Sequence record: MK327933.1
Reading direction: 5' to 3' (one strand)
Length of the DNA: 64,000 nucleotides
Origin: Escherichia phage vB_EcoM_G2285
In this document: positions 1-64,000 of the stretch, piece after piece
How the letters are laid out: each line of letters starts with the position of its first letter
Numbering within the stretch: position 1 is the first letter of the stretch
Notes under the pieces: generated by a model
Told to the model about the DNA's origin: nothing
What the model saw: only the letters and a program-made list of their open reading frames with translations
Database searches by the model: none
Program-made: the position numbers and the translations under genes

Positions 1-280
1 AAAGAACAATAACTGTTCCACCATCATACAGCCAATTAACAGCAAAATTAGTTACTGCGGTCGATTTACCTGATTGTCTGCCACCGTCTAAACGAAGTGT
101 ACAGTACTGCTTGAGTACGTCTTCAAATGGTGGGACATAACCGTTCTTACAAATTTCTTCTACTCTAGCATCAGAATGGTGTGTAAAAGCATTCATCAGG
201 GATAGATAAGGTCCAGTTAAAAATGTTCTCATTTTGTTCTCTCTAAATTTGGGCCATTCCGTGGCGCATGAATTGTCCAT
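1..280 (-). CDS. partial CDS (N-terminal part, runs off window start), P-loop NTPase-like
   Basis: Minus-strand reading frame open from ATG at 280..278 (second in-frame ATG 232..230) to position 1; translation MDNSCATEWPKFRENKMRTFLTGPY...RLDGGRQSGKSTAV contains a Walker A-like GKST; absent from ORF track because no stop lies inside the window. Confidence 0.45.
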   Translation of the reverse strand, partial: MDNSCATEWPKFRENKMRTFLTGPYLSLMNAFTHHSDARVEEICKNGYVPPFEDVLKQYCTLRLDGGRQSGKSTAVTNFAVNWLYDGGTVIVL

Positions 281-409
281 TTCTGTATTTACCCATTACC
301 GCACTTGGGCTCGACCTTATTACAGGTTGGCGGGAATCCCTCACAGAATCATGAGGTCCAGCTTGTTCCCATGTTATTTGAATGTAAATAGGCCTAAGTA
401 TAGGCCTTA

Positions 410-988
410 TTAATTACCACGGGCTGCATTAGCAACGGCGTAAGCGTACTGAACATTAGCGTCCTTAAACGTACCTTTAGAGGTATCTATTTCTGCCTTA
501 AAGCCGCCTTTAGCCATAACATCTGCAAATTCTTTACGGAAAGCCATTGCATCAAGACCTTTCCATGTTGATTTATGCTTGGCAAATTCAAGACCGGCGT
601 AGTTGACAGCCTTAGCTAATTTATTATCAATAACCCATTTACCTGCTTTAGGCACAAACTTCGGGCCTTTTTGTTTAGAGAACAGTTTTAAATTCCAGCG
701 ACGAAGGTCACTGTCGGCTTTAACAAAAGCTGCATCTAAGTTACTAGCAACAACATCTTCAATATGAGCAAATTTAAGTCCGTCAACTTCAATATTTAGA
801 TCGTTACGCCAGCGAAGTCCTTCCCAAGCGAAGGCTTTAAAATCAGAAGCCTTTGTAGCTAAGTACCGTTCAATAGGAGCAGTTTTAGGGTCAAAGCCGT
901 TTCCGCCACGATAAGTCCACTCGTCCTTATTAATGCCTTGAGCTTTTCCTGCAAAGGCCTCGGCGATAAATTCTTTATATGTTTTCAT
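410..988 (-). CDS. ipIII: internal protein with N-terminal capsid targeting sequence (IPIII-like, 192 aa)
   Basis: ORF track; starts MKTYKEFIAEA (T4 CTS consensus cleaved by gp21 protease); size close to T4 IPIII; SD AAGGAAAC upstream of ATG 988. Confidence 0.65.
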   Translation of the reverse strand: MKTYKEFIAEAFAGKAQGINKDEWTYRGGNGFDPKTAPIERYLATKASDFKAFAWEGLRWRNDLNIEVDGLKFAHIEDVVASNLDAAFVKADSDLRRWNLKLFSKQKGPKFVPKAGKWVIDNKLAKAVNYAGLEFAKHKSTWKGLDAMAFRKEFADVMAKGGFKAEIDTSKGTFKDANVQYAYAVANAARGN

Positions 989-1019
989 TTTTTGTTTCCT
1001 TGTTTGTTTTGATAGAGTA

Positions 1020-1049
1020 ATTATACCATATTAATACTTAAGCGTAAAC
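1020..1049 (-). promoter_or_regulatory. T4 early-type promoter (GTTTAC -35, 18-nt spacer, TATAAT -10) upstream of ipIII-like gene
   Basis: Minus strand reads GTTTACgcttaagtattaatatggTATAAT; plus-strand gtaaac at 1044..1049 and attata at 1020..1025. Confidence 0.5.
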
Positions 1050-1052
1050 AAT

Positions 1053-1313
1053 TTAAGCTTTACCGCCAGAAATAATTCCGAAGTTGTTAAAATCGTATCC
1101 AATATCGTCAACATCTACTTTAGGACTTGCTACAACATAAGCAATTTCACTACGTTTTGCATAGGTGTTGATTTCTTTACCATCGCCACCTAAGAAAGAA
1201 TACCCATTACGCTTTAATGAGCCAAAGTCTTCCGCATCACCAATGAAAGCTTTAACTTTAAATTTGGGGTCTTTGACATCTGCTTCAATGATAAATTCTT
1301 GATACATTTTCAT
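1053..1313 (-). CDS. ipII: internal protein with capsid targeting sequence (IPII-like, 86 aa)
   Basis: ORF track; N-terminus MKMYQEFIIEA matches CTS pattern; ATG confirmed at 1313..1311. Confidence 0.55.
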   Translation of the reverse strand: MKMYQEFIIEADVKDPKFKVKAFIGDAEDFGSLKRNGYSFLGGDGKEINTYAKRSEIAYVVASPKVDVDDIGYDFNNFGIISGGKA

Positions 1314-1321
1314 TTTTTTCC

Positions 1322-1735
1322 TTAGTAAATTGATTTACCATAGTATTTGTACCAAGTCGGACGTTGAGCAATTTTTTCATCTAAGCGTGCTTGACTTATC
1401 GCAATGGACGCTTCGGACGGGACGTAATTATTACGAAATTCTACAGGAATGTCGGAAATATCCTGGACAGTCGTGTCCTTGATTTTGAAACCACGTTTCA
1501 AGCATTCAGCGATTAGCTCGATTTGACGTAAACGTAAAAATTCGAGTTTGTCGTAAAAGAATGTTACGTGACCTGTGCCTAAGATAAATGTTGGAGGGAT
1601 TTTAAAATCCTTTACACGTTTACCGTTTTGAACATGTTTACGGACTGAACCAAATACGCGTGGTAATTCACGATACTCAGCCATAAGATGTTGGTCGGTC
1701 AGTTCAGAAACAAGTGTTAAATTGATACGGGTCAT
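1322..1735 (-). CDS. denV: endonuclease V, pyrimidine dimer DNA glycosylase (DenV)
   Basis: Translation [35 protein letters not shown] nearly identical to T4 endonuclease V; ORF track start at 1747 is a TTG extension, ATG at 1735 with SD GGAGGAAA. Confidence 0.9.
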
Positions 1736-1793
1736 AATTTCCTCCAAGTAGTTGATGAATGTATAGTATCAAAGTCCTTGGAGGAAGTAAACA

Positions 1794-2075
1794 CTATTTT
1801 TCTGAAGCGCCTGAAATATATTTTTCAAGACGTTGTTTCATTAGCGAGCCGTTCTTAGCGATTTCTTCCGGTTTATCGCACATACGCAACAAGGCTTCAA
1901 GCTTAGCGATATTGCTGGTACGTTCAAATTTGCGAGTATCTATCTTACTAGCAAGTTCAGAAATACGTGCTAATAGACTTTCGGCTTCAACCAAAGCTGC
2001 ACCTAGCTTAGTTGCAAATGTGTCAGTAGCTTCGTTAAGAATAGATTCTGATAAAAATTCACTATATGTTTTCAT
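1794..2075 (-). CDS. internal-protein-like protein with CTS ([10 protein letters not shown]), wedged between denV and e
   Basis: ORF track (1794..2090, TTG extension); in-frame ATG at 2075 gives N-terminus [10 protein letters not shown]; ATG overlaps stop of gene e (ATGA). Confidence 0.6.
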
Positions 2076-2560
2076 ATATACGCTTTCCAAGTTCCTGTTT
2101 TAAATGTTGAGATTACGCGTTTCGCGCGATTAGGTGTCTGACGATACCATTTAGATTGGGCTAGATTTACTGCCGCTTCATCCCAACGTTTCTGTTGAAG
2201 AATACGAAGAGAATTAGTAAAACCGGCGACGCCTGCTACACCCATTTGGAAGACCATATTGACCAATGCACATCGACGAACTGCATCTAAAGAATCGTAT
2301 ACCGGTTTAAGTTTAGCATTACCCAAGATTCCGCGAACGGCTTTATCAACGTCTTCATTAAATAGCTTTTCAGCCTCATCAAGGGTAATTGTACCGTTGC
2401 ATTTACGTCCGATCATTCTGTCAAGTTCAGCTTTAGCTACGGCTAAAGACGGGTTCTTTGTTACTAAATGGCCTATGCCAATCGTCCAAAAGCCTTCAGT
2501 GTCTTTGTATAAAGTCGGTCTAAGACCTTCGTCATTACGAAGCATTTCAAATATATTCAT
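2072..2560 (-). CDS. e: endolysin (T4 lysozyme, gene e)
   Basis: Translation [49 protein letters not shown] is clearly T4 lysozyme; ATG at 2560. Confidence 0.95.
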
Positions 2561-2561
2561 A

Positions 2562-2587
2562 ATACCTCCCACGTTTATAGGAGGTAT
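2562..2587 (-). promoter_or_regulatory. hairpin sequestering the SD of gene e with late-promoter-like TATAAACG in the loop
   Basis: Minus strand ATACCTCC-TATAAACGTG-GGAGGTAT then T-ATG; 8-bp perfect stem; the GGAGGT SD sits in the 3' arm. Confidence 0.55.
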
Positions 2588-2594
2588 TTATTAC

Positions 2595-3053
2595 TTATAG
2601 GAGGGTAGTGAGCACCTTATATAATGATTTGCCCATTACATATTCCCATTGAGAAGGTTTAATTAAAGCGAATGCATCAAATTCAGGAATCTGTCGTCCG
2701 TCTGGGAATGTATGATAGGAATTACAAACACTGTTTCTGAATTGCTCGTGCTCTACAGGGATGGTATATAAGAACAGATGAATATTCTTATTGTCTGAGT
2801 AATGATGTTCACCTAGGTCTTTCAGGAAGGCAGGGTCATACTGTGTAAACCCAGTTTCTTCTTCGCATTCACGAATAGCGGCTTCAATAGGAGATTCGCC
2901 AGGTTCGACACGGCCTTTAGGAATATCCCACCGATGAGCTAATGCACCTTTAGGACGAGAACCAGTTACACGGCCCATGAATAATTCTTTATCTTCGGTA
3001 AGGAAAATAATACCGGCTGATAGTTCTTTCACTTTATTTTTCTTACTCATCAT
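2595..3053 (-). CDS. nudE: Nudix hydrolase (NudE, e.1)
   Basis: Nudix box GRVEPGESPIEAAIRECEEETGF in translation; position directly after e as in T4. Confidence 0.85.
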   Translation of the reverse strand: MMSKKNKVKELSAGIIFLTEDKELFMGRVTGSRPKGALAHRWDIPKGRVEPGESPIEAAIRECEEETGFTQYDPAFLKDLGEHHYSDNKNIHLFLYTIPVEHEQFRNSVCNSYHTFPDGRQIPEFDAFALIKPSQWEYVMGKSLYKVLTTLL

Positions 3054-3279
3054 CTCGGTTCCATGATTTGGCCATTAATTCGGACATAAATTCTTCAATG
3101 CGCGTTTCTTTAGATGGACTTTCACTATCAGATATTTGGACCATATAATCAGAAATAGGTCGGAACATATCCAAGTCGCTTTCTAAATCTTCTTTGATTT
3201 TCTCTTCTGACGTTCCTGTATCATAGGAATACAGATAAGAATCACATGATTCTGATTTAATGTAAATTGCTATACTCAT
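3043..3279 (-). CDS. hypothetical small acidic protein
   Basis: ORF track 3043..3294; likely real start ATG 3279 (MSIAIY) preceded by AGGAA. Confidence 0.45.
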   Translation of the reverse strand: MSIAIYIKSESCDSYLYSYDTGTSEEKIKEDLESDLDMFRPISDYMVQISDSESPSKETRIEEFMSELMAKSWNRDDE

Positions 3280-3512
3280 CTCAAATTCCTGCATTCGGTA
3301 ATAAAACGTTCAACTTCATTATTTTTGGCCTTTATCTTGTCTTTACGTTCCTGTAAACTACTTTTAACAAGATTAATAATGATGCCTACAGTACCTCCAC
3401 CAATTATACCGCCAATTATACTTACGATAGTAGATGCTAATAAGATAGCAATAATATCTAGTACGGCAAAGGCACTTACTTTAGTACTAAAAAAACCATA
3501 CCGATGGTACAA
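3276..3512 (-). CDS. small membrane protein with glycine-zipper TM segment and C-terminal ...ERFITECRNLR
   Basis: ORF track; hydrophobic IIGGIIGGGTVGII segment; member of the C-terminal motif family. Confidence 0.5.
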   Translation of the reverse strand: MYHRYGFFSTKVSAFAVLDIIAILLASTIVSIIGGIIGGGTVGIIINLVKSSLQERKDKIKAKNNEVERFITECRNLR

Positions 3513-3675
3513 ATATAATCCATCCTGTTATCCATTGGCACTTATTGAAAAACTTTTCAAGCTCAGCTTGAGTTGTTCGTATTACTTCATCGATAGGTTG
3601 ATATCCATTAATGTATCTGTTCACGATAATACCTGCTGGCTGGTCGATTTTAAATTCTTGGCAAATATGTTTCAC
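3487..3675 (-). CDS. hypothetical protein (62 aa)
   Basis: ORF track only; compact minus-strand gene array. Confidence 0.35.
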   Translation of the reverse strand: MKHICQEFKIDQPAGIIVNRYINGYQPIDEVIRTTQAELEKFFNKCQWITGWIIFVPSVWFF

Positions 3676-3746
3676 TAAGTATGATGGACATCCTGTCCAA
3701 TCTACTGAATAGTATGAAATACCTTCGTTGCCATCAACTATTCATA

Positions 3747-4052
3747 TTATTTTCCTCGACATTCTTTAATGAAATTTTCTAGATTGGTAGATTCAATAGC
3801 TTTTTTACGAGCTTCTGCGTGTTCTTCTTCGGTCAATTTACGTTTATAATTGACCCAGACATTATGGTCGAAACTAGTCGTGGCATATAATAACAAAGCT
3901 CCGACGAATAATAAAAACGGTGATAAGAATACAAAACCAGGAACACCATCCATATCGTAAGCCTTTTGTAATACTGCAACAGAAAGGGCTGCGTAAAAAA
4001 GTGATGCAAATATTGTTAAAAGACCAATTCGGTTGGTTTCGCCTAATTTCAT
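3747..4052 (-). CDS. small membrane protein (2 predicted TM) ending ...NLENFIKECRGK
   Basis: ORF track; SD GAGGAG before ATG 4052; hydrophobic segments; C-terminal motif family. Confidence 0.5.
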   Translation of the reverse strand: MKLGETNRIGLLTIFASLFYAALSVAVLQKAYDMDGVPGFVFLSPFLLFVGALLLYATTSFDHNVWVNYKRKLTEEEHAEARKKAIESTNLENFIKECRGK

Positions 4053-4067
4053 AATATTCTCCTCATG

Positions 4068-4112
4068 TTTAATAGGACTACTATAACATAGTCCTATAAT
4101 TGTGTAAACAGT
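4068..4112 (-). promoter_or_regulatory. PeSL-like cassette: early promoter (GTTTAC -35 / TATAGT -10) with inverted repeat ATAGGACTA..TAGTCCTAT
   Basis: Minus strand GTTTACacaattATAGGACTATGTTATAGTAGTCCTAT, followed by the 18-mer CATGAGGAGAATATTATG also found at 8533..8550. Confidence 0.6.
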
Positions 4113-4121
4113 TTTGTGAAG

Positions 4122-5078
4122 TTATTTGAAAGGTTTTACCATATGGAAATTTTGTTTGAAACGTTTGACGTAATCATCATGTCCTAAACTTTGGTACATA
4201 CTTACTACTTTGCGGTAGTTTTCCCAGGCATACTCACGAAACCAGCCAGAGGTGATGCTTGTACAGACTTTTTCTAATGCCATCATGAAACTGGCTTCAG
4301 GGTTAATTTTAAAGTCATTAGGAATTTGAGAACGTTCTAATGCTAGTACACATGATTCTTCGTATACACCGGCCAATTTGACCATTTCCGGTAATGATTC
4401 GAACTTCTCGCGTGAGGTCATGACTTCAGAACCGTCTTTCATATAAAATGTATACGCTGGACGGTCTGTTAGTGCAATGGCTTCGTGAATAGTATCATGG
4501 TCATATGTATAGATGTCATCTTTAAAGAACGCACTTTTAGAAGTGTCAAGAACCGGGTGAGCATAGTTCAAGGTTTCTTTCTGGCGTTTCAGCATAATTT
4601 CAGTAAGTTCATCGTTCAGTGTAACACCTTTACCACGAAGATACTGAATATGGTTCATAGTCTTTAAAAAGAATGGATTATTTTTCTTGAAACGATGAGA
4701 CATCTTAATTGCAAGGCACATCTCAGGAGTTGCCCAGTAAAACCCGTTCAAACGGTCTTTAGTCAAATTTTTCTTGGCGTATTTTAAAAGGTCATAAGAA
4801 GACGTGAAATCTTCAGGAGTGAGTTCACCGACTAATTCACGGACATTAGTAATTGCCGGAACAATATATGCTTCAAAATGAGTTTCGCGTCCGTTATGGA
4901 AGCATTTGAAAACTTGGACATCAGGGTTATCTTGGTGAACATATACACCCATCATTTGATTTTTGAATGCATTCCAAGAACATTGGTCCGCAATAAAGTC
5001 CCAATCGCTATTTTTGATAGCGCTAGAATCAATAAGACCGTGATAGTGAAGTGCACGAGAACCAATAACTAACATCAT
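4122..5078 (-). CDS. hypothetical protein, 318 aa, possible Pol-beta-superfamily nucleotidyltransferase fold
   Basis: Largest ORF of the hyperplastic region; N-terminus LVIGSRALHYHG...SDWDFIAD resembles the hG[GS]...[DE]h[DE]h NTase motif; not verified by search. Confidence 0.55.
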   Translation of the reverse strand: MMLVIGSRALHYHGLIDSSAIKNSDWDFIADQCSWNAFKNQMMGVYVHQDNPDVQVFKCFHNGRETHFEAYIVPAITNVRELVGELTPEDFTSSYDLLKYAKKNLTKDRLNGFYWATPEMCLAIKMSHRFKKNNPFFLKTMNHIQYLRGKGVTLNDELTEIMLKRQKETLNYAHPVLDTSKSAFFKDDIYTYDHDTIHEAIALTDRPAYTFYMKDGSEVMTSREKFESLPEMVKLAGVYEESCVLALERSQIPNDFKINPEASFMMALEKVCTSITSGWFREYAWENYRKVVSMYQSLGHDDYVKRFKQNFHMVKPFK

Positions 5079-5106
5079 AATATTTTCCTCGGATTAATTC
5101 ATTAAC

Positions 5107-5358
5107 TTAAATTTCACGACATGCGATATTATATTCATCCCAGAGGTCATCATATGAAGCCTCTACCAAAGGAACGATTGTACCGTTTATGTCTTCATTA
5201 TAAGGGCAAATTGTACAGTGCGCATCTTCGAATCGGATGCCTTTGTGTTCAGATTTTTTATAACGCATATCGAATATCTTTGCAAACTTTTCACGAGTAA
5301 TGGTTTTACTAACCAATTTGGTTCCGATACTTTCGTAATAAATCATTGTGGACTCCAT
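5107..5358 (-). CDS. hypothetical protein (83 aa)
   Basis: ORF track; preceded by PeSL-like cassette. Confidence 0.45.
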   Translation of the reverse strand: MESTMIYYESIGTKLVSKTITREKFAKIFDMRYKKSEHKGIRFEDAHCTICPYNEDINGTIVPLVEASYDDLWDEYNIACREI

Positions 5359-5363
5359 TTAAT

Positions 5364-5408
5364 TTGATAGGACTACTATAACATAGCCCTATCTTGTTGT
5401 AAACTGTT
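5364..5408 (-). promoter_or_regulatory. PeSL-like early promoter/stem-loop cassette
   Basis: gataggactactataacatagccctat followed by gtaaac (5399..5404); same architecture as 4068..4112. Confidence 0.55.
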
Positions 5409-5606
5409 TTAGCAAGAATAACTAGATGATACCCAGCCTTGAACAGTGATACTATTGTGGGATAATGAGATCGCGTCCTGGAGATTCAGACCTGCGTTAT
5501 CTTCAATCCATAATGTAACTTCTTCGCGTTCTTCTGTTGCAATTTGGAACAGGTTTTCCAGAGCAGCTACTGCCGTACGTACAGCACAATCTAATTCACG
5601 AGACAT
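5409..5606 (-). CDS. hypothetical protein (65 aa), paralog of 5616..5921 (shared C-terminal WVSSSxxC)
   Basis: ORF track; C-terminus ITVQGWVSSSYSC versus ITEGAWVSSSALC in neighbour. Confidence 0.45.
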   Translation of the reverse strand: MSRELDCAVRTAVAALENLFQIATEEREEVTLWIEDNAGLNLQDAISLSHNSITVQGWVSSSYSC

Positions 5607-5615
5607 ATTGTTTCC

Positions 5616-5921
5616 TTAGCACAACGCAGAAGACGAAACCCAAGCACCTTCAGTAATAACGTAACCATTACCTTCACGCTTAACATCGCCACCATTATTT
5701 TCAATTTCATCTTTCATCCACTGGTATACGATTTCACCCTTAGGATAATAAGTACGACCGCTACCATAATCACCTACAGAAAATGATACGGCATATTGGT
5801 CTGCGATCTTTGTTGCTTCTTCTTCGATACGTTCAGCTTGATTCAGAAGTTTATAAATTGCATCTGAAGCGGATTTGGCATCATTAAACTCTGGTACTTT
5901 AATTTCAATAATCTTACTCAT
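5616..5921 (-). CDS. hypothetical protein (101 aa)
   Basis: ORF track; ATG overlaps stop of upstream gene (AAAATGA). Confidence 0.5.
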   Translation of the reverse strand: MSKIIEIKVPEFNDAKSASDAIYKLLNQAERIEEEATKIADQYAVSFSVGDYGSGRTYYPKGEIVYQWMKDEIENNGGDVKREGNGYVITEGAWVSSSALC

Positions 5922-6277
5922 TTTCTACATTCCTTAATAAAGTTTTCGATTGTTTCATTTTCACGTCTAGCTAAGAGTTCATTATAACTAATCATTTGAG
6001 AAGCGTAAACCTTTTTATTTTTCTTGTTATGGTTTATAAAATCGTAGTAAAAATAGACTACAGTACAAAATGATGCGATGGATGCAAAGGCTTGGGTATA
6101 CCGTAAGTCCTGCCATTGGTCTGTGAATCCACCAGTGTTCCCTATAAATCCTAACACAACGCCATCAATAAGAAATCCAACTAATCCAAAGGCAAATCCC
6201 ATGCCAATACTCATAATAAAAATTAGAATGTTCTCACCAAGAGAAGGCCATATGGTTAAGAGTTGAGGCTTTTGCAT
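5918..6277 (-). CDS. small membrane protein ending ...ETIENFIKECRK
   Basis: ORF track; hydrophobic N-terminal half; SD AAGGAA upstream of ATG 6277. Confidence 0.5.
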   Translation of the reverse strand: MQKPQLLTIWPSLGENILIFIMSIGMGFAFGLVGFLIDGVVLGFIGNTGGFTDQWQDLRYTQAFASIASFCTVVYFYYDFINHNKKNKKVYASQMISYNELLARRENETIENFIKECRK

Positions 6278-6651
6278 CTTATTTCCTTAACGAATTCCAT
6301 AGCTTCTTCATATTCATACTTTTTAACAGCCTCGTCATATTGAGCTCTTGCTTTTGCACATTGAATTTTCCATTCGCGTACTCGAGCTCTATAATGACGT
6401 CCTTGGTACCAATATCCCACCCAGTTAATAGGCATTAATAAAAATGGCACAATAAACGACCCGGCTATAATAAGTAAAAACACTGCATCAGACGATATAA
6501 CTTCACTAGAATCTAAAACAGCTCCTATAATCATAAAGATTAAAAATGCTAAAGCTAAAATAGGGCCAAATAGTACTTCATTTGGGATTAATTTACGCTT
6601 GTATTCATACGCCCAGGGCTTAATTGGCATGTACAGGGTTGGCTTTGACAT
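6256..6651 (-). CDS. small membrane protein ending ...EFVKEIRCKSLNS
   Basis: ORF track 6256..6681 starts at TTG; first ATG at 6651 (MSKPTLY); hydrophobic segments. Confidence 0.45.
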   Translation of the reverse strand: MSKPTLYMPIKPWAYEYKRKLIPNEVLFGPILALAFLIFMIIGAVLDSSEVISSDAVFLLIIAGSFIVPFLLMPINWVGYWYQGRHYRARVREWKIQCAKARAQYDEAVKKYEYEEAMEFVKEIRCKSLNS

Positions 6652-7243
6652 ATTCTCTACATTCCATAATAAATTGCTCAAGGATTAAATTGTTAGTGAA
6701 ATTAGGACTAACAACCATGGTTTCATAAAGCGCATCAATAGCACTTAAAGCATCAACTCTTTTAAGCAAAGGCTTGCCTTCATACATAGTTTCAGAATCG
6801 ATGATTAACGTAAAGTAATATTTTTTATTATCGACTAGAACTTCTGTATCGATATAAAACATATTAGACCTCAGAAGCTTATCTCTAAAACCATAATAAT
6901 CTTCAGAGCGTTCGCTGATATATTCCCATTCAGTGTTTAAACAACAAACAGACCATGTAGGAGCAACGAAATCAGTGAATCTAATATCATGGTCTGCAAC
7001 TAGTTTAGCAATAGCTCCGATATCATGAATCATAATACCTGGGGCTAATAAAGATTTTCTGCTATGGCCGGCCGTTTTCTCGGTGGTCTCATAAGAAGAC
7101 GACCAGTACCATTTACGTCCAGTTGCAACATATCGTAATGAATCAACTAAAGACGTAGGTGGATTTACCTTATCTCGGAACTCTTCGAACATTGAGTCAA
7201 TATCATTATTTTGGTTTCGCATGTTAACTCCTTTATTATCCAA
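6620..7243 (-). CDS. hypothetical protein (207 aa) with ...LEQFIMECRE near C-terminus
   Basis: ORF track; SD AAGGAG before ATG 7243. Confidence 0.5.
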   Translation of the reverse strand: MDNKGVNMRNQNNDIDSMFEEFRDKVNPPTSLVDSLRYVATGRKWYWSSSYETTEKTAGHSRKSLLAPGIMIHDIGAIAKLVADHDIRFTDFVAPTWSVCCLNTEWEYISERSEDYYGFRDKLLRSNMFYIDTEVLVDNKKYYFTLIIDSETMYEGKPLLKRVDALSAIDALYETMVVSPNFTNNLILEQFIMECREYVKANPVHAN

Positions 7244-7263
7244 AAGGAGGACCGGAGTCCTCC
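7241..7263 (-). terminator. rho-independent terminator (GGAGGAC-CGGA-GTCCTCC stem plus U-run on minus strand)
   Basis: Minus strand GGAGGACTCCGGTCCTCCTTTTGG directly downstream of stop of 7272..7880. Confidence 0.55.
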
Positions 7264-7271
7264 GTATTATT

Positions 7272-7880
7272 TTATTTCAAAGAGTTAATATATTCTTGTA
7301 CATCAGCAGAAGTGGTTTCGACACCAGCTGGAGTGCCATTGAACGTTTCAACACGAGTCAGAGTGTCTTCGATATCAACCTTAGTCAGTGCAGCGATTTC
7401 AATTACATCATCGGCCGTAGAGATACCAAGGGCATTGGCTGCTCGAGTTTCACGAATGTATTCGAGTTTGATTGCTAGATTCTGACGAGCATCATCAAGT
7501 TCAACCACCTTACGAGCAATTTCAATTCGCATAGCGGCATACCCGTCAGCTTTTGTATTAAGTTGTTCGGCAGTTCGACGATACAGAAGACCAAGCTTAG
7601 CATGCATGGTAACATCTTGTCCTTCAGCCAAGAGCTTACGAATTTCACGTTCCTTAGAAGCGGCTTGCTTGTTCTTTTCATTAACAAGTTCGCGAATACG
7701 TTTTTCTTCATTAATAGATTTAACAGAAGCCGTTTTTAGTTCTTTGATTTGGGTAATCAACTTATCTGCAGCTGCGTTATACTGTTCTTCGACAGTCAGA
7801 TTTTTAGCCATAGCAGTACCCAGTTTAGTGCGGATGAATTCGACAAGTTTCTTCAGTGTGTTCATATTATTACCTTTCAA
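7272..7880 (-). CDS. coiled-coil protein (202 aa), possibly PspA/IM30-like
   Basis: ORF track; Lys/Glu/Ala-rich heptad-like sequence; PspA resemblance is an unverified impression. Confidence 0.5.
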
Positions 7881-7935
7881 TTGGTGGTTTATTATCCAAC
7901 GAGAGCATTATACTCTGCTCTCAAGAGATTGTAAA

Positions 7936-8163
7936 TTATTTTTTAATCAAATTGACATAAAACTCGGCGTCTTCCGGGTGCATGCCTTCGCAGTATTCTT
8001 CAACCATGAACTTCTTAACAGCTTCATAAGGACCGCTCAGATTAAGCTCAGTTGTCCAGAACTTGGAATCTTGGACCGAATCGATACGAACTTCAGGGTG
8101 ACGGTTGCGAATAACTTCTTCTGTGTATTCATAATCAACGACATCAATACTAACTTTAGCCAT
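7936..8163 (-). CDS. hypothetical protein (75 aa)
   Basis: ORF track; SD GAGAGGAAAA before ATG 8163. Confidence 0.45.
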   Translation of the reverse strand: MAKVSIDVVDYEYTEEVIRNRHPEVRIDSVQDSKFWTTELNLSGPYEAVKKFMVEEYCEGMHPEDAEFYVNLIKK

Positions 8164-8183
8164 TTTATTTTCCTCTCATTTGA

Positions 8184-8228
8184 TTTGATAAGTCTATAGT
8201 ATCACCATCCTTGGTGCTTGTACATCGT
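8184..8228 (-). promoter_or_regulatory. early promoter cassette variant (TACTAT -10, TGTACA -35-like)
   Basis: tttgataagtctatagtatcac nearly identical to element at 43389..43410. Confidence 0.4.
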
Positions 8229-8247
8229 TATTTTTAATTTTTCCAAC

Positions 8248-8535
8248 TTAACAACTTGTAGTGTCCTTCATACGTGGTTTATCCCAAGAAATACTAATAT
8301 ATGATTCACTGTCAATAGAAGTCGCCGGGTTTTTCTCTACCGTAAGACCTTCACTTTCCAGCCATTCAATAGTATTTGCGCATAAATCGGAAGAACACCT
8401 CATCGGGAACCGGCAAGATTTTTCACCTTTAGCTGCAGTGTTATACATCTTTTCTAAAATACGCTTTTGAACGTTTTTAAAAATAGTTTCAGCAGATTCT
8501 TCAGATTTTTTATTCAGTTCAGTGTAAAGACCCAT
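8248..8535 (-). CDS. hypothetical Cys-containing protein (95 aa)
   Basis: ORF track; ATG 8535 preceded by the conserved GAGGAGAATATT RBS block. Confidence 0.45.
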   Translation of the reverse strand: MGLYTELNKKSEESAETIFKNVQKRILEKMYNTAAKGEKSCRFPMRCSSDLCANTIEWLESEGLTVEKNPATSIDSESYISISWDKPRMKDTTSC

Positions 8536-8553
8536 AATATTCTCCTCATGTTT

Positions 8554-8592
8554 TGATAGGTCTATAGTAACACATCTAGGGAAGAAGTAAAC
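8554..8592 (-). promoter_or_regulatory. PeSL-like early promoter (GTTTAC -35, TACTAT -10)
   Basis: Minus strand GTTTACttcttccctagatgtgTTACTATAGAcctatc; gtaaac at 8587..8592. Confidence 0.5.
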
Positions 8593-8621
8593 ATCTTTAT
8601 GAAATATTTTTATGCCCTAGA

Positions 8622-8652
8622 TACCAAAAAACCCCAACCATAAGGAAGGGGC
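8622..8652 (-). terminator. candidate rho-independent terminator closing the RNA gene region
   Basis: Minus strand CCCCTTCC-TTAT-GGTTGGGG (imperfect stem) followed by TTTTTT. Confidence 0.4.
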
Positions 8653-9052
8653 TAAGCCTTGCGGCAACCTTGTCGGGGTTCCACCTGCTAAGGCAAGTGT
8701 TTGTACGAAACGCCGGGATTTGAACCCGGTTATTAAGTAGTTGACGCTACTCAATATTTTTAAAAGGCCATATCTCGACCGTATCCGAACGTTCCGTCAA
8801 AAACGCTACTCGGCTTACGGCAAAGATATTTCCTCGAATCGATAATTCTGTGCGCCGTTTCTGCTGTGATGTAAGGGGATATTAACGAATCATAAAGATT
8901 TATTAAGACCAGTCCTTACTCAGGGAACATCAGTCCGACGACTTACCGGTAGCGACCCGGCTTCTTATTTTGGCATATCATCAATTTGATCCTATAAAAT
9001 ATAGGAGTATTTATTATTTGGATAGAGCACTTAATTTACTTCGTTTAAATTA
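8653..9052 (-). ncRNA. unresolved structured-RNA region with a tRNA-like T-arm (CCGGGTTCAAATCCCGG); possible stable RNAs or non-canonical tRNA
   Basis: About 400 nt without convincing ORF between terminator and tRNA-Asn; T-arm-like motif at 8711..8730; no complete cloverleaf found by hand. Confidence 0.25.
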
Positions 9053-9124
9053 CTGGCGCACTTGGACTCGAACCAAGATAAAGGAGTTAACAGCTCCCCG
9101 TAATAACCTTTATACGATGCACCA
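9053..9124 (-). tRNA. tRNA-Asn (anticodon GTT)
   Basis: Hand-folded cloverleaf on minus strand: acceptor TGGTGCA/TGCGCCA, D-loop with GG, anticodon stem GGGAG/CTCCT, loop CTGTTAA, T-arm CTTGG-TTCGAGT-CCAAG; CCA not encoded; D-stem has one mismatch. Confidence 0.65.
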
Positions 9125-9130
9125 TTTGTT

Positions 9131-9205
9131 TGGTGACCCTGGCTGGTTTCGATCCAGCTACCTATCAGTTATGAGCTGACAGCTCTCCCATTGAGCTACA
9201 GGGCC
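9131..9205 (-). tRNA. tRNA with CAT anticodon (Met, or Ile if lysidine-modified)
   Basis: Hand-folded cloverleaf: acceptor GGCCCTG/CAGGGTC, D-arm GCTC-AATGGGA-GAGC, anticodon loop CTCATAA, T-arm GCTGG-ATCGAAA-CCAGC, encoded CCA. Confidence 0.75.
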
Positions 9206-9267
9206 TAAATAACTTTCTATTATGAAAGGCACTTTAGAGCACCTTTGGTAATAGAGGGTACTTATTA

Positions 9268-9294
9268 ATAATAACACATAATTCTTAAAGCAAA
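9268..9294 (-). promoter_or_regulatory. T4 middle-type promoter (MotA box TTTGCTTTA, 12-nt spacer, TATTAT -10) upstream of tRNA cluster
   Basis: Minus strand aatTTGCTTTAagaattatgtgtTATTATtaa. Confidence 0.45.
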
Positions 9295-9326
9295 TTAATC
9301 ATTTTTACTGTCAGTAAAACAATTTC

Positions 9327-9611
9327 TCACCATATTGTGTATGTGTTCTGAATGCAATCAAGTCCTAAAGGATTCTTGAAGATGTCGTATTCAACTGGGC
9401 CTGATTCAGTTTCAATAAAGAAATCAAAATTAACCGTGTTGAATTTACGGTCTTCCCAAATCAATTTAACTTGTGAAGATGAACGGTCGACATAAACCTT
9501 TTCAACTTCAAAATTAGTCAGAATACCGTAGTCATCGACTAGTGCTTTAGCTGCACGTTGATCGCTTTCATATCCATTCTCAATGGACGATACTTTAGCA
9601 TAAAGAATCAT
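9327..9611 (-). CDS. hypothetical protein (94 aa)
   Basis: ORF track. Confidence 0.45.
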   Translation of the reverse strand: MILYAKVSSIENGYESDQRAAKALVDDYGILTNFEVEKVYVDRSSSQVKLIWEDRKFNTVNFDFFIETESGPVEYDIFKNPLGLDCIQNTYTIW

Positions 9612-9985
9612 GAATGTTCCACCATTTCAAAGGTATGAGCATCAACAATATGATACCAGTCAAAATTTTCTTCTGCGTTTTTATAAATTTCGCGAAGAGC
9701 CTCAACAGTTTTTCCTGTAGCAACAAGGTCGTCAATACCACCAAGAGGATAACAGTCACCAGCAAACAGAAGGAAATTAATAGTTTCTGTAGGTTCTGGA
9801 TGCAGAACACCGTTATCGTCTACCACTTCAAAGAAAGTGTAAGAAGGAGTACAAGTTTTAATCCAAGCCCATGCTTGAGCTACTGAATCAAATGGTCTGC
9901 GTATCAAACGACAATCAGGGTCTTTAGAAGGATTTGCTTCAAAATCAGCATATACGTGGTATTTCATTTTACTCACCTTTTGCAA
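9608..9985 (-). CDS. hypothetical protein (about 120 aa)
   Basis: ORF track; alternative start ATG 9967 (MKYHVY). Confidence 0.5.
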   Translation of the reverse strand: MQKVSKMKYHVYADFEANPSKDPDCRLIRRPFDSVAQAWAWIKTCTPSYTFFEVVDDNGVLHPEPTETINFLLFAGDCYPLGGIDDLVATGKTVEALREIYKNAEENFDWYHIVDAHTFEMVEHS

Positions 9986-10175
9986 TTTTATCCATAACGA
10001 TAGCGATTAAGCTGATTAGAAATGCTACTACCAATGAGATAGAGTTTTCAGTTGTTGTCAGTAGTCCACAAATGAATCCTACAAACATCGAAAAACTAAA
10101 AGCCATTGAAGCAATTACTACAGCAACATTACGAATCAGTTCAGCGCGTTTCATTTTATTTCTCCATTTACTCAT
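9969..10175 (-). CDS. small membrane protein (68 aa)
   Basis: ORF track; two hydrophobic segments. Confidence 0.45.
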   Translation of the reverse strand: MSKWRNKMKRAELIRNVAVVIASMAFSFSMFVGFICGLLTTTENSISLVVAFLISLIAIVMDKIAKGE

Positions 10176-10180
10176 TTGTT

Positions 10181-10222
10181 TTGATAGGACTACTATAACA
10201 TAGTCCTATAGGCTTGTATACC
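10181..10222 (-). promoter_or_regulatory. PeSL-like cassette (inverted repeat ATAGGACTA..TAGTCCTAT, weaker -35)
   Basis: ttgataggactactataacatagtcctat immediately upstream of gene start 10175. Confidence 0.5.
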
Positions 10223-10223
10223 T

Positions 10224-10499
10224 TTATTTCAAATATATTGCGTATTTTTTATAGCCACCAGGCTCGTGTCGAAGACCTTTATCATTCGCAAAACGTTGAA
10301 TGTTATTGAACTGATTTTCATCAAGTTCGGATGTGTCAAATATGAAAAAGTTTCGTTTGTTACCAAGCGTGATATGCGGAGTTAAGTCAATGTTATACAA
10401 ATTAAGAATATCAGCAATAACCTGTTTGGCCGCTTTGTTAATTTTCACACCAGACGATTCTGAGATGAATTCGTTGAAAGTTTTCATTTTAGGTTCCAT
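10224..10499 (-). CDS. internal-protein-like protein with CTS (MKTFNEFISE)
   Basis: ORF track; CTS motif begins at second ATG (10487); hyperplastic position next to 57B. Confidence 0.55.
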   Translation of the reverse strand: MEPKMKTFNEFISESSGVKINKAAKQVIADILNLYNIDLTPHITLGNKRNFFIFDTSELDENQFNNIQRFANDKGLRHEPGGYKKYAIYLK

Positions 10500-10507
10500 T
10501 TGGTTGT

Positions 10508-10550
10508 TTTGATAGGACTACTATAACATAGTCCTATCATGTTGTAAACT
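10508..10550 (-). promoter_or_regulatory. PeSL-like early promoter/stem-loop cassette
   Basis: gataggactactataacatagtcctat plus gtaaac at 10544..10549, overlapping stop of upstream gene. Confidence 0.55.
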
Positions 10551-10857
10551 ATTTTATTCCGCGTGATGCAATTGTGTTCTGTCGTTTAACACCAGTTTGT
10601 TTAAAGTCATGATTGTCGATTTGATCGGTACGAGCAACTCCGAATGATGATTTGATTTTAGCTTTAGATCCTTTAGTTATAGAAATAAACATCTCGGAAG
10701 CCCCTTTCTTAAAGTCCGAAGCGATTACTTCAACACCGTTCTTAGCAAGTGACTTCAGAATTGCATCCGCAAACTCATCGTCAAGACCTACCTGAGTATA
10801 AATAATAAATGTCTTTGGTGCAGCAGCTTCATTGATAAATTCTTTAAATGTTTTCAT
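10549..10857 (-). CDS. internal-protein-like protein with CTS (MKTFKEFINEA)
   Basis: ORF track; ATG 10857; N-terminal CTS motif. Confidence 0.6.
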   Translation of the reverse strand: MKTFKEFINEAAAPKTFIIYTQVGLDDEFADAILKSLAKNGVEVIASDFKKGASEMFISITKGSKAKIKSSFGVARTDQIDNHDFKQTGVKRQNTIASRGIK

Positions 10858-10883
10858 TTTATTTCCTTTAATTTTGTTTTGTT

Positions 10884-10926
10884 TTGATAGGACTACTATA
10901 ACATAGCCCTATAACATTGTAAACTG
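10884..10926 (-). promoter_or_regulatory. PeSL-like early promoter/stem-loop cassette
   Basis: gataggactactataacatagccctat plus gtaaac at 10919..10924. Confidence 0.55.
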
Positions 10927-10937
10927 TTTTGTGAAAA

Positions 10938-11623
<686 letters not shown>

Positions 11624-11627
11624 TTTA

Positions 11628-12362
11628 TTACCTTAAGATTGTTTCAATTTTAGAATAAAGCTCTTCTAAAGAGCCGTCGTTTGTAATAACTAAATCGCCT
11701 TCTTCAATAGGCAACCCAGCTTCTGTAATATGTTTATCAGTGGATTCCGTACCAGAGCGAACCACATGAATAACTGTAGCACCCATCGCTCTAGCGGTTT
11801 CCATTTCATGGACTTGGCGTGTATCTGTTACAACATAGTAATCGAAATCACTTCCAATATAATCCATATAGTTTAATGCAAAAAGCTTAACCCAATACAT
11901 ACGGTCAAATAAATTAACGACAACATCCGTACCGAGGGCTTGCATAAGACGGCGGATTGACCATGTGTCGTTGATATTATTTATAACTTCACGCAGGGCT
12001 TCATATGGTTTAATATCTAGATACGAATATCCACCTTCTAACGATGATAATACTTTAACATTATTAATCGGTAAATATTGACTTTGCAAATAAATTAGCG
12101 CTTCTTCCAATAATTCAATAACATCCAACTTATTGAGATTTAATGGTGTTTCACGGTCGTATCCAATGCCTTCAAAGTATTCGTATTTCAACTCTGTGAA
12201 TACATCAGGATTTTCAGCATGCCTACGTCCCCAGGCTATTGCTAGAGCGTCTTTAATTGGATATGCTAATTGGTATTTTACGGATTTAAAGTTTGAATTG
12301 ATGTAATCAGCAGTAGTGTCTTTACCACTACGTTTGATGCCACTTAAAAAGATTAGCTCCAT
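11628..12362 (-). CDS. 1: deoxynucleoside monophosphate kinase (gp1)
   Basis: P-loop GIKRSGKDT; size and synteny with T4 gene 1. Confidence 0.9.
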   Translation of the reverse strand: MELIFLSGIKRSGKDTTADYINSNFKSVKYQLAYPIKDALAIAWGRRHAENPDVFTELKYEYFEGIGYDRETPLNLNKLDVIELLEEALIYLQSQYLPINNVKVLSSLEGGYSYLDIKPYEALREVINNINDTWSIRRLMQALGTDVVVNLFDRMYWVKLFALNYMDYIGSDFDYYVVTDTRQVHEMETARAMGATVIHVVRSGTESTDKHITEAGLPIEEGDLVITNDGSLEELYSKIETILR

Positions 12363-12415
12363 AGGTTTTCCTCGTATAATTTATGAGTGATTATAACATA
12401 CGGAGCTAGAAGCGA

Positions 12416-13000
12416 TTAACGCAAGGAAGGGTGTCTAGAAATGGATTTAGATTCGACCGCTTGACGTGGTTGTTGAGATACAATGACTTCACCATCCTTT
12501 TCTATCGTCATGTACGCATAGTGAATAGTTGCTACGCACGTAACGGCAGGGTCAGAATCTTCAGTGTAACTAAATTCAATTTCACTCAAATCAGAAATCC
12601 ATGGTTTATAGAAATTCGCCGTCAAAACTACTTCAGTCTTATTGTTGTTTAAAATGTGCAAAGTAACAAACTCAGGACCATCGGAGTGGGCCGTATTATG
12701 TCCGGTTATATAGTTATTAGTGCTGAGCATCCATTTATACATGTTCATCCAGGACGTCATGTCTTCATCAACTATAAATCGTACAACAAAAGGGTCATAT
12801 TCAAATGTGGTGCCTGCACGCATTGCACGTCCTAACCCCATTGTGCCTGTCACAGTTTCAACAACAGGAATTCTCACACCTGGCAATGGAGCCGTTTGGG
12901 CATTGAGCACAAAACCTGAAGTTCGTGTACTATCCGGGATATCCACAACAAAGTTTGTTATATTTGTTTGGTTAAAAATCTGTCTCGCTGGACGAGTCAT
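12416..13000 (-). CDS. 3: tail completion and sheath stabilizer protein gp3
   Basis: Synteny 1-3-2-4; ATG at 13000 (MTRPARQ), ORF track start 13006 is GTG extension. Confidence 0.8.
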   Translation of the reverse strand: MTRPARQIFNQTNITNFVVDIPDSTRTSGFVLNAQTAPLPGVRIPVVETVTGTMGLGRAMRAGTTFEYDPFVVRFIVDEDMTSWMNMYKWMLSTNNYITGHNTAHSDGPEFVTLHILNNNKTEVVLTANFYKPWISDLSEIEFSYTEDSDPAVTCVATIHYAYMTIEKDGEVIVSQQPRQAVESKSISRHPSLR

Positions 13001-13102
13001 AAGCACCTCAAAAACGCTTTAATAAAAATGCAGTATAATGGTTTTAGGTCTCTTCCATTAATCCGGTTCAACAGAATATCAGAAGAACGGAAGAGAATAG
13101 AA

Positions 13103-13924
13103 TTAAGATTTCCAAACAGTATTCGCAGAGAAACGTTTTCCTTTTGACATAAACTGCTGAGTAGGTAACATGATTATGTTAGCCCAGTCTTTAGGAGCTA
13201 TTTCTGTTATTGTTCCTCTAATGTGGCCTGGCAGGTATGCTTTAATCATTTTGTCAGCACCTTGAAATCCTTTCACCTTGCTCCAGTCTATCTTCAACTT
13301 TGTGTTATTAGTAATAGTAGTTGTGCTAGCATATTGCTTCAGCAATTCTTCAAGAAACTGTTGACGTGCTTTAGGTGGGATATAGTGCAAGTTTAACCCA
13401 TACATCAAATTATGTTTACCTAATCCTAAATAAATAATCAAAGGATATCGGTCCCAGTATGGCAGAGTATCTTTATGTTTAGCATCATACACGTAAGTAT
13501 AAATTTTGCCTGGCGTAGGCTTGACTACTTTATGACCTTTTACACTTTTCTTAATTGTTTCAATAAACCACTTAGATGATTTGTTGTTTACTGCTGCGCC
13601 TTCATTTCTAATCTTTTCTCGTATTGAACTGCGAAACGAGTTTATCATCAGAAGTTGACGTTCTTGCTTATTGAGTTTATTTTTAGGTTTAGATTCAAGC
13701 GTTTCAATTTTCTGTGCAGTCTTAATAGATGATGCATATCTAGACATTGCAGATGTAAACGACGAGTATTTTATTCCTTTTGATTCTGCAAATGCTTTTG
13801 CAGTGATTCCTTTCTCTTTAGCTTTCTTGTATTCTAATCCTATCTCAATCCATTTTCTTTCATTCATAGACTGAGCAATCTTAGGGGCTTGTACGCCTTC
13901 AGATATAATTTGGAATATGCTCAT
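13103..13924 (-). CDS. 2: DNA end protector protein gp2
   Basis: 273 aa, synteny and size match T4 gp2. Confidence 0.85.
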
Positions 13925-13926
13925 AA

Positions 13927-14376
13927 TTACCCCTTGTATCCGAGTTTCCTAAGTCCATCTTCGGTTAGAACTCGAAATTTTATATTTCTCTTTTCAGCAA
14001 CAGCTGAGGCAGCTTTCCATTTGTCACAGTTCACAGACCACGTGTAGATTTCATTCATATAACGTTTCTTAGCCGCAGTTGTAAGATTCACCGGTTTAAT
14101 AGGTGGCTGAGTTTCTTTCTTTGGTTTTATTTCTACAAAGAACTCTTGACCTGATGCATCTTTCATCCATATGTCCATATAGTATCGACGTTTCTTACCT
14201 TCAGCATTACAAAAATATGGAATTACTGCTGTTTCACTACCCCATGCAATAATTTCTGGATTTTTATCCAACCATTCGAAAAAGAATTTTTCCCAGTTTG
14301 AACGATACGTTATTTTGGTATGGTCTCCACGGTATTTTTTTAAATTTTTTGGGACCCATTTACCAGAGTAGGCCAT
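13927..14376 (-). CDS. 4: head completion protein gp4
   Basis: Translation from ATG 14376: [19 protein letters not shown]...[22 protein letters not shown]; SD AAGGAGG; ORF track 5' extension discarded. Confidence 0.85.
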
Positions 14377-14387
14377 GTTGTCCTCCT

Positions 14388-14395
14388 TATAAATA
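14388..14395 (+). promoter_or_regulatory. late promoter TATAAATA for gene 53
   Basis: Exact TATAAATA 43 nt upstream of gene 53 start; divergent with gene 4 promoter. Confidence 0.6.
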
Positions 14396-14402
14396 GTATT
14401 AT

Positions 14403-14410
14403 TATTTATA
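14403..14410 (-). promoter_or_regulatory. late promoter TATAAATA for gene 4
   Basis: Plus-strand tatttata = minus TATAAATA about 27 nt upstream of gene 4 ATG. Confidence 0.6.
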
Positions 14411-14437
14411 CCAATTTCATATTGGAAGGAGACTATC

Positions 14438-15013
14438 TTGTTATTTACATTCTTCGACCCAATAGGATATAGTGCTAAAACAGTTAATAAGAACGCACCT
14501 ACTATTCCTATGACAGACATATTTCGTAACTATAAAGAATACTTTAAGCGTGTTGCTGCCAATTATAGATTACGTTCTTATTATATTAAAGGCTCTCCGC
14601 GTCCTGAAGAACTAGCGAATATCATTTATGGCAACCCTCAATTATACTGGGTCCTTTTGATGTGTAATGACAACTATGATCCGTATTATGGTTGGATTAC
14701 ATCTCAGGAAGCAGCGTATCAAGCTTCTATTCAGAAATATGCTAATGCTGGCGGAGACCAAGTTCTTTATCATATTAATGAAAATCGTGAGAAATTTTAC
14801 AATTTAGTTTCATATCCGGACGAGCCTTTAGTGTGGTACGATAAAGGTGATGAAGCTCGTAAGTATCCGCAATATAAAGGACCTTTAGCTGCAGTAGATA
14901 CTTATGAAGCGGCAGTATTAGATAATGAAAAACTTCGTAAAATAAAAATTGTTGCAAAAGAAGATATAAACTCGTTTATCACAGATTTGATTCGTGAGAT
15001 GGAGATTGCATAA
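14438..15013 (+). CDS. 53: baseplate wedge subunit gp53
   Basis: Translation MLFTFFDPIGYSAKTVNKNAPTIPMTDIF... T4 gp53-like; apparent TTG start with SD GAAGGAG 6 nt upstream. Confidence 0.85.
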   Translation: MLFTFFDPIGYSAKTVNKNAPTIPMTDIFRNYKEYFKRVAANYRLRSYYIKGSPRPEELANIIYGNPQLYWVLLMCNDNYDPYYGWITSQEAAYQASIQKYANAGGDQVLYHINENREKFYNLVSYPDEPLVWYDKGDEARKYPQYKGPLAAVDTYEAAVLDNEKLRKIKIVAKEDINSFITDLIREMEIA

Positions 15014-16746
15014 TGGAAATGATTAGCAGTAGCCTTAATTGGTTCGTTGGTGTTGTCGAGGACAGAATGGACCCATTAAAACAAGGGCGAGTTCGAGTTC
15101 GAGTCGTTGGTCTTCATCCGGCACAGAGAGCACAAGGTGATGTACAAGGTATTCCTACAGAAAAACTTCCATGGATGACTGTTATTCAACCTATTACGTC
15201 TGCGTCAATGTCAGGTATTGGTGGTTCTGTTACAGGTCCTGTTGAAGGAACTCGAGTATATGGTCATTTCTTAGACAAATGGAAAACAAACGGGATTGTA
15301 CTTGGTACATACGGTGGAATCGTACGTGAAAAGCCTAATAGACTTGAAGGTTTTTCAGACCCGACGGGCCAGTATCCACGACGTTTAGGTAATGATACGA
15401 ACGTATTAAACCAAGGTGGTGAAGCTGGTTATTATTCAAACTCTAACGTAATTCAAGATAACAACTTGGATTATGGTATAAACCCAGATGATACAGATTT
15501 AGCAAATATTCCAGAAGATGATGACCCTAATTTTACAATAACAGAAATGTTACGTCGTGACGAAGGTCTTCGTGATAAAGTGTATTGGGACCATCTCGGG
15601 TATCCTACAGTAGGTATTGGACACCTTATCGTAATGGAAAAGACCCGAGATATGTCTCGAATTAATAAATTGTTATCTGATCAAGTAGGGCGTGAAGTAA
15701 CAGGAAATCCCGGGACTATTACATTAGAAGAAGCAACAGCGTTATTTGAGAAAGACCTTGCTAAGATACAGAAAGACATTCGTTCTAATTCTAAAGTAGG
15801 TCCTGTTTATGCTAAAATGAACAGATCTCGTCAAATGGCATTAGAAAACATGTGCTTCCAAATGGGTGTTGGTGGTGTAGCAAAATTCAATACTATGCTT
15901 AAAGCAATGGCCGAAGGCGATTGGAAAACTGCATACAAATCTGGACGTGATTCATTATGGTTCCAACAGACTAAAGGACGCGCTTCACGTGTAACAACAA
16001 TTATTTTAACCGGTAACATGGAATCATACGGTGTTCCTGTTAAAACACCACCTTCACCAGGAGTTGGTGCTGATTTAGTTACTAGAAATACCGATCCAGA
16101 AGACCCGGCTGGTCCTCCTGTTCCATTAGATTCACGCATCCTTTTTAAAGAACCGGAATCAAGTTATCGTGGTGAGTACCCATATGTTCATGCTATGGAA
16201 ACAGAAAGTGGTCATATCCAAGAATTTGACGATACTCCAGGTAATGAACGTTATCGCTTAGTTCATCCAACAGGGTCATATGAGGAAGTTTCTCCGTCTG
16301 GGCGTCGTACTCGTAAAACTGTAGAAGACCTTTTTGACATCACTAATGGCGATGGGAACTTTTTGATTTCTGGCGATAAGCTTGTTAACGTTGGTGCTAA
16401 TGAAATATACTATAACATGGCAGACCGCCTCCATCAAATAGACGGCAATGACACAATCTTTATTCGTGGTAACCAAACTAAAACTGTTGAAGGCGATGGA
16501 ACTCTTTACGTTAAGGGTAATATCAAAATAGTTGTTGATGGAAATGCAGATATTCTTGTTAAAGGCGATGCTAAAACTCAGGTCGAAGGGAATCATGATT
16601 ACACCGTCAACGGAAACGTTAAATGGACTGTTAACGGTAATGTTGATATGACTGTTGCCGGGGATTGGGCAGAAACAATGTCTACAATGAGCTCAGTAGC
16701 TTCAGGACAATACACTGTTGACGGATCTCGTATTGATATTGGGTAA
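15013..16746 (+). CDS. 5: baseplate hub subunit and tail lysozyme gp5
   Basis: 577 aa; lysozyme domain ITEMLRRDEGLR..TVGIGHL and C-terminal beta-helix repeats VxGNxKxxVxGN. Confidence 0.95.
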   Translation: MEMISSSLNWFVGVVEDRMDPLKQGRVRVRVVGLHPAQRAQGDVQGIPTEKLPWMTVIQPITSASMSGIGGSVTGPVEGTRVYGHFLDKWKTNGIVLGTYGGIVREKPNRLEGFSDPTGQYPRRLGNDTNVLNQGGEAGYYSNSNVIQDNNLDYGINPDDTDLANIPEDDDPNFTITEMLRRDEGLRDKVYWDHLGYPTVGIGHLIVMEKTRDMSRINKLLSDQVGREVTGNPGTITLEEATALFEKDLAKIQKDIRSNSKVGPVYAKMNRSRQMALENMCFQMGVGGVAKFNTMLKAMAEGDWKTAYKSGRDSLWFQQTKGRASRVTTIILTGNMESYGVPVKTPPSPGVGADLVTRNTDPEDPAGPPVPLDSRILFKEPESSYRGEYPYVHAMETESGHIQEFDDTPGNERYRLVHPTGSYEEVSPSGRRTRKTVEDLFDITNGDGNFLISGDKLVNVGANEIYYNMADRLHQIDGNDTIFIRGNQTKTVEGDGTLYVKGNIKIVVDGNADILVKGDAKTQVEGNHDYTVNGNVKWTVNGNVDMTVAGDWAETMSTMSSVASGQYTVDGSRIDIG

Positions 16747-16749
16747 TAT

Positions 16750-17265
16750 ATGGCACAAATACTTCCTTTAAATACCGACTTAGGAGAAGACATGGAAGGG
16801 GCGTCTATTGAGGTCCTTTTTACTCCACAGTTAGAAACAACCGAAACTTTAGTGTCAATAAATATAACAGATTATGAACCGACACAAGGCATTACGGTAG
16901 ATGGTAATCGTTTATATGGAACATATGAAAGTGTGTTTAGCTTTTCTTCGGACGCATTGAAATACCGATTAAATGATGATTTTGAAACCGCATCTTCATG
17001 GGATGATTTACCAAAAGATGAGTCCACACAGTTATATTTGTGGAGAGCTCCTCAGAATCTTCGTAAAGTGTTTAGTTATACGGTTGAAATGATTTATAAC
17101 CACCAAGAAGAAAGTTCATCAGGCGGTTCTAGAAGTGACTCTGGTACAGAACCTCCACCGGCTCCAGTACAAAAAACTCTTACTAAGGTTTATACAAAAA
17201 CTATAGTAGGAAATTGGAGCAAATGGGCTCATCAATTACGAAACTATGTTTATGTGAGGCCGTGA
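16750..17265 (+). CDS. 5.1: gp5.1 conserved hypothetical protein
   Basis: Synteny between 5 and 5.4. Confidence 0.75.
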
Positions 17266-17267
17266 AA

Positions 17268-17561
17268 ATGTCTGGCTTAAGTTACGACAAGTGCGTTACA
17301 GCAGGTCATGAAGCATGGCCTCCTACTGTAATAAATGCTTCCCAATCTAAAGTGTTCACCGGCGGTATTCCTGTTCTTGTGGCAGGAGACCAAATAACAC
17401 CTCATACAGAAATTAAAAAACCATACGAGACTCATGGAGGTGTTACTGAACCTCGTACATCTAAAGTATACGTCACCGGTAAAAAGGCCGTTCAAATGGC
17501 TGACCCAATTTCATGCGGGGATACTGTTTCTCAGGCCTCGTCAAAAGTCTTTATAAAATAG
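17268..17561 (+). CDS. 5.4: gp5.4 PAAR-repeat baseplate spike tip protein
   Basis: From ATG 17268: [21 protein letters not shown]...PISCGDTV, T4 gp5.4-like. Confidence 0.85.
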
Positions 17562-17569
17562 GAATTAAA

Positions 17570-19543
17570 ATGGCAAACACTCCTGTAAATTATCAATTAA
17601 CCAGAACAGCGAATGCTATTCCCGAGATTTTTATCGGGGGCACATTTGCCGAAATCAAACAAAACATTATCGAATGGCTTAATGGGCAGAATGAATTTCT
17701 TGATTATGATTTTGAAGGTTCACGCTTAAACGTATTGTGTGACCTTTTAGCATATAACACTCTTTACATCCAACAGTTCAGTAATAGTGCAGTGTATGAA
17801 AGTTTTATGCGCACTGCAAACTTGCGTAGCTCTGTTGTACAAGCGGCTCAAGATAACGGATATCTGCCTTCATCTAAATCAGCAGCACAAACAGAAATTA
17901 TGCTCACATGTACGGATGCATTAAATAGAAACTATATCACCATTCCACGTGGCACTCGTTTCTTAGCATACGCTAAAGATACTTCTGTTAACCCGTATAA
18001 CTTTGTTTCTACTGAAGATGTCATTGTAGTTAAAGACAAAAATAACCAATATTTTCCACGTCTTCGATTAGCTCAAGGACGTATTGTTCGTACTGAATTA
18101 ACATTTGATAGATTAAAACCTATCATTATTCGTGATAAGAATATTGACCGTAATTTGGTTAAGTTGTATGTTGACGGAGCAGAATGGATTAACTGGACTC
18201 GTAAGTCGATGGTTCACGCTGGTTCTACGTCAACAATCTATTATATGCGTGAAACAGTTGACGGGAACACCGAATTTTATTTTGGTGAAGGCGAAATCTC
18301 TATTAACACGTCAGAAGGTGCGTTAACGTCTAACTATATTGGTGGCCTTAAACCTGTTCAGGGTTCTAAAATCGTAATTGAGTATATTTCTACTAACGGC
18401 GCAGATGCTAACGGTGCTGTAGGATTTTCTTATGCTGATACATTAGCTAATATCACGGTAATCGATATTAACGAGAACCCTAGCAATAACCCAGACTTTG
18501 TCGGGGCCGACGGTGGTGGTGACCCTGAAGATATTGAACGTATTCGAGAATTAGGCACAATTAAACGCGAAACTCAACAACGTTGTGTAACCGCTTCCGA
18601 CTATGACACATTCGTCTCTGAACGGTTTGGTTCTATTATTCAAGCGGTTCAAACATTCACAGATTCATCTAAACCCGGGTACGCATATATTGCTGCTAAG
18701 CCTAAATCTGGATTGTATTTGACTTCTGTTCAACGTGATGATATCAAAAACTATTTGAATGATTATAACTTAGGGACTATTACACCTGTTGTTATTTCGC
18801 CTGATTATTTGTTTATCAAAATGAATATCAAAGTTACATACGCGTTGAATAAACTCCAAGAATCAGAACAATATCTTGAAGGGCAGATTATTAATAAAAT
18901 CGACCGTTATTATATTGAAGATGTAGAAATTTTTAACTCATCGTTTGCAAAATCTAAAATGCTAACTTATGTCGATGATGCAGATATTTCTATTATTGGT
19001 TCTTCAGCTACTATTCAAATGGTTCGCGAAGTACAAAACTTCTATAAAACGCCTGAGGCCGGTATTAAATACAATAATCAGATTAAAGATAGATCGATGG
19101 AATCTAATATATTCTCGTTTGATTCGCACAGACCTAATCCAGAAAATGCAAACGAAACTATTAAATATGGTGTTCGCATAGTATCTTCTGACCGTAATGA
19201 CCGTGGCATAGGTCAAGTTATTATTGGTCCATTTGCAGATGGCGATGTTGTTGAAAACGAAAATATACAACCTTATACAGGTAATGATTTTAATAAACTT
19301 ACTGTTACTGACGGACGAAACAAATACTATTCAATTGGTGAAGTGAATTATCCTGCCGATTCGATTTATTGGAACATTGCTAAAATTGACCTCACTTCAG
19401 ACCGTTTTGAAGTTCAAACAATTGAACTTTATTCCGACCCTGCAGATGATATTATTTTTACAAAGGATGGTTCTTTAATCGTATTCGAAAATGACTTACG
19501 TCCTCAGTACTTAACTATAGATTTGGAGCCTATTTCACAATGA
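17570..19543 (+). CDS. 6: baseplate wedge subunit gp6
   Basis: From ATG 17570: MANTPVNYQLTRTANAIPEIF...; ORF track start 17513 is an extension. Confidence 0.9.
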   Translation: MANTPVNYQLTRTANAIPEIFIGGTFAEIKQNIIEWLNGQNEFLDYDFEGSRLNVLCDLLAYNTLYIQQFSNSAVYESFMRTANLRSSVVQAAQDNGYLPSSKSAAQTEIMLTCTDALNRNYITIPRGTRFLAYAKDTSVNPYNFVSTEDVIVVKDKNNQYFPRLRLAQGRIVRTELTFDRLKPIIIRDKNIDRNLVKLYVDGAEWINWTRKSMVHAGSTSTIYYMRETVDGNTEFYFGEGEISINTSEGALTSNYIGGLKPVQGSKIVIEYISTNGADANGAVGFSYADTLANITVIDINENPSNNPDFVGADGGGDPEDIERIRELGTIKRETQQRCVTASDYDTFVSERFGSIIQAVQTFTDSSKPGYAYIAAKPKSGLYLTSVQRDDIKNYLNDYNLGTITPVVISPDYLFIKMNIKVTYALNKLQESEQYLEGQIINKIDRYYIEDVEIFNSSFAKSKMLTYVDDADISIIGSSATIQMVREVQNFYKTPEAGIKYNNQIKDRSMESNIFSFDSHRPNPENANETIKYGVRIVSSDRNDRGIGQVIIGPFADGDVVENENIQPYTGNDFNKLTVTDGRNKYYSIGEVNYPADSIYWNIAKIDLTSDRFEVQTIELYSDPADDIIFTKDGSLIVFENDLRPQYLTIDLEPISQ

Positions 19544-22500
19544 CAGTAAAAGCGCCAGCAGTCACAAGTCTCAGAATATCCAAGTTGTCCGCTAACCAAG
19601 TTCAAATACGCTGGGATGACGTTGGTGCTAATTTCTACTATTTCGTAGAAATCGCTGAGACTAAAACGGCCGACGGGGAAATAATTCCCCCTGCCGGCTA
19701 CAGATGGGTAAATTTAGGATATACTCCTAATAGCAACTGGTTCGAAAGTAGCTTAGACCCATTAACTTCTTATATTATTCGTGTATCAACTGCAGCCGAA
19801 GGCTTCGAGAGATCTGATTGGGTATATACCGAAATATTTGAATCATTTCAGACTAACGCGTATACATTTCAACATATGATTGAAATGCAATTGGCTAACA
19901 CTTTTATTAGAGAAAAATTTACAAATAACAACATGGCTTATGTCGATTTTAATAACGACACTATAATGGCAGCTCTAATGAATGAATCGTTCCAATTTAG
20001 CCCAGCTTATGCGGATATTTCATCTATTAAAAATTTCATTATTGGCGAAAATGAGTATCATGAAATTCAAGGTTCGATTCAACAGGTGTGTCATGATATA
20101 AACCGTGTTTATTTGATGGAATCCGAAGGAATTCTTTATTTGTTTGAACGATATCAGCCTGTGGTTAAAGTCTCTAATGATAAGGGACAAACCTGGAAAT
20201 CGGTTAAATTGTTTAATGACCGTGTAGGGTACCCTGTATCAAGAACAGTGTATTACCAGACAGGTTATACCACGTATGTTCTTGGGTATGATAAATTATT
20301 TTACGGCCGTAAATCAACTGACGTTCGTTGGTCTGCTGATGATGTGAGATTTAGTTCTCAAGATATAACATTTGCTAAAATTGGTGACCAGTTAAATTTA
20401 GGATTTGATGTAGAAATATTTGGTAACTACGCATCATTACCTGCTAACGTATCACGTATTGCAGAAGCTATCGTTTGCAACGACGATTATGTATACGTTG
20501 CTGCTCGAGATAAAGTTCGTTTTATTAAAACTAGTAATGCCCCTATTGATTCAGACCCGTTATCTCCGACATATTCCGAACGTTTGTTTGAACAAGAAAC
20601 ATTTAACATCACAGGTAACCCTAAGGCAGTTTGCTATAAAATGGATTCTGTTGGCGGTAAAATATTTGCACTGATTATCGGTGAAGTTGTTAATCTTAAT
20701 GACGACCCGAGGACCACTCCTATTGTTGATTCTGCTGATAAGGGCGTTTACGTTCTAGACCATGATGCTGGCACATTTAAACGTGTGTTTGGTAATACTG
20801 AAGAAGAACGCCGTCGTATTGAACCTGGGTACACCAGTATGTCTACTGATGGTGTTGAGTTATCTATTTCATCTAGTAATTTTAAATTTCTAGAATCGGA
20901 TATTGTTGATGACCCAAAAACACAAATCAAGTACGGTTTAATCGGTGCTGTTAAATATGAGTATCCTCGCGAATGGTTGGCTGATAAACATTATCATATG
21001 ATGGCATTTATTTCAACTGAAGACTCTCAATGGGAATCGTTCACTCCTCAACCGATGGAATACTATGCTGAGCCATTCTTTAGTTATTCTAGAAAGTCCG
21101 GTACTCGATGTTGGATTAATAACTCAGACAAGGCTGTTGTAATTTATTCTGATTTACTTTACACTAAGGTTATTGAGAATCATCCACTTAGTTCTTCAGA
21201 CCGTGAAGTTCATGAATATTGGAAGGACGGTGACTGTACAATAGTGATGCCTAACGTAGATTTCACCGGATTTAAAAAATATGCATCCGGCATGATTTTC
21301 TATAAATCATCAGGTGAGATTATTTCTTATTATGATTTTAGTTATCGTGTTAGAGATAATGTTTCTATAATTTGGAAGCCTACTAATATATTCTTAACAG
21401 CATCGTTACAAAACCAAGAAAAAGATACCACATGGACTCCTGTAGAAGAGAACGGTATTGCAGACCCAGATTTACGACCATTGCTCACTACAATGATGCC
21501 GGAGTCTTATCTTTTAGATAATACAAACTTCGAAGCATTCTGCGAGGCTTATATTCAGTATCTTTCTGATGGTTATGGGACCCATTATAACAACCTTTTA
21601 AATCTTATTAAAAATCAATATCCGCGCGAAGAACATGCGTGGGAATATTTATGGTCTGAGATTTATAAACGAAACATTTACTTAAACGCCGAAAAACGCG
21701 ATTTAGTGTCTCGTTTCTTTGAATCAAGAAGTTATGACTTCTATTCAACTAAAGGAACTGAAGCGTCATATAAATTCTTGTTTAAAGTGCTTTATAACGA
21801 AGATGTTGAAATTGAAATTGAATCTAGTTCCGGGACCGAATATGATATCATCATTGAATCTGATTCGTTGACAGAAGATTTGGTCGGGCAAACCATATAC
21901 ACCGCTACAGGACGTTGTAATGTGACGTATATCGAGAGAAGTTACTCTAAAGGTAAATTACAATGGACTGTAACAATTCACAACCTCTTAGGTCGTTTAA
22001 TCCAAGGACAGGAAGTTAAAGCTGAAAGACTTCCTGGTTTTGAAGGTGAAATTGTTCGTGGTATTAAAGGTAAAGAGCTTTCTCAGAACAACATCGATTA
22101 CATAAATCGTGGTAGAGCATACTACGTAATGAAGATTAAATCTAAACTTCCATCATCTCGTTGGAAATCAGACGTATTACGTTTTGTTCATCCGGTTGGA
22201 TTTGGATTTATCGCAATTACCCTTCTCACAATGTTTATTAACACCGGATTAACACTTAAACATGTTGAAACCATTATTAATAAATACAAAAACTATAAGT
22301 GGGATTCTGGATTACCGACTAAATATGCAGACCGAGTGGCTAAATTAGACCCACAAGGAAATGTTGAGTTTGACCCTATTACAGGTAAAGCGATATATGA
22401 AATAGGCCCTATGGCTGGTCAAGATTATCCATTACCTGAAGATTATAACGCTGAAAACAATAACTCCATATTTCAAGGTCAACTTCCATCGGAACGACGT

Positions 22501-22638
22501 AAACTGATGAGCCCATTATTTGATGCGTCCGGAACAACATTCTCTAGATTTAGAGATTTGGTTGAACAACGGTTAATCGATAATGTAGGAAATCCAAGAG
22601 ACCCCGTGAATCCACCACAGGTTAAATTAGATGAATGA
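19540..22638 (+). CDS. 7: baseplate wedge initiator gp7
   Basis: 1032 aa, same size as T4 gp7; synteny. Confidence 0.9.
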   Translation: MTVKAPAVTSLRISKLSANQVQIRWDDVGANFYYFVEIAETKTADGEIIPPAGYRWVNLGYTPNSNWFESSLDPLTSYIIRVSTAAEGFERSDWVYTEIFESFQTNAYTFQHMIEMQLANTFIREKFTNNNMAYVDFNNDTIMAALMNESFQFSPAYADISSIKNFIIGENEYHEIQGSIQQVCHDINRVYLMESEGILYLFERYQPVVKVSNDKGQTWKSVKLFNDRVGYPVSRTVYYQTGYTTYVLGYDKLFYGRKSTDVRWSADDVRFSSQDITFAKIGDQLNLGFDVEIFGNYASLPANVSRIAEAIVCNDDYVYVAARDKVRFIKTSNAPIDSDPLSPTYSERLFEQETFNITGNPKAVCYKMDSVGGKIFALIIGEVVNLNDDPRTTPIVDSADKGVYVLDHDAGTFKRVFGNTEEERRRIEPGYTSMSTDGVELSISSSNFKFLESDIVDDPKTQIKYGLIGAVKYEYPREWLADKHYHMMAFISTEDSQWESFTPQPMEYYAEPFFSYSRKSGTRCWINNSDKAVVIYSDLLYTKVIENHPLSSSDREVHEYWKDGDCTIVMPNVDFTGFKKYASGMIFYKSSGEIISYYDFSYRVRDNVSIIWKPTNIFLTASLQNQEKDTTWTPVEENGIADPDLRPLLTTMMPESYLLDNTNFEAFCEAYIQYLSDGYGTHYNNLLNLIKNQYPREEHAWEYLWSEIYKRNIYLNAEKRDLVSRFFESRSYDFYSTKGTEASYKFLFKVLYNEDVEIEIESSSGTEYDIIIESDSLTEDLVGQTIYTATGRCNVTYIERSYSKGKLQWTVTIHNLLGRLIQGQEVKAERLPGFEGEIVRGIKGKELSQNNIDYINRGRAYYVMKIKSKLPSSRWKSDVLRFVHPVGFGFIAITLLTMFINTGLTLKHVETIINKYKNYKWDSGLPTKYADRVAKLDPQGNVEFDPITGKAIYEIGPMAGQDYPLPEDYNAENNNSIFQGQLPSERRKLMSPLFDASGTTFSRFRDLVEQRLIDNVGNPRDPVNPPQVKLDE

Positions 22639-23635
22639 TTCAAGTGTTATCTATCGTGCAATAGTTACATCAAAATTTAGAACAGAGAAAATGCTGAATT
22701 TTTATAATTCAGTTGGGGATGGAGATGATAAGAACTCCATTTATATTACGTTTGGACGTTCAGAGCCTTGGGCGTCAAATGAAAATGAGGTGGGCTTCGC
22801 CCCACCTTATCCTACAGATTCTGTTCTTGGTGTTACTGATATGTGGACCCACATGATGGGTACCGTTAAAGTTTTACCTTCAATGTTAGATTCTGTTATT
22901 CCTAGACGTGATTGGGGAGATGTGCGATATCCAGACCCTTACACGTTTAGAATTAACGATATAGTCGCATGTAATACTGCTCCGTACAACGCGACAGAAG
23001 TTGGAGCCGGTTGGTTAATTTACCGTTGTTTAGACGTCCCTGACGTAGGGCTCTGTTCAATAGAATCTTTAGATAATAAAGATGAATGTCTTAAATTAGG
23101 TGGTAAATGGACTCCGTCTGTTCGTTCTATGTCTCCTCCTGAAGGCAGAGGCGATGCTAATGGGGTTATCGAAACCGGTGATGGATATATTTGGGAATAC
23201 CTTTATGAGATTCCTGCCGATGTGTCAATTAACCGTTGCACTAACGAATATCTTGTAGTTCCATGGCCGGAAGAAATTAAAGAAGACCCTACGCGTTGGG
23301 GATACGAAAATAACTTAACTTGGCAACAAGACGACTATGGCTTGATTTACCGTGTTAAAGCCAATACGATGCGGTTTAAAGCATATTTTGATTCGGTTTA
23401 TTTCCCTGAGGCAGCTTTGCCTGGTAACAAGGGTTTTAGACAGATATCAATTATCGCAAACCCGTTAGAAGCTAAGAAAAATCCAAATGACCCTAATGTT
23501 AAAGCAGAAAAGGATTATTACGACCCTAGAGACCTGCAGCGTCATTCCGGTGAAATGATTTATATGGAAAACCGACCACCTGTTATTATGGCAATGGACC
23601 AAACAGAAGAAATTAACATTTTGTTTATGTTTTAA
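22631..23635 (+). CDS. 8: baseplate wedge subunit gp8
   Basis: 334 aa; MNDSSVIYRAIVTSKFRTEKMLNFYNS matches T4 gp8. Confidence 0.9.
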   Translation: MNDSSVIYRAIVTSKFRTEKMLNFYNSVGDGDDKNSIYITFGRSEPWASNENEVGFAPPYPTDSVLGVTDMWTHMMGTVKVLPSMLDSVIPRRDWGDVRYPDPYTFRINDIVACNTAPYNATEVGAGWLIYRCLDVPDVGLCSIESLDNKDECLKLGGKWTPSVRSMSPPEGRGDANGVIETGDGYIWEYLYEIPADVSINRCTNEYLVVPWPEEIKEDPTRWGYENNLTWQQDDYGLIYRVKANTMRFKAYFDSVYFPEAALPGNKGFRQISIIANPLEAKKNPNDPNVKAEKDYYDPRDLQRHSGEMIYMENRPPVIMAMDQTEEINILFMF

Positions 23636-23638
23636 TTA

Positions 23639-23662
23639 GGGAGCCTTCGGGCTCCCATTTTT
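23639..23662 (+). terminator. rho-independent terminator after gene 8
   Basis: GGGAGCC-TTCG-GGCTCCC hairpin followed by ATTTTTG. Confidence 0.7.
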
Positions 23663-23667
23663 GTATC

Positions 23668-23675
23668 TATAAATA
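23668..23675 (+). promoter_or_regulatory. late promoter TATAAATA for gene 9
   Basis: Exact TATAAATA 33 nt upstream of gene 9 ATG. Confidence 0.65.
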
Positions 23676-23707
23676 GAATATAATATCGGACAACAAAAGG
23701 CAGAATT

Positions 23708-24580
23708 ATGGCATTTTTTAAGCAAACTCCTAAACAATTAATCGATACCGGCGAAATTGGTAATGCCTCAACAGGTGATATCTTATTCGACGGTGGTAAT
23801 AAAATAAATGACGATATCAACGCTATTTACAATGCATTTGGCGATCAACGTAAAATGGCCGTAGCAGATGGAACCGGACCTACAGGTCAAACTATTCATG
23901 CCACAGGTTATTATCAAAAAGGAAAGGCGGTTGATTATCAAACTCCTATTAAACCAGGCACCATGCATGATATTGATGCTTCTGATGGTGGCGTGATTGT
24001 TATTATCGACCGTCCTGAATTAGGTGACTCTGTAGAATTCATAAACTCTAATGGGTCTATTTCTGTTAACAATCCTTTAAGTATCCAAGTAACAGATGGT
24101 TCGATTAAAGGTGTTCTTAATAATCTTGTTATTTCCACCCCTTATACCCATGTTGTTCTTCGTTGTATTGAACTTAATGGGCCAACTTCAGTATGGAATT
24201 ATTCTACTGATAGCATGTTTGGGCAGAAAGAATCTCCTGTCGATGGGACTTGGAGTCTTACAGGAAACACAGTTTCTATTCCTCTGTTTTATCGCACAGA
24301 TTATAACATGGCTAAATTGCTTGTTACATGCCAATCCGCCGACGGTAGAAAAATAAAAACATGCGAAATAAATATTCTAATAGATACAATTAACTCAGAA
24401 GTTCTTTCTACCGAATTTGCAGTAATGCGAGTTGGTAATGTAGATGAAACCGACGAGATTGCTAATATTAGCTTTAGTATTATTAACAACTTTGTTACTA
24501 TGACGATTACATCTGATATTATTGGATTACGTTCAGCAGTTAAAATTATCTCAACTCAGAAAATTGGGGTCGCTCAATAA
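23708..24580 (+). CDS. 9: baseplate wedge tail fiber connector gp9
   Basis: 290 aa; synteny. Confidence 0.9.
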   Translation: MAFFKQTPKQLIDTGEIGNASTGDILFDGGNKINDDINAIYNAFGDQRKMAVADGTGPTGQTIHATGYYQKGKAVDYQTPIKPGTMHDIDASDGGVIVIIDRPELGDSVEFINSNGSISVNNPLSIQVTDGSIKGVLNNLVISTPYTHVVLRCIELNGPTSVWNYSTDSMFGQKESPVDGTWSLTGNTVSIPLFYRTDYNMAKLLVTCQSADGRKIKTCEINILIDTINSEVLSTEFAVMRVGNVDETDEIANISFSIINNFVTMTITSDIIGLRSAVKIISTQKIGVAQ

Positions 24581-26385
24581 TGAAACAAAATATTAAAATT
24601 GGTAACGTCGTTGATGACGGACAAGGCGATTACCTTCGTCGAGGTGGTGAAAAAATAAATGAGAACTTTGACGAAATCTATTATGAATTAGGTGATGGTG
24701 AAGTTCCTTATGCCGCTGGCGCATGGAAGACTTATGATGCGGCTGACGGTCTTAATCTTAAGGCTGCTTGGGGTAAATCTTATGCAATTAATACTACTTC
24801 TGGACGAGTTTCGGTAAATCTTCCTAAAGGGACAATTGCAGACTATAATAAAGTTATTCGTGCTCGTGACGTATTTGCAACTTGGAACATTAACCCTGTT
24901 ACTTTAATTCCGGCAAATGGGGACACGATTAAAGGTTCTTCATCTCCGGTAGAAATTAACGTTCAGTTCTCTGATTTAGAATTAGTTTATTGTGCTCCTG
25001 GACGTTGGGAATACATCAAGAACAAACAAATTGATAAAATAGTTAGCTCTGACATTAGTAATGTTGCTCGTAGAGAATATCTGGTTGAAACCCAAGGTCA
25101 GACCGATTTCATGGATGTTTTTAACGGGACCTCTTATAACGTTAACAACATTCGCGTAAAACATCGTGGCAACGAATTGTATTATGGTGATGTATTCAGT
25201 GATAATAGTGATTTTGGTTCTCCAGGCGCTAATCCTGGTGAACTGGTTGCACTTGATGGATTTAATATTAGATTACGCCAACCATGTAATGTTGGGGACA
25301 CTGTACAAATTGAGACATTCCTAGATGGTGTTTCTCAGTGGCGTAGTTCATATACTCGTCGCCAAGTTCGCATTTTAGATAGTAAATTGACTGCTAAAAA
25401 GTCTATTGACGGAAGTATTTACGTCACTGATTTGAGTACATTCAGGTCTATTCCATTTACAGCATTTGGTATTAATCCTACAGAACCACCTAACCCGAAT
25501 TCATTAGAAGTTCGCTTCAATGGTATTCTCCAAGAATTAGCGGGTACTGTTGGAACTCCTATTTTCCGTTGTGAAGGTGTGGATGCTGATTCTGAAGAGT
25601 CATGCGCTAATCTCGGTGGGACATGGACTCAATCATATACAGATTATGCGATTGAATATACTGATAATATCCCTAGCGCAATTCTGTTTGACCGTCAATT
25701 TGAAGACCAAGACATTATTACCATCACATGGTTTAATAACGATTTAGGAACTCTTCTTGAAATGGAAGAAATTCTTGATGTCGCTGATGAGAAATATGTT
25801 TCTCAAGGGTCTAACATTGAAATTACTGGTGACGTTGCATTAACCGATTTCGATAAAATTGGATGGCCTAATGTAGAACCTGTTCCTAAGTATGAACGTG
25901 AATTCTCGACTATCTCAGCAATATTTGACACAATTTATCCTGTCGGGACTATTTACGAAAATGCGGTTAACCCTAATAATCCGGCCACTTATTTAGGTTT
26001 TGGTTCGTGGAAAATTTGGGGACAAGGCAAAGTATTAGCAGGTTGGAATGACGACGCGTCGGATCCTAATTTTGCATTAAATAATAATGACCTCGACGTC
26101 AATAATAACCCTACTCATACCGCAGGTGGTACCGTTGGTGTAACATCCATCACATTAGAAAATGCTGATTTACCAGCTACACAAACCGATGAAAAGGTTC
26201 TTATTTCTGATGATAATGGTACAGTAATTATAGGCGGTTGCCAATACGACCCGGATGAAGAAGGTCCTATTTACACTAAATATCGTGAAGACTATGCAAA
26301 GACTAACGGATCTCATGTTCCAGCACGTTCTATAACTAATATTCAGCCATCTATAACTGTATACCGTTGGGTAAGGATTGCATAA
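24580..26385 (+). CDS. 10: baseplate wedge subunit and tail pin gp10
   Basis: 601 aa; synteny; TAATG overlap with gene 9. Confidence 0.9.
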
Positions 26386-27044
26386 TGACTGTACTTAATA
26401 CAAAGGCGGGAGTTATTTCCCGCCATGCTGATTTTTTGAATTACAGAAAAAATCCAGCTCAAATTGATGTTTTAAACAACCAAGCTGTAGGTTCCGTGAC
26501 TATTTCTCAGTTAGCTCGCGGTTTTTATGATGCTAACGTAGAATCTGCAATAAATGATGTCCATAATATGGCACGAGCCGATATTGGTACTGTTGTCACA
26601 AACACTTCAGGCATATCGCCTGAAGGTACAGCACAAGTTGATTATTGGACTTTTTCCGGTGATGTTCTCGACGATACTTTGGACACTGGAACGCCAGTCG
26701 TTATTAACGTATTTGGACTTGCTGTTAAAGCAACAATCGGTATGACTGATAACGAATTAACGGCACAAGTTCGTATAGCTTTACAAGAAGCCATTGCTAA
26801 TCAAATCGCTATTTCTTCTTATAAAGACCATCCGTCTGAAGGTAATAAACTTCAGGTGACATATTTAGATAACCAACGTCATGTGTTGCCAACATATGCT
26901 TCGTTTGGTGTAACAATTTCGCAAGAAATTTTGTCTGAAGCAAAATCCGGATACGGAACATGGAATTTATTGGGTGCCCAAACGGTTACTCTTGATAACC
27001 ATGATACTCCTACCGTTTTCTACCACTTTGTGAGAGCCTCATGA
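26385..27044 (+). CDS. 11: baseplate wedge subunit and tail pin gp11
   Basis: From ATG 26385: [18 protein letters not shown]...; TAATG overlap with gene 10. Confidence 0.85.
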
Positions 27045-28624
27045 GTAATAACAATACATACCAACACGTTTCAAACGAATCCATTTACGTTGAATTCGAC
27101 CCTACGGGGTCGAATTTTCCAGATACAGTCACTAATGTCCAAGCCGCATTAGCTGCTATTTCTCCTTCAGGTGTTAATGGTGTACCGGAAGCAACAACTA
27201 CTACACCAGGAATTATTCAAATAGCTACTCCACAAGAAGTTATTGATGGATTAGATAATAATAAAGCTGTTACTCCGGCAACACTGAATGCTCGTCTACA
27301 ATATCCTAATGCAACCGAAACTCAATATGGCTTAACTCGATATGCTACTGAAGATGAAGCGGTAACCGGAGCTATTGACGATGCATCAATTACTCCGCTT
27401 AAATTGAATCAAAAAATAGACAATGTATTTCAGACAAAAGTGTCAACAGAAGCAACAAATGGTGTAATTAAAATTTCAACTTCTGCCGCGGCATTAGCTG
27501 GTTCTGACGATACAACGGCAATGACTCCGTTAAAAACGCAACAATTAGCAATTAAACTTATTTCGCAAATTGCTCCAAATAATAGTGACGCCACCGAATC
27601 TATTACAGGTGTTGTTCGTTTGGCTACAGTTGCTCAAGCACAACAAGGCACCCTGCGTGAAGGCTATGCAATTTCACCTTATACCTTTATGAATTCGGTA
27701 GCATCAGAAACTAATAAAGGTGTCGTTAAACTAGGGACACAGACTGAAGTAAATAGTAACAACTCTTCAGTTGTAGTGACCGGCGCAACATTAAATGGAC
27801 GTGGGGCTACAACTTCTTTACGTGGAGTTGTTCGTTTAACTACACAAGCAGGTAGCCAATCAGGCGGTGATGGTTCTTCTGCCCTTGCTTGGAATGCTGA
27901 TGTTATCCACCAACGAGGCGGACAAACTATTAATGGCACGCTTCGCATTAATAATACGTTGACGGTTGGTTCTGGTGGAGCTAATATAACCGGTAATGTC
28001 AATATGACTGGTGGTTATATTCAAGGCAATCGTATTGTGACTCAAAATGAATTAGACCGAATTCTTCCAGTTGGCGCTATTACAATGTGGGCTGCAGATA
28101 GTTTACCGAGTTCTGACTGGCGTTTCTGTCACGGTGGGACTGTTTCTGCTTCAGAATGTCCGGTATATGCTTCCAGAATTGGGACCCGATATGGTGGTAG
28201 TTCTTCTAACCCGGGCTTGCCTGATATGCGTGGATTATTTGTTCGCGGCGCAGGTCGTGGTAACCATTTAACTAACCCTAATGTTAATGGTAATGACCAA
28301 TTCGGTAAGCCTCGTCTGGCGGTAGGTTGTACCGGTGGATATGTCGGTGAAGTGCAAAAACAACAGATGTCATATCATAAGCATGCTGGCGGTTTTGGTG
28401 AACATGACGATTCCGGTGCATTTGGTAATACTCGTCGTTCAAACTTTGTTGGTACTCGTAAAGGACTTGACTGGGATAACCGTTCATATTTTACTAACGA
28501 AGGATATGAAATTGATCCAGCGTCTCAGCGTAACTCTAAATATACCATGAATCGTCCAGAATTAATTGGAAATGAAACTCGTCCATGGAATATTTCTTTA
28601 AACTATATCATTAAGGTAAAATAA
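27041..28624 (+). CDS. 12: short tail fiber protein gp12
   Basis: 527 aa, identical length to T4 gp12. Confidence 0.9.
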
Positions 28625-30072
28625 TGGCTGATATAACTCTGGTAGATTTACCATATGTTGACGGCCCGCCAGACGCGGGTCAGAGTCGTATTGAATGGAT
28701 TAAAAACGATGAAGAAATAACAGGTGCTGACACAAAATATGGTTCTGAAGGTGTAATGAACCGTCCTATTGTTGAAGTTCAACGTAACGTAGAAGCGTTA
28801 GATGTTAATATTAAAACTATAGCATCTTCTTTGAATACGGCCAATGAAGATATCAAAGTTATTCAAGGTATTTTAGATGTTTCTGGGGATGTTGATGCTC
28901 TTGCACAGATAGGCCAGAACACCCAAGATATTGATGTCATTAAAGTCACAGTTCAAACCCATGCTAGTGAATTGAATGATTTGAATGAACATATTGATGC
29001 GAATACTGATGATATTGGTGTTTATAATCAGGAAACAGATTCAGTTTATAGAACGGTTCGTAATGACCTGCTTTGGATTAAAAATGAATTAGGACAATAT
29101 ACTGGTCAAGATATTAATGGGGTTCCTACTCCAGGAAATGATAGCACTGGTATGAAACGCCGTATTATGACTAATAGCTCCGTAATTGTTGACCACGGTG
29201 TTCGATTAACTGATTTAGAAACTAAATTTGCTGATTCTGACGTCGGCTCTTTAACTATTGAAGTCGAACACTTGCGCGAAGAAATGGGGCCTCGTACTTC
29301 TTTCACTACTCCAGTGTTTAGTCGTCTTTCCGGTATTGATTTAACTTTGTCGCGTCAAAATGCTGACTTGGATGGCATTAAACAGTCTATTGGGTATCCT
29401 AATACGACTTCTATTATTACTACAACTAATGCGAATAGTTCAGCAATAAACGACATTAATCTTGAGCTCAATCAATCGGGTGGTATTAAACCTCGTTTGA
29501 CTACAGTAGAAACTGCCATTGGCGCTGATGATTTGCCTACTACAATCCAAGGACGTATTAAACTCAATACTGATGCTATCGGAGCATTGAACACTGTTGT
29601 CGGCTCTGATTCTTCGTCAGGATTGCGTTTTAATGTGTCATGGTTAAATAACGTAGTCGGTGTTGACGCTTCAGGTGGGAAACCGGAACCAGAAGGCTCT
29701 TTGCTTTATCGTACTAGAGCGCTTGAAGGATCTATCGGTGAGATGAGTAATGACATTCAGAACATTCAAACTGATGTTGGGACTAATACCACAGGGGTTA
29801 AGGGTTCTGTAAACACATTAAATACTCTTATAAACGGCACCAACCCAAATGGTTCGACTGTTGAAGAACGTGGTATATTGCCTACAGTTAAAAGTCATGA
29901 TACGACAATTAATGGTTTAACTTCTAGAATTGCTACTCTTGAAACTGATTTGGCCGCTGCAGAAGCTGAAATCCAAACTCTTAAGGACGCTGGATATATT
30001 GAAGATGCTCCTTCAGACGGTAAATTCTATGTTCGCAAAGATGGTGCATGGGTTGAACTTCCTACAGCTTAA
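28624..30072 (+). CDS. wac: fibritin (whisker antigen control, Wac)
   Basis: 482 aa; C-terminal foldon GYIEDAPSDGKFYVRKDGAWVELPTA. Confidence 0.9.
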   Translation: MADITLVDLPYVDGPPDAGQSRIEWIKNDEEITGADTKYGSEGVMNRPIVEVQRNVEALDVNIKTIASSLNTANEDIKVIQGILDVSGDVDALAQIGQNTQDIDVIKVTVQTHASELNDLNEHIDANTDDIGVYNQETDSVYRTVRNDLLWIKNELGQYTGQDINGVPTPGNDSTGMKRRIMTNSSVIVDHGVRLTDLETKFADSDVGSLTIEVEHLREEMGPRTSFTTPVFSRLSGIDLTLSRQNADLDGIKQSIGYPNTTSIITTTNANSSAINDINLELNQSGGIKPRLTTVETAIGADDLPTTIQGRIKLNTDAIGALNTVVGSDSSSGLRFNVSWLNNVVGVDASGGKPEPEGSLLYRTRALEGSIGEMSNDIQNIQTDVGTNTTGVKGSVNTLNTLINGTNPNGSTVEERGILPTVKSHDTTINGLTSRIATLETDLAAAEAEIQTLKDAGYIEDAPSDGKFYVRKDGAWVELPTA

Positions 30073-30104
30073 TGAAAAGGGCCTTCGGGCCCTAAAGGAT
30101 TTAT

Positions 30105-31031
30105 ATGTCAGGTTATAATGCACAAAACCCTAAAGAATTAAAGGATGTAATATTACGTCGTTTAGGCGCTCCTATTGTAAATGTTGAATTAACTACAGAC
30201 CAAATTTATGATTGTATTTCACGAGCGTTAGAACTTTATGGCGAATACCATTTTGACGGGTTGAATAAAGGTTTCCATGTATTTTTTGTTGATGACGAAG
30301 AAAAATACCGTCACGGCGTATTTGATATGAGTGGTTCTAACGTATTTGCTGTAACAAGAATTATAAGAACAAACGTTGGCTCTATTACTTCAATGGATGG
30401 TAATGCAACGTATCCATGGTTCACTGATTTCCTTTTAGGAATGGCCGGTGTTTCAGGTGGTATGGGTAGTAATTGTGGTAAATTCTATGGCCCGAACGCT
30501 TTTGGCGCTGATCTCGGGTATTATTCTCAATTAGTATCTTATATGGGTATGCTTCAAGATATGATTGCTCCTCTTCCAGATTTTTGGTTTAACTCTGCAA
30601 ACGAGCAATTAAAAGTAATGGGTAACTTTAGACAGAAAGATGTCATTATCGTTGAATCGTACGTTCGCTCTTATATCGAGACCCATAAGATGGTAGGAAA
30701 TACAGTAGGGTACGGTCAGGTTGGTCCTCGTGATTCATGGTCTATTTCTGAACGTTATGATAATCCAGACCATAATTTGGTCGGACGTCGAGTTGGTGAA
30801 GATCCTGCAACTAAACAAGGTGCATATAACAACCGCTGGGTTAAAGATTATGCAACTGCATTAGCTAAAGAGCTTAATGGACAAATTCTTGCTAAACATC
30901 AAGGTATGATGTTACCGGGTGGCGTCACTGTTGATGGTGTTCGATTAATTGAAGAAGCTCGTTTAGAGAAAGAAGCTTTACGAGAAGAGTTATATTTACT
31001 GGACCCTCCTGCAGGTATTTTGGTAGGTTAA
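30105..31031 (+). CDS. 13: neck protein gp13
   Basis: 308 aa; [31 protein letters not shown]4 gp13-like. Confidence 0.9.
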
Positions 31032-31032
31032 T

Positions 31033-31797
31033 ATGGCAACTTATGATAAAAATCTTTTCGCCAAACTAGAAAATCGTGGTGGGTATTCTCAGACAAATGA
31101 GACTGAGATTTTAAACAAATACGTGAACTTCAACAAATACGAAAATAGTCAAACCCTAGCTGATGTGTTAGTGGCAGAAAGCATACAGATGCGCGGTATT
31201 GAATGTTTTTATGTTCCACGTGAATATGTTGCCGTGGACCTTATCTTTGGTGAGGACCTTAAAAATAAATTTACTAAAGCATGGAAATTTGCTGCATATC
31301 TGAACTCTTTTGAAGGTTATGAAGGAGCGAAATCGTTCTTCAGCAACTTCGGAATGCAAGTTCAAGACGAAGTTACATTATCTATTAACCCGGGTCTTTT
31401 CAAACACCAGGTCAACAATCAGGAGCCCAAGGAAGGTGATTTAATATACTTCCCAATGGACAATAGTTTGTTTGAGATTAACTGGGTTGAACCATATGAC
31501 CCATTCTATCAAGTAGGTAAAAATGCGATTCGTAAAATTACTGCAGGCAAGTTTATTTACTCTGGCGAAGAAATCAATCCGGTGCTTCAGAAAAATGAAG
31601 GTATCAATATACCTGAATTTAGTGACTTGGAACTTAACCCTGTTAGAAATCTTGACGGTATCCATGACATTAATATCGATGAATATTCTGAAGTTGAGCA
31701 AATCAATTCAGAGGCAAGTGAATATGTTGAGCCGTATGTAGTAGTTAACAACCGTGGTAGACAAAATTCACCATTTGACGATGGGTTTATGAATTAA
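31033..31797 (+). CDS. 14: neck protein gp14
   Basis: 254 aa; synteny. Confidence 0.9.
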
Positions 31798-31849
31798 TAA
31801 ATAGATAAGATAAAGCAAACACCGGTCGAAAGGCCGGTTAGGAGAAATG

Positions 31850-32671
31850 ATGTTTGGTTATTTTTACAACTCGTCGTTCAGGCGATATATCACAATGATG
31901 GGCGATTTGTTTTCAAATATCCAAGTTAACCGTCAATTGTCTACAGGCAATAAATTAATTAGAGTTCCTATTACGTATGCATCTAAAGAGCACTTTATGA
32001 TGAAACTTAATAAATGGACCTCTATAAACTCACAAGAAGATGTGGCTAAAGTCGAAACTATTCTACCACGTATAAATCTCCAAATGGTAGATTTCGTTTA
32101 TAACCCAACGTTTAAAACGAATATATTGAATAACTCTCTTTTGAGTAAATCGACTAAGGATATTGTAGACCAATACAACCCATCACCAATTAAAATGATT
32201 TTTGAACTGAGCATCTTTACTCGTTATGAAGATGATATGTTCCAAATCGTTGAGCAAATTATTCCATATTTTCAGCCGCATTTTAATACGACTATGATTG
32301 AGCAATATGGGCAGGATATTCCATTTGAAAGGGATATTAAAGTCGTATGGATGGCAGCAGCAATGGATGAACAAATAGACGGTGATAATTTATCTCGTCG
32401 ACGTTTAGAGTGGTCATTAACATTTGAAGTAAATGGATGGATGTATCCTCCGGTAGGCGCAGCAGAAGGCCTTATTAAAACGACTTATCTTGATTTTCAT
32501 GCTAATGAACGAGACCTTCAATCAGCCGCCAGCGTTTTTGAATCAGTTGATACAGAAATTAAACCGAGAGACGTTGAAGCACAAGATTGGAATGGTGAAG
32601 TTGAACAAACTTATACTCATGATATTCCAATCCCGACTCCACCAACCCCTCCTGGTCCTAGAAAACAATAA
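31850..32671 (+). CDS. 15: tail sheath stabilizer and completion protein gp15
   Basis: MFGYFYNSSFRRY... from ATG 31850, SD GGAG 5 nt upstream. Confidence 0.9.
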   Translation: MFGYFYNSSFRRYITMMGDLFSNIQVNRQLSTGNKLIRVPITYASKEHFMMKLNKWTSINSQEDVAKVETILPRINLQMVDFVYNPTFKTNILNNSLLSKSTKDIVDQYNPSPIKMIFELSIFTRYEDDMFQIVEQIIPYFQPHFNTTMIEQYGQDIPFERDIKVVWMAAAMDEQIDGDNLSRRRLEWSLTFEVNGWMYPPVGAAEGLIKTTYLDFHANERDLQSAASVFESVDTEIKPRDVEAQDWNGEVEQTYTHDIPIPTPPTPPGPRKQ

Positions 32672-34997
<2,326 letters not shown>

Positions 34998-35024
34998 AAA
35001 TAAAGCAAATTAAGAGGAATTAAA

Positions 35025-37007
35025 ATGGCACTTCTCTCTCCGGGCGTTGAGCTCAAAGAAACTACCGTACAGAGTACTGTAGTTAATAACTCCACTGGTA
35101 CTGCTGCCCTGGCTGGAAAATTCCAATGGGGACCTGCATTCCAGATTAAACAAATCACTGATGAAGTTGCATTAGTTGATATGTTTGGTACTCCTAATAC
35201 GGATACAGCAGATTATTTCATGTCTGCTATGAACTTCCTTCAATATGGTAATGACCTTCGTGTTGTACGTGCAGTTGATCGTGATACTGCTAAGAACTCA
35301 TCTCCTGTAGCAGGCAATATTGAATTCACAATCTCTGCCGCTGGTAGTAACTATGCGGTTGGTGATAAAATTATCGTTAAGTATTTGACCGAAACTGTTG
35401 AAGCAGATGGTTATGTCACTTCAGTTGATGTCGATGGTAAAATTCTTAACATTTATATCCCAACCGGTAAAATTATTGCTCGTGCAAAAGAAATTAATGA
35501 ATATCCGGCATTGGGTTCTAACTGGACCGCCGAAGTTGCCAGTTCTTCTTCTGGACTCTCTGGCGTTATTACAATTGGTTCTATCGTAACCGATTCTGGT
35601 ATTCTGTTAACTGAAGTTGAAACTTCTGAAGAAGCTATTACTTCTCTAACTTTCCAAGAATCTATTAAAAAATATGGTGTCCCAGGCGTAGTTGCTCTTT
35701 ATCCTGGTGAACTTGGCGACCAGCTCGAAATTGAAATCGTATCTAAAGCAGACTATGACAAAGGTGCTTCAGCCCAGTTAAAAATTTATCCTGATGGTGG
35801 TACTCGTGCATCTACGGCTAAAGCAATCTTTGGGTATGGCCCACAAACTGATGACCAATATGCAATTATCGTTCGTCGTAACGATGCTGTAGTCCAGAGT
35901 GTAGTTCTTTCTACTAAACGCGGTGAACGCGATATTTATGGTAGTAATATCTTTATTGATGATTTCTTTGCTAAAGGCGCAAGCAATTATATTTTCGCTA
36001 CTGCACAAGGTTGGCCAAAAGGTTTCTCTGGCGTAATCAAACTGGGTGGCGGCTTATCATCTAATGAAACGGTTGACGCCGGCGATTTAATGGAAGCTTG
36101 GGATTTGTTTGCTGACCGCGAATCTGTTAATGCGCAGTTGTTTATTGCTGGTTCTTGTGCAGGTGAATCTTTAGAAGTTGCTTCTACAGTTCAGAAACAT
36201 GTTGTAGCAATTGGTGATTCTCGCCAAGATTGCTTGGTTCTTTGCTCACCTCCACGTTCAACTATAGTCGGTATTCCTGTTAATCGTGCAGTTGATAATC
36301 TGGTTGATTGGCGTACTGCGTCAGGAACTTACACTGATAATAACTTTAATGTAAGTTCTACTTATGCCGCTATTGATGGTAACTATAAATATCAATATGA
36401 TAAATATAATGATGTGAATCGTTGGGTTCCATTAGCTGCTGATATTGCTGGTCTTTGTGCTCGCACAGACAATATTTCTCAGCCTTGGATGTCTCCTGCT
36501 GGTTATAACCGTGGACAAATTCTTAACGTTATTAAGCTTGCAATTGAAACTCGTCAACCACAGCGTGATCGTTTGTATCAGGAAGCTATTAACCCTGTTA
36601 CTGGTACCGGTGGTGATGGGTATGTTCTGTACGGTGATAAAACTGCCACTTCTGTTCCTTCACCATTTGACCGTATTAACGTTCGTCGTTTGTTCAATAT
36701 GGTTAAAACGAACATTGGTTCAGCATCTAAATATCGCCTGTTTGAATTGAACAACGCATTTACCCGTTCTTCTTTCCGTACAGAGACTTCTCAATATCTA
36801 CAGGGTATTAAAGCTCTCGGTGGTGTATATAACTTTAAAGTTGTTTGTGATACTACCAATAACACACCAGCAGTTATCGACCGTAATGAATTTGTAGCTA
36901 CTTTCTACTTACAACCTGCCCGCTCGATAAATTATATTACGTTGAACTTTGTAGCAACAGCAACTGGTGCCGATTTCGACGAACTGATTGGTGCTGTAGG
37001 TAGTTAA
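35025..37007 (+). CDS. 18: tail sheath protein gp18
   Basis: 660 aa; MALLSPGVELKETTVQSTVVNNSTG... T4 gp18-like. Confidence 0.95.
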   Translation: MALLSPGVELKETTVQSTVVNNSTGTAALAGKFQWGPAFQIKQITDEVALVDMFGTPNTDTADYFMSAMNFLQYGNDLRVVRAVDRDTAKNSSPVAGNIEFTISAAGSNYAVGDKIIVKYLTETVEADGYVTSVDVDGKILNIYIPTGKIIARAKEINEYPALGSNWTAEVASSSSGLSGVITIGSIVTDSGILLTEVETSEEAITSLTFQESIKKYGVPGVVALYPGELGDQLEIEIVSKADYDKGASAQLKIYPDGGTRASTAKAIFGYGPQTDDQYAIIVRRNDAVVQSVVLSTKRGERDIYGSNIFIDDFFAKGASNYIFATAQGWPKGFSGVIKLGGGLSSNETVDAGDLMEAWDLFADRESVNAQLFIAGSCAGESLEVASTVQKHVVAIGDSRQDCLVLCSPPRSTIVGIPVNRAVDNLVDWRTASGTYTDNNFNVSSTYAAIDGNYKYQYDKYNDVNRWVPLAADIAGLCARTDNISQPWMSPAGYNRGQILNVIKLAIETRQPQRDRLYQEAINPVTGTGGDGYVLYGDKTATSVPSPFDRINVRRLFNMVKTNIGSASKYRLFELNNAFTRSSFRTETSQYLQGIKALGGVYNFKVVCDTTNNTPAVIDRNEFVATFYLQPARSINYITLNFVATATGADFDELIGAVGS

Positions 37008-37039
37008 TAAGACGCCTGATGGGCTATTTCGGTAGCCCA

Positions 37040-37047
37040 TATAAATA
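37040..37047 (+). promoter_or_regulatory. late promoter TATAAATA for gene 19, abutting hairpin 37019..37040
   Basis: Exact TATAAATA; preceded by ATGGGCTA-TTTCGG-TAGCCCAT hairpin. Confidence 0.6.
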
Positions 37048-37119
37048 TACTATATCGTTTAAAAATTAATTCTATGGGCCTCCGGTTAATCCTAAGCCCA
37101 TATTACTACAGAGGCTAAT

Positions 37120-37611
37120 ATGTTTGTAGATGACGTAACTCGCGCCTTCGAATCAGGTGATTTCGCTCGCCCTAACCTGTTCGAAGTAGAAATCTCTTAT
37201 CTTGGGCAAAACTTTAGCTTCCAGTGTCGTGCTACGGCTCTTCCAGCTGCAATCGTTGAAAAGGTTCCTGTTTCTTATATGAACCGTAAAATTAACGTGG
37301 CTGGTGATCGTACATTCGATGATTGGACTATTACAGTAATGAACGATGATGCTCATAGCATTCGTCAGAAATTTGTTGATTGGCAAGGTATTGCAGCAGG
37401 ACAAGGTAATGAAATTACCGGTGGTAAACCTGCTGAATATAAAAAGTCTGCTATCGTTCGTCAATTTGCCCGTGATGCTAAAACGGTCACTAAAGAAGTT
37501 GAAATTGTCGGCTTGTGGCCTACTAACGTTGGCGAAGTATCTCTTGACTGGGACAGCAATAACGAGATTGAAACGTTCGAAGTAACTCTTGCTCTTGATT
37601 GGTGGGAATAA
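37120..37611 (+). CDS. 19: tail tube protein gp19
   Basis: 163 aa, same length as T4 gp19. Confidence 0.95.
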   Translation: MFVDDVTRAFESGDFARPNLFEVEISYLGQNFSFQCRATALPAAIVEKVPVSYMNRKINVAGDRTFDDWTITVMNDDAHSIRQKFVDWQGIAAGQGNEITGGKPAEYKKSAIVRQFARDAKTVTKEVEIVGLWPTNVGEVSLDWDSNNEIETFEVTLALDWWE

Positions 37612-37659
37612 TCTGGTTGGGGAGAAATCCCCAGCTTCCCGTGATGACGGAGAAGTCCA

Positions 37660-37667
37660 TATAAATA
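37660..37667 (+). promoter_or_regulatory. late promoter TATAAATA for gene 20
   Basis: Exact TATAAATA 28 nt upstream of gene 20 ATG, after GGGGAGAAATCCCC hairpin. Confidence 0.65.
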
Positions 37668-37695
37668 TAACTATAATTCCCATTCGGAGAATACA

Positions 37696-39319
<1,624 letters not shown>

Positions 39320-39321
39320 TA

Positions 39322-39549
39322 ATGGACGATTTAATTCAAGCTATTAAATCAAACGACCTCGTTGCTACTCGAAAGTTTTTTGAAAGTGCAATGGCAGAAA
39401 AAACGGTTCGTTTGATTGAAGCACGCAAAGCAGAAATCGCTTCTCAATTTTTGATTGAAGGCGAAGAACCTGAAGAAGAAGAGAAAGCTTCGGAAGACGA
39501 CGAAGATGATGACGATGAAGACGAATATGATGATGAGGACGATGAATAA
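39322..39549 (+). CDS. 67: prohead core protein gp67
   Basis: 75 aa with acidic C-terminal tail; synteny. Confidence 0.85.
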
Positions 39550-39974
39550 TGTATCTTATCCCTGAATCTTATGAATTGGTACTCGAAAATGTCGAAGCAC
39601 TTATTCCTGAAGCACAGGGCCGAATCGATGCATTGTCTTCTGCTCTCGATATTGACGATATAAATACTATTATCGAGAACATGCTTGAAACTGAAACGGA
39701 TTTAGCTGTTGCAATGGCTTCCATTATTAATGAAGAACAGTTAAATGAGTTTATCGTTAAACATGTTTCTTCTCGCGGTGAAGTCACTCGCACTAAAGAC
39801 CGTAAAACTCGTGAACGTAACGCGTTCCAAACCACTGGTCTTTCTAAAGCAAAACGTAGACAAATCGCTCGTAAGGTCGTTAAAGCTAAAAAAGCTAACC
39901 CTTCAGGCCAAGTTAAAGGCTTGCGTAAGCGTAAAAAAGCTCTTAAACGTCGTAAAGCATTAGGATTAAGCTAA
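39549..39974 (+). CDS. 68: prohead core protein gp68
   Basis: 141 aa; synteny. Confidence 0.85.
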
Positions 39975-40615
39975 TGAATAAACCCGAGTTACTTATTGAA
40001 ACTTGGGGTCAACCCGGTGAGATTATTGATGGCGTTCCAATGTTGGAATCTCATGATGGAAAAGATTCTGGCTTAAAACCAGGGCTTTATATAGAAGGTA
40101 TTTTTCTTCAGGCAGAGGTTGTTAACCGAAATAAGCGTTTATATCCTAAACGCGTTTTGGAAAAAGCAGTAAGTGACTATATTAAAGAACAAGTCGCAAC
40201 CAAACAAGCCCTTGGAGAATTAAACCATCCACCTCGTGCAAATGTTGACCCCATGCAAGCCGCTATCATTATTGAAGATATGTGGTGGAAAGGAAACGAT
40301 GTATATGGACGTGCTAGAATTATTGAAGGCGACCATGGTCCCGGCGATAAATTAGCTGCTAATATACGAGCTGGTTGGATTCCAGGTGTTTCCTCTCGTG
40401 GTCTTGGTTCTTTAACCGACACCAATAAAGGGTACCGTATCGTGAACGAAGGATTTAAATTAACCGTCGGCGTAGATGCCGTATGGGGACCTTCTGCTCC
40501 AGATGCTTGGGTTACTCCTAAACAAATATCAGAATCAGAGAATTCGGTGGAAATCACCAAAAACAGTGCTGATGAAGCATTTAAAGCTCTCGCAGAGAGT
40601 TTAAAAGCATTATAA
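39974..40615 (+). CDS. 21: prohead core scaffold protein and protease gp21
   Basis: 213 aa; synteny. Confidence 0.9.
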   Translation: MNKPELLIETWGQPGEIIDGVPMLESHDGKDSGLKPGLYIEGIFLQAEVVNRNKRLYPKRVLEKAVSDYIKEQVATKQALGELNHPPRANVDPMQAAIIIEDMWWKGNDVYGRARIIEGDHGPGDKLAANIRAGWIPGVSSRGLGSLTDTNKGYRIVNEGFKLTVGVDAVWGPSAPDAWVTPKQISESENSVEITKNSADEAFKALAESLKAL

Positions 40616-40618
40616 ATA
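40611..40618 (+). promoter_or_regulatory. late promoter TATAAATA for gene 22
   Basis: Exact TATAAATA overlapping gene 21 stop. Confidence 0.6.
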
Positions 40619-40648
40619 ATAATGTAATCTAAACCACAGGACACTAAA

Positions 40649-41461
40649 ATGATCAAAGAACAACTTTTGAAAGAAGCTCAGAACATCGAGACTTCAGTTG
40701 CTCTTAATAGTGTTTTCGAATCAGTAGAACTGTCTCCGGACGTTAAAGCTAATTTCAGCACTGTATTCGAAGCCACCGTTAAGCAGGAAGCAGTCAAACT
40801 GGCTGAATCTCATATCAAAGCCATCGCCGAAAAAGCCGAAGAAGAAGTTGAAAAGGCTAAAGAAGATGCTGAAGAGAAAGCTGATAAAAAATTGGCTGAA
40901 CAAGCTTCTAAATTCCTAGACCATCTTGCAAAAGAATGGCTCGCAGAAAACCAAATCGCAGTTGATAAAGGCATTAAAGCTGATTTGTTCGAATCCATGC
41001 TTGGTGGTCTGAAAGAACTGTTTGTTGAACATAACGTTGTTGTTCCAGAAGAATCTGTAGATGTTGTAGCAGAAATGGAAGAAGAGCTGGCCGAACATAA
41101 AGAAGAAACCGCTCGTTTGTTCGAAGAAGTTACCAAACGTGATGCATATATCAATTACGTTCAGCGTGAAACCGCTATTAATGAAAGCGTAAAAGACCTG
41201 ACTGAATCTCAGAAAGAAAAAGTTATTGGCCTGGTTGAAGGTATGGATTATTCTGACGCATTTGGTACTAAGTTAACTGCTATTGTAGAAATGGTTAAAG
41301 GTTCTACTAAAGAAGAAGCCGCTATTACCGAAAGTATAAATACAGTTGACAATGACGCTGCCGGTCTTAATTTTGTTGCCGAAGCAGTTGACACTACCAC
41401 AACTCAGGTAGAACAGAATTCTAATGTAAGTTTATATGCGAAAGTCGCATCTCGTTTCTAA
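40649..41461 (+). CDS. 22: prohead core scaffold protein gp22
   Basis: 270 aa acidic coiled-coil protein; synteny. Confidence 0.9.
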   Translation: MIKEQLLKEAQNIETSVALNSVFESVELSPDVKANFSTVFEATVKQEAVKLAESHIKAIAEKAEEEVEKAKEDAEEKADKKLAEQASKFLDHLAKEWLAENQIAVDKGIKADLFESMLGGLKELFVEHNVVVPEESVDVVAEMEEELAEHKEETARLFEEVTKRDAYINYVQRETAINESVKDLTESQKEKVIGLVEGMDYSDAFGTKLTAIVEMVKGSTKEEAAITESINTVDNDAAGLNFVAEAVDTTTTQVEQNSNVSLYAKVASRF

Positions 41462-41478
41462 TTTAAAGGTTAACACAA

Positions 41479-43047
41479 ATGACTACTATCAAAACTAAAG
41501 CTCAGCTCGTAGACAAATGGAAAGAACTGCTGGAAGGTGAAGGCCTGCCGGAAATCGCTAATAGCAAGCAGGCTATTATCGCTAAAATCTTCGAAAACCA
41601 GGAAAAAGATTTCGAAGTATCCCCTGAATATAAAGACGAGAAAATCGCTCAGGCATTTGGTTCTTTCTTGACCGAAGCTGAAATTGGTGGTGACCATGGT
41701 TATAATGCTCAGAACATCGCAGCGGGTCAAACCTCTGGTGCAGTAACCCAAATTGGGCCGGCAGTTATGGGTATGGTTCGTCGTGCTATTCCTAATCTGA
41801 TCGCTTTTGATATTTGTGGTGTTCAGCCTATGAACAGCCCTACCGGTCAGGTATTTGCTCTCCGTGCAGTATATGGTAAAGACCCTATCGCTGCCGGCGC
41901 TAAAGAAGCTTTCCATCCGATGTATGCTCCAGACGCGATGTTCTCTGGTCAGGGTGCTGCTAAGAAATTCCCAGCTCTGGCTGCTAGCACACAAACCACT
42001 GTAGGTGATATCTATACTCACTTCTTCCAGGAAACTGGTACTGTATATCTGCAAGCTTCTGTTCAAGTAACAATCGATGCTGGTGCGACTGATGCTGCTA
42101 AATTAGATGCCGAAGTTAAGAAACAAATGGAAGCTGGTGCACTGGTAGAAATCGCTGAAGGTATGGCTACTTCTATCGCTGAACTCCAGGAAGGTTTCAA
42201 CGGTTCTACCGATAACCCATGGAATGAAATGGGCTTCCGTATCGATAAACAAGTTATCGAAGCTAAATCTCGCCAGCTGAAAGCTGCTTACTCTATCGAA
42301 TTAGCACAAGACCTCCGTGCAGTACACGGTATGGATGCTGACGCTGAACTGAGCGGTATTCTGGCTACAGAAATTATGCTAGAAATCAACCGTGAAGTTG
42401 TTGATTGGATTAACTACTCGGCACAGGTTGGTAAATCTGGTATGACCCTGACTCCGGGTTCTAAAGCTGGTGTATTTGACTTCCAGGACCCGATTGATAT
42501 CCGTGGTGCTCGTTGGGCCGGTGAAAGCTTTAAATCTCTGTTGTTCCAGATTGATAAAGAAGCAGTTGAAATTGCTCGTCAAACCGGTCGTGGTGAAGGT
42601 AACTTCATTATCGCTTCCCGTAACGTAGTTAACGTACTGGCTTCAGTTGATACTGGTATTTCTTACGCTGCACAGGGTCTGGCTTCTGGTTTTAATACCG
42701 ACACTACTAAGTCTGTATTTGCCGGTGTACTTGGTGGTAAATACCGCGTATACATCGACCAGTATGCTAAACAGGATTACTTCACCGTTGGTTACAAAGG
42801 CGCTAACGAAATGGATGCAGGTATTTACTATGCTCCTTACGTTGCACTTACCCCACTGCGTGGTTCCGATCCTAAGAACTTCCAGCCGGTAATGGGCTTT
42901 AAAACTCGTTACGGTATCGGTGTTAACCCGTTTGCTGAAAGTTCCCTGCAGGCTCCAGGTGCTCGCATCCAGTCCGGTATGCCGTCTATCCTGAACAGCC
43001 TTGGTAAGAACGCTTACTTTAGACGTGTATATGTAAAAGGCATCTAA
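41479..43047 (+). CDS. 23: major capsid protein gp23
   Basis: 522 aa; near-identical to T4 gp23. Confidence 0.97.
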   Translation: MTTIKTKAQLVDKWKELLEGEGLPEIANSKQAIIAKIFENQEKDFEVSPEYKDEKIAQAFGSFLTEAEIGGDHGYNAQNIAAGQTSGAVTQIGPAVMGMVRRAIPNLIAFDICGVQPMNSPTGQVFALRAVYGKDPIAAGAKEAFHPMYAPDAMFSGQGAAKKFPALAASTQTTVGDIYTHFFQETGTVYLQASVQVTIDAGATDAAKLDAEVKKQMEAGALVEIAEGMATSIAELQEGFNGSTDNPWNEMGFRIDKQVIEAKSRQLKAAYSIELAQDLRAVHGMDADAELSGILATEIMLEINREVVDWINYSAQVGKSGMTLTPGSKAGVFDFQDPIDIRGARWAGESFKSLLFQIDKEAVEIARQTGRGEGNFIIASRNVVNVLASVDTGISYAAQGLASGFNTDTTKSVFAGVLGGKYRVYIDQYAKQDYFTVGYKGANEMDAGIYYAPYVALTPLRGSDPKNFQPVMGFKTRYGIGVNPFAESSLQAPGARIQSGMPSILNSLGKNAYFRRVYVKGI

Positions 43048-43071
43048 TCTTAATTGATTAAATCTTATTTT

Positions 43072-43098
43072 GGGAGACTTCGGTCTCCCATTTTTGGT
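43072..43098 (+). terminator. rho-independent terminator after gene 23
   Basis: GGGAGAC-TTCG-GTCTCCC hairpin followed by ATTTTTGGTTTTATTT. Confidence 0.75.
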
Positions 43099-43099
43099 T

Positions 43100-43369
43100 T
43101 TATTTCTGTGCAATTTCGATGTAAGTTTTCAAAATATTTTGCCAATTAGGCATACCTTCTTGGACATATGCTGGAGAACAGTCTTTGTTTTTGAATGATG
43201 CAAGTTTATCAGTGGCCCAATAACCTTTAGCTCGAGCTTCAGAATCAACTTTCATCCATACTTTGTTGAAGGCGTTACCATTAACTTTTGCACCATATTT
43301 TTCTACTAACTTAACCGCTTCAGCTTCCAGAACTTTTAAAGTATCTCTTAAGAAACGTGCTTTAGTCAT
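43100..43369 (-). CDS. hypothetical protein (89 aa), early-type gene inserted between 23 and 24
   Basis: ORF track; opposite orientation to capsid genes; SD GAGGAG and own early promoter cassette. Confidence 0.55.
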   Translation of the reverse strand: MTKARFLRDTLKVLEAEAVKLVEKYGAKVNGNAFNKVWMKVDSEARAKGYWATDKLASFKNKDCSPAYVQEGMPNWQNILKTYIEIAQK

Positions 43370-43394
43370 TTTGTTTACTCCTCTGTAGTTGATA

Positions 43395-43429
43395 AGTCTA
43401 TAGTATCACATACCAAATACGTTGTAAAC
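43395..43429 (-). promoter_or_regulatory. early promoter cassette (GTTTAC -35, TACTAT -10) for 43100..43369
   Basis: Minus strand GTTTACaacgtatttggtatgtgaTACTATagacttatcaac; element shared with 8184..8205. Confidence 0.55.
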
Positions 43430-43435
43430 AATCTT

Positions 43436-43443
43436 TATAAATA
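43436..43443 (+). promoter_or_regulatory. late promoter TATAAATA for gene 24
   Basis: Exact TATAAATA 27 nt upstream of gene 24 ATG. Confidence 0.65.
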
Positions 43444-43470
43444 ATCTATATCACATAAGGAAAAAATGCA

Positions 43471-44754
43471 ATGAGTAAAATCCAAAAATTATTGCGTGAA
43501 TCTACAACGTCTACTAGCAACTCAATTGGTCGCCCAAATCTCGTTGCTTTGACTCGCGCTACGACTAAATTAATATATTCTGACATTGTAGCAACACAAA
43601 GAACTAATCAACCTGTTGCTGCTTTTTATGGTATCAAATATCTTAACCCAGACAATGAATTTACATTTAAAACTGGTGCTACTTATGCTGGCGAAGTTGG
43701 ATATGTAGACCGAGAAAAAATTACTGAACTCACAGAAGAATCAAAAGTCACACTAAATAAAGGTGATTTTTTCAAATATAATAATATCGTTTATAAGGTG
43801 TTAGAAGATACACCATTTGCAGATATTCGAGAAAGTGATCTAGAATTAGCTCTTCAGATTGCAGTCGTTCATTTAAAGGTACGGTTATTTTCAGATGCAG
43901 CGGTAACAAGCAAATTTGAAAGCTCTGATAGCGAAATTTCTGATGCAAGATTCCAGATTAATAAATGGCAAACTTCAGTCAAATCTCGTAAACTTAAAAC
44001 CGGCCTCACGGTTGAATTAGCGCAAGATTTGGAAGCGAATGGATTTGATGCCCCTAACTTCTTAGAGGATTTGCTTGCTACTGAAATGGCTGATGAAATT
44101 AATAAAGATATTCTTCAGTCTTTAATTACTGTATCGAAACGTTATAAAGTTACTGGAATTACTGACACCGGATTTATTGACTTGAGCTATGCATCCGCTC
44201 CAGAAGCAGGTCGTTCATTATATCGAATGGTGTGTGAAATGGTATCACACATTCAAAAAGAGACAACTTATACTGCAACGTTTTGTGTAGCCTCAGCTCG
44301 TGCAGCTGCTATTCTTGCTGCTTCTGGTTGGTTAAAACATAAGCCAGAAGATGACAAGTATCTTTCACAAAATGCTTATGGATTCTTGGCAAATGGATTA
44401 CCTCTTTACTGCGATACCAACAGTCCATTAGATTATGTTATTGTGGGTGTTGTAGAAAATATCGGCGAAAAAGAAATTGTAGGGTCCATCTTTTATGCTC
44501 CATACACTGAAGGAGTAGATTTAGATGACCCGGAACATGTCGGTGCTTTTAAAGTTGTAGTTGATCCAGAAAGCTTGCAACCGTCTATCGGATTATTGGT
44601 TAGATATGCTTTATCAGCAAATCCTTACACAGTAGCAAAAGATGAAAAAGAAGCGAGAATAATTGATGGCGGGGACATGGATAAAATGGCAGGACGTTCA
44701 GACTTGTCTGTTTTACTCGGTGTTAAGCTACCAAAAATTATCATTGATGAATAA
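43471..44754 (+). CDS. 24: capsid vertex protein gp24
   Basis: 427 aa, same length as T4 gp24; gp23 paralog. Confidence 0.95.
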   Translation: MSKIQKLLRESTTSTSNSIGRPNLVALTRATTKLIYSDIVATQRTNQPVAAFYGIKYLNPDNEFTFKTGATYAGEVGYVDREKITELTEESKVTLNKGDFFKYNNIVYKVLEDTPFADIRESDLELALQIAVVHLKVRLFSDAAVTSKFESSDSEISDARFQINKWQTSVKSRKLKTGLTVELAQDLEANGFDAPNFLEDLLATEMADEINKDILQSLITVSKRYKVTGITDTGFIDLSYASAPEAGRSLYRMVCEMVSHIQKETTYTATFCVASARAAAILAASGWLKHKPEDDKYLSQNAYGFLANGLPLYCDTNSPLDYVIVGVVENIGEKEIVGSIFYAPYTEGVDLDDPEHVGAFKVVVDPESLQPSIGLLVRYALSANPYTVAKDEKEARIIDGGDMDKMAGRSDLSVLLGVKLPKIIIDE

Positions 44755-44781
44755 AACAAAGGGACCTTACGGTCCCTTTTT
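44753..44781. terminator. bidirectional rho-independent terminator between gene 24 and rnlB
   Basis: GGGACC-TTAC-GGTCCC hairpin flanked by A-run upstream and TTTTT downstream. Confidence 0.7.
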
Positions 44782-44783
44782 CG

Positions 44784-45782
44784 TTATGATACTAATTCAA
44801 TCCATGCAGGACGCAGAACATCTTGCACCATTCGGACTAATTCTTTCTTAACAAGATTCGGATTATCAGATGATGTTAATACAATACCTTCGCGAGAAGT
44901 TTCTTCCAGAATATCTTGAACAGTCAATCCCATCACTTTGCCAAAATCTTTTGGCGTTACATCCCCAATCTTAGAAATCACATTATTAACACGATTTAAT
45001 GTAACATAGCAAGCTAGAACATCAAGCAAGTTTTTGTCAATTTCGGTTAATGGAACCTGAGTTTTAATAGGCTTATCAGACTTTTTCTTTTCACTGAATT
45101 TAGAGTTCTTGCACTTAATAGCTACACGAGTACCGTTTGGCAGCCATTTAGGGAAACAAGGCTTCAGAACATAACCTTCTGCTGTATTATTGCCAATAAC
45201 ATTAGCATCAAATACGCAATTATTTGCTTCGACAAGGTCTTCTGACGCAGTAGCATTATAAGCGGCTAAGACGGAATCAAGGTCGTTTGGAATCGTGATA
45301 AGAGAATCAAATGTTCCACGTCCAAGCATTGGTGCCATTTTAAAACCGAATTCATTACAGAAATCTTGCATTTCGTAATCGGTCAAATACGTATTATCAC
45401 CACTTTCTGTATTGATAAGGATATCGAACACATAAAAATCTTTTTCACCGTAGTCAACACCTTTCTGGATTCCACCACCAGCGAATTCACCAAAGACCTG
45501 ATATGATACAGCTCGAGAACTACCCATTACTTCTTGAACGTTTTTAATAGCCTTATCATACTTCTTGAGTACAATTTCATAACCATAAAAATCTTCTGCT
45601 GGAAGAATAGGGCCTGTGCGCTTGGCGCATGTGACGTTGTCACGTTCAATTATTAACGAGAAGTTGGTCCCATGGATTTTCTCACGTGCTACCCAAACAC
45701 CAGTAGACAAACCATTAGTGTAGAGTTTTTCAATAAACTTAGAGTTATAGTGGTTTTCAAGACTGCTGTATTTCTTAAACAT
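44784..45782 (-). CDS. rnlB: RNA ligase 2 (RnlB)
   Basis: 332 aa; nucleotidyltransferase motif KIHGTN; synteny after gene 24. Confidence 0.9.
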
Positions 45783-45873
45783 AAATCACCATTATAAATA
45801 ATAATATCAAAATAATTAGCAGAGACTCTATCTCTGGCCCAATGTTTAATTTGAATGGATAGAACCTAGATTC

Positions 45874-45899
45874 ATTATACCATCAAAAAATGTAAAGCA
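45874..45899 (-). promoter_or_regulatory. candidate T4 middle promoter (MotA box TGCTTTA plus TATAAT) upstream of rnlB
   Basis: Minus strand atatGCTTTAcattttttgatggTATAATgaa. Confidence 0.4.
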
Positions 45900-45901
45900 T
45901 A

Positions 45902-46153
45902 TTAGAACTTGATTTCTATCCAGCGCCCATCACGCTGGTCGTGATTAATTTTGTACTGAAAGCCATTATCACGTAACCACTGCCCGACTTGCTCGGTGAT
46001 AGTTAAATCATTCTTTGACGGGTAGTACGTGAATTGTGTCTGGCCTTTGTCAGCGGCTTTCTCTGCCATCGCAGAGAAGTTAGTAATAAAATCACTCAAC
46101 AAATTAGCTTTAGTGGCCAGAGCCCTTTCTCTTAATTCCTGTGCAAAACTCAT
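45902..46153 (-). CDS. hypothetical protein (83 aa)
   Basis: ORF track; position equivalent to T4 24.2/24.3. Confidence 0.5.
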   Translation of the reverse strand: MSFAQELRERALATKANLLSDFITNFSAMAEKAADKGQTQFTYYPSKNDLTITEQVGQWLRDNGFQYKINHDQRDGRWIEIKF

Positions 46154-46350
46154 TTCTTCACCTTTTTGTTAATCAAACGTTTACGGTATACAACTTTTTC
46201 TTTTGCTTTAAACTTTGACCGAGCTATCTCGGCTTTAGTCCATAGTAATCCAACTTCTTTAGGTTGTAAACCAATTTTTTGAGCAATTTCTACGAATGAA
46301 AATCCCGCCTCATGTAATGTATAAACTTCAACTTCAGCTCTCATAATCAA
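46150..46350 (-). CDS. hypothetical basic protein (66 aa), possible helix-turn-helix
   Basis: ORF track; Lys/Arg-rich C-terminus. Confidence 0.45.
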   Translation of the reverse strand: MIMRAEVEVYTLHEAGFSFVEIAQKIGLQPKEVGLLWTKAEIARSKFKAKEKVVYRKRLINKKVKK

Positions 46351-46413
46351 TCCCGTACTATTTGGTTTGTGCCATTATATACATTAATCTCAAGTTGTGT
46401 TTTGTATGCTTTA

Positions 46414-46439
46414 AAAACGAAGAAAGGGGCCGAAGCCCC
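46414..46439 (-). terminator. rho-independent terminator downstream of hoc
   Basis: Minus strand GGGGC-TTCG-GCCCC followed by TTTCTTCGTTTTT. Confidence 0.65.
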
Positions 46440-46445
46440 TTACGA

Positions 46446-47576
46446 TTATGGATATGTATAGATGATACCAGTTTCCAAAGCAGTTTTATGGATGATGTAT
46501 CCATTACGTGATTCTTGAACATCAACTTCTGGATAGTCTTTCAACATCTTCTGAAGAGTGTAACGATGCAGGTAGTATTTACTATCCGGATCTTCAGTTT
46601 TCCAATCTTTACCTTCTTCAGTCATTTTTTGTATTTCATCCATAACCCACCAACCGCACCAGATGTAAGCTGAAGTACGATGTGGAAGAGGATGAACATA
46701 AGGTAATTCACCTTCTGGTTCTGGAGCAACTTTATCAGTTACCTGAACTTGACCTTCCGCTGTAATAGTTTTGCTATCATAATCAGTAGCAGTAACAGTA
46801 GCAGTAACTTCAATAGTTTGACTTCCAATAGATGAGGTATCAACGGTATATACATTAGTTGACCCTTCTACAGGAGAAGAATCTTTCTTCCATGAATACG
46901 TAATTTGCGCTTCTTCTGGAGCATCCGTAACATTAGCCGTAAATGTAGCTGAAGCATCTTGCTGAACGTTAATAGAAGGAGGAGTCAATGTAACCTGTGG
47001 ATTCATTGTCTTCTTATTAACCGTTAATGATACTTCATTCGAAGTAACTTCCTTTGCATCATAATCTGTCGCGGTTACTTGGGCTACACATTTAATTCTT
47101 TTTACTCCACTTGTAGTTGGAGTATAGCTAAATGTAGAGTTAGTTTCTCCACCAACCTGTGAATCATCTACATACCATTGATAAGTAGCGTTTGCGCCCG
47201 ATGGCTGCGAAGCTAAAGCGGCAGTAAATTCAATAGCTGTTCCGATTACTCCAGCTGAAGGGCTATTAGGAGTTACGGCTAAGGTAGTCGACTGTGTCTT
47301 ATTTTTAACTGTGATAGTTGTTGTCGCTTCAGCCGTTTCCGGGCCTCCTTCAGAAAGTGTATTTGTTGCAACAACTTTAATTGTTTTTGTTCCAGCAGGT
47401 CCTTTTAACACATAATCAAAAGTTTCTGCCGATCCTACTTGAGGAGCATCGTCTACACTCCATGCATAGGTAATAGTTCCGCCTCCAGTTTCACCACTGG
47501 GTGTAGCAGTAAACTGCTGAGTCTGATCTATAACTCCGGTAGGTGTTTTAGGAGTTATATCAACTGTAAAAGCCAT
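46446..47576 (-). CDS. hoc: head outer capsid protein Hoc (Ig-like domains)
   Basis: 376 aa, same as T4 Hoc; repeated Thr/Val-rich Ig-like segments. Confidence 0.9.
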   Translation of the reverse strand: MAFTVDITPKTPTGVIDQTQQFTATPSGETGGGTITYAWSVDDAPQVGSAETFDYVLKGPAGTKTIKVVATNTLSEGGPETAEATTTITVKNKTQSTTLAVTPNSPSAGVIGTAIEFTAALASQPSGANATYQWYVDDSQVGGETNSTFSYTPTTSGVKRIKCVAQVTATDYDAKEVTSNEVSLTVNKKTMNPQVTLTPPSINVQQDASATFTANVTDAPEEAQITYSWKKDSSPVEGSTNVYTVDTSSIGSQTIEVTATVTATDYDSKTITAEGQVQVTDKVAPEPEGELPYVHPLPHRTSAYIWCGWWVMDEIQKMTEEGKDWKTEDPDSKYYLHRYTLQKMLKDYPEVDVQESRNGYIIHKTALETGIIYTYP

Positions 47577-47585
47577 AAGTTATCC

Positions 47586-48254
47586 TTATTTTAATGTTAC
47601 GAAAGAAGAATTGCGTGTTTCACGAATTAAAACTGATCCATCGCGATTAATATAATAAATTAAGCTAAATAATGTTTGGTGAGCAGAAGCGTGCACAAAA
47701 CTAGTTGGGCGAGATTTCCAATCTGGGGTTTCGGCTATCCATTGATAAATCCACCAAGGAACAGTAACATATCCTGGGCCTTTGCCTAATTTAATGAGTG
47801 TAGGACTAAAATTTTCAGGCAGAACAAATTTTACTTCTTTATTTACCTCTGTCTCAGGCTCTTTTTCAGATTCAATAACCTGAGTAATTGCTTCTTCGAA
47901 TTTATCATGGTCGAATTCTTTTTCTTGTTCGACAACTTCTAATACTTCAACTTGTTCTGTTGGAGAATCAAACAACAGAATAGCTTCTTCTTTAACTTCT
48001 TCGTTGGTGAAATTAACACCGTCCACATCATCTGCGGCAGTAATTAAATCGGTGATAGATAATCCATCAGTTTCAGGTAATGGTTCATCAGCCAGTGCGT
48101 TAAGAGCTTCTTCGATATCAATAACAATATTATCGAATGATTTTGTTTTCTTAACACTAATGCCAAATTGTTTCGCATATTCGAACAGTTTAGCTTTGGC
48201 TTCCTTTTTATCAGAAAGAGCACGTAACTCTTCAATATAGTCTTTATCGATCAT
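47586..48254 (-). CDS. inh: inhibitor of prohead protease Inh
   Basis: 222 aa acidic protein; synteny hoc-inh-uvsW. Confidence 0.8.
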   Translation of the reverse strand: MIDKDYIEELRALSDKKEAKAKLFEYAKQFGISVKKTKSFDNIVIDIEEALNALADEPLPETDGLSITDLITAADDVDGVNFTNEEVKEEAILLFDSPTEQVEVLEVVEQEKEFDHDKFEEAITQVIESEKEPETEVNKEVKFVLPENFSPTLIKLGKGPGYVTVPWWIYQWIAETPDWKSRPTSFVHASAHQTLFSLIYYINRDGSVLIRETRNSSFVTLK

Positions 48255-48304
48255 GATATTTCCTCATTATAAATATAACTATATTTATTACATGGTAATT
48301 TGAC

Positions 48305-49819
48305 ATGACTGACATTAAAGTACATTTTTATGATTTTAGTCACGTGCGCATTGAATGCGACGAAAGTACGTTTTACGAACTTCGTGACTTTTTTAGCTTT
48401 GAAGCTGACGGGTATAAATTTAACCCAAAATATCGCTATGGGAACTGGGATGGTAGAATTCGACTTTTAGATTACAATCGTTTGTTACCATATGGACTTG
48501 TAGGACAAATAAAAAAGTTCTGTAACAATATGAGTTATTCTGTATGGATTGACCCTAAAATCTTTGAGACCGAAGACCTTACCAGGGAAGATTTTGACGC
48601 ATGGCTTTCTAAACAAGAAATTTATTCAGGCAACGCCAAAATCGAACCGCATTGGTATCAAAAAGATGCAGTATATGAAGGACTAGTTAATCGTCGTCGA
48701 ATTTTAAACCTTCCGACATCAGCAGGTAAATCACTAATCCAAGCACTTTTAGCTCGGTATTATCTAGAGAACTATGAAGGTAAAATTCTCATTATCGTCC
48801 CTACAACAGCATTGACAACCCAGATGGCTAATGATTTTGTTGATTATCGCTTGTTTAGTCATTCGATGATTAAGAAAATTGGCGGTGGTGCTGATAAAGC
48901 GGACAGAGCTAAAAACGACGCTCCAATTATTGTTGGCACATGGCAAACAGTAGTTAAGCAGCCTAAAGAATGGTTCTCTCAGTTCGGTATGATGATGAAC
49001 GATGAATGCCACTTAGCAACAGGCAAAAGTATTTCTTCAATCATCTCAGGATTAAATAATTGCATGTTTAAATTCGGTTTATCCGGCTCATTAAGAGACG
49101 GAAAAGCCAATGTAATGCAGTACGTAGGTATGTTCGGTGAAATCTTCCGTCCTGTTAGCACGTCTAAATTAATGGAAGATGGACAGGTAACTGAGCTTAA
49201 GATTAATAGTATTTTCCTTCGTTATCCGGACGAATTCACCATTAAATTAAAAGGTAAAACATACCAAGAAGAAGTTAAAATTATTACCGGACTAAAACGA
49301 CGTACAAAGTGGATTGCTCAACTTTCAGTCAAATTGGCTAAGAAAGACGAGAACGCCTTTGTAATGTTTAAACACGTTACACACGGTAAAGAAATATTTG
49401 AAGCTATTAAAGAGCTTGGATACGAAAAAGTTTATTACGTATCAGGTGAAGTTGATACCGAAACACGTAACGCGCTTAAAGTCATGGCAGAAAATGGTAA
49501 AGGCATTATTATTGTCGCATCATATGGAGTATTCTCTACTGGTATTTCAGTCAAGAATCTTCATCATGTTATTTTTGCCCATGGTGTTAAATCAAAAATT
49601 ATCGTACTTCAAACCGTAGGTCGCGTGCTTCGTAAGCATGGTTCTAAAGCTGTTGCTACAGTTTGGGATCTCATCGATGACGCAGGTGTAAAACCTAAAT
49701 CATTAAATACTAAAAAGAAGTATACTCATCTTAATTACTTGTTAAAACACGGTATTGATCGTATCCAACGTTACGCTGATGAGAAATTTAACTATGTAAT
49801 GAAAACAATTAATTTATAA
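48305..49819 (+). CDS. uvsW: UvsW ATP-dependent DNA/RNA helicase
   Basis: 504 aa; Walker A LPTSAGKS, DECH box; synteny. Confidence 0.95.
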   Translation: MTDIKVHFYDFSHVRIECDESTFYELRDFFSFEADGYKFNPKYRYGNWDGRIRLLDYNRLLPYGLVGQIKKFCNNMSYSVWIDPKIFETEDLTREDFDAWLSKQEIYSGNAKIEPHWYQKDAVYEGLVNRRRILNLPTSAGKSLIQALLARYYLENYEGKILIIVPTTALTTQMANDFVDYRLFSHSMIKKIGGGADKADRAKNDAPIIVGTWQTVVKQPKEWFSQFGMMMNDECHLATGKSISSIISGLNNCMFKFGLSGSLRDGKANVMQYVGMFGEIFRPVSTSKLMEDGQVTELKINSIFLRYPDEFTIKLKGKTYQEEVKIITGLKRRTKWIAQLSVKLAKKDENAFVMFKHVTHGKEIFEAIKELGYEKVYYVSGEVDTETRNALKVMAENGKGIIIVASYGVFSTGISVKNLHHVIFAHGVKSKIIVLQTVGRVLRKHGSKAVATVWDLIDDAGVKPKSLNTKKKYTHLNYLLKHGIDRIQRYADEKFNYVMKTINL

Positions 49820-49844
49820 GGGCTTCGGCCCTTAGGAGATAAAA

Positions 49845-50075
49845 ATGGTACTTGAATTTAAACAATTTTTATACGAAGCATCTATTGACGAATTCATGGG
49901 TAAAATTGCTAGTTGTCATACCCTAGAAGGGCTTGAAGAATTGGAAGCTTATTATAAGAAACGTATAAAAGAAACGGAATTAAAAGATACAGATGATATT
50001 TCTGTCAGGGATGCCTTAGCAGGTAAGCGTGCCGAACTTGAAGGCGATGATGAGGATGAGGAAGAAGACTTCTAA
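49845..50075 (+). CDS. uvsW.1: UvsW.1 small acidic protein
   Basis: 76 aa; separated from uvsW by stop, GGGCTTCGGCCC hairpin and SD AGGAG. Confidence 0.8.
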   Translation: MVLEFKQFLYEASIDEFMGKIASCHTLEGLEELEAYYKKRIKETELKDTDDISVRDALAGKRAELEGDDEDEEEDF

Positions 50076-50078
50076 TTA

Positions 50079-50107
50079 AAAAAAGGCCCGACCTTTTTGG
50101 AAGGGCC
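50079..50107. terminator. terminator hairpin (mainly minus-strand: stem plus 7 U) between uvsW.1 and uvsY.-2
   Basis: Minus strand GGCCCttccaaaaaggtcGGGCC followed by TTTTTTT. Confidence 0.55.
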
Positions 50108-50132
50108 AAAAACCATAGGCAAAAAGGTAACA

Positions 50133-50300
50133 CTATAGTAAAAGTTGGGTTTCGTTCAATTGCTCTTCTGAACTTTCTGAAACCGGCAATTGTTGGACAT
50201 AATTATAACAAGGACCAGGATGTGCTGGGCCTTTGTCTGTTTCAACAACCAATGCAGAATCGATTGGAGTTTTACAGACAACACAAATCTTATCTGACAT
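50133..50300 (-). CDS. UvsY.-2-like small Cys-rich protein (55 aa)
   Basis: Hand translation MSDKICVVCKTPIDSALVVETDKGPAHPGPCYNY...; below ORF-track length cutoff. Confidence 0.6.
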   Translation of the reverse strand: MSDKICVVCKTPIDSALVVETDKGPAHPGPCYNYVQQLPVSESSEEQLNETQLLL

Positions 50301-50332
50301 GATTGCCTCCTAAGTTGAAATTACATATCTAT

Positions 50333-50557
50333 TTATACAACTCTCATATGCATATCAATGCCCATATCTTTAGAATAAAAATATTCATCAAGATATCCGG
50401 CAAATTTTCCTTTAATATAAAGGACGTCTTCACCACACGGGTGGTTCGCCAGAATACGAATATCCTGACGACGTAGACGATACTTTTCCATTAAGAATTT
50501 AATTTCAGTTTCAAATTCTTCGTCATTATTAAAGGCATCTTCAATTGAATAACGCAT
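50333..50557 (-). CDS. UvsY.-1-like protein (74 aa)
   Basis: ORF track; synteny. Confidence 0.6.
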   Translation of the reverse strand: MRYSIEDAFNNDEEFETEIKFLMEKYRLRRQDIRILANHPCGEDVLYIKGKFAGYLDEYFYSKDMGIDMHMRVV

Positions 50558-50970
50558 TATTGCCCCGCTTCAAATTCTCGCATATCCTGGATATGTTTAA
50601 GTGCAAAACTACGAGACTTAACTGCGTCAAGTGCACCACTACAGAACTCAAGTAAAATTCCCCAGTATTGTAAAGTAGTCTCTATTTTAAGCACATCTTT
50701 ATCTGCAGCCAGGACAGTTTTCATTTCAGATTTCTCATATCGGTCCATACTGAATTCATCACCATCACCTCGTCCCGAGTAGTAGTCTAATCTTGCTTTT
50801 AGAGCAGTTTTCTTCTGAGTCTCTACACGCAACATTTCTTTACGAATAAATGAGTGCTTACGTAGCCATTTGCTGTATAACTTAACATTATTCGCCGTCT
50901 CATATTGCAACTTTGTCGTATCAATAGCTAAGTCTGCGTCTAACTCTTCCTGTAAATCTTCCAGCTTCAT
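50557..50970 (-). CDS. uvsY: UvsY recombination mediator protein
   Basis: 137 aa as in T4 UvsY; synteny. Confidence 0.9.
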   Translation of the reverse strand: MKLEDLQEELDADLAIDTTKLQYETANNVKLYSKWLRKHSFIRKEMLRVETQKKTALKARLDYYSGRGDGDEFSMDRYEKSEMKTVLAADKDVLKIETTLQYWGILLEFCSGALDAVKSRSFALKHIQDMREFEAGQ

Positions 50971-51049
50971 AATATTCTCTCTTTAACTAATAATCTCCCG
51001 GCTGTATCGGAAGGACCTAAAACCATTATACATAGGTTGCCTTGAAGCA

Positions 51050-51448
51050 TTACACTCTATTGCTTGACGCTAACTGAAGTTTAATTTGTTCAATATCGTC
51101 AGGGTTGTCTACGACTGAAAATCTAATCTCTACTATAACAGTATAGTCATCATATACTGGCGTTACACTTACAGAAAGTTTGTCGATGCGTGGCTCATAG
51201 TTACGAACAGCCGCCTGGATATTACGCTCAATCGTATCGGCTGTAAGTGGTGTCATGTTCTCGAAAAGTTCGTCGACCAAATCGCATCCAAATTCAGGGT
51301 CGAAGGGGCGTGAGCCTTTTCTAGTTGTCACTATACCAAGAAGACTATTTTTAATAGAACGAAGTCCTACAGAACGAGCAACGTCCTTGTTCCAATCCAT
51401 ACGCATTTCTGGGTCGATATCTGAATAAAGTTTATTGATATTAGACAT
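51050..51448 (-). CDS. 25: baseplate wedge subunit gp25
   Basis: 132 aa as in T4 gp25; synteny. Confidence 0.9.
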   Translation of the reverse strand: MSNINKLYSDIDPEMRMDWNKDVARSVGLRSIKNSLLGIVTTRKGSRPFDPEFGCDLVDELFENMTPLTADTIERNIQAAVRNYEPRIDKLSVSVTPVYDDYTVIVEIRFSVVDNPDDIEQIKLQLASSNRV

Positions 51449-52074
51449 TATAGTAACTCAAAGAATTCTTTGAGGCCTCGTATTGTGTGAACGTGTGACG
51501 CCCCACATTTGGGACATTTAATAGGGGTTGCTAGATAAATTGATGGTGATACTAAAAGATTTTTAATATTGATCATGTCATCTTCTGTTATAAGGCCGTA
51601 AAGGTCGTTTATTTCTGCTTCAGTTAAATCTTCAACAGGGATGGACTCTCCATTGACAAAAACGGCCTCAATACATGAAGCAATCATTAATGCGATATTT
51701 TTATCGTCAAATAATTTAGGTTGTCGGAACTTAATTTTAATACCGCTGAACGAATACCAGGGATCGGCCTGTTCATCTAATTGAGTGTGCAATAAATTCA
51801 TATAGACTTGAAATGAATGCCCACAGGAACAATTCCAGGTGTGTTCTTGATTCACTTCACCTAATGAATGTGCCCACAGATTTACCAACAATAGCTCTGC
51901 TTCTTGTTTAGTCAAGTTTTTAGCATTAGAGCAATTAGTGATAATATTGTTCACTGCGGATTCAATAGTACCGGTAGCCCGCGCACCTATGAGTCCTAAA
52001 TATTCTTTTAAAGTAAAGGCTCTACAATTCACTTCTTTATCGCCTAAACGTACGGTAAACGTATATTTGTACAT
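51448..52074 (-). CDS. 26: baseplate hub subunit gp26
   Basis: 208 aa; synteny. Confidence 0.85.
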   Translation of the reverse strand: MYKYTFTVRLGDKEVNCRAFTLKEYLGLIGARATGTIESAVNNIITNCSNAKNLTKQEAELLLVNLWAHSLGEVNQEHTWNCSCGHSFQVYMNLLHTQLDEQADPWYSFSGIKIKFRQPKLFDDKNIALMIASCIEAVFVNGESIPVEDLTEAEINDLYGLITEDDMINIKNLLVSPSIYLATPIKCPKCGASHVHTIRGLKEFFELL

Positions 52075-52121
52075 GTTAACTCCTTTATTGTGTATTTATA
52101 AATAATAGAAAAGGAGTAATT

Positions 52122-52874
52122 ATGGCTAATATAATTCGTTGTAAATTACCGGATGGTGTTCATCGTTTTAAGCCGTTCACCGTGGCGGATTATAGAGACT
52201 TTTTACTAGTTAGAAATGATATCGAACATCGTTCGCCACAAGAACAAAAAGAAATAATTGCCGATCTGATTGATGATTATTTTAACGAATACCCTAAAAC
52301 ATGGCAACCATTTATATTCCTGCAAGTTTTTGCAGGCTCTATAGGCAAAACAAAAGTTCCCGTTATTTTCACTTGCCCTAAATGCTCTAAAGAAAAAACT
52401 GCACCATTTGAGATATATCAAAAAGAACTAGTCGAACCTGAACTTGATGTTGCTGGTATAAAAATACGTTTTTCTTTCCCTGAAAAGTTTTATGACAACA
52501 AAGCATTAATGATAAGTGAAAACATAAAAGAAATATATTATAATGATGAATGGTATCCATGGAATGATTTGACTGAAGAGAACCAAATCCAAGTAATAGA
52601 AGCAATAGACATTGACTCGCTCGAGAAGGTTATTGCTTCTATGAACCCTATTAATTTGACCCTTAGATTAGGTTGTTGTGAACATCATGTTAAAACATAT
52701 ACTGACATCTTAGAGGTTTTTAAATTGTTAGTTAACCCTGATGAGATTTTTACATTCTATCAGATAAACCATTCACTAGTAAAGAGTCAATACACATTGG
52801 ATTCTATTATGCAAATGATTCCTGTTGAACGTGGTATTGCTTTAACATTAGTAGAAAAGGACCATAAAAAATGA
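52122..52874 (+). CDS. 51: baseplate hub assembly catalyst gp51
   Basis: 250 aa; synteny. Confidence 0.85.
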
Positions 52875-54043
52875 CAGTATTCCAACGTCCAGGATATCCT
52901 AACTTAAGCGTTAAATTATACCAAGATTATTCGGCTTGGCAAGAAAATAGATACGTTGAACTCGCGGCAACAATAACAACTTTAACCATGCGAGATTCAC
53001 TATATGGAAGAAATGAAGGGATTCTTCAATTTTATGACACTAAAAACATCCACACTAAAATGGATGGTAGACAGATAGTTCAAATCTCTGTTTCAAATTC
53101 AAACACGCCTCTCCAAGTTAGAACTCGAATTTATGGATGTAGACATTATTCTGTGTCTGTGGACTCAAAAGGCGACAATATTATTGCAATTGAGCTTGGA
53201 ACAATACATTCTATAGAGAACCTTAAATTTGGGCGTCCATTCTTCCCAGACGCAGGCGAATCTATACGTGAAATGTTAGGTGTCATATACAAAGATCGTG
53301 CGTTAATTACTCCGCCAATAAACACTATTAATGCTTATGTTCCTGATATCCCTTGGACAAGCACATTTGATGATTATTTGGCATATGTCAGAGAATTAGG
53401 ACTTGCTACAGCGAGTGATAAGTTCGTATTCGTATGGCAAGATATTTTAGGCGTAAACATGATTGACTACGATACTCTTATTGGTCAGGAAGGCATTAAG
53501 ATGGTTGTAGGTGAGCCAAATACCGTAGGTCAGTATATTCAAGAGCTTGAGTATCCATTAGTATGGGATTTCACCTGGATGACTAAAGCCAACCAATTTA
53601 CAAGAGACCCTATTAAAAACGCCACAATATTTGCCCATTCATTTTTAGATACATCTATTCCGGTTATTGTTACAGGCGATGGTGATAATGCTATTCTTGT
53701 GTCAAGATCCGGTGGATATTCCGAAATGACCTATCGTAATGGATTTGAAGAAGCAAGTCGTCTTCAGACAATGGCTCAATATGACGGATATGCTAAATGC
53801 ACTACTACAGGTAATTTTAACATAACGCCTGCTACTAAAATTATATTTGTTGACCAAAAGAACCAATTCAAATCCGAATTTTACGTCGATGAAGTTATTC
53901 ATGAGTTATCAAATAACAACTCACAAACTCATCTGTACATGTTTACCAACTCAATGGTGTTAGAACCTGTTAACCCAGTTAAGGTTAAAAATGAACTTAA
54001 ATCTGATTCTACCTCTAAAGAAAATAATTCTACCACAGTCTAA
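52871..54043 (+). CDS. 27: baseplate hub subunit gp27
   Basis: 390 aa; synteny. Confidence 0.9.
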
Positions 54044-54524
54044 TAAAAAGGTAATGATTCCCAAATTAGGGCTCAAACATTATAATCTTTTAAAGGACGT
54101 TAAAGGCCCTGATGAAAACATGAAAATCTTAGCTGATTCTATTTGTAAAAATATGAGTCCCGCCGATTTTGATTTTGCATGTCTACACATATTGGAATTT
54201 AATAACAAACTTAAGTCTGAAGTTGAAAAAGATGGATTCACTTATAAACTAGATGACGTCTATGTATGCCAACGAACAGAATTCCAATTCCAAGGTAATA
54301 CTTTTTATTTTAGACCCCCAGGCAAATTTGAACAATTCGCTACAATCAGTGAAATGCTATCAAATTGCTTAATAAAAGTTAATGACGAAGAGAAAGAAAT
54401 TTCTTTCCTTGAGATGCCTGCTTTTGTAATCAAATGGGCAGAAGACCTTTCGACAACTATTGCTATTCCAGGCCCTAATGGCCCTATTAAGGGTATAGCA
54501 GAAATTATTGGATTGCTTGAATGA
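53991..54524 (+). CDS. 28: baseplate hub distal subunit gp28
   Basis: 177 aa from ATG 53991 (SD AAGG); overlaps gene 27 end; alternative start 54054. Confidence 0.8.
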
Positions 54525-56293
54525 AACCTGAAGAAATGAAATCCATGCGTAGAAATAAGGTCATTGCCGATAATAAACCACAAAAAGTAGCTGCAACAGC
54601 AGCTACCGATTCATTAGAAGCATTGAATGACATTTCATCAAAACTAGACGATGTCCAAGCCGCGTCTGAACTCACATCACAAAGTGTAGAAGATAAAGGC
54701 AATGGAATTATTGAATCAATTGGAGACTTAAAGAATTCGACAGATAATACTGCTGAAGGCACAGAGCTTATCGCAGAAGTTATTGAAAAACAAACTGAAG
54801 TCACTAAAAGTATAAACGAAGTTTCTAGTGCAATAAGCTCTAAGTTAGACCGATTAGCTACATTATTAGAGCAAAAATTACAAACATCTACCGCTATTCA
54901 AAATACAGGAGGCACCTCTCTTGAAGTAATTGAGAACGCAATACCTGTTAAAGTGGTTGAGAATGAAACTTCTGATGAGCTGTTTAAAGCATTCCCTACA
55001 CCTGAAAAGATTGATAATAAGCCAGACGAAGATTTCTTCCCGGCCCCGGTTCAAGAAAGTGCTAATTCTACTTCCGATTCTAAAGGCGGAATTAGCTTTA
55101 AATTGAGCGATAAAATTGCAATGCTCACCAAAACAGTTCAAGCAGGGTTTAATAAATCAATATCAATTTCAGACAGAATTGCTGGAATGCTTTTCAAATA
55201 CACTATAACGGCTGCTATTGAAGCAGCAAAAATGGCCGCACTTATTCTTGGTATTGTTATCGGTATTGATTTATTGATAGTCCATTTCAAATATTGGACA
55301 GACAAGTTCACTTCTGCCTGGGATTTATTTGATGAAAACTTTACTAAATTCTCCGATGAAGCTAAAGAGTGGGGTAAATTCTTAAGTGATATATTCACTT
55401 CTATTGACTCGATAAAACAATTGTGGGAAGCTGGGGACTGGAGTGGTTTAACCGTTGCTATTGTCAAAGGTGTAGGAACAGCATTAATGAACTTAGGTGA
55501 ACTAATTCAATTAGGAATGGCTAAACTCTCTGCGTCTATATTGCGTGCTATAGGTTTTGGCGATACAGCGGACGAAATAGAAGGACGCGCTTTGGAAGGA
55601 TTCCAAGAAACTACTGGGAACACATTAAAGAAAGAAGACCAAGAGAAAGTCGCTAAATATCAAATGAAGCGTGACGATGGGGAATTAGGAACCGTTTCTA
55701 AAGGTCTTGATATGTTACAACGCGGCAAAACATTCGTTACTAACTGGGTTCGTGGTAATGACAATAAAGAAGAGTTTAGTACAAGCGATGAGCGTGCTGC
55801 GGAATCGGCAAAATTAAAAGAGTTACCTGAAGAGGAGCGTAAAGAGGCGTATATAAAAGCTAATGAAACTCGTGCGGCACTAGTTAGATTTGAGGATTAT
55901 ATCGATAAAATCGATATGACTAATCCGGAAAATGCTAAAAACGTCGAGAAGTCTTATGCTGATTTAAGTAAACTTATTAAAGACCCTGAACTTAATAAAA
56001 CTCCTGTTGTTAAAAAGGAATTAGATGCTAGATTTGAAAAGCTAAATAATAAAATGGCTGAAGCCAAAAAGGCTCAGACAACAGTTAAGCCTGAATCTTC
56101 GTCTAAATCTCCGGAAGCAAAACAAGTTCAGTCAATAGAGAAAGGACGTGCTTCTGAATCTAAACAACAGCAACCGGTAGCGGCTATTAGTAACACAAAT
56201 AATGTCGTCAAAAAGAATACCGTAGTCCAGAATATGACCCCTGTAACAAGTACAACGGCTCCTGGAATTTTCCATGCCACCGGTGTTAATTAA
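54521..56293 (+). CDS. 29: baseplate hub subunit / tail length determinator gp29
   Basis: 590 aa; synteny. Confidence 0.9.
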   Translation: MKPEEMKSMRRNKVIADNKPQKVAATAATDSLEALNDISSKLDDVQAASELTSQSVEDKGNGIIESIGDLKNSTDNTAEGTELIAEVIEKQTEVTKSINEVSSAISSKLDRLATLLEQKLQTSTAIQNTGGTSLEVIENAIPVKVVENETSDELFKAFPTPEKIDNKPDEDFFPAPVQESANSTSDSKGGISFKLSDKIAMLTKTVQAGFNKSISISDRIAGMLFKYTITAAIEAAKMAALILGIVIGIDLLIVHFKYWTDKFTSAWDLFDENFTKFSDEAKEWGKFLSDIFTSIDSIKQLWEAGDWSGLTVAIVKGVGTALMNLGELIQLGMAKLSASILRAIGFGDTADEIEGRALEGFQETTGNTLKKEDQEKVAKYQMKRDDGELGTVSKGLDMLQRGKTFVTNWVRGNDNKEEFSTSDERAAESAKLKELPEEERKEAYIKANETRAALVRFEDYIDKIDMTNPENAKNVEKSYADLSKLIKDPELNKTPVVKKELDARFEKLNNKMAEAKKAQTTVKPESSSKSPEAKQVQSIEKGRASESKQQQPVAAISNTNNVVKKNTVVQNMTPVTSTTAPGIFHATGVN

Positions 56294-56301
56294 GGATTAT
56301 T

Positions 56302-57411
56302 ATGATTAGTGTAAAAGAAATAGTAGTAGATGCAAAGGATTTAAATAAAGCAATCCCAGTCTCAGAAAGTGCTGGGCAAAGCACTAAAACCGAAACAACT
56401 ACTAAAACTTATGTTGCTCAATTTCCTACAGGAAGAGCAGCCGGAAATGACTCCACAGGAGACTTCCAGGTAACAGACCTTTATAAGAATGGATTATTAT
56501 TTACCGCGTACAATATGTCTGCACGCGATTCAGGATCCCTCAGGAATTTACGTCCGGCATATGCCGGTACTTCATCTAATGGTATCATATCAGATTTAAC
56601 TGATAATGTGAAAGATGCAGTGACTAAATTCTCAAATGGCTTGCTTCCTGCCGGAGCTAATAAGTCTACTATAAACAAAACTCCTGTTGCTAATATACTT
56701 TTGCCACGTTCCAAATCTGATGTTGATACAACTTCACATCGTTTTAATGATATCGGTGATAGCCTTATTACTAAAGGTGGAGGTACTGCTACAGGTGTTT
56801 TAAGTAACATTGCTTCTACTGCAGTTTTTGGTGCATTAGATTCTATTACTCAAGGGCTTATGGCTGATAATAACGAGCAGATTTATACGACTTCTCGTAG
56901 TATGTATGGCGGTGCTGAGAACCGTACTAAAGTCTTTACATGGGATTTAACTCCTCGTTCAACTGAAGACCTTATGGCTATTATAAACATTTACCAGTAT
57001 TTTAACTATTTCTCATATGGTGAGACCGGTAAATCACAGTACGCCCAAGAGATTAAAAGTTATTTAGACGAATGGTACCGTTCAACGTTTATTGAGCCTA
57101 TGACACCAGAAGATGCAGTAAAAAATAAGACATTGTTTGAAAAGATTACTGCGTCATTAACAAATGTATTAGTTGTAAGCAACCCTACAATTTGGATGGT
57201 TAAAAACTTTGGACACACGTCTAAATTTGACGGGTTAACCGATGTATTTGGCCCATGTCAAATTCAAAGCGTACGTTTTGATAAAACTCCAAATGGACAA
57301 TTTAATGGTCTTGCTGTTGCTCCTAACTTACCATCAACATTTACGTTAGAGATAACAATGCGAGAAATTATTACATTAAACCGTTCTTCACTTTATGCGG
57401 GGACTTTCTAA
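56302..57411 (+). CDS. 48: baseplate tail tube cap gp48
   Basis: 369 aa; synteny. Confidence 0.9.
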   Translation: MISVKEIVVDAKDLNKAIPVSESAGQSTKTETTTKTYVAQFPTGRAAGNDSTGDFQVTDLYKNGLLFTAYNMSARDSGSLRNLRPAYAGTSSNGIISDLTDNVKDAVTKFSNGLLPAGANKSTINKTPVANILLPRSKSDVDTTSHRFNDIGDSLITKGGGTATGVLSNIASTAVFGALDSITQGLMADNNEQIYTTSRSMYGGAENRTKVFTWDLTPRSTEDLMAIINIYQYFNYFSYGETGKSQYAQEIKSYLDEWYRSTFIEPMTPEDAVKNKTLFEKITASLTNVLVVSNPTIWMVKNFGHTSKFDGLTDVFGPCQIQSVRFDKTPNGQFNGLAVAPNLPSTFTLEITMREIITLNRSSLYAGTF

Positions 57412-58373
57412 TGTACTCTTTAGAAGAATTTAATAACCAAGCTATAAATGCAGATTTCCAACGAAACAATATGTTTAGTTGTGTATTTGCTACTACACCA
57501 TCAACCAAATCGTCTTCACTAATTTCGTCAATTGGTAGTTTTGCTTATAATAACTTAGGGTTGGATTCCGATTGGCTAGGATTGACTCAAGGTGATATCA
57601 ATCAGGGCGTAACAACCCTGATTACAGCAGGAACACAGAAATTAATTCGAAAATCAGGTATAAGTAAATATTTGATTGGAGCAATGAGTCAACGTACGGT
57701 ACAAAGCTTGTTAGGTGAGTTCACAGTAGGATCTTATCTGATAGACTTCTTCAATATGGCATATAATAATACAGGTTTAATGATTTATTCTGTAAAAATG
57801 CCTGAGAACCGATTATCTTATGAAACGGATTTCAACTATAACTCACCGAACATCCGAATTACCGGCCGTGAAATGGACCCATTAGTAATAAGCTTTAGAA
57901 TGGATTCCGAAGCATCTAACTTTAGAGCAATGCAAGACTGGGTAAACTCGGTCCAAGACCCTGTAACAGGTCTTCGTGCTTTACCACAAGACGTCGAAGC
58001 AGATATTCAGGTTAATTTACATGCACGAAATGGTTTACCACATACCGCTGTCATGTTCACCGGATGTATTCCTGTTAGTGTCTCTTCTCCTGAGTTAACG
58101 TATGATGGTGATAATCAGATAACAGTTTTTGATGTAACATTTGCTTATCGCGTTATGCAATCAGGTGCTGTAAATAGACAGGCTGCTTTAGAATGGCTTG
58201 AATCAGGACTTATTAGTAGTGTTTCAGGAATGTTTGGAAATAATCAGAATGATTCTGGTCTAGGAAGTGCAGTATCAAGACTTTCTAGATTAGGTGGGAC
58301 TGCTGGAGGTGTGTCTAATATAAACACATTGACAGGTGTGGTGAATTCTGCGTCAAGAGTTTTAGGACTATAA
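57411..58373 (+). CDS. 54: baseplate tail tube initiator gp54
   Basis: 320 aa; synteny. Confidence 0.9.
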   Translation: MYSLEEFNNQAINADFQRNNMFSCVFATTPSTKSSSLISSIGSFAYNNLGLDSDWLGLTQGDINQGVTTLITAGTQKLIRKSGISKYLIGAMSQRTVQSLLGEFTVGSYLIDFFNMAYNNTGLMIYSVKMPENRLSYETDFNYNSPNIRITGREMDPLVISFRMDSEASNFRAMQDWVNSVQDPVTGLRALPQDVEADIQVNLHARNGLPHTAVMFTGCIPVSVSSPELTYDGDNQITVFDVTFAYRVMQSGAVNRQAALEWLESGLISSVSGMFGNNQNDSGLGSAVSRLSRLGGTAGGVSNINTLTGVVNSASRVLGL

Positions 58374-58411
58374 GAAAAAGGGAGACAACGTCTCCCTTTA
58401 GGGGTTTATTT
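58374..58411. terminator. bidirectional rho-independent terminator between gene 54 and alt-region
   Basis: GGGAGAC-AAC-GTCTCCC hairpin flanked by A-run and TTTAGGGGTTTATTT. Confidence 0.65.
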
Positions 58412-58771
58412 ACGGAATGAAAGGAATGCTGGTGCTCGGAATGGAGTATCATCTTTAGAGTATTTAACTAATACGACCATTGGTACCTCTGTTTCTAAAT
58501 GACCCGTCACTACACCCATAAAAATTTGATCGGTGTGTTCAGGGTCACGAAAGTTTTTAAGAGGTTCCATAGCAATATGGAATGCACCTGGGAATACTCG
58601 ATTCAATTCGTCAATCACAGCTTCGTTAAAAACATCATCCGCTGGGATAGCATCTTCAACTACTAGTTCTTGACCATTAAAGCGAAGCATAGATTTCATA
58701 ACGTTTTCCTCATGTTGTTGATGGGATGATAGTATCACACATCCATGTGTTTGTAAACTATCCTTGGACAA
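58406..58771 (-). CDS. hypothetical protein (121 aa, alt.-1 position)
   Basis: ORF track; synteny downstream of alt. Confidence 0.55.
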   Translation of the reverse strand: MSKDSLQTHGCVILSSHQQHEENVMKSMLRFNGQELVVEDAIPADDVFNEAVIDELNRVFPGAFHIAMEPLKNFRDPEHTDQIFMGVVTGHLETEVPMVVLVKYSKDDTPFRAPAFLSFRK

Positions 58772-60845
58772 ATTTAAACGGAACCGATTCTAAATCCATT
58801 AAAGATGCTAACAGTTTCAATCCTTTAGGTGCACTAGTTTTTTCTATAAATGAGGAGAACGATACCGGCTCATCTGATTCGATTTCACCCGTCATAGCAA
58901 CTACCTCGCCTGTTTCCATGAGAACATCACCATCGTAAATGACAGCTTCGTCCAACTGGTCCGAGGACATGACTTCAGCTTGAATAAATTTAAGGTTGGA
59001 TTCTAAACCTGCACCAGTGTCAGATGACGCATCTGTAATTTTATTTATCTGCAAGAGAATGCCTCTAGGCAAAATAATTTCTTGCTCATTAGGGTGATTA
59101 CTCAACTGTCCTGGATAAATCACGTTAACTTTATGGGCGCCATCAATAGCCCATCCAACATTAACACGAATTTGTTCTGGCGCATGCATAGCGGTACGCA
59201 CCAGACTAGGAGAAATAGTAACACCTTCGTCATTATTGTCAATGTTAAGCTCTTTGCGAACTTCTTCAGGAGCAAGTCCAAGGGCAACGTTCTCTTTAAA
59301 CCCACCGAAAATAATAGGAGCTAGTGAAGTGGAAACATAGTTTCTGAAATAGAATACCTTATTTTTAACCATTGCTTCATAAATAGGCATTCTGATAGAC
59401 TGAGCTCTATATAACGTTAGTCCTTCAGGTAAACGGTCTCCATTTAAAAACGCCGAATCAAGACCATCAATAGCGCGTTTAACTTCATCTTCATCTGCAA
59501 CATCGTAAAAATCTGGTTTATAACGACCTAACAACATATTATTGATATCGGTATACGCGGAAGAGGCATATTCGCGAATAGCTCGTTTTTCAGCAACAGA
59601 GTATTGTTTAGGGTCCCGATTCATTGTTATATTAAAGGTGCCTCTAGCCGATTCTCGTGCATAAGTATACATCACATTAGACAAGAACGCTGATTTACGT
59701 TGTTTCCAAGTTTTTTCAGATACTTCAGCTAAAACATCGTCGGCCAGTTGGAAATTATCCCGTCTAAAATCTTCAAACCATTCGTCTTTAATAGAGTCTG
59801 CAATTTCATTTGCAGCTTCAACAAAAGCAGTTAATGCTTTAACAGATGTTGTTTTTCCAGTTTTAATTTTCTTAGCAAACTTTTCTAAAGTTGGCTTAAT
59901 AACACTACCATAAGAAACTTCATCAGCAAATCTAAAGGATTCATCAATATGATTATAAATCTTATTTTCGATATCAGCAACTAAAGTGCCTTTTGCTGTG
60001 GATGATGCTTGGGCTAGTACGATTTCATATGCTTCAGGAAGTAATTCGGCTGTAGCCGGGCCACTAACTTCTTTAGCAGAATTTTCGTATTTCTGGAATA
60101 ACTCACCTTCTTGGCGGTCAGCTTCTAAAGATTGGCTTGCGGCAATAGCGCGCCGAGAAATTTTAGTACGAGCAATAACAGGCTTATCTTTACGTTTTTC
60201 TTCTACAGCAGCAATAGAACCAGCGATAGCCGTTTCTTTGGTGACCTTTTCACCAGTCTTTTTACTCACATAAACTTCGCCAACATCAGAATCTACTTTC
60301 GTGTATAACTCTGTGTTAATGTTAGGGATGCCTTTAATATCTTCAATGTTGGCATTTTTACGAACCATCATCACATAGGTGTGTTTACCTGTGAATTGAT
60401 ACATTGCCGACAATACTTTAAAACGACCACCGGTTTTAGTAGAAACTAAACGAGCAAGAAGAGTTTGAAGCTGTTGTCCACGTCCTTTCAATTTCTTGGT
60501 AGGGAATCGGAACAGAACTGCATCCATACGAAGAGCTTTAACTTGTTCATATACTGTATTGAAAATGGTGTTGATTGCATCAATAGGAGCAGGACCAAGG
60601 CCATTTTTCAATTCGGCGAGATTACCCTTTTCAGACAGACTCATAATAACAACATGAGCGTATTTGTCGCCAAGTTTAACTTGTTTTACAGCGTCGCCTT
60701 CGGAAAGGTAAGAGAATAAACGAACTACAATATTTGTATCGATATCACCAATTTTCCAGACTTGTGGAACTTTAGCTTTAGGGTTCAAATTGACGACAGG
60801 AAGACTGCCTTCAGATTCAAACACTTCATTTAATTGTTCAGACAT
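58758..60845 (-). CDS. alt: Alt ADP-ribosyltransferase (packaged, injected with DNA)
   Basis: 695 aa; similarity to T4 Alt over several segments; synteny between 30 and 54. Confidence 0.85.
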   Translation of the reverse strand: MSEQLNEVFESEGSLPVVNLNPKAKVPQVWKIGDIDTNIVVRLFSYLSEGDAVKQVKLGDKYAHVVIMSLSEKGNLAELKNGLGPAPIDAINTIFNTVYEQVKALRMDAVLFRFPTKKLKGRGQQLQTLLARLVSTKTGGRFKVLSAMYQFTGKHTYVMMVRKNANIEDIKGIPNINTELYTKVDSDVGEVYVSKKTGEKVTKETAIAGSIAAVEEKRKDKPVIARTKISRRAIAASQSLEADRQEGELFQKYENSAKEVSGPATAELLPEAYEIVLAQASSTAKGTLVADIENKIYNHIDESFRFADEVSYGSVIKPTLEKFAKKIKTGKTTSVKALTAFVEAANEIADSIKDEWFEDFRRDNFQLADDVLAEVSEKTWKQRKSAFLSNVMYTYARESARGTFNITMNRDPKQYSVAEKRAIREYASSAYTDINNMLLGRYKPDFYDVADEDEVKRAIDGLDSAFLNGDRLPEGLTLYRAQSIRMPIYEAMVKNKVFYFRNYVSTSLAPIIFGGFKENVALGLAPEEVRKELNIDNNDEGVTISPSLVRTAMHAPEQIRVNVGWAIDGAHKVNVIYPGQLSNHPNEQEIILPRGILLQINKITDASSDTGAGLESNLKFIQAEVMSSDQLDEAVIYDGDVLMETGEVVAMTGEIESDEPVSFSSFIEKTSAPKGLKLLASLMDLESVPFKFVQG

Positions 60846-60880
60846 AGTGTTTTCCTTTTAGTAATAATTTATATTTATGC

Positions 60881-60901
60881 CAAAAAGAGCCCGAAGGCTC
60901 T
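60881..60901 (-). terminator. rho-independent terminator hairpin upstream of alt
   Basis: Minus strand AGAGCC-TTCG-GGCTCT followed by TTTTTGG. Confidence 0.55.
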
Positions 60902-61110
60902 TAATCCACAATCGGAAGCAAAGTACGATAAACTTCAAAATTAGGGCCTTTTTCGTACCCATTAACGTTATCTACGAAAACCCGATACGAATTTTCATTA
61001 GGAAAATCTAATATAATCTGAGAGCAAGAGGTGGAAACATCTCCACCATCCTTCTTAGCTACAATAACTGTTTCTAAATAAGCTTTCATTATAAACCTGT
61101 CTGGGACCAC
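60901..61110 (-). CDS. hypothetical protein (69 aa)
   Basis: ORF track. Confidence 0.45.
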   Translation of the reverse strand: MVPDRFIMKAYLETVIVAKKDGGDVSTSCSQIILDFPNENSYRVFVDNVNGYEKGPNFEVYRTLLPIVD

Positions 61111-62582
61111 GGTCCAAATACGTCTTCAAACGAATCCGCTTCTGTTTTATCAAAACGGAACCCTTTAATAATTGGAAGGAAAATACCTACAGTACCTTCA
61201 CGGCCTTTAGAATGAACCCAACCATTACATTCACAATCAGCGATACGTCCAATTAATTTACCTTCACGAGCTTCGGTCATTAATCGTTCACGGTCTAAAT
61301 CATGACGCTCGTCTAAAGGAATAAGAACCTTTACACCGTCAACTGTTTTATGAGTTGTATCTTTAAAACCTGAACCACAATCGGTTGTAATACGACGACA
61401 ACGTGATACGAGTTCGACACCACCTAATTTGTTAGGGTCTTTAGAGTGTTCATAGTATCCTACAACTTCTAAAGCGATATCAATAACTTCTTTAAATTTA
61501 ATTAGGTTCTTAGAGCGTTTGTTTTCCCAGTATGAATCACGGTTTTTAAGGATAATACCTTCAAGACCTTGGTCAACATATTTTTTATAAACCACTTTAG
61601 CTTCATCAAGATTACGAACTAACTGGTTTTCGATAGGTTCAATTCGTTTAAAGCCTTCAGCCATATTTTCAAGAGCAGCAAAACGAACATCGTATTTCTG
61701 ACCTTTAATTTTGCCATCAGAATAGACTTCATCTAAAGGAACATAGTCCCAGGCTTGAAGAACCATACCTTCCGCTTCTTTAGGAGAAATAGTCCCTTGA
61801 AGAGATTTATTTGCTAAACCATTTGAAGTGCTACGGTCTGCAACTTGCACTTCTTCGGATTCTTCATTATCACCAAATAAGAACGACAGGTCATTTCCTG
61901 AGCTCACAGCCTTTTTAATATCGAATGAATGATAAACTAATTCACCGTCGATTAAAACCCCATTAGGGTGTCTTTCACGAGCTTCTTTAGTCATTTCCAT
62001 TAGTTCATCCGCTAATAGAGTAAGACCATGATATTCGTTGCCGGCACGAGAAAAGAATTGAACACCATCATCGCGAACTTCAGCGAAACAACGAGCACCA
62101 TCTGCTTTTAATTGGGCAAATGCAGGCCATTTAATATTTTTAGTAATCAATTTCTCATCATATGCAGATGCTAACATCTGTGGTTGCAATTGAATAAGTC
62201 CAGGCCACACCTTATTCGCTATAGACACTGAAGCACCTACTTCAAGGTCGCGCATCATTACACGACGAAGGACTTCTACATCATCAGGTTTACCATCAGC
62301 GATATAACCCATGAGCTCTTTAATTGCAGCATTACCAGTGAGTTTACGAGTGGCTAATGTGAACTCAATAAAATCCAACATGGCATCTAATTCAAGAAGA
62401 CCATACGCTTGAGACCTTTCACCTGGTCCTGGCCATTTCTTAATATAATACTGGATACCACGTGCATATGTTAAACGATACACACGTTCAAGTAATTTGT
62501 TGTCCTTATTTTTCTTAAGGATTTCCTGTTTTGTTTTAGTAGAACCGATCGCAGCTATTTGGTTTAAAATATCTAAAATCAT
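61089..62582 (-). CDS. 30: ATP-dependent DNA ligase gp30
   Basis: 497 aa; ligase adenylation motif KADGARC. Confidence 0.95.
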   Translation of the reverse strand: MILDILNQIAAIGSTKTKQEILKKNKDNKLLERVYRLTYARGIQYYIKKWPGPGERSQAYGLLELDAMLDFIEFTLATRKLTGNAAIKELMGYIADGKPDDVEVLRRVMMRDLEVGASVSIANKVWPGLIQLQPQMLASAYDEKLITKNIKWPAFAQLKADGARCFAEVRDDGVQFFSRAGNEYHGLTLLADELMEMTKEARERHPNGVLIDGELVYHSFDIKKAVSSGNDLSFLFGDNEESEEVQVADRSTSNGLANKSLQGTISPKEAEGMVLQAWDYVPLDEVYSDGKIKGQKYDVRFAALENMAEGFKRIEPIENQLVRNLDEAKVVYKKYVDQGLEGIILKNRDSYWENKRSKNLIKFKEVIDIALEVVGYYEHSKDPNKLGGVELVSRCRRITTDCGSGFKDTTHKTVDGVKVLIPLDERHDLDRERLMTEAREGKLIGRIADCECNGWVHSKGREGTVGIFLPIIKGFRFDKTEADSFEDVFGPWSQTGL

Positions 62583-62848
62583 TTGATGTCCTCGATTTTG
62601 GTTACGGTTCTATTATAAGCCACTTCATCTAGAAGCGATTTCAGCGTTTTCTGATAAGTGGTAATCCATTTACCGAGACCTTCAACATAGTATTCTGAAA
62701 TGTAGATGAACCCTTGTTCAACACACTCTTTAAATATTTCTGCGTCTTTTACTGAACGAAACAATGGCCGGTCTCGAAAGAACATGTTAACGTGACCGTA
62801 GTCACGCGTTGTGTTTTTGCCATCTGTAATATCATGAACTACAAACAT
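62579..62848 (-). CDS. hypothetical protein (30.1 position)
   Basis: ORF track; synteny. Confidence 0.55.
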   Translation of the reverse strand: MFVVHDITDGKNTTRDYGHVNMFFRDRPLFRSVKDAEIFKECVEQGFIYISEYYVEGLGKWITTYQKTLKSLLDEVAYNRTVTKIEDIK

Positions 62849-62857
62849 AATTAACCC

Positions 62858-63046
62858 TTAACAATTTATAGACCAAGTCCATTTAGACGAATCTAAAGGA
62901 AAGTTTTGAATCGTCCACCACGGCTGCATATCAGTTGGTCCTGGGGTTCGCCAGGTATATGGAGTACGTGTTGTCGAGGGGCCACCAATTTGATTAGGCC
63001 ATGCACCTGGACTTGTTGCACCAGATTCTTTAAGCAAATCCGCCAA
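62858..63046 (-). CDS. doubtful small ORF (Pro/Trp/Thr-rich, 62 aa)
   Basis: ORF track only; low-complexity composition, may be non-coding spacer. Confidence 0.2.
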   Translation of the reverse strand: MADLLKESGATSPGAWPNQIGGPSTTRTPYTWRTPGPTDMQPWWTIQNFPLDSSKWTWSINC

Positions 63047-63682
63047 TCATTTTAAAAGGTCTTCACGATCTGAATCTGAATTATGCTCAGGTGGAACCAA
63101 ACGAGATTCAATATCATCCCACGTGTGTACACGTTGTGCAGTACGAGGAATGGCATCACGTTCACCACGGGCCAACCAATAAATCGGTACATTGAGAATT
63201 TCTGCCGCATGGTCACAGTGATGAGCTAAATCGTCAACGTAACAAATTACGTTATATTTTGTTTTAGCTAGTTCGAATAATTGTTCCTTTGACGAATCAT
63301 GACCACACATCATTACTTCAGAAAAGGCACCTGGGAACAAAGCATTCAAATTAAATTGTCTATTCAATCGAGCATCAATTGAATCACCTAGCGCCGTCAC
63401 GGCTACAAAATTATAGTCTTCTTTTAGTTTATTGATAACTCGAAGAGCATCTGAATAAGGCGCTAAGTAACGAATAAAATCAGAGCGATTATATTTTTCT
63501 ATTAATTGTTTACCAAGGTTATCGTCGGTATTGAATAGTTTACCAGGAGAAATAAATTTTTCATCCTGAATCATTTTTAAAATATGTTCTAATGGAAGAT
63601 TATATTTTTGGGCAAAATAAGGAAGTCCAGATTGCCAGCTTAAACATACACCATCAATATCAGTCAAAATAGTAGGCTTCAT
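63047..63682 (-). CDS. 30.2-like protein, possible HAD-family hydrolase
   Basis: 211 aa; N-terminal DIDGV motif resembles HAD motif I. Confidence 0.6.
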   Translation of the reverse strand: MKPTILTDIDGVCLSWQSGLPYFAQKYNLPLEHILKMIQDEKFISPGKLFNTDDNLGKQLIEKYNRSDFIRYLAPYSDALRVINKLKEDYNFVAVTALGDSIDARLNRQFNLNALFPGAFSEVMMCGHDSSKEQLFELAKTKYNVICYVDDLAHHCDHAAEILNVPIYWLARGERDAIPRTAQRVHTWDDIESRLVPPEHNSDSDREDLLK

Positions 63683-64000
63683 AAAGAGTCTCTTAATAGG
63701 TTTAACACATCAATAAATTCAGCTTCGGTTAGTATTGTATCATCTTTTGTTAGACCACTGGCCATGCTGTGCTTCAAAATTTTTCCTTTAGAGGCTTGTA
63801 AGGCATCACGAAACCCCTTGTTTTGGATCGCGGCTTCAAAATACGCATTTGTGTATAATTCTTTCCACGCTTCGGAGTATCTTGAAAACGGAACTCCTAA
63901 CCAGAAGAGAGTCCCACGGTCCTGAGCTCTTGCATAAGACCTTCCAGCTTGCTGTGCGGCCAGTCCTGACAGCCCAAATATACGTCTTTGTTGTTCAACA
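63679..64000 (-). CDS. partial CDS (C-terminal part, 5' end beyond window), 30.3 position
   Basis: Hand translation of minus strand open from 64000 to stop overlapping ATG of 63047..63682 gene (TTATGA). Confidence 0.45.
   Translation of the reverse strand, partial: VEQQRRIFGLSGLAAQQAGRSYARAQDRGTLFWLGVPFSRYSEAWKELYTNAYFEAAIQNKGFRDALQASKGKILKHSMASGLTKDDTILTEAEFIDVLNLLRDSL

Follow-up and report, generated by a model that had tools for sequence, protein, structure and literature searches.

What does the DNA beside the tRNA genes of Escherichia phage vB_EcoM_G2285 (MK327933.1) encode? An earlier note on the 64,000-nt stretch analyzed here (the window) singled out about 400 nt at positions 8653..9052 as RNA-like, and proposed a stable small RNA of the kind found in the T4 tRNA cluster, a tRNA that is long or degenerate, or a tRNA remnant. 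The first of these proposals is literally correct, as the interval aligns base for base with the misc_RNAs rnaD and rnaC of the T4 reference genome and with the ncRNA rnaC of ATK47. Species 1 (RNA C) and species 2 (RNA D) are small stable RNAs first described in the 1970s from phage T4. We conclude with high confidence that this DNA forms the distal part of a tRNA operon of the T-even type on the minus strand, carrying the RNA D and RNA C orthologs, a trailer and a terminator. The two genes are thus already known and ordinary in a T4-like phage of this group, in any of which they are to be expected. Here we describe the layout of the locus, elaborate on the structure of RNA C, and weigh what the RNAs may do.

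Layout of the operon

The operon, whose RNA ends are transferred from the T4 annotation with a possible error of about 1 nt, consists of tRNA-Met, tRNA-Asn, an 84-nt spacer, rnaD, rnaC (directly downstream of rnaD, as in T4) and a conserved trailer with the terminator:

9268..9294, minus strand: candidate middle (MotA-dependent) promoter of the tRNA operon, read from the sequence with a presumed MotA match
9131..9205, minus strand: tRNA-Met (CAT anticodon), first gene of the unit (ARAGORN; Rfam tRNA, 59.4 bits at 9134..9205)
9053..9124, minus strand: tRNA-Asn (GTT) (ARAGORN; Rfam tRNA, 53.6 bits)
8969..9052, minus strand: AT-rich spacer (sequence read)
8849..8968, minus strand: rnaD homolog (species 2 stable RNA), 120 nt (alignment to annotated T4 rnaD)
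8843..8848, minus strand: GAAUUA, 6-nt spacer separating RNA D from RNA C (placed by the T4 annotation)
8704..8842, minus strand: rnaC homolog (species 1 stable RNA), 139 nt (alignment to T4 rnaC; own covariance model)
8620..8703, minus strand: conserved 3' trailer and intrinsic terminator of the operon (88% identity to T4)

The interval is therefore not one RNA of about 400 nt, as had been supposed, and resolves into rnaD, rnaC, spacer and trailer. Folding of the 443-nt stretch gives z = -5.6 relative to shuffles. The rnaC homolog is identical to T4 rnaC (NC_000866 70908..71046) at 136 of 139 positions (97.8%), and its predicted minimum free energy (MFE) is -52 kcal/mol (z = -5.0).

ARAGORN and Rfam at its gathering threshold return the same two canonical tRNAs that had been folded by hand (Asn-GTT and CAT), and neither ARAGORN at default settings nor the Rfam model RF00005 (E up to 10) calls anything in 8600..9052. 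A permissive Rfam search of 8400..9400 adds two matches at chance level (E ∼1, 16 bits vs gathering scores of 50-60). A covariance-model search, on which the earlier note had let the RNA reading depend, gives two answers: Rfam is empty at the site, while R1, a model built from homologs, scores the rnaC site at 158.6 bits (E = 5e-38) and recovers the homolog of Klebsiella phage F48, absent from its training set, at 85 bits. The empty Rfam search thus reflects the lack of a family for these RNAs, and not the absence of an RNA. The statement that the interval holds no credible ORF stands: inside it are just a 45-aa ORF with a TTG start and a 34-aa ORF, while a 69-aa ORF overlaps the tRNAs.

Structures of RNA C and RNA D

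RNA C is, in the comparative model, a tRNA-like four-way junction, supported by 30 distinct homologs from at least nine phage genera. Its elements are as follows:

8835..8841 / 8706..8712, minus strand: acceptor-like stem, 7 positions, with two U·U mismatches
About 8765..8834, minus strand: long arm replacing the D-arm
8795..8800, minus strand: loop A, UUGACG, capping the long arm; complement of loop B
8768..8769, minus strand: unpaired GG, immediately 5' of the CCU strand at the foot of the long arm; proposed equivalent of G18-G19 in tRNA
8731..8756, minus strand: 10-bp hairpin with a 6-nt loop (anticodon-arm-like)
8741..8746, minus strand: loop B, CGUCAA, the 6-nt loop of the anticodon-arm-like hairpin
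8713..8729, minus strand: T-arm, 5-bp stem CCGGG/CCCGG and loop UUCAAAU (sequence read)
8704..8705, minus strand: 3' overhang UA

Across the 30 homologs, 90.3% of the cells are paired vs 36-46% when partners are slid by 1-3 columns, and 33 of the 56 pairs show compensatory (both-side) changes; these counts were made on model-fitted alignments, which favors the model's own structure. The 5' strand of the acceptor-like stem is the 5' end of the RNA itself (CGAUUCG), and in T4 the annotated rnaC includes one further U ahead of the first acceptor pair. The third acceptor pair covaries (A-U in 11 homologs, G-C in 19), and the two U·U mismatches, which are in tandem, are invariant (30/30). The cloverleaf, which had been thought not to be foldable, does have a counterpart in this fold once the true 5' end, ∼130 nt upstream of the 3' strand, is used. 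When the long arm and linker are deleted, ARAGORN at relaxed settings calls a tRNA-like cloverleaf with the true 5' end and an abnormal loop. The 6-nt loop of the anticodon-like arm implies that RNA C cannot decode.

The minus-strand T-arm reported earlier, CCGGGTTCAAATCCCGG, is present, at 8713..8729 and not 8711..8730, and the acceptor-like CGTTTCG does follow it directly, at 8706..8712. It lies in the interval because RNA C mimics a tRNA: the 5-bp stem, capped by a loop of the form UUCRANY, leads straight into the 3' acceptor strand as in tRNA. Its third stem pair covaries (U-A 15, G-C 12, A-U 1, U·G 1). The DNA at the 3' end reads ...CGUUUCG-UA-CAA, with no encoded CCA, and the annotated T4 end is the UA. 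The T-loop core GGTTCRANTCC occurs three times in the 64-kb window vs 0.27 expected, in tRNA-Asn, in the RNA C T-arm and at 34077..34087; the last, which has no stem and falls within a 611-aa ORF, was set aside as chance.

Two candidate tertiary contacts emerge from the alignment. Loop A is invariantly UUGACG in 24 distinct homologs and UUGGCG in six of the Marfavirus type, and those six carry CGCCAA in loop B. The 6-bp duplex between the loops contributes -5.5 kcal/mol. As a nested helix it would come at a price of about +24 kcal/mol in the vB_EcoM_G2285 RNA, where the pairing is therefore possible only as a loop-loop contact. We rejected it as an alternative secondary structure, given its cost of +12.6 to +24 kcal/mol in T4-type RNAs; only in VPA32 and the Marfavirus type does the nested helix come out isoenergetic. 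The MFE fold of F48, taken as a single sequence, is uninformative. Loops A and B probably kiss, on the strength of a compensatory substitution that is confined to one clade and so amounts effectively to a single event, the other five pairs being invariant.

In tRNA, G18-G19 dock on the T-loop. In 27 distinct homologs the GG of RNA C occurs with the canonical T-loop UUCRARY, and three others combine CG with the T-loop UGCAUSC, which suggests that the GG probably docks on the T-loop as in the tRNA elbow; the link involves three variant sequences and an unusual parallel register. We found no earlier description of the kissing-loop or GG/T-loop contact in RNA C.

RNA D is 85.1% identical to T4 rnaD (120 vs 119 nt) and folds with z = -2.4. 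Its first 45 nt and last 25 nt are almost the same as in T4, and the 5' hairpin (CCGG-GUCGCUA-CCGG) and terminal stem (GUCGUCG pairing with the 3' end CGGCG(C)AC) are identical, whereas the long central arm, which differs among phages, is here of the Mosigvirus/ATK47 type, hence an overall identity of just 85%. RNAalifold on 11 homologs gives 25 pairs, six with compensatory changes, all in or adjoining the central arm. The 3' end reads GCGCACA here vs GCGCACC(A) in T4, so the CCA-like end of T4 rnaD is not conserved. RNA D was considered as a second tRNA mimic and rejected, since the 7-nt GUCGCUA loop is no T-loop and that CCA-like end is not conserved.

Expression and distribution of the RNAs

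The operon would be transcribed as a single unit from a middle-type promoter upstream of tRNA-Met to the terminator at ∼8626, as reported for T4, where transcription of the entire unit is driven from a middle promoter immediately 5' of the tRNA cluster and the ∼1.75-kb primary transcript ends after the species I gene (PMC2330249). The segment 9268..9294 consists of a MotA-box-like TTTGCTTTA (9286..9294), a 12-nt spacer and a -10-like TATTAT (9268..9273), and is probably a T4-type middle promoter of the tRNA operon, judging from its sequence and from what we take to be a match of the first element to the MotA-box consensus. The terminator is a stem-loop, CCCCUUCC-UUAU-GGUUGGGG, followed by U6 (8626..8651, minus strand). 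It was not picked up in a consensus terminator scan, probably because of two U·U mismatches in its stem. The trailer module is conserved whether it follows rnaC, comes directly behind rnaD (IME08) or adjoins an ORF (VR20, UPEC01). The spacer contains a 7-bp/3-nt hairpin (8990..9006) and, at 8965..8988 and running into the RNA D 5' end, a 24-nt remnant with exactly the sequence in which the RB69ORF150c-like gene of ATK47, located at this place, ends. The tRNA-Asn gene and the initial ∼70 nt of the spacer find their match in Mosigvirus-type phages with ∼1.1 kb more DNA here.

The transcript would then be cut into its parts by the host tRNA-maturation machinery. RNA C may be recognized like a tRNA, as the pairing of its two ends gives an acceptor-like stem of 7 positions that stacks on a genuine T-arm. 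RNase P substrates of the relevant class have a coaxial acceptor and T-stem of ∼12 bp and a single-stranded 5' leader, and the predicted fold offers seven acceptor and five T-stem positions (including the two U·U) with no linker, behind a single-stranded 5' leader (AAUUAU here, AAAUAAU-like in other genera). Since an acceptor-like stem on a T-arm is the minimal RNase P substrate, RNase P would make the 5' end of RNA C. The GAAUUA at 8843..8848 would in effect be the 5' leader that it removes, and the same cut would, on structural grounds, also free the 3' side of RNA D. Processing of the T4 species 1/2 precursor by RNase P is reportedly described in the older T4 literature. RNA C and RNA D would accumulate as stable, non-coding and non-decoding RNAs; the T4 orthologs are reported as small, stable RNAs without a known role (PMC3014915) and classed as late RNAs, with a northern assay using an RNAC probe, and T4 RNA C is an abundant stable RNA (PMC9697503). 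By analogy with the northern of the T4 ortholog, RNA C of vB_EcoM_G2285 would be a stable species of ∼140 nt.

About 800 phage records carry the region. In Melville, VPA32, LC53, EcS1 and Moon, the rnaC homolog lies between two tRNA genes and starts 5 to 9 nt past the end of the upstream tRNA, and by this arrangement RNA C appears to behave as a tRNA-like unit in those arrays. In IME08, rnaD and the trailer are present and rnaC is exactly absent; in VR20 and UPEC01, an ORF occupies the place of rnaC; in AV114, rnaD and most of rnaC are lost, leaving a tRNA-Asn/rnaC chimera with its joint inside the T-loop. These losses and replacements among relatives suggest that both genes are accessory in character. 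Every phage line evolved on a semi-permissive host acquired a convergent SNP in rnaD (PMC12685909).

Further loci were sought by scans of IMG/VR and metagenomes. A loose pattern (TTCGAGGA...GCGTCAAC) gave 120 loci in IMG/VR, and a covariance-model search of the first 80 (L020-L099, with L100-L139 left out) kept only L020. A metagenome scan with the conserved ends gave 58 loci, three of them real (L163, L204 and L208); L161 was rejected as a GC-rich chance match (26 bits). An IMG/VR scan with the loops unconstrained found no new clade, and its candidate L215 is an ordinary tRNA.

Possible functions and comparison with known systems

Our best guess, which is a tentative one, is that RNA C, as a tRNA mimic, occupies or titrates some tRNA-binding factor of the host or the phage, with a host-dependent accessory benefit. 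A more specific proposal, which we regard as rather doubtful, is that RNA C is a tRNA-derived mimic locked by the kissing-loop and GG/T-loop contacts, with the U·U mismatches as a partner recognition mark, and that RNA C, and perhaps RNA D, serve as host-range or anti-defense decoys. If this were true, the target would be a host factor that binds tRNA, for instance a tRNA-targeting nuclease or a processing or modification enzyme, and the accessory-like gain and loss, together with the convergent rnaD mutation in host adaptation, would be explained.

It is improbable that the RNAs are functionless by-products of a region that acts in cis, as structured spacer and trailer for tRNA processing, 3'-end protection and termination. 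No phenotype or target is reported in PMC3014915, PMC12685909 or PMC9697503, there are viable close relatives without rnaC or without both RNAs, and the trailer/terminator module is conserved alone, whatever precedes it. However, RNA C sits in mid-array as a separate unit in other genera, and not at the operon end; features irrelevant to excision (the tandem U·U, both 6-nt loops and the GG/T-loop combination) are invariant or covary across at least nine genera; and the rnaD SNP arose convergently during adaptation to a new host (PMC12685909).

The long or degenerate tRNA proposed earlier, with CGGAACG as the 5' acceptor strand paired to CGUUUCG (8706..8712), is very unlikely. Seven pairs, one of them G·U, are possible in this sequence, and relaxed ARAGORN (-ps80) reports an aberrant 'tRNA-???' with a 4-nt anticodon across exactly this region, which is called neither by ARAGORN at normal thresholds nor by the Rfam tRNA model (E up to 10). 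The heptamer lies at 8790..8796, so that the two starts are 84 nt apart and not 92. Its helix with CGUUUCG shows no compensatory change, with pairs broken in 17 (the third pair), 12 and 6 of the 30 distinct homologs. The long arm ends in an apical hairpin in which five of six pairs covary, and CGGAACG is instead the 3' strand of that hairpin; CGUUUCG covaries with the RNA C 5' end.

We likewise give little credence to a decaying tRNA pseudogene or recombination remnant under no selection. T-loop-mediated recombination does occur here (as in the AV114 chimera), and the spacer in the window holds an ORF remnant; the 97.8% identity to T4 runs across all 139 nt, however, conservation is strong over at least nine genera, in which 33 pairs keep their pairing through changes on both sides, and the T4 ortholog is an abundant stable RNA (PMC9697503). 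The chance that the locus is a small protein gene (the 45-aa TTG ORF, 8617..8754, minus strand) is negligible: many GenBank records do place 'hypothetical protein' CDSs over homologous DNA, and the ORF is also open in T4 because the DNA is nearly identical, but the frame, strand and extent of the annotated ORFs vary from record to record, Entb_45 has TAG in place of the TTG start and unrelated sequence downstream, the ORF crosses the T-arm and the terminator hairpin, and the substitutions compensate RNA helices.

In the T4 reference genome rnaC and rnaD are annotated. In most GenBank records they are left unannotated or covered by spurious 'hypothetical protein' CDSs, and they have no Rfam family, so automated pipelines keep rediscovering them as unexplained RNA-like DNA. 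The residual interest of the locus is modest and lies in the structure and in the function of these RNAs, a question that dates from the 1970s and for which the comparative model offers concrete and cheap mutations. These follow from the acceptor pairing with the true 5' end, the U·U that never varies, the compensated change in the two loops, the link of GG to the T-loop, and the loss and gain of whole modules. The locus also illustrates how T-loop homology drives recombination in phage tRNA clusters.

Among known systems, T4 rnaC is the closest, having the same place in the operon (after rnaD and before the trailer and terminator), the same length and the same predicted fold. The three substitutions include a G to A change in the T-loop (UUCGAAU in T4, UUCAAAU here), and the upstream context differs, with eight tRNAs, segB and tRNA-Arg in T4 vs tRNA-Met, tRNA-Asn and the spacer here.

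RNA C resembles canonical tRNA (RF00005) in its 7-position acceptor-like stem, formed by the ends and set directly on a 5-bp T-stem with a UUCAAAU loop, in its four-way junction, in its setting in tRNA arrays with tRNA-like spacing, and in a GG that changes along with the T-loop, as G18-G19 would. It is not a canonical cloverleaf and is undetected by tRNA models: an arm of ∼70 nt stands in for the D-arm, the anticodon-like arm is a 10-bp stem closed by a 6-nt loop, the acceptor stem contains two U·U, and no CCA or discriminator-CCA end is encoded.

With tmRNA, RNA C shares an architecture in which the paired ends of a longer RNA form an acceptor stem on a T-arm and the middle is replaced. Unlike tmRNA, RNA C has only 139 nt and lacks a tag reading frame, a pseudoknot series, the alanine-type G3·U70 and an encoded CCA. 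Both tmRNA and two-piece tmRNA were rejected, as the ARAGORN tmRNA search was negative at default and relaxed settings and there was no Rfam tmRNA match.

Rfam also gave no match in the interval to YrlA-type or other non-decoding tRNA-like families. YrlA is a bacterial and phage Y-RNA-like non-coding tRNA mimic, likewise non-decoding, in which the ends form the Ro-binding stem and the tRNA-like part is internal; in RNA C, by contrast, the ends themselves form the acceptor stem.

Layout and transcription of the operon

Megablast with 8540..9320 matched 851 phage records, nearly all from T4-like coliphages and their relatives, including ATK47, in which the homologous DNA is annotated as 'rnaC, small stable RNA; species 1 RNA'. 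In the T4 reference genome, two misc_RNAs directly follow tRNA-Arg, first rnaD (species 2 RNA), next rnaC (species 1 RNA), and ~280 nt of non-coding DNA lie between rnaC and gene e.8. Judged by alignment to the annotated T4 genes, the interval carries orthologs of both, one of the possibilities raised in the earlier note, which compared it with the small stable RNAs of the T4 tRNA cluster. The ORF check likewise found no credible ORF in the interval, whose predicted fold is far more stable than that of shuffled controls (z = -5.6). What had been taken for a single RNA-like stretch of ~400 nt is instead made up of five pieces (spacer, RNA D, gap, RNA C, and trailer with terminator). Their limits were mapped by alignment with T4 and ATK47.

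Features of the operon
9268..9294, minus: MotA-box-like TTTGCTTTA, 12 nt, TATTAT (putative promoter), upstream of tRNA-Met
9131..9205, minus: tRNA-Met(CAT), found by ARAGORN and Rfam
9053..9124, minus: tRNA-Asn(GTT), found by ARAGORN and Rfam
8969..9052, minus: spacer between tRNA-Asn and RNA D, 84 nt
8849..8968, minus: rnaD (RNA D), 120 nt, 85.1% identity to T4
between RNA D and RNA C, minus: gap, 6 nt
8704..8842, minus: rnaC (RNA C), 139 nt, 97.8% identity to T4
8620..8703, minus: 3' trailer with terminator, 84 nt, 88% identity to T4
8626..8651, minus: terminator CCCCUUCC-UUAU-GGUUGGGG-U6, end of the trailer

ARAGORN and Rfam agree with the note that these two tRNAs are the only ones in the whole window, and a permissive Rfam search of 8400..9400 added only two matches, both at chance level. 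A T4-like genome is expected to carry rnaC and rnaD at this locus.

We take TTTGCTTTA to match the MotA-box consensus. Together with TATTAT it forms a putative promoter, in keeping with T4, whose tRNA cluster is reported to have a middle promoter upstream of it and a primary transcript that runs through the cluster and ends after the species I gene (PMC2330249). A sigma-70-like promoter (TTTACT, 16 nt, TACTAT; 8564..8591, minus) is found just past the terminator, ahead of the next gene (ATG 8535). T4 has its TTTACA...TACTAT promoter at the corresponding position in front of e.8, and the window's promoter marks where the tRNA/RNA C transcription unit ends; it is absent from the consensus scan list because only 8/12 positions match. 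In the consensus scan for terminators, the real one (8626..8651) went undetected and a hairpin inside tRNA-Asn was flagged.

Predicted fold of RNA C

RNA C homologs were gathered from GenBank phages, IMG/VR and metagenomes, and a covariance model (R1) was built from 13 of them. R1 scores 158.6 bits at the window site and recovered, at 85 bits, a divergent homolog outside its training set, from Klebsiella phage F48 (Marfavirus). Loose pattern scans for further homologs returned mostly chance loci, and a loop-independent scan yielded no new clade. The final model-based alignment contains 37 homologs (30 distinct) from at least nine genera (Tequatro-, Mosig-, Karam-, Kanagawa-, Gelderland-, Winkler-, Moon-, Kagamiyama- and Marfavirus). 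On this alignment, whose fitting to the model biases pair counts toward the model's structure, 90.3% of cells are paired under the proposed structure compared with 36-46% when partners are slid by 1-3 columns, 33/56 pairs show changes on both sides with pairing kept, and the structure is well supported.

The model predicts that RNA C is a tRNA-like four-way junction. In the acceptor-like stem, the 5' end CGAUUCG (8835..8841) pairs with CGUUUCG (8706..8712), with four invariant pairs, a third pair that occurs as A-U (11 sequences) or G-C (19), and U·U at the two central positions in 30/30. A long arm of ~70 nt takes the place of the D-arm; its sequence is wholly replaced in the Melville/VPA32/PEi20 group, with pairing kept. 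The anticodon-like hairpin (8731..8756) has a 10-bp stem, in which 9/10 pairs covary, and a 6-nt loop, CGUCAA. The T-arm of RNA C is the one noticed earlier: CCGGGTTCAAATCCCGG is confirmed on the minus strand at 8713..8729, with CGTTTCG directly after it (8706..8712), and its third pair is U-A in 15 sequences, G-C in 12, A-U in 1 and U·G in 1. GGTTCRANTCC, the core of the T-loop, is present at three sites in the window (0.27 expected), of which one is in tRNA-Asn and one is this T-arm; the third (GGTTCAAATCC, 34077..34087, minus) lies inside a 611-aa ORF (33159..34994, plus), has no flanking stem and is attributed to chance.

CGGAACG, proposed in the note as the acceptor partner of CGTTTCG, is present (8790..8796), and it fails the covariation test for that role: the 30 homologs show no compensatory changes, and pairs of the helix are broken in 17, 12 and 6 of them. 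It is the 3' strand of the apical hairpin in the long arm. At relaxed thresholds ARAGORN called the version with this partner an aberrant 'tRNA-???' with a 4-nt anticodon, and after deletion of the long arm and linker it gave a cloverleaf using the true 5' end with an abnormal loop; these calls are illustrations, not evidence.

Two candidate tertiary contacts emerge from the alignment. The long-arm tip UUGACG (8795..8800) is the exact complement of the hairpin loop CGUCAA (8741..8746); neither varies in 24 distinct homologs, including those with an otherwise unrelated long arm, and six Marfavirus-type sequences have UUGGCG/CGCCAA, a compensatory A-U to G-C change. Since a nested helix would cost 12.6-24 kcal/mol in T4-type RNAs (24.4 in the window's RNA), the pairing would be possible there only as a kissing contact; the nested helix and the two-hairpin fold are equal in energy in VPA32 and the Marfavirus type. 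The second candidate involves the unpaired GG (8768..8769) just ahead of the CCU strand at the long-arm base: 27 sequences with the canonical T-loop UUCRARY have GG, and three with UGCAUSC have CG, a pattern that suggests GG as a counterpart of tRNA G18-G19. Because very few evolutionary events lie behind each, both links are suggestions rather than demonstrations.

The three sequences with the variant T-loop (UGCAUGC or UGCAUCC), always with CG for GG, are from the homologous loci L003 and L015 (Kanagawavirus-type) and L019 (Serratia phage LC53). LC53 and EcS1 (locus L144) have identical anticodon-like hairpins and differ in exactly the T-loop and GG/CG, a possible sign of recombination or of a second, independent change. 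A 9-mer, GAGUAGCGU, occurs twice in RNA C of T4-type phages (8801..8809 and 8744..8752, minus), in the 5' strand of the long arm's apical part and in the 5' strand and loop of the anticodon-like hairpin, and in VPA32 and Melville 13-17 nt of the two hairpins are mutually complementary; an origin by duplication or an alternative conformer may lie behind this.

RNA D, flanking modules, and gain and loss

RNA D is not tRNA-like. Its 5' hairpin (CCGG-GUCGCUA-CCGG) and the terminal stem formed with its 3' end are invariant, and its central arm exists in at least three unrelated versions with some compensatory change. The CCA-like 3' end of T4 rnaD is not kept in the window's RNA D. The 24 nt at 8965..8988 (minus), which precede and enter the RNA D 5' end, are identical to the 3' end (stop codon included) of an RB69ORF150c-like gene, which separates the tRNAs from rnaD in ATK47 and is missing in the window; relatives sharing tRNA-Asn and the spacer (e.g. 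phage F2) have ~1.1 kb of extra DNA at this site. The spacer also contains a perfect 7-bp inverted repeat with a 3-nt loop (UCCUAUA-UUU-UAUAGGA; 8990..9006, minus), which could be a processing signal or fortuitous.

The trailer (AACACUUGCC...GGUGGAACCCCGACAAGGUUGCCGCAAGGC...terminator) is conserved as a separate module: most phages have it behind rnaC, IME08 has it directly behind rnaD, and in VR20 and UPEC01 a protein gene precedes it. Two positions of the terminator stem that are G·U and A-U in T4 are U·U mismatches in the window. In ATK47 (locus L001; 3445..3475 and 3990..4050, locus coordinates), an additional ORF of 154 aa downstream of rnaC is flanked by two similar terminators. Only one terminator, of the second type (loop UUAU), is present in the window (8590..8651), where it is joined to the trailer; this looks like removal of the ORF by recombination between the two terminators.

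In other genera the rnaC homolog lies within tRNA arrays, starting 5 to 9 nt past the upstream tRNA (between tRNA-Trp and tRNA-Gly in Melville and VPA32, and between tRNA-Phe and tRNA-Trp in LC53 and EcS1), and is therefore handled as a further array unit. It is also dispensable, being absent in IME08, replaced in Gaprivervirus and mostly deleted in AV114. In IME08 (locus L005, 1494..1700) the absence is exact, with clean boundaries and rnaD joined straight to the conserved trailer; in Gaprivervirus VR20 (L146) and UPEC01 (L147) a 127-aa ORF stands in its place between rnaD and trailer (~492..1200). In AV114 (L006, OR352944.1, ~1451..1530) the annotated tRNA-Asn is a chimera, with the 5' two-thirds from tRNA-Asn and the rnaC 3' end from inside the T-loop on (…CTTGGTTCGAATCCCGGCGTTTCGTACAAACACTTGCC…). 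Apparently, recombination across the two T-loops removed rnaD, most of rnaC and the tail of tRNA-Asn, and in the tRNA that is left the acceptor and T stems are mismatched. By its distribution, rnaC behaves as a cassette. Most of the matching GenBank records leave rnaC and rnaD unannotated or under short 'hypothetical protein' CDSs of varying frame and strand (e.g. vBKpnF48_274; CDSs in NM4.3, Ursula and Kosakonia phage 305), which are probably spurious.

Possible function and comparison with known RNAs

The present analysis shows orthology to T4 rnaC and rnaD, a conserved covarying fold, operon position and modular distribution. T4 RNAs C and D are stable, with function given as unknown (PMC3014915); the T4 RNAs accumulate late and are validated by northern assay with an RNAC probe (PMC9697503), they belong to the primary transcript of the tRNAs (PMC2330249), and a convergent mutation in rnaD arose on a semi-permissive host (PMC12685909). 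The acceptor/T-arm minihelix would make RNA C an RNase P substrate, whose cleavage would generate the RNA C 5' end and release RNA D, with 3' ends then trimmed back to the terminal helices. The main rival explanation takes both RNAs to be mere stable by-products of cis-acting processing and termination signals. We tentatively favor tRNA mimicry, itself rather doubtful, because of the invariant U·U mark, the preserved elbow-like features, the accessory pattern of gains and losses and the convergent change in rnaD. In this view RNA C would occupy a factor recognizing the acceptor/T-arm/elbow face of tRNA, with a host-dependent accessory benefit. No Rfam family covers rnaC and rnaD; the comparative model of RNA C yields specific mutations for testing.

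The tRNA models of ARAGORN and Rfam did not detect RNA C in the window. Unlike a tRNA, RNA C has no D-arm, no 7-nt anticodon loop and no encoded CCA end; it is not a tRNA, yet by its predicted fold and proposed processing it would resemble one in both shape and maturation. ARAGORN (default and relaxed) gave no tmRNA match and there is no tag frame, and RNA C shares with the tRNA-like domain of tmRNA only the two ends that form an acceptor stem on a T-arm.

Follow-up and report, generated by a model that had tools for sequence, protein, structure and literature searches.

Ip7 and Ip9, two capsid-targeted internal head proteins encoded beside 57B in an RB69-like phage, as candidate injected inhibitors of host restriction

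Four small internal proteins with an N-terminal capsid targeting sequence (CTS) have been characterised. T4 IPI* (Ip1), Ip2 and Ip3 are blockers of GmrSD type IV restriction enzymes, each acting on its own variant and giving no protection against the others (Silas et al., 2025; PMC12373910), and a 2025 preprint reports that Bas37_0260 blocks McrBC (bioRxiv 10.1101/2025.11.20.689424). In the case of T4 IPIII the first ten residues are enough for head targeting, with residues 4 and 7 of the CTS serving as determinants of targeting and residues 8 and 10 as determinants of processing, for which the protease gp21 cuts after L/I-x-E; the prohead core is the site at which CTS proteins are loaded (PMC9026906). 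IPIII that lacks the CTS still works in the cytoplasm (Srikant et al., 2022; PMC9391042). A second feature of T4-type phages that bears on the locus described here is the PeSL cassette, in which a unit made of an early promoter and a stem-loop that overlaps its -10 element is repeated around small accessory genes and at the boundaries of indels (Arbiol et al., 2010, PMC2839356; Comeau et al., 2014, PMC4122927).

The DNA that was analysed, referred to as the window, is a 64,000-nucleotide stretch of Escherichia phage vB_EcoM_G2285 (MK327933.1). Its source is an RB69-like Mosigvirus, a T-even phage, and the best DNA match of the region under study is to Mosigvirus (RB69-like) phages, at ~91% over 1.5 kb. 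On the minus strand the dNMP kinase gene gp1 (gene 1; 12362..11628, Pfam DNMK) is followed by 57A (11623..11393, Pfam GP57), by 57B/Acb1, by an ORF of 102 aa, by an ORF of 87 aa and by a gene for a small membrane protein, beyond which lie two conserved small ORFs, tRNA-Met and tRNA-Asn. A preliminary description of the locus had placed two tandem genes next to 57B/Acb1, and both were recovered as minus-strand ORFs, of 102 aa at 10857..10549 and of 87 aa at 10487..10224, while their neighbour at 11393..10938 was identified as Acb1, an anti-CBASS 2H phosphodiesterase (Pfam Acb1, E = 1.3e-58), which bounds the slot on its left as a conserved anchor. The conserved right anchor is the membrane protein (9969..10154, minus strand; PHROG 1692, E = 2.2e-31), which is trna.4-like and is annotated in Shigella phage Shf125875 as similar to RB69 trna.4. 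Read mechanically, the second ORF reaches an upstream ATG at 10499 (MEPKMKTF...). This ATG falls within a ribosome-binding-like stretch, AAATGGA, that is common to the regions downstream of all three PeSLs of the locus, and thus 10487 is the likely start.

Neither gene is a new kind of element: both are already known and belong to long-named families at the classic internal-protein locus, and many genomes carry homologues with the annotation "internal head protein". The names Ip7 and Ip9 reportedly go back to Repoila et al. in 1994, and for their use here we follow database annotations and papers citing that work. One passage of a recent paper, crediting Repoila et al. (1994), speaks of "at least 10" Ip families (PMC12373910). 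The protein of 102 aa is encoded by ip7 and is the precursor of internal head protein 7, with 92 aa and a pI of 9.65 in its mature form. It matches PHROG 2667, "internal head protein," over positions 1-102 (E = 3.3e-39), and is assigned to the known Ip7 family, which takes its name from a protein of phage RB15. Its identity is 84-94% with named Ip7 proteins (WG01, AS6, RB32, Enterobacter phages) and 93% with the protein in the same slot of phage T2, and the annotation of Shf125875 traces the name explicitly ("similar to RB15 Ip7: CAA84464"). Members of PHROG 2667 are found in T2, RB32, WG01, Shf125875 and T4-like phages of Enterobacter and Citrobacter. The RB15 type and the window protein share their length, the CTS and the slot beside 57B, and nothing of substance differs between them. 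For ip7 the dN/dS is 0.15. In the predicted structure (pLDDT 68) residues 12-72 form a ferredoxin-like core, while the C-terminal ~30 residues (74-102; window 10549-10638, minus strand) are basic and predicted to be disordered, with a pLDDT below 50. This tail is nearly invariant in the family (H83, F85, Q87-G89, K91, Q93, N94, I96, G100-K102) and is a candidate interaction motif.

The protein of 87 aa is encoded by ip9 and is the precursor of internal head protein 9, with 77 aa and a pI of 9.30 in its mature form. It matches PHROG 7673, "internal head protein" (E = 2e-48), and is assigned to the known Ip9 family, likewise first named in RB15, as a diverged allele. An ENA protein and the alleles of mogra and phiE142 share 97% identity with it, but Ip9 of the RB15/RB33/VR7 type only 69-76%; for RB15 Ip9 itself (P0025, UniProt Q38376) the aligned identity is 74%, and BLASTP gives 71% with E = 2.8e-31. 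PHROG 7673 is also represented in VR7, RB33, Moon and KM16. The two types have a common fold-length domain, CTS and locus, and differ by a three-residue deletion after the CTS and by an exchange of Q for E at residue 57 of the window protein. As a result, residues 55-57 (window 10317-10325, minus strand) read L-D-E in this allele and L-D-Q in the RB15 type, and the L-D-E, which lies at the start of helix 2, is an internal match to the gp21 motif. Across the family alignment 53 of the 87 residues of the window protein are invariant, and the dN/dS is 0.08; with such values ip7 and ip9 are taken as genuine genes under constraint. The predicted structure (pLDDT 82.7) is a helix-strand-strand-helix-strand-strand sandwich. 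A separate observation concerns phage OLB35 (MH992122.1, around 75885-76133), in which an annotated 77-aa "ip7 protein" (P0014), without CTS as annotated, is an in-frame fusion in which the middle part of Ip7 is joined to the last 33 residues of an Ip9 of the window type. The fusion apparently arose by a deletion that joined ip7 and ip9.

An exhaustive profile search with Ip9 retrieved 18 proteins, part of them with and part of them without CTS. Relatives of the latter kind (P0049 and P0056, at loci L039 and L040) start directly at the domain and have a stop codon just upstream of it, so that they truly lack the tag. In a third setting the Ip9 domain forms residues 662-734 of an 861-aa protein (P0052, L037:6001-8586; PHROG 3867), whose relatives come from Ackermannviridae (Kuttervirus-like) phages of Salmonella, Klebsiella and Dickeya; like the small proteins without CTS, these are unannotated. 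The existence of relatives without CTS means that the Ip9 body can function without packaging, and the distribution suggests that the CTS was added onto a pre-existing phage domain.

Both window proteins begin with the T4 CTS pattern, as had been noted from the sequence. The tags MKTFKEFINE of Ip7 (10828..10857, minus strand) and MKTFNEFISE of Ip9 (10458..10487, minus strand) each contain F4, F7, I8 and E10 and present the gp21 motif I-x-E at positions 8-10, so that cleavage is predicted after E10, with A as the next residue in Ip7 (I-N-E/A) and S in Ip9 (I-S-E/S); neither has an Asp at position 10. Six-frame translation of the window yields five matches to the motif MK[TM][FY]xEF[IL]xE, as against none in 200 shuffles, and every one of the five stands at the N-terminus of a minus-strand ORF, the other three lying in a second locus (410-2075). 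Within the family alignments of Ip7 and Ip9 M1, K2, F7, I8 and E10 are invariant, while position 4 alternates between Y and F. The machinery for loading and processing is encoded on the plus strand of the same window: the prohead protease gp21 (39974..40615; Pfam Peptidase_S77, E = 2.9e-107) and the scaffolding core protein gp22 (40649..41461; Pfam T4_CASP, E = 1.5e-89). The window also encodes gp23 (Pfam Gp23, E = 1.6e-121). Furthermore, the mature forms of Ip7 and Ip9 are basic, as are the T4 internal proteins. From T4 biology we infer, on good grounds, that both proteins are packaged and cleaved by gp21. A literature search found neither a proteomic report on Ip7 or Ip9 nor direct evidence for their presence in virions or for their cleavage.

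Each gene had been proposed to have its own PeSL promoter, and repeat, promoter and hairpin scans agree with this. The 28-nt PeSL core, TGATAGGACTACTATAACATAGTCCTAT, is present in five copies in the window at a maximum of one mismatch, where none is expected. Three of these are in the ip region, all on the minus strand: PeSL 1 (10885..10924) precedes ip7, PeSL 2 (10510..10549) lies between ip7 and ip9 and precedes the latter, and PeSL 3 (10182..10221) lies between ip9 and the gene for the trna.4-like membrane protein. In PeSLs 1 and 2 the early promoter reads TTTACA-17-TATAGT and is TG-extended, while PeSL 3 reads TATACA, and in all three a hairpin of 10-12 bp spans the -10 element (z = -3.9 to -5.4). 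In their promoter and hairpin, in their repetition around small accessory genes and in their position at indel boundaries they do not differ from the known PeSLs and constitute a textbook example. The T4 late-promoter motif (TATAAATA) was not found on the coding strand directly upstream of ip7 or ip9, the nearest occurrence being at 11978-11985, inside gene 1. The sequence therefore gives no sign that ip7 and ip9 are expressed while the prohead is being assembled.

The locus beside 57B had also been called hypervariable, which a comparison of 34 loci (the window and 33 viral contigs encoding 57B) bears out. In 30 of them, the window included, one to three CTS genes stand directly downstream of 57B, in 17 different arrangements, while two close relatives have none. 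The mature parts of all 58 CTS ORFs in the compared loci fall into 17 unrelated families, among which Ip9 (10 of 34 loci) and Ip7 (8 of 34), occurring in either order, are among the commonest cassettes of the slot. The two relatives with an empty site (L003 and L004) encode flanking proteins that are 98-100% identical to those of the window and the two distal small ORFs at 88-98%, but have no ip gene. Instead, a single PeSL is present (L003:4440-4545, compared with window 10150-10955), the left part of which corresponds to PeSL 1 of the window and the right part to PeSL 3. Such a hybrid bears the clean signature of PeSL-PeSL recombination. The origin of the ip7 allele points in the same direction. 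Window Ip7 shares 93-94% of its residues with the allele of T2-like Tequatrovirus phages, whose gp1 is only 63% identical, whereas the nearest Mosigvirus relatives (gp1 98%) have an Ip7 allele that is only 66% identical to that of the window. At the DNA level the T2-like segment (10542-10952, 88% identity) comprises exactly ip7 and its upstream PeSL, which indicates that 10542-10952 was exchanged between the genera as a single cassette. A T2-like Ip7 cassette in a Mosigvirus backbone, together with the hybrid PeSL, thus argues that the diversity of the slot arises by cassette exchange and not by rapid substitution, and the window is a clean example of such PeSL-bounded exchange.

Scans of Pfam, NCBIfam and PADLOC returned nothing above the curated cut-offs for either Ip7 or Ip9, and profile searches of PDB sequences nothing below E = 0.6; marginal family matches to Csn2 (E = 0.006) and GlnA (E = 0.099) were taken as chance. 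That Ip7 and Ip9 are diverged paralogues of each other was rejected, as hhalign of the two families aligns the CTS only. The mature domains likewise have no sequence similarity to Ip1, Ip2, Ip3 or Bas37_0260, with the CTS alone aligning. Bas37_0260 is a 77-aa CTS protein (MKTYQEFIAE...) encoded in the same 57B slot of phage KarlGJung/Bas37 (MZ501089; L036:5554-5787, minus strand). It was considered as a possible Ip7 or Ip9 and rejected, being a member of a separate family (cluster F7) that is also found at the 57B slot in two IMG/VR loci (L006 and L034).

What Ip7 and Ip9 do in the cell can be approached by comparison with these characterised proteins. The preliminary description regarded IPI as the only internal protein with a known function, which is outdated, since Ip2 and Ip3 act as inhibitors of distinct GmrSD variants (PMC12373910) and Bas37_0260 inhibits McrBC. 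By contrast, its term "candidate injected anti-defence effectors" is a fair one in view of the CTS, the 57B slot, the individual PeSLs and bodies of no known fold or enzyme family. Ip1, Ip2, Ip3 and Bas37_0260 resemble Ip7 and Ip9 in the N-terminal CTS, in small size and in their hypervariable loci, and presumably in the route of delivery; the lack of similarity between the mature domains confines the analogy to tag and locus. The reading that we favour, with moderate confidence, is that Ip7 and Ip9 are injected, target-specific inhibitors of modification-dependent (type IV) restriction enzymes, encoded in interchangeable PeSL-bounded cassettes. The sequence shows a separate PeSL early promoter from which each gene is transcribed. 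As in T4, the CTS would then load the proteins into the scaffolding core of the prohead, where gp21 would cut after Glu10, and the mature proteins of ~9-10 kDa would stay beside the DNA inside the head and be injected together with it. In the new cell each may, by analogy, bind and block one host nuclease that attacks DNA with sugar-modified hydroxymethylcytosine, with GmrSD- or McrBC-like type IV restriction enzymes as the likely class of target. The genes are inserted, deleted and swapped by recombination between the PeSL repeats on either side of them, so that each phage comes to carry its own set. Injected internal proteins act ahead of phage gene expression, and in this way they decide on the survival of modified T-even DNA over its first seconds in a wild host. 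The targets of Ip7 and Ip9, once found, would extend the map of inhibitors and nucleases and help to foresee which hosts are within the range of therapeutic T4-like phages.

The main competing explanation accepts packaging and injection but places the target outside type IV restriction, in another first-response defence or in host takeover, as for Alt, which is likewise injected and has a non-restriction role. Indeed, ip4-10, which include Ip7 and Ip9, gave no reproducible inhibition when screened against GmrSD variants active on T-even phages, and an apparent effect of ip7 on CLS_011 failed to repeat (PMC12373910, Supplementary Fig. 9). Also against the favoured reading, T2 is restricted by the GmrSD enzymes of ECOR21 and ECOR17 (PMC12373910) although it carries Ip7, so that these two are not Ip7 targets. 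The neighbouring 57B/Acb1 counters CBASS, and thus the region is not dedicated to anti-restriction. However, the GmrSD family is very diverse and few variants were tested, and the DNA of Mosigvirus is arabinosylated (PMC6024577, PMC8594841), whereas the published GmrSD tests were made on the glucosyl-hmC phages T2, T4 and T6; the relevant restriction enzymes may fall outside those sampled in the screen. Since inhibition of type IV restriction enzymes is common to the four small CTS internal proteins characterised so far, it remains the best prediction for Ip7 and Ip9 as well, and a target of another class appears rather unlikely. The predicted folds favour neither kind of target. A more specific version is equally tentative: Ip7 or Ip9 would neutralise a defence other than GmrSD or McrBC, either a sensor of arabinosyl-hmC DNA specific to the hosts of Mosigvirus or a first-response system that is not a nuclease, and the Ip9 body would be an older, portable anti-host domain made injectable by the CTS.

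Two further explanations dispense with a specific injected inhibitor. Ip7 and Ip9 could be generic basic proteins that fill the head, neutralising the charge of the DNA or aiding packaging or ejection, with no specific host target. Such a role would fit the basic character of both mature proteins and the conserved, basic and disordered tail of Ip7, and the lysines of internal proteins contact DNA phosphates in T4 heads (PMC3012670). Yet L003 and L004, with flanks that are 98-100% identical, lack both genes, which are thus dispensable; a generic role has no need of 17 unrelated families; Ip9 has relatives without CTS; and strong purifying selection acts on specific folded domains of both bodies, all of which makes head filling improbable. 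These CTS-less relatives, on the other hand, fit the opposite proposal that the tag is vestigial and that Ip7 and Ip9 are ordinary cytoplasmic proteins, made early and left out of the head, as do the annotation of the OLB35 fusion without CTS and the fact that the visible upstream promoter is of the early type only. Against this, M1, K2, F7, I8 and E10 are invariant across both families despite their differing bodies, which implies selection on the tag, and the first ten residues suffice for packaging in T4 (PMC9026906), so that a vestigial CTS is very improbable.

The second internal-protein locus of the window (410..2075, minus strand), recognised by CTS motif and PHROG matches, contains three more CTS genes, which encode proteins of 192 aa (988..410; PHROG 5341, "internal virion protein"), 86 aa (1313..1053, MKMYQEFIIE...; PHROG 2667, E = 3.7e-21, and PHROG 35655) and 93 aa (2075..1794; PHROG 3499). 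The bodies of the CTS proteins had been described as unrelated, which holds at the sequence level (BLASTP, hhalign): in a BLASTP comparison among the five mature CTS proteins of the window nothing fell below E = 0.9. The 86-aa ORF may be an exception, as a distant Ip7 paralogue: BLASTP detects no relation, but past the CTS this ORF gives a weak alignment to the profile of Ip7 (72% probability in hhalign). Further copies of the PeSL were observed at 4070-4097 and 5365-5392, upstream of an ORF for a 101-aa membrane protein (4052..3747) and of an 83-aa ORF (5358..5107), respectively, and these two ORFs may be further mobile cassettes.

Follow-up and report, generated by a model that had tools for sequence, protein, structure and literature searches.

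The window analyzed here, a 64-kb stretch of DNA from Escherichia phage vB_EcoM_G2285, belongs to a Mosigvirus, that is, an RB69-like T-even phage. The feature of interest lies in the spacer between capsid genes 23 and 24, and a 441-bp query placed over it matched 144 phage records at 90%–99% identity, nearly all of them from Mosigvirus phages of Escherichia or Shigella. The match to PhAPEC2 was 99.1% identical, and across the whole interval between the end of gene 23 and the beginning of gene 24, the identity to that phage is ∼99%. In PhAPEC2, genes 21, 22, and 23 are followed by a terminator, by a hypothetical protein on the minus strand ("similar to RB69ORF188c"), and by gene 24, beyond which rnlB, 24.2, 24.3, and hoc are found on the minus strand. 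The genes flanking the hypothetical protein are annotated as major capsid protein and head vertex protein, and the layout of the open reading frames (ORFs) in the window agrees with this gene order. The elements of the locus are as follows.

41479–43047, plus strand: gene 23, major capsid protein, a 522-aa ORF forming the left flank of the slot (PhAPEC2 annotation).
43071–43100, plus strand: intrinsic terminator of gene 23, a hairpin (43071–43090) and a T-run (terminator scan, folding energy).
43100–43369, minus strand: the 89-aa ORF, MTKARFLRDTLKV... (ORF list); member of phrog_6003 and orthologue of RB69ORF188c/189c, PhAPEC2_170, and JS98 orf173.
43378–43383, minus strand: Shine-Dalgarno sequence GAGGAG, 8 nt 5′ of the ATG of the ORF (sequence inspection).
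43400–43429, minus strand: T-even early-type sigma-70 promoter of the 89-aa ORF (motif, matrix, homology to RB69 Pe:109605).
43436–43443, plus strand: late promoter of gene 24, TATAAATA (sequence inspection; RB69 Pl:109573).
43471–44754, plus strand: gene 24, capsid vertex protein, a 427-aa ORF with its ATG at 43471, forming the right flank of the slot (PhAPEC2 annotation).

A first-pass annotation of this DNA had placed a minus-strand ORF of 89 aa in the interval bounded by the terminator of gene 23 and the late promoter of gene 24, and every element was found where it had been assigned. The ORF converges with gene 23 on a common hairpin and diverges from gene 24. The hairpin, GGGAGAC-UUCG-GUCUCCC, has an 8-bp stem and a UUCG loop, with a folding energy of −16.8 kcal/mol (z −4.3) when read as the plus strand and −13.5 kcal/mol (z −4.9) as the minus strand, and the stop codon of the ORF (43100–43102) abuts the T-run of the terminator. 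In the direction of the ORF, the sequence after the hairpin is AAAAUAAGAUUU and contains no U-run; it is therefore uncertain whether the ORF transcript terminates here, and there may be some read-through antisense to gene 23. At the other end, the late promoter TATAAATA precedes the ATG of gene 24 by 27 nt, within the ∼20–30 nt expected of a gp55-dependent T4 late promoter. It lies 6 nt past the −35 hexamer of the divergent early promoter and so falls within the A/T-rich upstream (UP-element) zone of the latter.

The promoter of the ORF consists of a −35 hexamer GTTTAC (43424–43429), an 18-nt spacer, a TGn extended −10 (43407–43408), and a −10 hexamer TACTAT (43400–43405), followed by a conserved region, AGACTTATCAA at 43389–43399, that is common to the other early promoters of the window. 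Both the arrangement GTTTAC-N18-TACTAT and the Shine-Dalgarno GAGGAG had been pointed out previously and were confirmed in the sequence. The sequence characteristics of a T-even early promoter are all present: a −35 GTTTAC, a spacer of ∼17–18 nt, a −10 in which TAnnnT places A at −11 and T at −7, extended similarity outside the hexamers, and a position just 5′ of the ORF in leftward orientation. Beyond the hexamers, the early promoters of the window share an A-rich upstream region, a TG before the −10, and the sequence (A/T)G(A/T)C(C/T)TATCAA after it, and a GAGGAG-type Shine-Dalgarno sequence is also found after the others.

The motif GTTTAC-N16-19-TAYWAT occurs seven times in the window, always on the minus strand, compared with 0.38 occurrences expected from shuffled sequences. 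A position weight matrix was built on nine other early promoters of the window, with the site of the 89-aa ORF left out. This matrix scored the omitted site at 33 bits, rank 10 of ∼128,000 positions, against a background of −56 ± 13.5 and a top non-promoter position of 3.7. The motif counts and the leave-one-out matrix thus place the promoter in the early class and uphold the earlier view of an early-type gene within a late module; early-class sites are otherwise located at 1–11 kb and at 58.7 kb, and this one alone lies in the late head-gene block. The accompanying description of the promoter as "PeSL-like" holds as far as the early class is concerned, but if PeSL denotes the promoters in which a 9-bp inverted repeat overlaps the −10, it does not apply, since the repeat is absent here. 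Promoter activity and early expression of the ORF are predictions from the sequence, and no transcript data for any Mosigvirus were found in the literature.

Several other promoter-like sites in the window deserve mention in their own right. An early promoter at 4072–4097 carries a perfect 9-bp inverted repeat (ATAGGACTA, 8 nt, TAGTCCTAT) over its −10 TATAGT, and similar inverted repeats overlapping the −10 are present at about 5375–5404, 10520–10549, and 10895–10924; in this subclass of early promoters, the repeat could have an operator-like role. Another promoter site with a high score is located at 10176–10235 on the minus strand. A second GTTTAC-N18-TACTAT, at 46242–46271 on the minus strand within gene 24.3, scored only about −2 with the matrix and probably reflects a fortuitous similarity confined to the hexamers.

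Searches with the 89-aa protein by tblastn returned about 218 phage records, 216 of which cover at least 80% of the query in a single match. The protein belongs to phrog_6003 over its full length (E 2.7e-44, residues 1–89 on profile positions 1–90 of 90), and the alleles keep a length of 83–93 aa down to ∼30% identity. The ratio dN/dS (Nei-Gojobori) was 0.08 for the window against PhAPEC2, 0.03 for JS98 against EP01, and 0.13 for JS98 against LF82-5, with values of 0.09–0.13 for more distant pairs of alleles. An AlphaFold2 model calculated from a 19-sequence family alignment has a mean pLDDT of 93.1 and a pTM of 0.78. Taken together, the dN/dS values of 0.03–0.13, the constancy of length, and the confident model indicate that the ORF is a real coding gene under purifying selection. 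The reservation attached to the original proposal, that the ORF might be absent from or unconserved in all relatives, is thereby removed.

The predicted fold comprises three helices (residues 3–25, 31–48, and 76–88) and a β-hairpin (strands 52–60 and 66–70). Seven positions are invariant in the family (M1, K3, F6, G31, N32, N35, and Q70), with N30 nearly so, and the resulting N-G-N-x-x-N motif is located at the turn into helix 2. The protein is basic, with a pI of 9.5, and the pI is 9.2–9.9 in 18 of the 19 family members. It is 98.9% identical to PhAPEC2_170, and the exact protein of the window is found in phage AV118, the other record being that of the source phage vB_EcoM_G2285. At position 64, the window allele has a cysteine (NKDCS; codon 43178–43180) where most Mosigvirus alleles have glycine (NKDGS). 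A search of all ORFs of the window with the family profile revealed no paralogues, and all database names for the protein are either "hypothetical" or "uncharacterized."

Homology searching and structure prediction, which had been put forward as checks, yielded membership in phrog_6003 and a confident fold, with no informative profile or structure match. Pfam, NCBIfam, and PADLOC profiles gave subthreshold noise only (DUF4859, DUF5380, and others). DUF4859 scored 15.1 bits (E 0.022), below its gathering threshold of 22.6 bits, and just 3 of the 19 family members had any match to it. Neither a profile nor a structural similarity to known anti-defense or defense families was detected for the protein, and the searches likewise connected it with no described family of effectors, DNA-binding proteins, or enzymes. 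A Foldseek search of the PDB with the predicted model found nothing at E ≤ 0.001, the sole match in a BFVD structure search was a member of the family itself, and a sequence profile search of the PDB found nothing below E 0.2. Identity with a Seg/GIY-YIG homing endonuclease was considered and rejected: neither the ORF nor any of the 19 family members has a GIY-YIG or other nuclease match in Pfam, and the ORF has 89 aa compared with 223 aa for SegD. An exhaustive HMMER profile search of 1.8 billion representative proteins returned only eight hits, which indicates that phrog_6003 is a small, phage-restricted family. The only hit outside the family was a 655-aa repeat protein (P0013), in which the short motif W.T.KLA.Y.GKNG.PAY is repeated four times; the match was set aside as a chance similarity inflated by the repeats. 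We take this protein to be cytochrome-b5-like.

The occupancy of the space between genes 23 and 24 varies among T4-like phages. Of the 1,496 records that match the region, 60 were sampled at even spacing; among these, the empty slot was the commonest state, found in most Tequatrovirus and in T4-like phages of Klebsiella, Enterobacter, Salmonella, Erwinia, and Kosakonia. In RB6, for example, the spacer is 83 bp long, with the late promoter and terminator as its only elements and no early-promoter signal. The ORF alone is present in Mosigvirus, JS98, VR20, and EP01. In Dhakavirus IME341 and Mosigvirus LF82-5, the ORF is accompanied by a segD-like endonuclease gene, a clear SegD homologue 3 nt past the ORF. 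T4 has segD alone, the homing endonuclease gene that the first-pass annotation had named for this slot. Its suggestion of a recurrent insertion site also agrees with the compared 23–24 regions, in which the empty, ORF, ORF plus endonuclease, and segD-only states were all seen.

In Dhakavirus (JS98 orf173) and Gaprivervirus (VR20_187), the ORF occupies the same slot in the same orientation, with alleles of 30%–37% identity, and two metagenomic T4-like contigs also carry relatives of it between genes 23 and 24. The promoter architecture is the same in JS98, VR20, EP01, and IME341 and in two further loci, L013 and L015. In JS98, the promoter reads TATTTATAAAAGTT-GTTTACA-N17-TACTAT-AGACCTATCAAAACATGAGGAG and in VR20 GTTTACA-N17-CATAAT, and a TATTTATAAA-N-GTTTAC junction is kept in all loci with an occupied slot. 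The hairpin of VR20 has T-runs on both sides. In Dhakavirus (JS98, L002 1–2399), Gaprivervirus, and a related metagenomic contig (L003, L015), the slot is adjoined by two tandem copies of gene 24 (24a and 24b); the window and T4 have one copy of this gene.

Comparison of the cassette with its flanks revealed different histories. In the Tequatrovirus EP01 (locus L009, 997–1330), the flanks are 96%–98% identical to those of RB6, whose slot is empty. The promoter and ORF of EP01 are 97% identical to those of Dhakavirus JS98, to which the flanks in genes 23 and 24 are only 85% and 70% identical. The EP01 cassette is evidently the product of a cross-genus transfer without an endonuclease. In LF82-5 (locus L008, 1006–1942), the Mosigvirus flanks are 96%–97% identical to the window, and the Mosigvirus promoter extends up to the ribosome-binding site, where it gives way to a Dhakavirus-type ORF and a segD-like GIY-YIG gene, 91% identical to IME341. 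This pattern probably reflects co-conversion accompanying the transfer of the endonuclease, with replacement of the resident allele. The point of insertion is visible in the comparison of JS98 with IME341, which are identical through the promoter and the ORF until its last three codons. The endonuclease gene of IME341, ∼680 bp, is inserted cleanly at the 3′ end of the ORF, and the two sequences rejoin at TATAGAAACAAGAATGGGAGACC. With its own promoter and hairpin, its presence/absence polymorphism, and a history unlike that of its flanks, the cassette has the attributes of a moron-like mobile accessory element, and EP01 and LF82-5 indicate that whole cassettes have moved between genera.

The comparison also bears on segD of T4. 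According to a review, searches had found no segD-specific promoter, and levels of the segD transcript may be vanishingly low (Edgell et al., 2010; PMC2988022). Directly upstream of segD (NC_000866; locus L012, 6238–6297, minus strand), T4 has the sequence ATTTACA-N17-TATTAT with a TGn extended −10. It lies beside the gene 24 late promoter, in a position equivalent to that of the Mosigvirus early promoter. When the matrix trained on Mosigvirus promoters was run over the 8-kb T4 locus, the top score, 21 bits, fell exactly there, and the best score on the opposite strand was −7.8. This suggests that, in T4, segD is preceded by a slightly degenerate version of the early promoter seen in Mosigvirus. 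A T4 omics paper makes no mention of segD.

The reading frame is disrupted in some phages. The RB69 reference (AY303349; locus L005, 1437–1677) has two separate frames, ORF189c and ORF188c, in its place, the result of a +1 insertion, at which a short stretch of sequence is also divergent, and of a −1 deletion. Either RB69 carries a real pseudogene in the laboratory strain or the frameshifts are old sequencing errors. Phages mogra and 310Ecol104PP, as well as a few contigs, have shortened versions of 51–64 aa. Judged by the RB69 frameshifts and the shortened versions elsewhere, the gene is dispensable at least sometimes.

Members of the family are also found beyond the T-even slot, with 29%–37% identity to the window protein. 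They occur in an Acinetobacter phage classified in the Vequintavirinae, in two rV5-like contigs, in a siphovirus-like contig, and in a viral contig of higher G+C content, the last being the sole new context from a scan of IMG/VR. In these genomes, the homologues lie among small genes of unknown function on the same strand, and one such array contains a T7 gp0.6-like early gene. A neighbor-joining tree has three roughly equidistant clades, corresponding to the Mosigvirus type, the Dhakavirus/Gaprivervirus type, and the non-T-even sequences. This topology is compatible with either an old, fast-diverging resident of the slot or separate acquisitions.

On balance, the feature is probably a self-contained early-gene cassette in the polymorphic 23/24 slot of Mosigvirus, and its product an early accessory protein. 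The cassette would comprise the 89-aa ORF together with its T-even early promoter and strong ribosome-binding site and would end at the hairpin that also serves gene 23. Directly after infection, host sigma-70 RNA polymerase, still unmodified, would fire the GTTTAC/TGnTACTAT promoter, leftward and against the capsid genes, and the mRNA would be translated into a small, soluble, basic protein of three helices and a β-hairpin. Later, the early promoters would be shut off by Alt/Mod ADP-ribosylation and AsiA, and the gp55-dependent TATAAATA promoter would then drive gene 24. These steps follow established T4 biology. The early-promoter consensus is that of Nolan et al. (2006). As to what the protein does, the chances seem about even that it is a nonessential early effector binding the host or a component of host defense. 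This assignment is based on its predicted timing, its size, dispensability, and mobility, and its soluble and basic nature.

A wider and more speculative reading is that phrog_6003 is a new family of early effectors directed against the host or its defenses, with an orphan three-helix and β-hairpin fold. The complete promoter-gene-hairpin cassette would travel between T-even genera and serve as a landing pad for SegD-type endonucleases, and T4 would have kept only the early promoter of the cassette, fused to segD. We hold this to be possible and, on the whole, doubtful; if it is true, segD would be transcribed early and would not be the promoterless gene described in the literature.

The same arrangement could instead act at the level of RNA, with read-through transcripts antisense to gene 23 damping premature or leaky expression of the capsid gene and the ORF of secondary importance. 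Read-through is plausible given that AAAAUAAGAUUU, with no U-run, comes after the minus-strand hairpin, and the position of the promoter is kept even in T4, where the cargo is different. Such a role is nevertheless unlikely, as the protein is under strong purifying selection, its model folds confidently, and it has homologues in unrelated phages far from capsid genes. Moreover, most of the sampled T4-like phages have an empty slot without any promoter, and in VR20, a transcript of this kind would be halted by the hairpin, which has a T-run on either side. The close association with endonucleases raises another prospect, that the ORF is a partner of a SegD-type enzyme, either as an immunity or helper factor or as the carrier of its target site, and is maintained by the endonuclease. 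In IME341 and LF82-5, a segD-like GIY-YIG gene lies 3 nt downstream in the same transcription unit, the site of insertion lies at the final codons of the ORF, and the replacement in LF82-5 involved the ORF allele and the endonuclease together. Against this, no endonuclease is present at the ORF loci of the window, PhAPEC2, JS98, VR20, or EP01, segD is present in T4 without the ORF, and the homologues in the rV5-like and siphovirus-like contigs have no neighboring endonuclease. The association looks like the landing of an endonuclease in an expressed intergenic site rather than a functional pairing, which we consider distinctly unlikely.

The location between genes 23 and 24, conserved in three genera, is the sole support for a role in head assembly or as a late structural protein tied to that position. 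The opposite orientation and the early-class promoter argue against it, as does the absence of the ORF from most of the sampled T4-like phages that have the same capsid genes. The homologues elsewhere lie in arrays of small genes with no Pfam match to capsid or head genes among the neighbors, and in PhAPEC2, the flanking genes are noted as "structural virion protein" and the ORF is not. A structural function is accordingly very improbable. That the ORF is a product of chance or a decaying, unexpressed remnant might be argued from the frameshifts in the RB69 reference and from the shortened versions in a few phages. This explanation is effectively refuted by conservation: dN/dS is 0.03–0.13, nearly all of the phage records (216/218) cover at least 80% of the protein in one tblastn match, and conservation across genera extends to the promoter and the ribosome-binding site as well as the ORF. 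The account retained is thus that of an early accessory gene in a mobile cassette.

As a gene, the 89-aa ORF is one more uncharacterized accessory ORF of T-even phages, ordinary and largely annotated already. The spacer in which it lies is a hot spot of cassette exchange, and each of its four states is represented among sequenced phages; it provides a convenient natural system for following the arrival of homing endonucleases at intergenic sites and the drag that they exert on neighboring genes. For T4 segD, the comparison supplies a candidate promoter for a gene that a review described as promoterless. The protein, with its compact, high-confidence orphan fold and predicted to be early, basic, and dispensable, is a reasonable candidate for anti-defense or host-takeover screens.

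The feature has been catalogued before. The supplement of Nolan et al. (2006; PMC1524935) lists for RB69 the HMM-predicted early promoter Pe:109605, the late promoter Pl:109573, and the terminator "23-><-RB69ORF188c." The picture drawn in the first pass is therefore correct and is not new. A literature search by the names RB69ORF188c and phrog_6003 found no papers. Emp, an early protein of Mosigvirus AV110 described in a 2026 preprint, was considered as a possible prior description; a search of the preprint by terms showed no mention of capsid genes or of a size of 89 aa, and Emp is probably a different gene.

RB69ORF188c/189c and the ORF of the window share the locus, promoter, terminator, and gene, and the RB69 region aligns base for base with the window except for the two frameshifts, scattered substitutions, and the divergent patch at the first indel. 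The reading frame split by +1 and −1 in RB69 is, however, intact in the window. The segD locus of T4 resembles the window in the slot used, in the reversed orientation, and in having TATAAATA back-to-back with a sigma-70-type promoter, followed by a cargo and a hairpin shared with gene 23. The cargo itself is unrelated, as the ORF of the window has no GIY-YIG domain or nuclease signature. IME341 and LF82-5 differ from T4 in having the ORF as well, which precedes the segD-like gene. Like phage morons, the cassette has its own promoter, ends at a terminator hairpin, is polymorphic for presence or absence, and is transferred independently of its flanks. Classical morons, in contrast, are prophage genes expressed in lysogens, whereas this cassette resides in a strictly lytic phage and is wired into the early program. 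Among the T4-like genomes compared by Nolan et al. (2006; PMC1524935), ∼90% of novel ORFs were found among early or middle genes and were almost always co-oriented with their neighbors; the 89-aa ORF is an exception in both location and orientation.
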